From assembly GCA_043818275.1 (NCBI GenBank), contig JBDRFY010000046.1, positions 1-29,895 of the forward strand: a stretch of DNA of 29,895 nucleotides. Direction: 5' to 3'. Made by a program: the position numbers and the translations under genes. This stretch comes from a bacterium. GTDB taxonomy: Bacteria; Babelota; Babeliae; Babelales; JAUWHS01. Of the stretch, positions 1 through 29,895 are shown one piece after another (the first letter of the stretch is position 1; each line of letters starts with the position of its first letter). The notes beneath the pieces are model-generated. The model was not told where the DNA came from and did no database searches. It worked only from the letters and a program-made list of their open reading frames with translations.

Positions 1-906
1 TTTAAATAATTCATTGCCTTCTTTTTCATCTATATTTATCTGGTTATTATTTTTGTTTAAATATGCTTTCGCTACAATTAACAATCTAGCAAAAAGTTGA
101 TTGTTTAAATCAGCAGATGAAATTGTTTCTTGATCTTTTAACTCTTCCCATTTTCTATCAAGATCTTGCCATTCCTTTCTCCAGTTAATTCGAATTTGGC
201 TTTCAGGCCATGCTGGTTGTACTCCTTCTGGTAAATCTTCCGGTAATTTGACTTGATTTTCATTTTCTAGTTTTAAAAGATTATTAAGTATTGTTTGTGG
301 TGTGTGAAAATATTTAAGTAAAGAATTTATTGCTTTTTTAATCGAATTTATCTCTCTTGGAAGTTGATCTATTTTTCCCTTTAATTTCACTCCTGTTTTT
401 TCATCCAGGAGACGTTTTTTTCTTGGTCTCGACTCTTTTATCTCTTTTTTTCTTTTACGTTGTTTTGAATATCCTGTTGTTGTGAGTTCTTCATTTTTAT
501 AACTAAGTTTCTTTTCAACTTTGTCTCTTCTTTTTTCTTTTTCGGCTTTCAGTTTTTCTAAAAATTTTAAAATTTTCCCTGCTTCATCAATATTAGATAA
601 AGAATAACCCATGCTGTTACTCGGAAAAAATCGATTCAGACCGGTGATGGCATTGATTTTTTTGTTCCAGATATCAGGATTTTCTATAGCTTCCCTCCAT
701 CTTCTACTTACACCTGAAGCTTTCTCAATTAGTTCTTCGGTTGTTAATTTGTTTAATATTTGTTCAAAAATTTCCTGCGGAAGCAATTTTGTTAAATCTT
801 CTTCCGAGCCTTCAACTTCCATTGGTTTTGGTAGTTGACTTAAAAGTTGTGAATTTTTTATGGATAAAATCAACAAAAGCAAAAATAGAATATTTTTATT
901 TTTCAT
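1..906 (-). CDS. Secreted F-box domain protein with basic NLS-like segment (partial; runs off the left edge, absent from ORF track)
   Basis: Manual translation from ATG at 906 is open for 302 codons to position 1: MKNKNILFLLLLILSIKNSQLLS (signal peptide-like), LLPQEIFEQILNKLTTEELIEKASGVSRRWREAIENPDIW (F-box consensus), KQRKRKKEIKESRPRKKRLL. An AAGGA SD-like motif lies upstream. Confidence 0.8.
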   Translation of the reverse strand, partial: MKNKNILFLLLLILSIKNSQLLSQLPKPMEVEGSEEDLTKLLPQEIFEQILNKLTTEELIEKASGVSRRWREAIENPDIWNKKINAITGLNRFFPSNSMGYSLSNIDEAGKILKFLEKLKAEKEKRRDKVEKKLSYKNEELTTTGYSKQRKRKKEIKESRPRKKRLLDEKTGVKLKGKIDQLPREINSIKKAINSLLKYFHTPQTILNNLLKLENENQVKLPEDLPEGVQPAWPESQIRINWRKEWQDLDRKWEELKDQETISSADLNNQLFARLLIVAKAYLNKNNNQINIDEKEGNELFK

Positions 907-1023
907 TCCGATTCCTTTGATTAAATTCAAACTTTGACTTTTTTTAGAATAATCAAATTGGAATTGTTTTTGCAATGAAATTGAATTTGAATTGGTTGTT
1001 GTTGTGAATTTTTTGAGACATGA

Positions 1024-1061
1024 AAAATTGGGTGCGGCTGAATATTTACGCACCCAATTTT
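1024..1061 (-). terminator. Intrinsic terminator hairpin, possibly bidirectional
   Basis: 13-bp perfect inverted repeat AAAATTGGGTGCG/CGCACCCAATTTT directly after the stop of the 1066..2442 gene. Confidence 0.75.
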
Positions 1062-1065
1062 GTGT

Positions 1066-2442
1066 TTAAATTATTTTTAAAACAGTCCAAAAAATTAGCG
1101 CTATTACAACATCAAATAAAATATATAATGGCCTACTTTTAAAGGTTGGTTTTATTTTCCATTTATAATGCGCGTGGATTGAAAGAATTAAAAAACTTAG
1201 AACTTGAATGAAAATTATACTTAAAAGAGTAATGATAGGCGTGGTTGATTTTGTCAGAACAAATAAATAAAAAAGTGCAAATTCAAAAAGTTTGAAAAAT
1301 AAAAATTTTTGGGGTTTTTCTTCCAGTGTATAAAATTGTTCGTAGACGATAAAAAAGTGTTCAGCTAAAACAATCATTAAAAAAACAAACGAAAATGATA
1401 TGGCCGTTTGAGCAACGTGATCCAGCGAAACTTTAAGTCCTAGTAAGTTTTTGTAATTAATTATTAAAAATATCAAAATACAATACATCAAATTATTAAG
1501 TTTGCGTGAAAGTAAATTAAAGACTTCTTTTTTGATTTCCAGCGTAGATTTTTTTGTTGTTGCTAGCAACGCGTTGCCTGAAAAGCTTATTGCCGCTTTA
1601 ATAACAGCCTTTGCTGAATCTGCAATTAAACTGGCAAATTTTAAAATTCCAGCTTGTGGTATTCCTATGCGCATTGCAAAAATTGGGGTCAAAAAATTAC
1701 CGGTGAAAAATGTTTTAATTATCTGATTTGGAAATGCAAATAAGCGGGTTTTCAAAATTCGTTTGTATATCTTTGAAGGTAATTTTTCTTCCAATTCAGG
1801 AAGAGTGTTATAAAACTGAAATACAAATAAAATAAATGTAAAAACAGCGATAGCTGAGTTTATTAAAAATGGGATAAAAATAGTGTTTAAAGTTATTTGA
1901 AAGTTAAAAAAATAAAGAAACAAAATTAATAAATAATATAACACAGTAAATATTGTTTCATAAATTATTACCTGGCGGGAATAAAAAATGTAATGCAAAA
2001 ATGTTCTGAAAAAAATTCGTATACCTTCAATAAATATTAATAATGGTAATGTTAATAAAAATGGAGAAGTCGGCTGATAAAAAATACTTTTTTGATAAAA
2101 AAACGTAGCAATTATTGCAGCTAAGATAAGTAATGGAATTTGGGGAAAAAAATAAAAAGTAAAAAGTTTTTTAAAATTATTTTTACTTTCTGTCAGATAA
2201 CTTAAAAAAGGCGGCAATGATGTTGTTGCAGCAAAGTCTGAAAAATAAATAGAAAAGTATGCAATGGAATAAATTGCTCCCATTAATCCAAACTGATTTG
2301 ATGTTAAGATTTTTATCAAAAAAATATGGTAAAAAATTTTTAATGATTCAAAAGCTATACTTCCAAATACATTCCAGCGAAAAGCAAAGTTGAATTTTTT
2401 TTGGGTCAATGAAGATAAATAAAAATCACTTGTTATTTTCAT
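1066..2442 (-). CDS. Polytopic membrane protein, MOP superfamily (Wzx/MATE/MurJ-like flippase)
   Basis: 458 aa with about 12 hydrophobic segments; N-terminal ILTSNQFGL resembles the L...+G motif of polysaccharide flippases. Confidence 0.55.
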   Translation of the reverse strand: MKITSDFYLSSLTQKKFNFAFRWNVFGSIAFESLKIFYHIFLIKILTSNQFGLMGAIYSIAYFSIYFSDFAATTSLPPFLSYLTESKNNFKKLFTFYFFPQIPLLILAAIIATFFYQKSIFYQPTSPFLLTLPLLIFIEGIRIFFRTFLHYIFYSRQVIIYETIFTVLYYLLILFLYFFNFQITLNTIFIPFLINSAIAVFTFILFVFQFYNTLPELEEKLPSKIYKRILKTRLFAFPNQIIKTFFTGNFLTPIFAMRIGIPQAGILKFASLIADSAKAVIKAAISFSGNALLATTKKSTLEIKKEVFNLLSRKLNNLMYCILIFLIINYKNLLGLKVSLDHVAQTAISFSFVFLMIVLAEHFFIVYEQFYTLEEKPQKFLFFKLFEFALFYLFVLTKSTTPIITLLSIIFIQVLSFLILSIHAHYKWKIKPTFKSRPLYILFDVVIALIFWTVLKII

Positions 2443-3177
2443 GTCTGTTTTTTCGTATTTAAAAAGATAAAGTCTAATTATAAATATGTATTTGATGTTA
2501 GTAAATTTATTATATATTTTTTTCCATAGCTATTGTTATGGGTTATTTAAATATAATAAGCATTTGTGATTTATGTCCTTCTGGAGGCCTTTAATAATGT
2601 ATGCTTTCGAGGGTTTGAAATTTTGAAAGAAATTGTAAACATTAATATTTAATGAATATGCAAAAAAGAATTGTAAATTTTGTGAAATTTGAACAAATTC
2701 CATTTTTATATTGATTGGATGGATTGTTTCAGAGTTGTTTTTAATCAGAAGTTGGTTTTCTGATAGCCAAAAATTAAAAAAATTAAAATCCAAATAGATA
2801 CAGTATGGACTTGTATGTTATTTGTAATTTAATTGGAGGTATTCGTTATTTGAAATAATTTGACAGTTTATTCTGGTTGTGTATTTGGCAGGCACCAGGA
2901 AAATTCTATTTAAGAAAAATAATTATATTTCAAAATTGTAAATACGCTAACTTTATTTTATATTTTATAAAAATATTTTAGGTGGTCAGCCTGAAAATAA
3001 GCGGGACGGATTAATTTTTTTAAGGATTCAGGGAGAAAAGTTAAAATGGTTTTTTTTGATTTCCAGATATCAAAAAGATTTTTTTTAAAAAAATTAACTT
3101 TAATGCCTACTATATATTATTATGAAGGTGATGTGAGGGATGGGGGGTGAACAACAATAAGAGCTAGGAAAAAAATC

Positions 3178-3609
3178 CTAGCTCTTATTGTTTGATTTTA
3201 AGGTTTGATTGTAAATGTATAGTTGTTTTTCAAGTTCGTGTAATTGGGTCATATCTATTAAATGTATAATTTTTTTATTTGAAGCATCTTTTTTTATTTC
3301 AGCAATATTGGTTTGTACGTTTTGTAGCTTTTTTTCGTCTAGCTCGTTTTCCATGTAGTAAGATAACAAATACGCTTGTTCATCAATATGAGCGTTCAGT
3401 TTTTCAACCAAATTATTTATAACCTCTTCTTTATTCTCTTTTGTTTGATTATTTGTTTCGATTGGATTAATCAAAGGAATAATCACACTTTTTTGATTTT
3501 TGTAAATTTTGGGAATGTTTGTTTTGGTGATTTTTGTGATAATCAAAATTGTAATTAACAAAATAATTAATTTTGATACTAAATCTTTTAATAGATTAAT
3601 CATTGTCAA
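3178..3609 (-). CDS. Hypothetical protein with N-terminal membrane anchor and helical/coiled-coil C-terminus
   Basis: 143-aa ORF; hydrophobic LIILLITILIIT followed by a charged helical region. Confidence 0.55.
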   Translation of the reverse strand: MTMINLLKDLVSKLIILLITILIITKITKTNIPKIYKNQKSVIIPLINPIETNNQTKENKEEVINNLVEKLNAHIDEQAYLLSYYMENELDEKKLQNVQTNIAEIKKDASNKKIIHLIDMTQLHELEKQLYIYNQTLKSNNKS

Positions 3610-3808
3610 CTCTTTTTTTTAAATATTTATTTAACCATATATTTTCAGATATAATACCTTAACTTGCGCAAGTCAAATGGCTTTTTTGTAAAAAGGGTTA
3701 ATTTAGTGGTTTTTTATATTTATTTGAGTAAAAAATTTGTTTTTTGTAATATAAAAAGCACCTGATCTTTTTAAACTCACACCAATCGAAAAAAAGAAGG
3801 GATTATTT

Positions 3809-4360
3809 ATGTTCAAAGTAGGTGACAACGTAGTCTATCCTGCTCATGGGGTGGCTGTTATCGAGGAGGTTGTTGAGAAAAAAGTTCTTGGAATGTCCAT
3901 AAAATTTTTTAAGTTAAGGCTGTTATTCAAAGAGACCAAAATTTTAGTTCCCATTAAAAATATAGAAACAGCTGGAATTCGTTATTTAAGTACACATAAA
4001 GAATTAGAAACGTTCTTAAAAGAACTATATAAACCACCAACAAAAAAACTAATTGGTTTAGATATCACTCCTAGTGGTTGGAACAGAAGAAACAAAGAGT
4101 ATCAAATGAAAATCCAGGATGGCTTATTGATTGAGATGCTTCAAATTTATAGAGATTTAATGCATACATCTTATGAAAAAGAACTTTCTTTTGGCGAAAG
4201 AAATATTCTTCATTTAACTGAGGAACTGATTTCTGAAGAAATTCAGCAAGTTAAAAAATGTGATAAGGACATTGTTTTGCAAGAATTAAGAATGCCGTTT
4301 AAACAATTCTTTTTTCATGATCATAAAAACCTTAAACTTGTTTCATCTTCCTCTACTTAA
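3809..4360 (+). CDS. carD: CarD family RNA polymerase-binding transcription factor
   Basis: MFKVGDNVVYPAHGVAVI N-terminus; conserved W in GWNRR; LSFGER motif. Confidence 0.93.
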   Translation: MFKVGDNVVYPAHGVAVIEEVVEKKVLGMSIKFFKLRLLFKETKILVPIKNIETAGIRYLSTHKELETFLKELYKPPTKKLIGLDITPSGWNRRNKEYQMKIQDGLLIEMLQIYRDLMHTSYEKELSFGERNILHLTEELISEEIQQVKKCDKDIVLQELRMPFKQFFFHDHKNLKLVSSSST

Positions 4361-4368
4361 ACTATTGA

Positions 4369-5349
4369 ATGAAAGAATTAACACATAAAAAAAATCCATA
4401 TGTTTTAATAATTACCGGGCCGACAGCGTCCGGTAAAACCGATTTATCTTTAAAAATAAGTACATTTTTTGATGTCGAAATTATTAATATTGATGTAGGG
4501 CAGTTTTATGGACCTTTATCTATAGGAACCGCTAAACCAGACTGGAAAAATCAGTTGGTACCACATCATTGTTTTGACATTATTAATGAGCCAAAAGATT
4601 TATCTGTATATGAATTTAATAAAATAGTTTTACACAAAATAAATGAAGTTTGGACCAAAGAAAAAATTCCGGTTCTTGTTGGTGGTTCTTTGTTTTATAT
4701 AAAATCTTTATTTTTTCAGCCACAAGAGTTAGCGCAAGTTAAAATTGAACAAACAGACAAACTAAAAGATCTAAGCGTGCTACAGCTTTGGGAAAAACTA
4801 AATGAAGTGGATCCAAAACGAGCTTGTGAAATAGAAAAAAATGATGCCTATAGAATTAATCGCGCGCTGCAGATTTGGCAGACAACAGGAATTAAACCTT
4901 CAGAATATAGACCTAAATTTAAGCCTCCATTTAAATCAAGAATTTTATTTTTAAATCCAGATAAAAAAATATTAAAAGAACGAATTGATACAAGAACTAA
5001 AAAGATGATTGAAGGTGGATGGATCAAAGAAGTTGAGAACTTACTAGGAACAGACTGGGAAAACTTTTTAGAAGTTAAAAAGTTAATTGGTTATGCGCAA
5101 ATTATTCAATGGTTAAGGGGAGAGCAAAAAAATTTAGATGTTTTAATTAAAATAATTCAGACCAAAACATGGCAATATGCAAAAAGACAATTAACTTTTT
5201 GGAGAGCCTTTAAGAAATTATTAGAAAAAAGTATGCAACAGGTTCAGAAAAGAATAAAAATTTCAGTGATAAATGATTTATCTGAAAAAACAATTAAAAA
5301 AATTAAACTGGATATTTTAGCCGATCTGGATGCTTTATCTAATTTTTAA
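4369..5349 (+). CDS. miaA: tRNA dimethylallyltransferase
   Basis: GPTASGKT P-loop, LSIGTAKP, VPHH, VGGSLFY, TWQYAKRQLTF. Confidence 0.95.
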   Translation: MKELTHKKNPYVLIITGPTASGKTDLSLKISTFFDVEIINIDVGQFYGPLSIGTAKPDWKNQLVPHHCFDIINEPKDLSVYEFNKIVLHKINEVWTKEKIPVLVGGSLFYIKSLFFQPQELAQVKIEQTDKLKDLSVLQLWEKLNEVDPKRACEIEKNDAYRINRALQIWQTTGIKPSEYRPKFKPPFKSRILFLNPDKKILKERIDTRTKKMIEGGWIKEVENLLGTDWENFLEVKKLIGYAQIIQWLRGEQKNLDVLIKIIQTKTWQYAKRQLTFWRAFKKLLEKSMQQVQKRIKISVINDLSEKTIKKIKLDILADLDALSNF

Positions 5350-5438
5350 ATAAATTTAAGTTGAAAAAAACTACTCGTACAGTAGACTGCTTACCTATAA
5401 GAGTAAGGAGTTTTTAATACATTTTTGCAAGGATTAAG

Positions 5439-7424
5439 ATGATTTATATATTTAGAAAAGAGATGCGTAAATGGAAAAATGTTTTATGGTTGGTTTTGGC
5501 ATCTTTTGTTATTGGAGGCGCGTCATTTTTATTTGTTCGTAGACACGATCCCCGAAATATGCCGATTGGAAAAGTTGGCGGTCAGGAAATAAGTTTAAAG
5601 GAATACCAAACATCTTTAAATGAAATTAAAACAACAATTGATATGTACAAGAATTATGCAAAAGCATATGGAGCTCCAGTTGATATGTTTTTAAACATGT
5701 TTGGTTTATCAAATCCTGAACAGGCCGCATTTGATAAATGTGTAAGAGGTAAATTAGTTGAAGGGGTTCAGGATTCTTTAAATATTCAGTTAAATGATGA
5801 AATATTTAATGAGGAATTAGCTAAAACAATTCCAGGTTATTTGGTTGATGCTACAGGAAAAATCAATATTAAAGCTTACAGAAATTATTTAAATAGTCGT
5901 CTTGGTATAACAGTTTCAGATTATGAAGATTCGATGAAAGATCATTTTGCTCAAGAAATTGTTGGTAATGCGGTAAGAGTTGGTTCTTATTCTTCTGAAA
6001 GTGATGCGCAGGAACTTTTTTCGCAAAATAATTTAAAGAAAAGTTTTCAATTTATACATTTTCCATTTGAACATTTTTTAAATAAAACAAAAAGCAATAA
6101 AATTGAAGATAAAGAAATAAAAGAATTTTTTCATAAAAATAAAGAAAATTATCGTGTTGGTAAAAAAGTAAAAATTGATTATTGGGTTCTTGATGTTGAT
6201 TCTTATGAAAAGAAAGTAAAAATCGATGATGGGGCAGTAGAAAATTATTATGAAAGAAATAAGTCAAGCCTTTTCAGGATTCCGCCAAAGGTAAAAGTTC
6301 GACATATTCTTTTGCGTATACCTGAAATGGCTACTCCGGATCAGGTAGAAATAGTTAAGAAAAAAGCAAAAGAGATTGAGGAAAAATTAGCAGCCGATCC
6401 AGGTAAGTTTGTGGAATTGGTTAATAAATATTCACAGGATGAAGAAACTAAAGGATCTGATGGTTTAATTGATTTTTTCCAAAAGGGTAAATATGACACG
6501 GAGTTTGAAAAAGCTGCATTTAGATTAAAAGAAAAAGATGAGATTTCCAAAACAATAAAAACAAGAGATGGTTTAGAGATTATTCAGTTGGTAGACAGAA
6601 TTGCTGCAGCAGAAAAACCGTTGGAAGATGTCAGAAATCAGATTATAAAAACATTAAAAGCGAAAAAAGGGTTAAACAATTTAAAAGGAGATATAGAAAG
6701 TTTGCTTTATAAAGCCCGTACAAATATAGAAGAAATTGCTGAATTCATGAATAAAAACAATATAAAAAAAGAGCAGACCGATTGGCTTTCAGATAGTGAT
6801 ACTGATGGAGAAAATATAAAAAATCTTTTGGCTCAAAGATTTTTTTCAAAACAGGCTTCAAAGAAAAGTTACGGATATTTGGTTAATGATTCTTTGTATA
6901 CCGTTTATTTGTTAAATGAAAAAAAAGATAGCTTTATTCCTAAATTTGAAGATATAAAAGATAAAATTTTACAGGATTTATATGAACAAAATACAAAAAA
7001 AGATTTAAAAAAAATTGTGCGAAATTCTAAAAAACAAATTTTATTAAACGAAAAAAGGCCTGCTGAAATCGCTGCGGATTTGGGATTAAAAATTAAAACA
7101 ACCGGAATGATTGAAAAAGGCGCAAAAATTTCAGGTATTTCGGAAGAATCTGATTTTAGCAATGCAATTTTTATATTGAATGATAAAAATCAGGTTGCGA
7201 AACAAAAAATAAATAAAGATTATTATCTGGTTCAATTAATTAATCAGGAAGATTTTTCAAAAGAAAAATTTGAAAAAGAAAAAAAAGAACTTTTAGAAAA
7301 AATTAAAGAGACTGAAAAAAATGTAATCCTGGAAGCATTTCTTTCATCATTAATGAGAAATTCAAAAATAGAACGATTTGATAAAATTCAACAAACAAAA
7401 GAAATAGAATACCCTGATTATTAG
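5439..7424 (+). CDS. ppiD: Membrane-anchored peptidyl-prolyl isomerase/chaperone (PpiD-like; SurA N-domain plus parvulin domain)
   Basis: N-terminal TM helix; parvulin motifs VRHILL, YSQD...DGLIDFF, EFEKAAF; 661 aa. Confidence 0.8.
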
Positions 7425-7437
7425 AAAGATATTTAAA

Positions 7438-8520
7438 ATGACACAAAAACAAGCTATTAAACAAGCTCAAGATTCTGAAAATGTAAAACAGAATTCTGAA
7501 GATGTAAAAAAGAATTCTGAAAATGTAAAACAGAATTCTGAAAAGCAAAAAGCATTAGAAATAGCTTTTGCCCAAATTGATAAACAATTTGGAAAAGGAT
7601 CAGTAATGCTTTTGGGCCAAAAACCCGCGGTTAAGGCGGATACCGTTTCGACCGGATCAATTTTAATTGACCACGCGTTAGGTATTGGTGGATTACCGCG
7701 AGGTAGAGTTACAGAAATTTATGGACCGGAAGCTTCAGGAAAAACAACTTTAACTTTGCATGCAATTGCGGAAGCGCAGAAAAAAGGTGGAATTTGTGCT
7801 TTCGTTGATGCTGAACACGCAATGGATCCAGAATACGCAAGAAATGTAGGTGTTAAGGTTGATGATCTTATAATTTCACAGCCTGATTATGGTGAACAAG
7901 CTTTGGACATTGCTGAAACGTTAATTCGTTCTGGAGCTGTAGATTTATTAGTTATTGATTCAGTCGCCGCATTAGTTCCTAAACATGAATTAGAAGGTGA
8001 GATGGGAGATCAGCATGTTGGATTACAGGCAAGACTGATGTCCCAGGCTTTACGAAAACTTACTCCCATTGTTCATAAATCAAAAACTGTTTTAATTTTT
8101 ATAAATCAGATTCGACATAAAATTGGCGGCATGCCTTTTGCAAACAATGAAACAACGACTGGTGGAAATGCTTTGAAATTTTATGCTTCGGTGAGATTGG
8201 AGATTCGGCGAATTGCCACATTGAAAAAAAATGACAAAGCTTTTGGTAATAGGGTTGCTGTTAAGGTTGTAAAAAATAAAATGGCTCCACCATTTAAAAG
8301 AATAGAGGCGGATCTTATTTTTGGAGTAGGAATAAGCCCGGAACTTGACTTATTGGACGCAGCGATTAATTTTGGAGTAGTTGATCAATCTGGAGCATGG
8401 TTTAACTATGGTAAGGAAAGAATTGCTCAGGGAAGAGATAATTGCCTGATTCAGCTTAAGGAAGATAAAAAATTGTTCCAGAAGATTCGTGATGACGTTT
8501 ATAGCAAGTTTAAATTATAA
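7438..8520 (+). CDS. recA: Recombinase A
   Basis: [46 protein letters not shown]. Confidence 0.99.
7468..7551 (+). repeat. 21-bp in-frame tandem repeat (about 4 copies) in the 5' end of recA
   Basis: CAAGATTCTGAAAATGTAAAA / CAGAATTCTGAAGATGTAAAA / AAGAATTCTGAAAATGTAAAA / CAGAATTCTGAAAAGCAAAAA. Confidence 0.92.
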
Positions 8521-8543
8521 ATTTTGTTTTATGAGGTTTATAA

Positions 8544-9110
8544 GTGAGTAATAAGCACAAAGCAAAGGGACCTAAGAGTCAAATCGATAATTTAGCTGAA
8601 AAATATCTTGTAAATGAAGATATAAAAGCTAAGGAGGTTTTTATTATTGGGAGTGACGGAGAAAAGAAAGGAATTTTTCCAAAACAAAGAGCTTTGGAAA
8701 TGGCCGTTGAAGAGGGGTTAGATTTGGTTCAGGTAGGAATGAATGACGCTCAGGTTATTACAAAAATAATGGATTTTGGTAAGTTTTTGTACGCCAAAAA
8801 AAAACAAATGGCTGATGCAAAAAAACATCAAAAGGTTCTTCAGGTAAAAGAAATTAAAATTAGACCAAATATTGGTGACCAGGATTATAATACGAAGATG
8901 AAACAGGCAGCTAATTTTTTAAAAACAGGAAAAAAAGTTAAATTTACGTTGCAGTTTCGTGGTCGACAGATGTTGGTTAAGAGTGAATTGGGACAACAGA
9001 TGTTTGATCGAATAACAGGTTATTTAAAAGAGCAAGGCTTTGACAACCTGATAGAAGAAAAAGATCAGAAGATTGGCCCTTATTGGACTAAAATTTATTT
9101 TGTAAAATAA
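8544..9110 (+). CDS. infC: Translation initiation factor IF-3
   Basis: VNEDI, GLDLVQV, KIMDFGKFLY, VKEIKIRPNI, VKFTLQFRGR; upstream of rpmI-rplT; GTG start after GAGG. Confidence 0.95.
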   Translation: MSNKHKAKGPKSQIDNLAEKYLVNEDIKAKEVFIIGSDGEKKGIFPKQRALEMAVEEGLDLVQVGMNDAQVITKIMDFGKFLYAKKKQMADAKKHQKVLQVKEIKIRPNIGDQDYNTKMKQAANFLKTGKKVKFTLQFRGRQMLVKSELGQQMFDRITGYLKEQGFDNLIEEKDQKIGPYWTKIYFVK

Positions 9111-9197
9111 AATAAAATCGGTTAATATAGTTTTTACCTTTAATAAAGGGAAAAACGTTACTTATAGAAAATTTATGAATTTTGACTGGAGTTAAAA

Positions 9198-9392
9198 ATG
9201 CCAAAGATGAAAACACATTCAACAAGCAAAAAAAGATTTAAGAAAAGTAGTACCGGTAAGATTAAAAGATCCAAGGCTTATAAAAGACACCATGCATGGG
9301 CAAAAACGCATAAACAGATAAGGGATTTAAGAAAGGCTGATTATTTAACGGGTGCGAATGAAAAAAATATCGCAAAGCTTCTTCCTTATTAA
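9198..9392 (+). CDS. rpmI: 50S ribosomal protein L35
   Basis: MPKMKTHSTSKKRFK...LLPY; synteny. Confidence 0.96.
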   Translation: MPKMKTHSTSKKRFKKSSTGKIKRSKAYKRHHAWAKTHKQIRDLRKADYLTGANEKNIAKLLPY

Positions 9393-9440
9393 TTTATTTA
9401 ATGTTTTTAATTTAAGATTAGAATTTGAGGTTTAATTGTT

Positions 9441-9788
9441 ATGAGTAGAATTAAAGGTGGTTTGGCTTCCAGAAAAAGACGTAAGCGCCTATTAAAACAA
9501 ACAAAAGGTTACTGGGGGCAGCGTAAAAATGTTTTTAAACGGGCAAAAGAAACTCTTTTGCGTGCGTTAGAAAATGCTTTTATCGGCAGAAAAAAGAAAA
9601 AAAGAGATTTTAGAGCATTGTTTGTTTCCAGAATTAATTCTGCCTGCAGAATTAATAATACAACTTATAGTTGTTTTATTAATGATTTGAAAAAAGCTAA
9701 CGTGCAACTTAACAGAAAAATGTTAAGTCAGTTGGCTGTGTTTGAACCAAAAGCATTTGAAACGATTGTAAAATCTGTATCAAAATAA
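9441..9788 (+). CDS. rplT: 50S ribosomal protein L20
   Basis: MSRIKGG, KGYWG, KKRDFRALF, LNRKMLSQLA. Confidence 0.97.
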   Translation: MSRIKGGLASRKRRKRLLKQTKGYWGQRKNVFKRAKETLLRALENAFIGRKKKKRDFRALFVSRINSACRINNTTYSCFINDLKKANVQLNRKMLSQLAVFEPKAFETIVKSVSK

Positions 9789-9794
9789 AACTTC

Positions 9795-9824
9795 TTGAAT
9801 TTTAAAAATGTTTCTAGTTACACT
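9795..9824 (+). promoter_or_regulatory. Possible sigma70 promoter for zapB-zapA
   Basis: TTGAAT-18 bp-TACACT; the AT-rich background makes chance matches common. Confidence 0.3.
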
Positions 9825-9876
9825 TCTAATATTGTGGGGTGTAGGGGTTTAAACAAAAAAGAAAAAGGAAATTCAA

Positions 9877-10134
9877 ATGAAGTTATTAGAAGAGTTAGAA
9901 AATAAAGTTCTTCAATTGATACAGAAAAACAAAGATCTACAAAATGAAATTTCTAAATTGCACGAAGTTAAACGTAATCTTATTGAGCAAAATAAAAAAT
10001 TAGAATCAACTTCAATGCAAAATAATAGCAATTTAGAGAATTTAAACAAAGAGAGAGATGAGATAAAGGGTAGTATAGAAGAGCTGCTTAGTAGTATGGA
10101 AGCTTTAGAAAAAGCAAGCAGTAAAAATACTTAA
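9877..10134 (+). CDS. ZapB-like coiled-coil cell division protein
   Basis: 85-aa heptad coiled coil starting LEELENKVLQLI; directly upstream of zapA. Confidence 0.65.
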   Translation: MKLLEELENKVLQLIQKNKDLQNEISKLHEVKRNLIEQNKKLESTSMQNNSNLENLNKERDEIKGSIEELLSSMEALEKASSKNT

Positions 10135-10149
10135 TTTTGATAGTTTATC

Positions 10150-10422
10150 ATGGAAAACAAAAAGAAATTTAAAATTATAATTTTAGGCAAAGAATATACA
10201 ATAACAACAGATGAAGATGAAAGTTGTATTAAAAATGCCGCTGAATTGTTAAATAATTTATTACAGGAATATAATGAAAAAGCTCCATCAATTGGTGAAG
10301 CTCAGCGAAATTTACTTGTGGCGTTGCAACTTGCAACAGATTTAACAAAAAATTCAGGTATATTGAAATCAAATGATTCGCGATTAAAAGAGTTAAACTC
10401 TTTGCTTAATGATAGTTTATAA
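10150..10422 (+). CDS. zapA: Cell division protein ZapA
   Basis: IIILGKEYTI...AAELLN...LLVALQLA pattern; upstream of rny. Confidence 0.85.
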   Translation: MENKKKFKIIILGKEYTITTDEDESCIKNAAELLNNLLQEYNEKAPSIGEAQRNLLVALQLATDLTKNSGILKSNDSRLKELNSLLNDSL

Positions 10423-10439
10423 ATTTTTATATTTTTTAA

Positions 10440-10670
10440 TTTTGCAGCGTTAAGTTTTTAGACAATAACGCGCTGGATCAAATTAATTTTAATTGATGCA
10501 AAAGAAATTTAAGATTGTTTCGATATTTAAAACAACTTAAAAGTTATATATAAAATTAAGTTGTTTTTCAGATAAATTATCTTTTTAAATTTTCCATACT
10601 AATATTTAAATTTTTTATTTTCGCAAAATTTTGCGAAAATTTGGTTCAGGTAATAATTTTTTGAACCAGA
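10440..10670 (+). ncRNA. Structured intergenic RNA candidate (6S-syntenic position or rny leader)
   Basis: Consecutive stems visible in the sequence; the position downstream of zapA is where ssrS often lies; no clear 6S sequence match seen. Confidence 0.35.
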
Positions 10671-10717
10671 TGTTTTGTGTTTTGTTTATTTTTTAATTAA
10701 TTATTGAAAGACGAGCC

Positions 10718-12277
10718 ATGATAGAATTTGCATATATTTTAATTTTTACCATAGGCATGTTCTCGGGATTTATGGCTCTTTATTTTTTCTTCAAGTTAAA
10801 AAAAGAACGCGTAATAAAAGCTCAAGGTGATGCTAAACGAATTTTACAAGAAGCGAAGGAAAAATTAGAGCAAGAACGCCGGGAAGCCATAATAAATTTA
10901 AAGAATGAAATTTATAAAAAGAGAAGCGAGTTTGAACTTGAGGTAAAGAAATCAAGAATAGAGGAACAACGATTGCAGCATAAATATCAAAAAAAAGAGG
11001 ATATGCTTGCGCAAAGAGAATTTATGCTTGATGAATTGCGAAAAGAATCACAACAGAAAGAACGAGAGTTAGCCCGAAGATTAGATGTTTTAGGAAGAGA
11101 TGAAATAAAACTAAAAAAACTTTTTACCGAATTAATTACAAAACTTGAAAAATTAAGTGGTGTTACTCAGGAAGAAGCAAAAAAAATTCTTTTCGATTCT
11201 TTACACAAAGAAGTTGAAGCTGAAAATCAAAAGTATATTTTTAAAATTGAAGAAGAAGCCCGAATTGATGCGAAAGAACGCTCAATTGATATAATCGCTA
11301 CCGCCATGCAAAGGTTTCTGTCTGATCAGGTTACTTTACATTCGTCAAGTGTTATTCAGCTTCCAAATGAGGAAATGAAAGGCCGGATAATTGGAAAAGA
11401 AGGCCGAAACATCAAAGCTTTAGAAATGGCAACTGGGATGGAATTTGTAATTGGTGATACTCCAGAGGTTATTTCTATTTCAGGGTTTAATCCGATTAGA
11501 CGAGAAGTTGCAAAAAGGGCCTTAAATTATTTAATACAAGATGGAAGAATAAATCCTACCCGGATTGAAGAAACAGTTGAAAAATGTGAATCGGAATTAG
11601 AGGCTAATATTGAGGAAATGGGACAACAAGCTTTAGTGGAATTTGGTTTTCGGGGCATACACCCGGAATTAGTTAAACTTTTGGGTACCTTGCATTTCAG
11701 AACAAGTTACACACAAAATAATCTGGTTCACAGTAAAGAAGTTGCTTATTTTGCACGTATGATTGCTGCTGAATTGGGTTTAAATGAAACAATTGCAGCC
11801 CGATGTGGATTGTTGCATGATATAGGAAAAGCAGTGTCTGCTGAAGTCGAAGGGCCACATGCTATTGTTGGCGCGGAATTGGCAAAAAAATATGGTGAAG
11901 ATCCAATTATTGTCAATGCAATCGCGAGTCATCATGAAGAGGTCGCGGCAAAAAGTATTTATGGTTTAATTACGCATATTGCCGATGCGATTTCTGCTTC
12001 CCGTCCAGGGGCAAGAAGAGAAACCCTGGCAACATACCTTAAACGGTTAGAACAATTAGAAGAAATAGCAAATTCATTTGATGGTGTTAAAAAAGCATAT
12101 GCTTTGCAGGCCGGCAGAGAAATTCGTGTAATTGTTGATGAAATAAATTTAGATGATGAAAAGGCTATTGCTCTTTCTAGAGATTTGGCAAAAAGAATTG
12201 AAAGCGAAGTAAACTTTCCAGGTTTGATTAAAGTTACTGTTATACGGGAAAAGCGCGCAATAGAATTTGCGAAGTAA
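10718..12277 (+). CDS. rny: Ribonuclease Y
   Basis: N-terminal TM helix, coiled coil, KH domain KGRIIGKEGRNI, HD domain GLLHDIGKA, RPGARRE. Confidence 0.98.
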   Translation: MIEFAYILIFTIGMFSGFMALYFFFKLKKERVIKAQGDAKRILQEAKEKLEQERREAIINLKNEIYKKRSEFELEVKKSRIEEQRLQHKYQKKEDMLAQREFMLDELRKESQQKERELARRLDVLGRDEIKLKKLFTELITKLEKLSGVTQEEAKKILFDSLHKEVEAENQKYIFKIEEEARIDAKERSIDIIATAMQRFLSDQVTLHSSSVIQLPNEEMKGRIIGKEGRNIKALEMATGMEFVIGDTPEVISISGFNPIRREVAKRALNYLIQDGRINPTRIEETVEKCESELEANIEEMGQQALVEFGFRGIHPELVKLLGTLHFRTSYTQNNLVHSKEVAYFARMIAAELGLNETIAARCGLLHDIGKAVSAEVEGPHAIVGAELAKKYGEDPIIVNAIASHHEEVAAKSIYGLITHIADAISASRPGARRETLATYLKRLEQLEEIANSFDGVKKAYALQAGREIRVIVDEINLDDEKAIALSRDLAKRIESEVNFPGLIKVTVIREKRAIEFAK

Positions 12278-12345
12278 CCCCTCTCGTCTAGCTCGGGGCA
12301 AGCTTTCCAGTTAAAGGAAGGATAAATTTTACAAGGAAATAAAAA

Positions 12346-13191
12346 ATGCCAAATTTAAGATTTATGTTTTTGGGTGATATTGTTGGTCAGTCTGGTTGCG
12401 CGATGGTTCAAAAATGGATTCCCAAATTAAAAGAGAAATATAAATTTGATGGTCTTATTGTTAATGGAGAAAATTCTTCTAATAGAGGTAAGGGGATAGG
12501 GCCTAAGTTGGTACAATTTTTTAAAGATTGCGGAGTTGATATAATAACTTCAGGAAATCATATTTTTCAAAAAAAAGAGATTTTTGAAACCCTGAATGAA
12601 AGAAATGACATTATTCGTCCTGCGAATTATCCTGCGCAATGTCCCGGAAAAGGTTTTGCAATCTTTGAAAAAAATAATTTCAGTATTGCTGTGATAAATT
12701 TGCAGGGACAGATTTTTATGCATCAACACCTTGATAGTCCATTTCGTACTGTTGAATCAATTTTGACTTTTCTAAGAACAAAAACAAATATAATTTTTGT
12801 TGATTTTCATGCTGAGGCCACATCAGAAAAACAGGTTATGGGTTTATTTTTAGATGGAAAAGTATCAGCCGTTTTAGGAACGCACACACATGTGCAAACA
12901 GCAGATGAAAAAATTATGCCCGGAGGTACAGCATTTATTTCTGATTTAGGTTTTTGTGGCGCGCAGCATTCTGTTATTGGAGATAAATACGATATCATTC
13001 TGCGTCATTTTTTAACGCAAATGCCAGCCAAATTTGAAGTGGAAATTAAAGGACCAATGGTTTTGTTTGGCGCAATTGTTGATGTTGACACAAATTCTGG
13101 AAAAGCATTAAAAATAGAAAGAGTTAAGGTTGTTGATGATGAAATTCAGGAGATGTTGAAGTCAGACAAAACACCATCCCGTTCGCCCTGA
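12346..13191 (+). CDS. ymdB: YmdB-like (TIGR00282) metallophosphoesterase
   Basis: GDIVG, NGEN, TSGNH, DFHAEATSEK, GTHTHVQTAD; follows rny. Confidence 0.93.
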   Translation: MPNLRFMFLGDIVGQSGCAMVQKWIPKLKEKYKFDGLIVNGENSSNRGKGIGPKLVQFFKDCGVDIITSGNHIFQKKEIFETLNERNDIIRPANYPAQCPGKGFAIFEKNNFSIAVINLQGQIFMHQHLDSPFRTVESILTFLRTKTNIIFVDFHAEATSEKQVMGLFLDGKVSAVLGTHTHVQTADEKIMPGGTAFISDLGFCGAQHSVIGDKYDIILRHFLTQMPAKFEVEIKGPMVLFGAIVDVDTNSGKALKIERVKVVDDEIQEMLKSDKTPSRSP

Positions 13192-13231
13192 TCCTTCGAC
13201 AATGCTCAGGAATAAAGGTGTCTCGAAGGGT
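13178..13231. repeat. Small GC-richer palindromic (REP-like) element overlapping the ymdB stop
   Basis: CCTTCGA (13193-13199) pairs with TCGAAGG (13223-13229); CCTGA/TCAGG is an alternative stem; a degenerate similar copy lies at 12278-12303. Confidence 0.45.
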
Positions 13232-13238
13232 TTAATTT

Positions 13239-14285
13239 ATGTTTCTTTCATTTTATTTTTACAAAAATTTTTATAAAAACTTTTGTATTTTTTTAATCAT
13301 TCTTTCTCTCGTTTTTGTTTCAGGTGACTTGTTTGTTCGGCTTTCAATGTTACCAACATTTACATCTGCCGCCTGGGTTTTTTTTTATATGCTGCCTTTG
13401 ATGTTATCAATGGCTTTACCTATCGCATCTTGTATAGCCATTCAGTTATCAATAGGAAATTTGTATACAACAGATGAAGTTTTATTTTTTCATTATTTTT
13501 CATCCGCAAGAAAAACTATTTATAAAACAGTTTTTGTTTTTTCATTAACTCTTTTGTTTTTATATATTCCATTTATTTTTCATTTAGTACCTCACAGCTA
13601 TAAAAAAGGAAAAGATTTTATTGTTAATTTTGCAAAGGAGCAATTTTACCAGTTAGAAGAGAAAAAGCTGCATAATATTTTGCCAAATTTAACTTTATAT
13701 TTTAAAAAAAAAGATTTATCTGAAAGAGATAAACCTAAATTTTATAACCTGCTACTTACTTTTAATGAAAAAAATAAAGACAGATATTTAATAAATTCCA
13801 AGGGGGGTTATTTTCATAAAAATATTTTGTATCTCAAAGATGGAATGATTCAGAATATGGGAAAAGATAAATTTTATACAGCTTATTTTGAAGAAACAGA
13901 GATTAATTTGAAACGGTTTTTTTTTGATGAGCAAGAGTCTAAGGATACTCATTTAAAATTTTTTACATTAGGTCAATTGTTAAAGAATAAACATTTGCAG
14001 AAACAGGTTTTTTTTGAATTTCATAAAAGAATAGCTCAAACGTTGTGGCAGTTTTTGCTCCCTTTTTTATCATTATTTTTAATTTTATTGTTTGCCAGAA
14101 ATAAGAGTAATTTATTAATTAGTGTTCTTCTTTCCGGTTTTTTGTTTTTGTCTTTTTATTTTTCTGTTAATCTTGGTTTTTGTGTTTTCGGCTCCCCAGC
14201 TTTAGCTTTAATTTTTTTATACACACTTCCAGTTGCAATGTTTTTTATTTTAATGTTTGCATATAAGTGGAAATATAACCTGTAG
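13239..14285 (+). CDS. LptF/LptG (YjgP/YjgQ) family permease
   Basis: 3 TM + soluble domain + 3 TM; LSMALPIA, NLYTTDE, EFHKRIA motifs. Confidence 0.75.
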   Translation: MFLSFYFYKNFYKNFCIFLIILSLVFVSGDLFVRLSMLPTFTSAAWVFFYMLPLMLSMALPIASCIAIQLSIGNLYTTDEVLFFHYFSSARKTIYKTVFVFSLTLLFLYIPFIFHLVPHSYKKGKDFIVNFAKEQFYQLEEKKLHNILPNLTLYFKKKDLSERDKPKFYNLLLTFNEKNKDRYLINSKGGYFHKNILYLKDGMIQNMGKDKFYTAYFEETEINLKRFFFDEQESKDTHLKFFTLGQLLKNKHLQKQVFFEFHKRIAQTLWQFLLPFLSLFLILLFARNKSNLLISVLLSGFLFLSFYFSVNLGFCVFGSPALALIFLYTLPVAMFFILMFAYKWKYNL

Positions 14286-14293
14286 GAGAGTAG

Positions 14294-15196
14294 ATGTTTT
14301 TAGTTATTCTTGAGTATTTAATTCTTGCTTCAACTTTTACAATTGCAAAAGCAACTCTTTTTTATGCCAAACCTTTTTTTATTATTGGTATTCGTATGAC
14401 TTTTGCAGGAATTTTGCTTCTTGGTTTTAAATATTTAACAGACAAAAGAAGTCTAACCTTATATAAAAGTGATTGGTGGCTATTCTTAAAAGCGTCCATT
14501 TTTCATATTTATTTAGCCTTTATTCCGGAGTTTTGGGCATTGCAATATTTAACGTCCGCAAAAACTAATTTAATTTACTCAGCTACACCTTTCATAGCAG
14601 CTTTACTGGCATATTTTATTTTTGCAGAAAAACTAACAAGACAAAAAACAATAGGAATGTTTATTGGTCTGCTTGGTTTAATTCCTATTTTTTTAACTCA
14701 AACTGATCCCCGTGAAGGTTCTATGGAGCTATTTTCCTTTTCTTTACCAGAACTGGTTTTGTTAGGGGCTGTTTTTTCCGCAACTTATGCCTGGTTTATA
14801 ATTAAAAAATTATTAATCAAGGGTTACTCATTGGTTGTGATTAACGGAGTGTCGATGTTTGTAGGAGGAATTTTTTCTTTATTAACATCTTTTATTTTTG
14901 AAGGCGTAAAAACAAATCCTGTTTTTGATTTTTGGCCTTTTTTATTTTGGGTTTTATTTTTAATTTTGATGGCCAATATCATTAGTTATAATCTTTATGC
15001 CTGGTTAATCAAACATTATTCAATAACATTTGTAACTTTTGCCGGTTTTTTATGTCCTGTTTTTGGGGCCTTTTTAGGCTGGTTTTTTCTTGGAGAGCAT
15101 ATTTCCTGGCATTATTATTTTGCTTTGCTTTGCATCGCTATTGGTTTATATGTTTTTTATAAAGATGAAATGAAACTTAAGCAGGAGCTTGCTTGA
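14294..15196 (+). CDS. EamA/DMT family transporter
   Basis: About 10 TM in two repeats; GIRMTFAG, ALQYLTSA, PVFGAFLGWFFLGEHI. Confidence 0.9.
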   Translation: MFLVILEYLILASTFTIAKATLFYAKPFFIIGIRMTFAGILLLGFKYLTDKRSLTLYKSDWWLFLKASIFHIYLAFIPEFWALQYLTSAKTNLIYSATPFIAALLAYFIFAEKLTRQKTIGMFIGLLGLIPIFLTQTDPREGSMELFSFSLPELVLLGAVFSATYAWFIIKKLLIKGYSLVVINGVSMFVGGIFSLLTSFIFEGVKTNPVFDFWPFLFWVLFLILMANIISYNLYAWLIKHYSITFVTFAGFLCPVFGAFLGWFFLGEHISWHYYFALLCIAIGLYVFYKDEMKLKQELA

Positions 15197-16064
15197 ATTT
15201 AGATTTTTGTTTTTCAGTCATGTAAATAATATTTAATGCTAATTGTTTTAAAAAAATTGCTTTTGTTCCAAATGGTTCTATTTGTTTTATTGCTGTATTA
15301 ATTTTTTCTTTGATGATTTTTACAGAAGTTTCATAGCCATATAATTTATAAAAGGTTAAAGGATTTTGCTCTTTTGGTGTTGCCAGATCATCAAGAATCT
15401 GAAATGCAAAACCAAGATTATCTGCGTATTGGATAAGCGCATCGTTATCCGTTTCACTTGTTTTTGTAAAGCTTGTTCCGATAATCGCGGAAAGCTTGAA
15501 AAGTTTAGCCGTTTTATTTTGAGCAATGTAATTAAGAGTACCAAAACTATTTTTTGGTACTCTTAATGTTTTTTGCATATCAAGGTCAACTTTTTGTCCG
15601 CCGGTTACTCCATCAAAACCCATATGTATCGCAGATTGCTTAATTAAATTTAATGAAGTTAGCGGATCTATATTATTTGATATTGTTTCTGTTACCAAAA
15701 TTTCAAAAGCTTTTTTACAAAGACCAAAAGAGGTTAAAATTGCATCATGCTCAGAAAATTTTTTATGAAAAGATAGTTTATTTCTTCTGTAATCGTCATC
15801 ATCCATACATGGCAAATCATCTAACAAAAGAGTTGCAACATGAAATAGTTCTATTGCGCAAGCTGAATTAATTATTTTTTCTAATGATCCACCTAAAATT
15901 TCATTAATTGTTATTGCCAGAATTGGCCGTAATCTTTTTCCCTCTTGGAAAAAAGCATAAGAAATCATTTTTAGTAATTCTGAATTGTTTTTAAAGTGTA
16001 AAAGAAATAATTGTTTTAAAGAGTCATCAATTATTTCTTTTTTTTGAACTAAAGCGTTTTTCAT
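15177..16064 (-). CDS. Short-chain polyprenyl diphosphate synthase (IspA/GGPPS family)
   Basis: GKRLRP, FARM DDLPCMDDDDYRR, GQKVDL, KTAKLF, FQILDD. Confidence 0.88.
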   Translation of the reverse strand: MKNALVQKKEIIDDSLKQLFLLHFKNNSELLKMISYAFFQEGKRLRPILAITINEILGGSLEKIINSACAIELFHVATLLLDDLPCMDDDDYRRNKLSFHKKFSEHDAILTSFGLCKKAFEILVTETISNNIDPLTSLNLIKQSAIHMGFDGVTGGQKVDLDMQKTLRVPKNSFGTLNYIAQNKTAKLFKLSAIIGTSFTKTSETDNDALIQYADNLGFAFQILDDLATPKEQNPLTFYKLYGYETSVKIIKEKINTAIKQIEPFGTKAIFLKQLALNIIYMTEKQKSKFKQAPA

Positions 16065-18541
16065 CAGAGTATTTTCATTTCATTTTCTATTTTTTCTCTG
16101 GCAAATTCATAGGAGTCTGATTTTTTAAATTTAATTGGTTTGCCAAATTTAATTACGACTGTTCCCTTTTTTCGTGGGTGCAGTTTTTCATAAGGAACAA
16201 TGTCGTTTGTACCAGTAATTTTTACAGGAATAATTTGACAATTCATATCAACAGCAATTAACCCGGCTCCACGTTTTAATTCCTGAAATTTTCCGCTTTC
16301 ACTTACATGTCCTTCTGGAAAAATAATTACAGAATAATTATCATCTAGCATTTGCCCCATATAATCCAATCCCAGCATTATATTTTCACCTTCTTTTCTT
16401 GGAAGTGGAAAAGTATTTGCAAAAAGTTCTGCCAACCACGCGACGTGTTTAAATTCCTCGTAAACAACATCTCTTGCTGCTGCAATTGCTATTCGTTTTC
16501 TAATGTTGAATGGAAGTGACATAAGAAGTGGAATTGAATCAATATAACTTATATGATTTGACATGAAAATTACGGGCAAATTTATATTTTTTAAGTTTTC
16601 AAGTCCGCCTGTTTTTAATTTTATGAAAAATTTTGAGTATAAAAAAGTTAAAAATTGTCCCGCGTTTCTTATCCAGGAGGCAAAAAAACTTCGCGACCAT
16701 TTTTTTAATGGTGGAAGTTTTGGTAAGGGTTCATGTTTTTCTATAATTTTTTCAAGTTCAGCTACTGTAGTTTTTTGATTTATTATTGTTTCATCTATTG
16801 CCACGTTTAAATCTTGTCCAATTCTTCCAACGATTTCCACCCACATTAAAGAATCTATTTTTAAATTTTCGATCAGTTTTGAATGAGCATGAATTTTATC
16901 AATTTCTACACCGGTTATCTGACTTAATATTTTTTTTACAGGCCCATCAGTATCTTTTTTTATTTTTTGTGACGCGTCTTTTTTACTTTGTAAAATTTTT
17001 AATACTTCTTCTTTTTTTACTTTTCTTGTAGCAGAGCGGGGAAAGTCATCATCCGGCCAAGCAGAATAACCTGTAATTCTTTGATACGTAGCAAGATCTT
17101 CATTTGCAGTATTAATAATTTTTTCTATATCGAACTTTTGATCTTTTAAAAGTAAAACAGCGTGAACTTCTACCATTCCAGAAGGAAGATGTATGCCTAA
17201 AACGCAGCTGTCTTTAACGCCCTCAATTTTATTTAACTCAAGTTCAATATCTTCTGGGAATATGTTTTGTCCTCCGGGACCAATAATAATGTATTTTTTT
17301 CTACCTTTTAAAAACAAAAAACCGTCCTTATCAAATTCTCCCATGTCTCCAGTTTTAAACCAGCCGTCATCCGTAAATTCCTGTTTTGTTTTTTCTTCAT
17401 TTTTAAAATAACCCGAAAAGACATTTGAGCCTTTTGCCAAAATTTCACTTTCATCGCTAATTTTTATTTGAACATCACCTACAGGTTTTCCAACAGATTC
17501 AAATTTATGTTGTTTATATGTATTAGCAGTTAGAAGAGGGGAGGTTTCTGTTAATCCGTATCCTTGTAATAAAGTAATTCCTAAAGCATTCCATTCTTTT
17601 TCTAGATTTGGATCTAAAAATGCACCACCACATCCAATCGTATCAAGTTTTCCACCTATTTTTTTATGAACAGAGTGGAATAATATCTTTGCCAGCATCT
17701 TATTTTTAAATTTGAATGATAATTCAAGCATTTTGTTAAATAGTTTTAATTTTTTCTTTTTTTCTGCTTCATCTTTTATTTTAGACATTAAAAGTTTTAA
17801 AAACTCAGGAACCGCAATCATTTTTGTAATTTTATATTGTTGTAATAAATCCGCAATCGCGGAATATGAATGGGTGTAAATTATATGAACCTTATAATAA
17901 AAGGGCAGAAAAAACCCAATTGTCTGTTCGAATATGTGAGTTAGCGGCAAAATTGAAAGCAAGCGATCTTTGTTTTCCTGTATCATTTCAAGTTGGCTTA
18001 CAGCCTGAATATTTGAATAAATGTTTTTATGTGTAAGCATTACACCTTTTGGATCCCCAGTAGTGCCTGAAGTATATAAAATTTCTATTAAATCATTTTC
18101 ATGAATTTCCGGTTCTTTAAAATCTTTTGGATTCAATTCACTAATTAACTCTTCAATAAGTTCGATATCAAAACGTTTAATATTGTGATCGATGTCACGT
18201 TTTAAAAATTTACTTTGAAAAATTAATTTAGCTTCTGTCTGATCAAGAATTTTATTTATTTGTGCGGATGTATTTTGAATATTAACTGGAACCAAAATGT
18301 TTTTATTTAAAATTGTTGCCCAAAAAATGGTCCCCCAATAAGGAGAATTTGGTGCAAAAATTAAAATTTTATCATTGTGAGTTATTCCTTGTTTTTGTAA
18401 AAATAAAGCGATTTGTCTGGCCATATCATAAACTTGCCTGAATGTTAAAGTTTGGATTCTATGGCTAATTTTCATTGTCAAAGCTGGAGTATTCGGATAT
18501 CTTTTGACAGCATCCTTTAAAATGTTATTAAGAATCTTCAT
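16064..18541 (-). CDS. Fatty acyl-AMP/CoA ligase - acyl carrier domain - lysophospholipid acyltransferase (PlsC-like) fusion
   Basis: YTSGTTGDPKG, GYGLTE, FKTGD (adenylation); IDSL phosphopantetheine site; NHISYID and FPEG (acyltransferase). Confidence 0.88.
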   Translation of the reverse strand: MKILNNILKDAVKRYPNTPALTMKISHRIQTLTFRQVYDMARQIALFLQKQGITHNDKILIFAPNSPYWGTIFWATILNKNILVPVNIQNTSAQINKILDQTEAKLIFQSKFLKRDIDHNIKRFDIELIEELISELNPKDFKEPEIHENDLIEILYTSGTTGDPKGVMLTHKNIYSNIQAVSQLEMIQENKDRLLSILPLTHIFEQTIGFFLPFYYKVHIIYTHSYSAIADLLQQYKITKMIAVPEFLKLLMSKIKDEAEKKKKLKLFNKMLELSFKFKNKMLAKILFHSVHKKIGGKLDTIGCGGAFLDPNLEKEWNALGITLLQGYGLTETSPLLTANTYKQHKFESVGKPVGDVQIKISDESEILAKGSNVFSGYFKNEEKTKQEFTDDGWFKTGDMGEFDKDGFLFLKGRKKYIIIGPGGQNIFPEDIELELNKIEGVKDSCVLGIHLPSGMVEVHAVLLLKDQKFDIEKIINTANEDLATYQRITGYSAWPDDDFPRSATRKVKKEEVLKILQSKKDASQKIKKDTDGPVKKILSQITGVEIDKIHAHSKLIENLKIDSLMWVEIVGRIGQDLNVAIDETIINQKTTVAELEKIIEKHEPLPKLPPLKKWSRSFFASWIRNAGQFLTFLYSKFFIKLKTGGLENLKNINLPVIFMSNHISYIDSIPLLMSLPFNIRKRIAIAAARDVVYEEFKHVAWLAELFANTFPLPRKEGENIMLGLDYMGQMLDDNYSVIIFPEGHVSESGKFQELKRGAGLIAVDMNCQIIPVKITGTNDIVPYEKLHPRKKGTVVIKFGKPIKFKKSDSYEFAREKIENEMKIL

Positions 18542-19115
18542 TACTAATTTCCTTTTCGATAATGGAGATTAGTTTATTTACCGTTTTTTCAAAATCATCA
18601 TTTATTAAATTATATTTAAATAAATGTTCTTTTTTTTCTGTTATCATTTCTTTTTCAGCTAATTTCAGTCTTGTTTTAATTAATTCAGCAGAATCGTTTC
18701 TTTTTTTGAGGCGCTTTTCTAATTCAGATAAGCTTGGTGGTTCAATCCATATTAAGATTGGATTGTGTATTAATGTTAAATAATTTTGGGCTCCGGGATA
18801 GTCAACAACAATTATAAACGACTGGCCTTGTTTTATTTTGTCTAAAATGTCAGTGGGGGAACCATAGTAGTTATCGTGATATTTGGTCGTTTCCAGAAAA
18901 AACCCTTTTTTTTGTTTGTTTAAAAATTCAGTTTCAGATAAAAAATGATAGTCTTTTCCATGCTTTTCATTTTGCCGTGGTTTGCGGGTTGTGTAAGTAA
19001 TGACCTTACTTATTGGATATTTATTTTTTAAACGGTTTAAACCTTCAAGAGTTAATGTTGTTTTGCCGGCCCCAGAAGGAGCTGAAATTATAAAAATTTT
19101 TCCTTGTTTATTCAT
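18528..19115 (-). CDS. gmk: Guanylate kinase (start may be 19115 or 19139)
   Basis: SAPSGAGKTT, TTRKPR, GKDYHF, YYGSP. Confidence 0.95.
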   Translation of the reverse strand: MNKQGKIFIISAPSGAGKTTLTLEGLNRLKNKYPISKVITYTTRKPRQNEKHGKDYHFLSETEFLNKQKKGFFLETTKYHDNYYGSPTDILDKIKQGQSFIIVVDYPGAQNYLTLIHNPILIWIEPPSLSELEKRLKKRNDSAELIKTRLKLAEKEMITEKKEHLFKYNLINDDFEKTVNKLISIIEKEISNEDS

Positions 19116-19412
19116 TATAAACCTTTTCACTAAATACATATTTGTAGAAACCTTATTATACCAAATAAATAATTATTGTTTTTATAAACAAATTGCGTCT
19201 GATAATGATCGCTTGTTTTAACTTATTTTATAATGAAAGTTTACCAAATTATTATTTTTATTTTTTTGCCTAAAATTTATTTATGTTGATTCTTCTTTAA
19301 TGATAGCCGTTGTAAATTATTTGAATTGTTTTAGTAACAATAATCAACATTTAAATAAAATTATTAATTGGTATAATGAATAACTACGTTGTGAAGTGAT
19401 TATACTAATTTA

Positions 19413-20846
19413 ATGGAAAAAATTATGAAAAAATTGGCCGATATAAATAAAGATTTTGCGCAGTGGTATCAGGATGTAATTTACGAAGCTGAACTTGTAG
19501 ATTCATCCCCCGTTAAAGGTTCTATGGTTATCAGACCGTATGGTTATTCAATTTGGGAAAACATGCAAAAAATTGTTGACCAAAAAATTAAGCAAACAGG
19601 TACGCAAAATGCTTACTTTCCATTATTTATTCCAGAATCATTTTTAAAAAAAGAGGCTGAACACATCGAAGGATTTTCTCCAGAATTGGCAGTTGTTACT
19701 TATGCTGGAGGAAAAAACCTGGAAGAGCCTCTGGTTGTACGACCAACTTCTGAAACAATTATTTATTCAATGTTTGCAAAATGGATTACTTCCTGGCGTG
19801 ATTTACCTTTAAAAATTAATCAGTGGGCAAATGTTGTCCGATGGGAACTCAGGCCCCGCGCATTTATAAGAACAACGGAATTTTTGTGGCAAGAAGGGCA
19901 TACCGCTCATGCGACAAAAGAGGAAGCAACAAAAATGGCGCTTGAAGCGTTGGAATTATATAAAGATTTTATGCAAAATTATTTGGCTATTCCGGTAATT
20001 GCCGCTGAAAAATCGGCGGGTGAACGTTTTGCCGGTGCCGCGCATACTTATTCAACAGAAAGCTTAATGCAGGATGGCAAAGCTTTGCAAATGGGAACAA
20101 CACATGTTTTATTACATAGTTTTCCGGAAAGTTTTGATATTAAATTTCAGGATAAAGACGGAGAATTAAAAGTTCCTTATTGCAGCTCTTGGGGTGTAAC
20201 CACAAGAATGATTGGTGGATTAATAATGACACATGGTGACCAAAACGGTTTGATTATTCCTCCAAAAATTGCGCCAATCCAAGTTGTAATTATTCCTATT
20301 TATAAAACAGAAACAGATAAAAATTTAATTTTTAGCAAAGTTGAAGAGCTTGAAAATCAATTAAAAGCTAAAAATATTAAAGTTATCATTGATAATGATG
20401 AACAAATAACTCCAGGGGCCAAGTTTTATAAATGGGAAATTCGCGGAATTCCATTAAGAATAGAACTTGGACCAAAAGATTTGCAAAATAATCATGTTAT
20501 TCTTGTTGACAGATTAGAAAAAAACAAACAAAAAGTTTCTTTTGATCAGTTAACAGAAACAGTATTAAAAAATCTTGATAGTTTACAAGCGAAATTATTT
20601 GAACGGGCGCAAAAAAGATTGAAAGAAAAATGGTATCAGGGAAACAAACTTAAAGAGTTTGGTCCAAAACTTGAAAAAGAGGCCGGTCTTTATCAAACTG
20701 GTTGGTGCGGTAGTTCAGAATGTGAAAAAATGTTTAAAGATTATAAGGCAACAATAAGATGTGTTTTAGAAGAAAATAAACATTCTGAATGCGCTGTGTG
20801 TGGTAAAAAATCTGGGAAAGACATTTTAGTAGCCAAGGCTTATTAA
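19413..20846 (+). CDS. proS: Proline--tRNA ligase, archaeal/eukaryote-like type
   Basis: IRPYGY, RPTSET, QWANVVRWE, EFLWQEGHT, C-terminal Cys zinc site and terminal AKAY; no editing insertion. Confidence 0.96.
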   Translation: MEKIMKKLADINKDFAQWYQDVIYEAELVDSSPVKGSMVIRPYGYSIWENMQKIVDQKIKQTGTQNAYFPLFIPESFLKKEAEHIEGFSPELAVVTYAGGKNLEEPLVVRPTSETIIYSMFAKWITSWRDLPLKINQWANVVRWELRPRAFIRTTEFLWQEGHTAHATKEEATKMALEALELYKDFMQNYLAIPVIAAEKSAGERFAGAAHTYSTESLMQDGKALQMGTTHVLLHSFPESFDIKFQDKDGELKVPYCSSWGVTTRMIGGLIMTHGDQNGLIIPPKIAPIQVVIIPIYKTETDKNLIFSKVEELENQLKAKNIKVIIDNDEQITPGAKFYKWEIRGIPLRIELGPKDLQNNHVILVDRLEKNKQKVSFDQLTETVLKNLDSLQAKLFERAQKRLKEKWYQGNKLKEFGPKLEKEAGLYQTGWCGSSECEKMFKDYKATIRCVLEENKHSECAVCGKKSGKDILVAKAY

Positions 20847-20855
20847 GTTTGATAA

Positions 20856-21773
20856 ATGAATGATCAAAGTAATTTTCTTGCACATTTTGAAACATATCTT
20901 TTAGCGGAAAAGAGAGTTTCAAAAAATACATTCCTTGCATACAAAAAAGATGTAGATCAATTTTTGGATTTTTTGAAAAAAGAAAAACAAACAATAAAAA
21001 CTGGTACAATAGACACTCTTAAAAAATTATTAAAAACGTACAAAAAACAAGGTCTTCAGGCAAAAACTCTTTCGAGAAAAATTTCTTCATTAAAACTTTT
21101 TTATTCTTTTTTAAATGAACGTTTTGGAGTAGAAAATGTTGCGGAAAGCCTTATTTTTCCAAAGCTTGAGCAAAAACTGCCAACATATTTGACGGAAAAG
21201 GAAATACAATTACTTTTTAAAAGTGCCAATCAGGATGATTCTGCCAAAGGATTAAGAAATAAAGTTATGCTTTATCTTCTCTATGCTTCTGGTATGAGAG
21301 CTTCTGAATTAATTAATGTAAGAATTGAGCAAATTGAATTTGATACCGGATTTATAAAGCTGGAAGGGAAGGGAAATAAGGAACGTATGGTTCCGTTGCC
21401 CAAAAATGTTTTGGATCTTCTTCGTTTTTATATAGATCTTGTTCATAAAAATATAGTTAAAGATTGTAAAGTTGATACAACTAATAAAAATTATTTATTT
21501 ATTTGTGTTTACAAAAATCAACTAAAAACTCTTACGCGCCAGGCATTGTGGGGAATTTTAAAAAGAATTTTAATGTCTGCGGGAATTAATAAAAACATTT
21601 CACCACACTCATTAAGGCATTCTTTGGCGACACATCTTTTAAAAAATGGCGCCAATATTAGATCTCTACAACTTTTACTCGGTCACGAGCAAATTTCAAC
21701 GGTTCAGATTTATACTCATCTTGAAAACAGTCAGATTCGCAAGGTTTATGATAAAAAACACCCCAGGGCTTAA
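20856..21773 (+). CDS. xerD: Tyrosine recombinase XerD (XerC/D family)
   Basis: LYASGMRASEL, GKGNKER, HSLRHSLATHLL, LLGH, QIYTH, terminal HPRA. Confidence 0.85.
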   Translation: MNDQSNFLAHFETYLLAEKRVSKNTFLAYKKDVDQFLDFLKKEKQTIKTGTIDTLKKLLKTYKKQGLQAKTLSRKISSLKLFYSFLNERFGVENVAESLIFPKLEQKLPTYLTEKEIQLLFKSANQDDSAKGLRNKVMLYLLYASGMRASELINVRIEQIEFDTGFIKLEGKGNKERMVPLPKNVLDLLRFYIDLVHKNIVKDCKVDTTNKNYLFICVYKNQLKTLTRQALWGILKRILMSAGINKNISPHSLRHSLATHLLKNGANIRSLQLLLGHEQISTVQIYTHLENSQIRKVYDKKHPRA

Positions 21774-21783
21774 ACGGTTATCA

Positions 21784-21801
21784 AATAATAATAATAATAA
21801 T
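21784..21801. repeat. (AAT)6 microsatellite
   Basis: AATAATAATAATAATAAT between xerD and the next gene. Confidence 0.7.
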
Positions 21802-21886
21802 AAAATTATTGCTTTTGGTTATAGAATCCTGTTTAGACTACGTAAGTAAAAAAAGTGTGTTTTTTATGTTTAGAAGGGAGAAATTT

Positions 21887-22720
21887 ATGAAGAAGAAATT
21901 TTGTAGTTATTTGCTGCTGCTTTTATTAATTTTTGGTTATTCTTATAATCATGCAGTTATCAATGAAAAGATTCTTAGTCTTAGAAGCGATAATGATTTA
22001 GATCTTTTAAGCAAGCTCAATAATAAGATTGAAAAAGTTGAATTCTTAGGTGAAATAAACCAACAAGCGGCTTTGAAACGTCTTGCTAGCAATATTAAGC
22101 AATTTCCTTTTTTAAAAGAATTAACTTTTTACGGACATGATGAGTCTTTGTTTCCTACTAAACTGAAAAACTTAGAGGCAATTACATTTTTTTATAACTC
22201 GTTTAAACAGTCTTCTATTCCTGTAATGCAAGAATGTAAAGAACTTGCTATTATAGGTGGCTCGGGAATCAGGGAGGAGGACAATGTAACCGATCTTTCC
22301 TGGATTGCAAACAAATTTCCGAATCTTACTACATTATCAATAAGCCAATTTAAAAAATTAGACAATATTGACTTTATAAAAAAATTAAAGCTTTTAGATA
22401 ATCTAACATTGAATATCCTGCCTGAACTTTCTATCAATGTTGTAAAAGGTACAAAAATAACAAAACTTATTGCTTGTGATTTAAAAGATTATGCAGGAGA
22501 AAGCGCTACTAAAGAAATACAAGGGTTGGAACTAAAAAGATTATTAGGCGAAAGCCAAATAAGCGATGAATTAACAGATAAATTAATAAATTTAGAAAAA
22601 AGCGTAGAAAATTTAGAACAAACAGTTGCTAATATAGAAAAATATCTTAAAAACATAAACACATTTTTTCAAAAAATACCAGTGTTAGAACGTAGAGTTA
22701 CTGCCTTAGAACAAAAATAA
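21887..22720 (+). CDS. Secreted protein with degenerate LRR-like repeats and C-terminal coiled coil
   Basis: GGGAG SD before ATG 21887; MKKKFCSYLLLLLLIFGYSYNHA signal peptide; FPFLKELTF, FPNLTTLSI, LKLLDNLTL; heptads at the C-terminus. Confidence 0.65.
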   Translation: MKKKFCSYLLLLLLIFGYSYNHAVINEKILSLRSDNDLDLLSKLNNKIEKVEFLGEINQQAALKRLASNIKQFPFLKELTFYGHDESLFPTKLKNLEAITFFYNSFKQSSIPVMQECKELAIIGGSGIREEDNVTDLSWIANKFPNLTTLSISQFKKLDNIDFIKKLKLLDNLTLNILPELSINVVKGTKITKLIACDLKDYAGESATKEIQGLELKRLLGESQISDELTDKLINLEKSVENLEQTVANIEKYLKNINTFFQKIPVLERRVTALEQK

Positions 22721-22773
22721 GCATTTAAAAATGCTGTGAAATAAAAGATACTTTTCATGAAAAAATAAATTTT

Positions 22774-23343
22774 TTATTTTTGTTCCAAGTCAAATGATTT
22801 TGGTAAAAGTTCCGAAATAGATTCAATTTCCACCTTACCTTCAAGGTTAGACATAATAACTGGTATTTGGGAATTAAATTCGTAAATAACTTGTCGGCAG
22901 GCCCCACACGGTCTGCCGCAATCTTTATCATCAAGAACAACAGCTATTGCAACAAATTTTGTATATCCTTCAGACACAGCTTTAAAAATAGCATTTCTTT
23001 CTGCGCAAACGGTTAAACCGTAGGAAGCATTTTCAACATTACAACCGGTAAAAATTTTCCCATCTTCAGTTAATACCGCAGCTCCAACTTTAAATTTTGA
23101 ATAGGGAGCATACGCATTTTCACGGGCAAGAGTAGCTGCTTTAACAAGTTTTTCGTAATCAAAATATATATTTTGTTTTATGTTTTCGTTTTTCTTTGAA
23201 TCTTCTTTTAATACAGGAGAATTTGTTATTACTGGATTAGTTTTTGTTTCTACCCGTTTTTGCAGTTCGGCGCATTTTTCATGCGCTCTTAAATTTATTG
23301 CAAGTATGTTGAGAAGTAGTGTGGTGTAGAGTAATTTTTTCAT
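22774..23343 (-). CDS. cdd: Cytidine deaminase (homotetrameric type) with N-terminal signal peptide and linker
   Basis: AYAPYSKFKVGAA, GCNVENASYGLTVCAER, PCGACRQ; GGGAG SD precedes ATG 23343. Confidence 0.9.
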   Translation of the reverse strand: MKKLLYTTLLLNILAINLRAHEKCAELQKRVETKTNPVITNSPVLKEDSKKNENIKQNIYFDYEKLVKAATLARENAYAPYSKFKVGAAVLTEDGKIFTGCNVENASYGLTVCAERNAIFKAVSEGYTKFVAIAVVLDDKDCGRPCGACRQVIYEFNSQIPVIMSNLEGKVEIESISELLPKSFDLEQK

Positions 23344-23384
23344 GTTATCTCCCTGAATTAAAATTTTTAAATTTGAATTCATGA

Positions 23385-23412
23385 AATATACCAAAAAGTA
23401 TTTACTTTACAA
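23385..23412 (-). promoter_or_regulatory. Probable sigma70 promoter of cdd
   Basis: TTGTAA-16 bp-TATATT with extended -10 TG; overlaps the ORF-track start, which favours ATG 23343. Confidence 0.4.
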
Positions 23413-23420
23413 GCAAAATT

Positions 23421-24029
23421 TTACTTTAAAACTTTGCCTGTCATATGTGCCCACAAAATTAAATCCAATTTGTTTTGTGGTATGTCAAAGGCAGATAAGA
23501 TTTGTTCGCAGTTTAAATAAAATATTTGTGTAATTGTTTTTGGAATTTTTGAAATAAGTTTTTCGTTATATAAAAAACGCAAAATGTGTCTATCAATTAT
23601 TGCAACATCTGTATATCCAACATTTCTTAGGAAGTGTGATGCTTCTTTATATCCTAAGCCTTTAATGTTTTTTACTAAAAATTTACGCGCATCTGTTGAA
23701 GATAAATCTCTTAAATGTTCCTTTATATTTATATATTTTCGCGCTTCAATAATATATTCTGCTCTTTTGTTATAGAAACGATGATTATTTTTTTGAAGGA
23801 TTAAAGTTATTTCATTTTTTGATTTTTGAGAAAAACCATTTTCACCCATTTCTTTTTCAATTTTTAAAGCTATTAAGGCCTTGCTGTTTGCGGTTAAAAT
23901 GCAAAAACATAATTCATTAAACCAGGCAAGAGAATTTTTATTATGAATTTTTGAAAAAGAAATTAGGCGATTTTCAATTTGTTCTAGAATTTTTTTAGGT
24001 AAATTTATTTTATTTAGTATTGTTTTCAT
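23421..24029 (-). CDS. ogg: 8-oxoguanine DNA glycosylase/AP lyase, Ogg2 (archaeal/Thermotoga type)
   Basis: ELCFCILTAN, HRFYNKRA, HhH KGLGYKEASHFLRNVG, AIIDRHILR, C-terminal TGKVLK. Confidence 0.9.
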   Translation of the reverse strand: MKTILNKINLPKKILEQIENRLISFSKIHNKNSLAWFNELCFCILTANSKALIALKIEKEMGENGFSQKSKNEITLILQKNNHRFYNKRAEYIIEARKYINIKEHLRDLSSTDARKFLVKNIKGLGYKEASHFLRNVGYTDVAIIDRHILRFLYNEKLISKIPKTITQIFYLNCEQILSAFDIPQNKLDLILWAHMTGKVLK

Positions 24030-24142
24030 TTTATCTAATCAATTTAAATTTTAAGCAAAATTATAAGTGATATTTTATACAAAACAAGTTATAATTGTTT
24101 TCGTTAATTTAAATATAAACCTCATTAAAAAGTGAGAGAATT

Positions 24143-25261
24143 ATGAAGGGTAAATTTTCAGTAGAACAAAAAGATCTCTTATCTATGCTAAGCTCCATGC
24201 AGCCAATTTGTAGTAAAAGAACAACATTAGATGTTACAGAAACCATTTTTTTTCAGGTTGCGCCTAAAGAATTAACGTTGAAAGGAACTGATCTGGAAAT
24301 CAGTTTGCAATCTACTTTGGCAATAGAAAGTGATCTTCTGGAAAACATAAGTTTTCTGATTTCAGGTAAACGTATTTTTGAACTTATTAAAGAAATAGAT
24401 GGCACAATTGAATTTATCGTTAAAGATAATCAGTTAAATTTAAAAGCCGAAAATGTTGATTTATCTTTAAATATTAAAAATTCTCAGGATTTCCCACCTT
24501 TTCCGGAACGCATCGAAAATTTAATGGAAATTGACGCAAGTTTTTTACTAAGTCTTTTAAATAAGGTTGCTTTTCTTATTCCGCAAAATAATTCAAACGC
24601 TGCGTTAAACGGTATGCTTTTGGAGTTTAAAGATGGATTTATGTCTTTTGTTGCAACCGATGGACATTGTCTGGCTAAAGTTCAGACAAAAAAATACAGT
24701 TTGCCGGAAGATAAAAAGTGGCTGCTTCCCAAAAGAGCGGTTTTGGAGATTAAAAAACTTCTTGAAGAAAGTGAAGATGAAAATGTTTTTTTGGGAACAT
24801 GCGGTAATCAATTAGTTTTTTCGGGATCTAATTTTAATTTTTTTACAAAATTAATTTCAGACCCATTTCCACAATATGATCCGGTTATGGAAAAAGAAGG
24901 TTTTATTCCGGCAAAGTTGAGTCGTGAGTCATTTGTAAGAACCTTGAAAAGAACAAGTTGCTTGCTGGCAGGACAATTTGTATCAACAAACTTTAAATTC
25001 AAGCAGGGAATTGTTGATGTCAGTTTGCATAATAAGGAAGTTGGAAAAATTGATGAATCTTTACCGTTAAAAGATTTTAAAGGTGAGGATGTTAAAAGTC
25101 GTTTTTATTCGCCATATATTTTAAATGGTTTACAAATATTTCCCGATGAAAATGTCCAATTTTTCATAAAAAATGATTCTAAACCAATTATTTTTGAAGC
25201 TAATAGTGATAATTATCATTTAACTTTTTTAGTTATGCCGGTATCAGCAACAGAAGGATAA
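24143..25261 (+). CDS. dnaN: DNA polymerase III beta sliding clamp
   Basis: GTDLEI, QDFPPFP, VATDGHCLA, FPQY, LVMPV; 372 aa; precedes recF. Confidence 0.95.
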   Translation: MKGKFSVEQKDLLSMLSSMQPICSKRTTLDVTETIFFQVAPKELTLKGTDLEISLQSTLAIESDLLENISFLISGKRIFELIKEIDGTIEFIVKDNQLNLKAENVDLSLNIKNSQDFPPFPERIENLMEIDASFLLSLLNKVAFLIPQNNSNAALNGMLLEFKDGFMSFVATDGHCLAKVQTKKYSLPEDKKWLLPKRAVLEIKKLLEESEDENVFLGTCGNQLVFSGSNFNFFTKLISDPFPQYDPVMEKEGFIPAKLSRESFVRTLKRTSCLLAGQFVSTNFKFKQGIVDVSLHNKEVGKIDESLPLKDFKGEDVKSRFYSPYILNGLQIFPDENVQFFIKNDSKPIIFEANSDNYHLTFLVMPVSATEG

Positions 25262-25272
25262 AGAAAAATAAA

Positions 25273-25297
25273 AGATCCTGAATCAAGTTCAGGATCT
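25273..25297. repeat. Palindromic hairpin (REP-like) between dnaN and recF
   Basis: AGATCCTGAA-TCAAG-TTCAGGATCT perfect 10-bp stem, no directly adjacent U tract on +. Confidence 0.55.
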
Positions 25298-25360
25298 CGT
25301 TTTAATCGATATAACTCGTTAATGTAAATAGTTGAAATACATCAAGGGTTAAAAAACTAA

Positions 25361-26467
25361 ATGTTTATAAAAAAAATCAAACTAAAAAATTTCAGAAATT
25401 TTAATCAACAAGAATTTGAATTTAACAATAGAATAGTAATTATAGAAGGGCAAAATGGCTCAGGTAAAACCAGTTTGCTTGAAAGTATTTATTATGCCTG
25501 TTTTTTTAAATCATTCAGAACAAATCAACCTAAAGATCTTATCAAAATAGAGGATGCTTATTTTTTTACAGAATTTGATTTTGAAGATGAATTTAATAAT
25601 ACAAATCAAATTCAGGTTGCTTTATCAGCGATTGACGGAAGACTCATAAAATTAAATAAAAATCCAATAACTTCATATAAACAAATTATTTCAAAATATA
25701 AAGTTATAAGCCTTATTGAAGATGATCTTTCTCTTGTTCAGGGAGCACCAGAAGAACGAAGAACGTTTTTAAATCAATTTTTGATGTTGCAAGATCCAGA
25801 AGTAATAAATGAACTGAAAGAATTTAAAAAGATTTTGTTACAAAGAAATGAAATTATTAAAAATGCAACAGAAAAAAATAAAGATCTATCAACTGAAAAA
25901 AATAGTGAATTTTATATTTGGTCAAAACAGCTCTGGGATAAAACAATTATAATTCAAAAGCGTCGAATAAGTTATTTAAAACTATTAGAATCTAAAGTTA
26001 ATGATTTATTGGATACATATCTAAAAAATGAAAATCTTTCAATTAGCTTTGAATACAAAGCTAAAAAAATAAACGCGGCAGAAACTTTTGAAAACTTCTG
26101 GTTAAGATATCCAACTAAAATTAAAGATGAAGAATTGCGGTGGGGCAGAAGTATGTTTGGCGCGCATCTGGATGATTTTTTAATTGTTTTCCAGGAAAAA
26201 AAGGCACGTTCTTTTTCTTCACGAGGGCAACAAAAATTAATTTTGTTTTTAATAAAGGCAGCGCAAGTAATTGAGTTACAGGAAAAGGGGGGCCAACCAG
26301 GTTTTCTTATCGATGATTTTTTAACAGATTTTGATGAAAATCGTATGCAAAGTTGTCTTGATATCTTACAAAAAATTAAGGGTCAAATTTTTATAACATG
26401 TCCAATTAAATCTTATCTTTCTCCTAAAATATCCAAAGAATCCGAAATACAAACCATTATACTGTAA
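25361..26467 (+). CDS. recF: DNA replication/repair protein RecF
   Basis: NFRN, GQNGSGKTSLLE, SFRT, GAPEERR, GAHLDD, SRGQQK, LIDD. Confidence 0.95.
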   Translation: MFIKKIKLKNFRNFNQQEFEFNNRIVIIEGQNGSGKTSLLESIYYACFFKSFRTNQPKDLIKIEDAYFFTEFDFEDEFNNTNQIQVALSAIDGRLIKLNKNPITSYKQIISKYKVISLIEDDLSLVQGAPEERRTFLNQFLMLQDPEVINELKEFKKILLQRNEIIKNATEKNKDLSTEKNSEFYIWSKQLWDKTIIIQKRRISYLKLLESKVNDLLDTYLKNENLSISFEYKAKKINAAETFENFWLRYPTKIKDEELRWGRSMFGAHLDDFLIVFQEKKARSFSSRGQQKLILFLIKAAQVIELQEKGGQPGFLIDDFLTDFDENRMQSCLDILQKIKGQIFITCPIKSYLSPKISKESEIQTIIL

Positions 26468-26703
26468 TTTTTGGCGTTTTCTAGAGCACTTTTAAGAGGT
26501 TGATTTTTATTTTTTTCAGCGATATAATCCAAGGCTCACACTTAAAAAATTGATTTTTTTTGACATTATTTTTCATGTTGAATTCTATTTGAATGTAAGG
26601 AATATCAAAATTTAAAGATTTTAGATGGAAAATAAGGCTAAATATTACAAGTAGAAACAATCTAAAAAAAGCCTGTAGACCGCAAAAAACAGAGCTTTTG
26701 CGC

Positions 26704-26731
26704 TTGATATTCTTATAGAATTAATTATAAT
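26704..26731 (+). promoter_or_regulatory. Near-consensus sigma70 promoter with no downstream CDS
   Basis: TTGATA (26704-26709)-16 bp-TATAAT (26726-26731). Confidence 0.55.
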
Positions 26732-26737
26732 AAAGAA

Positions 26738-26847
26738 AAGTTAGGTTGATATTGTTATCCCTGACTAAAAATTTAACAAGGCTTCATTACTACTCTCCTT
26801 TCTCCTTTTTCCGCCACATGAGTTTCTTATGTGGCGGTTTATTTTTT
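26738..26847 (+). ncRNA. Candidate small regulatory RNA with CU-rich anti-SD seed
   Basis: Promoter, 5' hairpin 26739-26766, single-stranded CTACTCTCCTTTCTCCTTTT, intrinsic terminator. Confidence 0.55.
26811..26847 (+). terminator. Intrinsic terminator
   Basis: CCGCCACATGAG-TTT-CTTATGTGGCGG 12-bp stem (one G-U) followed by TTTATTTTTT. Confidence 0.8.
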
Positions 26848-27051
26848 AACAAGTATTATTAATTATGCTTTAAAGAGATTACCCATAAAAAATGGATACA
26901 ACAGTAAAAATTGTATCCATAAAATAGTTTTGCTGAATTGTGTTAAAAAATTAAATGTTTATCAATATAGTTTTGTTAACATAAGACACGTTACCGGCAA
27001 TCTCTGTCTTTATTCCTATTCTTATTCTTTCTCCTTTTAATCTGTTTATTT

Positions 27052-27564
27052 TTATGTTCTTTTCATAAAAAACCGTTGCTGATTTTCCCATAATCCACAA
27101 ATGGCGGTTGCCATCGCATCTGTAACGTCAGTTTTTTCAATTTTAGGTAATTCATTAAGTTTAGGTACCATACGCAAGATCATTTGAGCAACCTGCTCTT
27201 TGCTTGCTGCCCCATATCCTGTAACTGACATCTTAATTTGACGTGGGGAAAATTCATAAATTTCCGCTTTGTGCTGATCCGCCAAAAGATATAAAATTCC
27301 CCGAAGATATCCCAGCTTTAAAAACGTTTGAGCATTTTTACCAAGAAAAGATGTTTCAAGCGCTATTTGATTTATATTGAATTCATTCATTTTATTTTGA
27401 AAAGAGGTATAAAATTGCCCTGTTCGGATGCTTAAATGATCTGATGATTTAAATTTTAAAAAACCATAATCAATAATACTTGTTTTATTATTTTTGCATG
27501 AAAGAACAGCAAAACCGGTTACAGAAAATCCTGGATCTATTCCTAAGATGACAAAGTCCTTCAC
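27052..27564 (-). CDS. ruvC: Holliday junction resolvase RuvC
   Basis: ILGIDPG, IALE, IKMSVTGYGAASKEQV, DVTDAMATA. Confidence 0.96.
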   Translation of the reverse strand: MKDFVILGIDPGFSVTGFAVLSCKNNKTSIIDYGFLKFKSSDHLSIRTGQFYTSFQNKMNEFNINQIALETSFLGKNAQTFLKLGYLRGILYLLADQHKAEIYEFSPRQIKMSVTGYGAASKEQVAQMILRMVPKLNELPKIEKTDVTDAMATAICGLWENQQRFFMKRT

Positions 27565-27612
27565 TCCTTCTCCCCAAATAAACTCTTTTTAAAAAAATTA
27601 ATTTATAATAAA

Positions 27613-29010
27613 TTACTGATAAATCTCTCCATCATTAACAGATTCAAATCTGGTAATTTCTCCGGTAAATCTAACCTGAAAAACTCCAACGGGACCATTT
27701 CTTTGTTTTCCAATTATTATTTCAGAAACATCTGGGTTGTCGGTATCAGGATTATAAATCACATCCCGATAAATAAAAAAGATTACATCTCCATCCTGTT
27801 CAATCGCGCCAGATTCGCGAAGATCTGAAAGTAATGGTCTTTTGTCCATCCGACTTTCAAGTGAACGGGATAATTGCGATAAAGCTAAAATTGGTACGTT
27901 CAGTTCTTTGGCTAAAGCTTTAAGCGAGCGTGAAATTTCTGAAATTTCCTGTGTTCTGTTTTCATGCCATTTGGTTGTTGTTATAAGTTGCAAATAATCG
28001 ATAACAAAAAACTTTATATCATGTTTAGACTTTAATTTTCTCGCCTTAGCCCTTAATTCCATAAGGCTAAGACCTGGTGTGTCATCAATATAAATATTTG
28101 CTTCTGCCAGACGCGCCGCAGTATTTGTAAGTTCCATCCATTCTTCGGAAGATACAGTTGCATTTCTTATTTTTTGATGTGGTATACCAGATTCAGAAGA
28201 TAACATTCTTAATGTTAATTGCTCTGATGACATTTCAAGTGAAAAAATACCTACTGCGTGTCCACTACTCCATGCGTTAACCGCCATATTTAAAGCTAAT
28301 GCTGTTTTACCCATAGAAGGTCGAGCGGCCAAAATTAACAAATCACCTTTTTGCATACCGGCCGTCATGTTATCAAATTGAGCAAACCCGCTTGGCACCC
28401 CGGTTACCCCTTCACGACTTCCTTTAATTTCAGCCAATTGTTTAAATGTTTTTTTGAGCAACGTATCCAGTTTTAAAAAAGAAGGTGAAGTTAATTTATT
28501 TGAAATCTGAAAAATTTTTTTTTCAGCATTATCTAAAACAAAGTCTATTTCCGTTGATTTTTGATCATAGCAAGTTGAAATTATATCTGCGGCCGAATGA
28601 ATTAATTCCCGCAATATAGATTTTTCTTTTACTACTTTGGCATGTTGTTCAATTAATCCGATTGCAGGTATATCTTCCTGCAATTCAATTAAGTACTCTA
28701 TTCCGCCAATTAAATCCAACTGTTTTTTAGAAGCCAGGTGATCCTGCAAAATTACCAGGTCTATTTTTTTGTTGGCCTGAGCCAATTCTAAAATAGCCTC
28801 ATATATTAATTGATGTGATTTATCATAAAAATCTAATGGTTTTAAAGTATCTGATATTAATGTAAGGTTTTCATCATTAAGTAGTACAGCAGCTAAAACA
28901 CTTGTTTCCGCCTGCATGCTTACAGGCAAGCTTTTTCCTAAAAATTCTTCTGTCTGAACTTTACTCAACGATGACTTATTACGGCTTCCCCTTGCCCTGT
29001 ATTCTGACAT
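27613..29010 (-). CDS. dnaB: Replicative DNA helicase
   Basis: AARPSMGKT, FSLEMS, IDYLQL, LSQLSR, SDLRESGAIEQD, KQRNGP; no intein. Confidence 0.98.
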   Translation of the reverse strand: MSEYRARGSRNKSSLSKVQTEEFLGKSLPVSMQAETSVLAAVLLNDENLTLISDTLKPLDFYDKSHQLIYEAILELAQANKKIDLVILQDHLASKKQLDLIGGIEYLIELQEDIPAIGLIEQHAKVVKEKSILRELIHSAADIISTCYDQKSTEIDFVLDNAEKKIFQISNKLTSPSFLKLDTLLKKTFKQLAEIKGSREGVTGVPSGFAQFDNMTAGMQKGDLLILAARPSMGKTALALNMAVNAWSSGHAVGIFSLEMSSEQLTLRMLSSESGIPHQKIRNATVSSEEWMELTNTAARLAEANIYIDDTPGLSLMELRAKARKLKSKHDIKFFVIDYLQLITTTKWHENRTQEISEISRSLKALAKELNVPILALSQLSRSLESRMDKRPLLSDLRESGAIEQDGDVIFFIYRDVIYNPDTDNPDVSEIIIGKQRNGPVGVFQVRFTGEITRFESVNDGEIYQ

Positions 29011-29034
29011 AGCTAGTTTAAAAGGACCTTTTAA

Positions 29035-29478
29035 TTATTTTTCTACAACCTTTAATATAAATTCAGGTTTTAATTTAGATGATAATTTTACAATAACTTT
29101 ATGTTCACCGATTTTTTTAATTGCTTTTGGAAAATCAATTTGTTTTTTATTAACAGAAATCTCTTTTTCTTTTAAAAGTTCAACAATTTCATCAGCACTT
29201 ACAGATCCATAAAGTTTTCCATCATCATGTATTTTTTCTTTAATTATTAAATGTAAATTTTTTATTTTTTCAGCAAGCATAGAGGTTTTGTTACTCAAAA
29301 CCTTTTTATTGACTTCTATTTTTTTAATTTTGGATTTAAAAAAAGCTTCATTAGCTTTATCTATTTTGTTAGCAAGCTTTCTAGGGATTAAAAAGTTTTT
29401 AGCGTAACCATCGGAAACTTTTACAACTTGCCCTGCCAATCCAACATTTTCAACATCTTTAAGTAAATATACTTCCAT
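29035..29478 (-). CDS. rplI: 50S ribosomal protein L9
   Basis: MEVYLLKDVENVG, VSDGYAKNFLIPR, GKLYGSV. Confidence 0.97.
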   Translation of the reverse strand: MEVYLLKDVENVGLAGQVVKVSDGYAKNFLIPRKLANKIDKANEAFFKSKIKKIEVNKKVLSNKTSMLAEKIKNLHLIIKEKIHDDGKLYGSVSADEIVELLKEKEISVNKKQIDFPKAIKKIGEHKVIVKLSSKLKPEFILKVVEK

Positions 29479-29712
29479 TGTCTTCCTTCCGGTTTTAGCC
29501 CGATGTGGCTATCTTTAGAAATTTAATTTTTATTGATTAAAACAATAATTCTTTTAACTAAGCAGTTTTATATGTATACCAGATTTTTAATAATTTTTCT
29601 AAAATATTTTGTAAAGAAATCAATCGAAACAATTCCCATGATAAATTTTGTAGATCTTATAGTAATTACTCACCTACAAAAAAAGTATCTAATCAACCCA
29701 AATTTTAGTTCT

Positions 29713-29895
29713 TCAATATATTGTTTGGCCGACGTCTGTTGCTTGGACGCCTTTTATTATTATGCTATACGTTTTGGATATGTTATCGTCATAAGCAGTC
29801 AAAACTAATTGACCATCTGGTGAAAACATTGCTAAACAAAGCTTAAAATTAATTATCGAATTCGCGTTAAAATATGTTCACAGTTTTTATGATTT
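29713..29895 (-). pseudogene. Degraded WD40-repeat gene fragment
   Basis: Minus frame reads AMFSPDGQLVLTAYDDNISKTY (WD40-like); in-frame stops upstream; a neighbouring frame reads NHKNCEHILT. Confidence 0.5.

Follow-up and report, generated by a model that had tools for sequence, protein, structure and literature searches.

What does the 584-bp gap between the convergent genes recF and ruvC encode in this member of the Babelota? Our window is a 29,895-nt stretch of one contig from a 1.33-Mb genome (G000) with 31% G+C. A sequence-only reading had placed in the gap a stand-alone small RNA (sRNA) gene on the plus strand, with a seed that would block ribosome-binding sites. Pfam identifies both flanking genes, and the promoter, 5′ hairpin, unpaired seed and terminator with U tract all lie where that reading had put them (Table 1). 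The seed mirrors the typical start region of the source genome, namely a Shine–Dalgarno (SD) sequence, a 7-nt spacer, AUG and a lysine codon, with a spacing equal to the modal SD position of the genome (G peak at −9/−8).

Table 1 Features of the sRNA locus and related sites in the window.
Feature	Position	Strand	Remarks
recF	25361-26467	+	Upstream neighbour, outside the RNA (context); Pfam
Sigma70-like promoter TTGATA-16-TATAAT	26704-26731	+	Predicted start site near 26737-26738
5′ hairpin	26739-26766	+	Sequence variable, structure kept
Antisense micro-ORF MKPC	26773-26787	-	Frame present; judged a by-product of the seed
Unpaired seed region	26780-26812	+	Anti-codon-2, anti-AUG, spacer, anti-SD, U tract
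Anti-AUG (CAU)	26785-26787	+	Within seed region
Anti-SD	26795-26800	+	Separated from anti-AUG by a 7-nt spacer
Second anti-SD	26802-26807	+	Lineage-specific; within seed region
Intrinsic terminator	26811-26847	+	12-bp stem 26811-26837, then U tract
ruvC	27052-27564	-	Convergent neighbour (context); Pfam
AMP-binding/acyltransferase gene start	18536-18554	-	Weaker candidate target; 17/19 bases complementary to seed

Taken alone, promoter-like sites in 1.2 kb occur at chance level (7 versus 5.7 in shuffles), and the one that precedes the sRNA is the best of the seven, with 11/12 matches. The element folds with a z score of −4.85, matched by 0/200 shuffles, and the seed region of the source copy is predicted to be unpaired in this fold. 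The gap also contains a second promoter-like site upstream of the sRNA (26500–26528), a terminator-like hairpin just before the sRNA promoter (26681–26702) and, on the minus strand, a separate hairpin with a U tract (26892–26920) that would stop a ruvC transcript short of the sRNA. The stretch between this second promoter-like site and the terminator-like hairpin folds no better than shuffles (z −0.5).

The element is found across the phylum. A covariance model built from 64 copies (R1) matches 149 of 151 Babelota/TM6 genomes, mostly once each; the 151 include the training genomes, and the match in G034 is weak. BLAST recovers the core in 36/40 relatives, while a control search with another intergenic stretch of the window yields short AT-rich matches (E > 4e-4) in 4/40. 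Scanning 185,579 species genomes for exact matches to the 20-nt seed gives at least 120 loci (about 210 estimated). Homologues of one gene of the source genome carry Dependentiae or Babeliales labels, in line with its placement in the Babelota. Among the seed matches listed, 34 of 80 seed-bearing records belong to Dependentiae, TM6 or Babeliales, and three named outsiders match the seed without a terminator. The position is stable on one side, with recF directly upstream in 84/97 loci; downstream neighbours vary, and ruvC follows in 7/97 loci, a minority of lineages. Five deep-branching genomes, including both that R1 misses, carry a divergent CU-rich-plus-terminator unit, located behind recF in G008, G028, G017 and G159 and elsewhere in G034. 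These deep-branching families retain the anti-SD tract and terminator and have lost the anti-AUG half. Tandem duplicates of the sRNA gene occur at nine loci (L006, L003, L070, L094, L107, L114, L138, L306 and L328), often as a long-seed copy beside a short-seed one, and every copy has a terminator of its own. Within the source genome, BLAST matches of the gap to contig C33 fall inside a coding gene and are chance, and matches on C76 and C50 were rejected as extra gene copies because no full terminator follows on that strand.

The copies share a defined anatomy. Of 138 distinct core matches, 131 pass a terminator filter; the seven failures are five chance matches in other taxa (L029, L038, L089, L115 and L132, left out of later counts), one copy whose U tract is displaced and one truncated where its contig stops. 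The sequence-only reading had named a non-conserved seed, together with the lack of a discrete plus-strand transcript, as the outcome that would speak against the gene. The seed is conserved: a 15-nt core (26784–26798) comprising the anti-start-codon and the anti-SD is invariant in 64/64 aligned copies, which were chosen on 14 of the 15 core bases, the genome count from R1 being the unselected measure. The tandem anti-SD that the same reading stressed is present here; the doubled form is lineage-specific and a minority (27/131 copies), and the conserved form is a single anti-SD plus the anti-start-codon. Homologues and covariation, which had been proposed as a check, are both in evidence: all 12 of the 12 terminator stem pairs show compensatory changes, and 98.4% of stem cells are paired compared with 29–53% in slid controls. 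Read on the plus strand, the stem contains 58 G–U cells versus 3 A–C cells, which makes the plus strand the transcribed orientation of the hairpin. A sigma70-like promoter lies upstream of 95/129 copies, versus 9 in the reverse complement and 14.6 in shuffled sequence, and in the 30 nt upstream of the −35 element no position is conserved above 61% (109 copies). Among homologous 5′ parts, 67/103 fold at z < −2 against mononucleotide shuffles. Predicted RNA lengths range from 80 to 186 nt (median 118), and the core is mostly unpaired, with a median unpaired probability of 0.84 over 147 copies. This promoter conservation suggests that the RNA may have a transcript of its own, as a trans-acting, base-pairing sRNA would.

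We then compared the element with known RNA classes. At gathering score, Rfam matched neither the window nor any of 10 loci searched, and six sub-threshold hits (E up to 10) were judged chance. A housekeeping RNA was rejected because no SRP, tmRNA or 6S model matches at the locus; the SRP RNA of the source genome is on contig C50, its tmRNA is at another locus (ARAGORN), and the 6S model finds nothing in this genome. 6S RNA often sits in gaps of the zapA–rny kind. One such gap in the window (10430–10700) lies between genes labelled zapA-like and rny-like from their translations, not by family search; it had no match in the Rfam search and is not conserved in relatives, and it is structured (fold z −3.2). 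The earlier reading had also suggested looking for hfq and csrA. Hfq was not found in 21 genomes (0/21), CsrA was not found in the source genome (94% complete) and ProQ was not found there (0/1 genome searched), with positive controls for the Hfq and ProQ searches. A CsrB/RsmZ-type sponge is rejected on the absence of CsrA (0/1 genome) and because the GGA words lie opposite to the strand marked by the promoter and U tract. A cis-acting type I antitoxin is rejected because there is no conserved overlapping small toxin ORF and the downstream neighbours vary. Complementary target sites are present elsewhere in the genome, two of them beyond the null and one of these kept in the sister species G001.

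To identify these targets, we paired the RNA with the 1063 gene starts of the source genome, whose start codons come from a crude gene caller. The best two starts pair at −46.8 and −45.4 kcal/mol, whereas the best sites of 40 shuffled seeds keeping the anti-SD average −33.0 kcal/mol, with an extreme of −38.1. They belong to a secretin gene (C76:6279, minus strand; PF00263) and a TPR-like gene (C50:8883, minus strand), and both duplexes extend into the 5′ arm of the terminator. The secretin leader contains perfect complementary blocks of 20 and 15 nt, expected 6e-6 and 2e-3 times per genome, and G001 keeps both blocks around a diverged, unrelated spacer. Of 19 orthologue loci, 2 have a strong long secretin site and 17 lack it. 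Strong ribosome-binding sites pair with any anti-SD: six sites reach −30 kcal/mol or lower, a count inside the shuffled range (mean 2.4, maximum 7).

The TPR-like gene is found in 31/40 relatives and missing in 9/40. It was not found in three genomes that carry the canonical RNA, and an alignment search in 10 genomes recovered no TPR-like gene, bar one weak TPR hit. Its starts pair better than background (median −19.1 versus −12.1; 29 versus 362 starts), in a comparison across kin, which are non-independent samples, as in all our target comparisons across relatives. They read RUG-RRG-Y in 15/29 cases versus 23/1063 genes in the source genome. The SD of this family is somewhat stronger anyway (−7.4 versus −6.2), and there is no covariation between own and other copy (17/30). 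The TPR-like protein (G000:C50:8320-8883, minus strand; L141:321-884) has an all-helical predicted model with a pLDDT of 94.5, and this Babelota family is without a specific Pfam model. A run of large secreted-looking paralogues sharing C-terminal repeats lies on the same contig (G000:C50:12580-19927).

Further candidates vary between lineages. In relatives, 29/40 near-matches (40 of 42 pattern sites were examined) fall at starts of frames of at least 100 codons; a search pattern with an SD and AUG in it picks out gene starts by construction. Matching starts, drawn from these near-matches and a second scan, include mreB, mreC, pilin-like, nucleotide-sugar epimerase, UDP-glucose dehydrogenase, nucleotidyl transferase and EVE-protein genes. 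Core-picked sites pair better with the copy of their own genome in 21/30 cases (one of the 30 sites has a frame of only 5 codons), and background genes lean slightly to their own copy too (149/271). Among genes starting with MK, GU at −3/−2 associates with AAG as codon 2 (11:17 versus 44:238, p = 0.004), and the spacer complementary to the seed shows no clear enrichment over the genome (GTAGT is 15th among 403 5-mers). In three genomes of one genus (L294–L296), whose sRNA has a variant seed plus U tract, a seed-matching start lies on a GalU-like nucleotidyl transferase gene. A global secreted-protein regulon was rejected because it could not be told apart from SD strength: the enrichment of signal-peptide-like genes among the top hits was equalled by a 16S 3′-end probe (52 versus 49 of 100). 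The epimerase family (C5:1092 in the source genome) does not reach significance (p = 0.056). Target prediction, another check proposed by the sequence-only reading, thus yields two starts beyond the null but no single universal target: secretin, epimerase and TPR-like family each fail, and no long-pairing target is phylum-wide. Neither rRNA nor tRNA contains a long complement to the seed, the longest exact match being 8 nt in an rRNA region.

Taken together, we consider it probable that the element is an Hfq-independent RNA that covers the SD and AUG of several mRNAs and excludes the 30S subunit, a multi-target translation blocker. The seed invariance, terminator covariation, promoter and two mRNA starts all support the stand-alone gene with an RBS-blocking seed that the earlier reading proposed. 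In our model, the promoter-like site would drive a plus-strand RNA of roughly 110 nt, whose invariant unpaired core would pair across the SD and start codon of several mRNAs. By analogy with the streptococcal csRNAs and chlamydial IhtA, the duplex would keep the 30S subunit off and repress translation. Such action could proceed without Hfq, CsrA or ProQ, aided by long duplexes reaching into the terminator 5′ arm. The target set would vary by lineage, often comprising envelope, pilus and nucleotide-sugar genes, and many partial partners may jointly hold the seed fixed.

How does this RNA relate to known regulators? The sequence-only reading had likened it to RsaE and RNAIII. These Firmicutes RNAs and LhrC likewise direct a C/U-rich single-stranded seed against SD sequences. 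They use short UCCC loops, whereas the Babelota seed is long and linear, includes an anti-AUG and has no Rfam match. The streptococcal csRNAs are a closer analogue, and the element most likely works as they do while being non-homologous. In the accessible sections of the csRNA papers, these RNAs come from hosts that lack Hfq and have a region complementary to SD and AUG left unpaired between two stem–loops; compensatory mutations served to test how they pair with comC (PMC3091779, PMC4507080). Judged against those sections, the Babelota RNA resembles the CiaR-dependent csRNAs in its 5′ stem–loop, unpaired middle and terminator. It differs in phylum, in lacking an Rfam match, in being usually single copy at a fixed place behind recF, in its plain sigma70-like promoter, upstream of which no conserved box was seen, and in having its seed copied by phages.

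A second analogue comes from an obligate intracellular bacterium. Chlamydia IhtA, as described in the part of PMC4355289 available, is an Hfq-independent sRNA whose pairing around the AUG prevents translation. The Babelota, strictly intracellular bacteria of protists according to the available part of PMC12172432, share with it the intracellular setting and a predicted Hfq-independent pairing at the AUG region. On the same partial account, IhtA depends on a G/C clamp of 7 nt and acts on defined developmental targets, while the Babelota RNA offers about 20–35 nt over SD and AUG, and no homology between the two was found. The accessible parts of PMC12172432 and PMC6561590 make no mention of Babelota sRNAs or phages. 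A literature search that covered mainly open-access main texts turned up neither sRNA nor phage studies of the Babelota, nor any description of this RNA, so that a listing in a motif catalogue is possible. The earlier suggestion of a possibly undescribed regulator agrees with this and with the Rfam result. The element belongs to a real, phylum-wide and apparently undescribed sRNA family of a known mechanistic type, and the seed copies in phages are its new twist.

Exact copies of the 20-nt seed are present on 23 IMG/VR contigs. They make up 16 distinct elements; a hairpin follows every one of these, and recF is never found within 300 nt. The covariance model matches all 22 phage contigs searched (L356 was left out). 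Shared proteins link the 23 contigs into one tailed-phage group, and representatives of these proteins fall into families of major head, portal and large terminase proteins. A 16-mer pattern gave 56 distinct matches; those inside the phage group have a hairpin in 26/29 cases, compared with 6/27 scored elsewhere (five of these on the 23 contigs). The group spans about 620 capsid-encoding IMG/VR stretches, with longer contigs of about 35–42 kb (L353–L375, L376–L455) and a capsid 85–100% conserved among the best 80 of these stretches; of 80 capsid-chosen loci, 11 have a model match at E < 0.01, often with a varied seed. Among isolated phages, none exceeds 28% capsid identity and none has a seed copy at a useful E value. 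Eleven of the 16 phage elements lie 5–65 nt downstream of a same-strand stop codon, after different genes, and 3/16 have a promoter-like site, suggesting that most phage copies are 3′-end-derived RNAs. The capsid gene also appears in 3/261 phylum genomes, on stretches without any gene matching the source genome; this is co-binning and not proof of infection. That the group infects Babelota is nevertheless likely, as is a reuse of the host seed trick by these phages.

The phage copies would hit the same targets as the host RNA or time phage genes. Seed complements are commoner at phage starts than at host starts (16/1467 versus 3/1063), with 2 for a reversed-word control, and 10/12 of the phage starts concerned are without stop–start coupling. 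This excess runs against a simple silencing prediction. We put forward only tentatively, as doubtful though possible, the fuller proposal that the RNA is the general translation-start blocker of the phylum and that phages repeatedly built exact seed copies into their own gene 3′ ends, either to silence host surface genes such as the pilus secretin and so mask the receptor, or to maintain the silencing of a host defence gene after host transcription has failed. Known phage sRNAs such as VpdS, PreS and AgvB also intervene in host post-transcriptional control. In the available part of the source (PMC12197685), these are phage-specific, Hfq-bound or target-mimicking sponge RNAs, unlike the Babelota-type copies, which carry the seed and terminator architecture of the host sRNA itself.

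Could the core be read by something other than mRNA? A conserved protein or the translation machinery might recognize it as a decoy or antitoxin-like partner, with mRNA complementarity secondary and phages copying the core to titrate or pacify that partner. The 15-nt core is fixed in phylum and phages while the long mRNA matches differ between lineages, it resembles the 16S 3′ end (8-nt shared word) and an initiator-anticodon-like CAU, and no chaperone was found. We nonetheless regard this as unlikely, since two mRNA leaders pair far beyond chance, with one site kept around a diverged spacer, deep-branching families keep the locus and drop the anti-AUG half, and rRNA and tRNA offer no long complement (longest exact match 8 nt, in the rRNA region). 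The phage starts raise a different idea, namely that the RNA pairs with translation starts and stabilizes or times mRNAs instead of silencing them: their enrichment (16/1467 versus 2 for the reversed word), mostly without stop–start coupling (10/12), means that recognition may be useful to the phage. Against it, related phages are non-independent samples, and the duplex covers SD and AUG, an arrangement that blocks 30S loading in csRNA–comC and IhtA–hctA according to the accessible accounts, which makes this idea improbable.

The position of the copies bears on whether the element is a separate gene at all. An element acting only in cis, at the 3′ end of the dnaN–recF transcript, and consisting of a terminator and a conserved upstream motif, would suit the same-strand recF that precedes 84/97 loci, as well as the phage copies, 11/16 of which lie just behind a same-strand stop and 3/16 of which have a promoter-like site. 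It fits poorly with the promoters owned by 95/129 copies, the tandem copies with a terminator on each, the copies away from recF, the further terminator-like hairpin that precedes the promoter and the matching mRNA starts elsewhere in the genome, and we judge it very improbable. The least credible explanation, to which we give hardly any weight, is a functional minus strand, holding either the minimal ORF (MKPC) or the GGA-rich CsrA sites that the sequence-only reading had offered as alternatives. Every canonical copy does have a perfect SD-AUG-AAG on the minus strand. Yet the frame runs from 3 to 76 codons among copies with no conserved peptide, the promoter, U tract and G–U pairs all mark the plus strand, and the lack of a detectable CsrA in the 94%-complete source genome disfavours the CsrA sites.

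Regulation in the Babelota is essentially undescribed in the literature, and it is unusual to see a base-pairing sRNA conserved throughout a phylum whose genomes are reduced and without Hfq. Its phylum-wide retention suggests a central switch, plausibly one between the free and the replicating form. The seed also hints at the host of a large group of uncultured phages. The seed copies suggest that phages copy a host regulatory RNA outright and, if true, the phages of an intracellular bacterium would here mimic, at the RNA level, a core sRNA of their host. Contigs of the phage group are present in three Babelota metagenome-assembled genomes (L464–L468: G075:C3, G242:C5, G242:C3, G131:C26 and G131:C59), among which the relative on G242:C3 is more distant (capsid about 41%). 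Several phage contigs have a capsid gene in two parts with an HNH gene between them, an intron-like arrangement.
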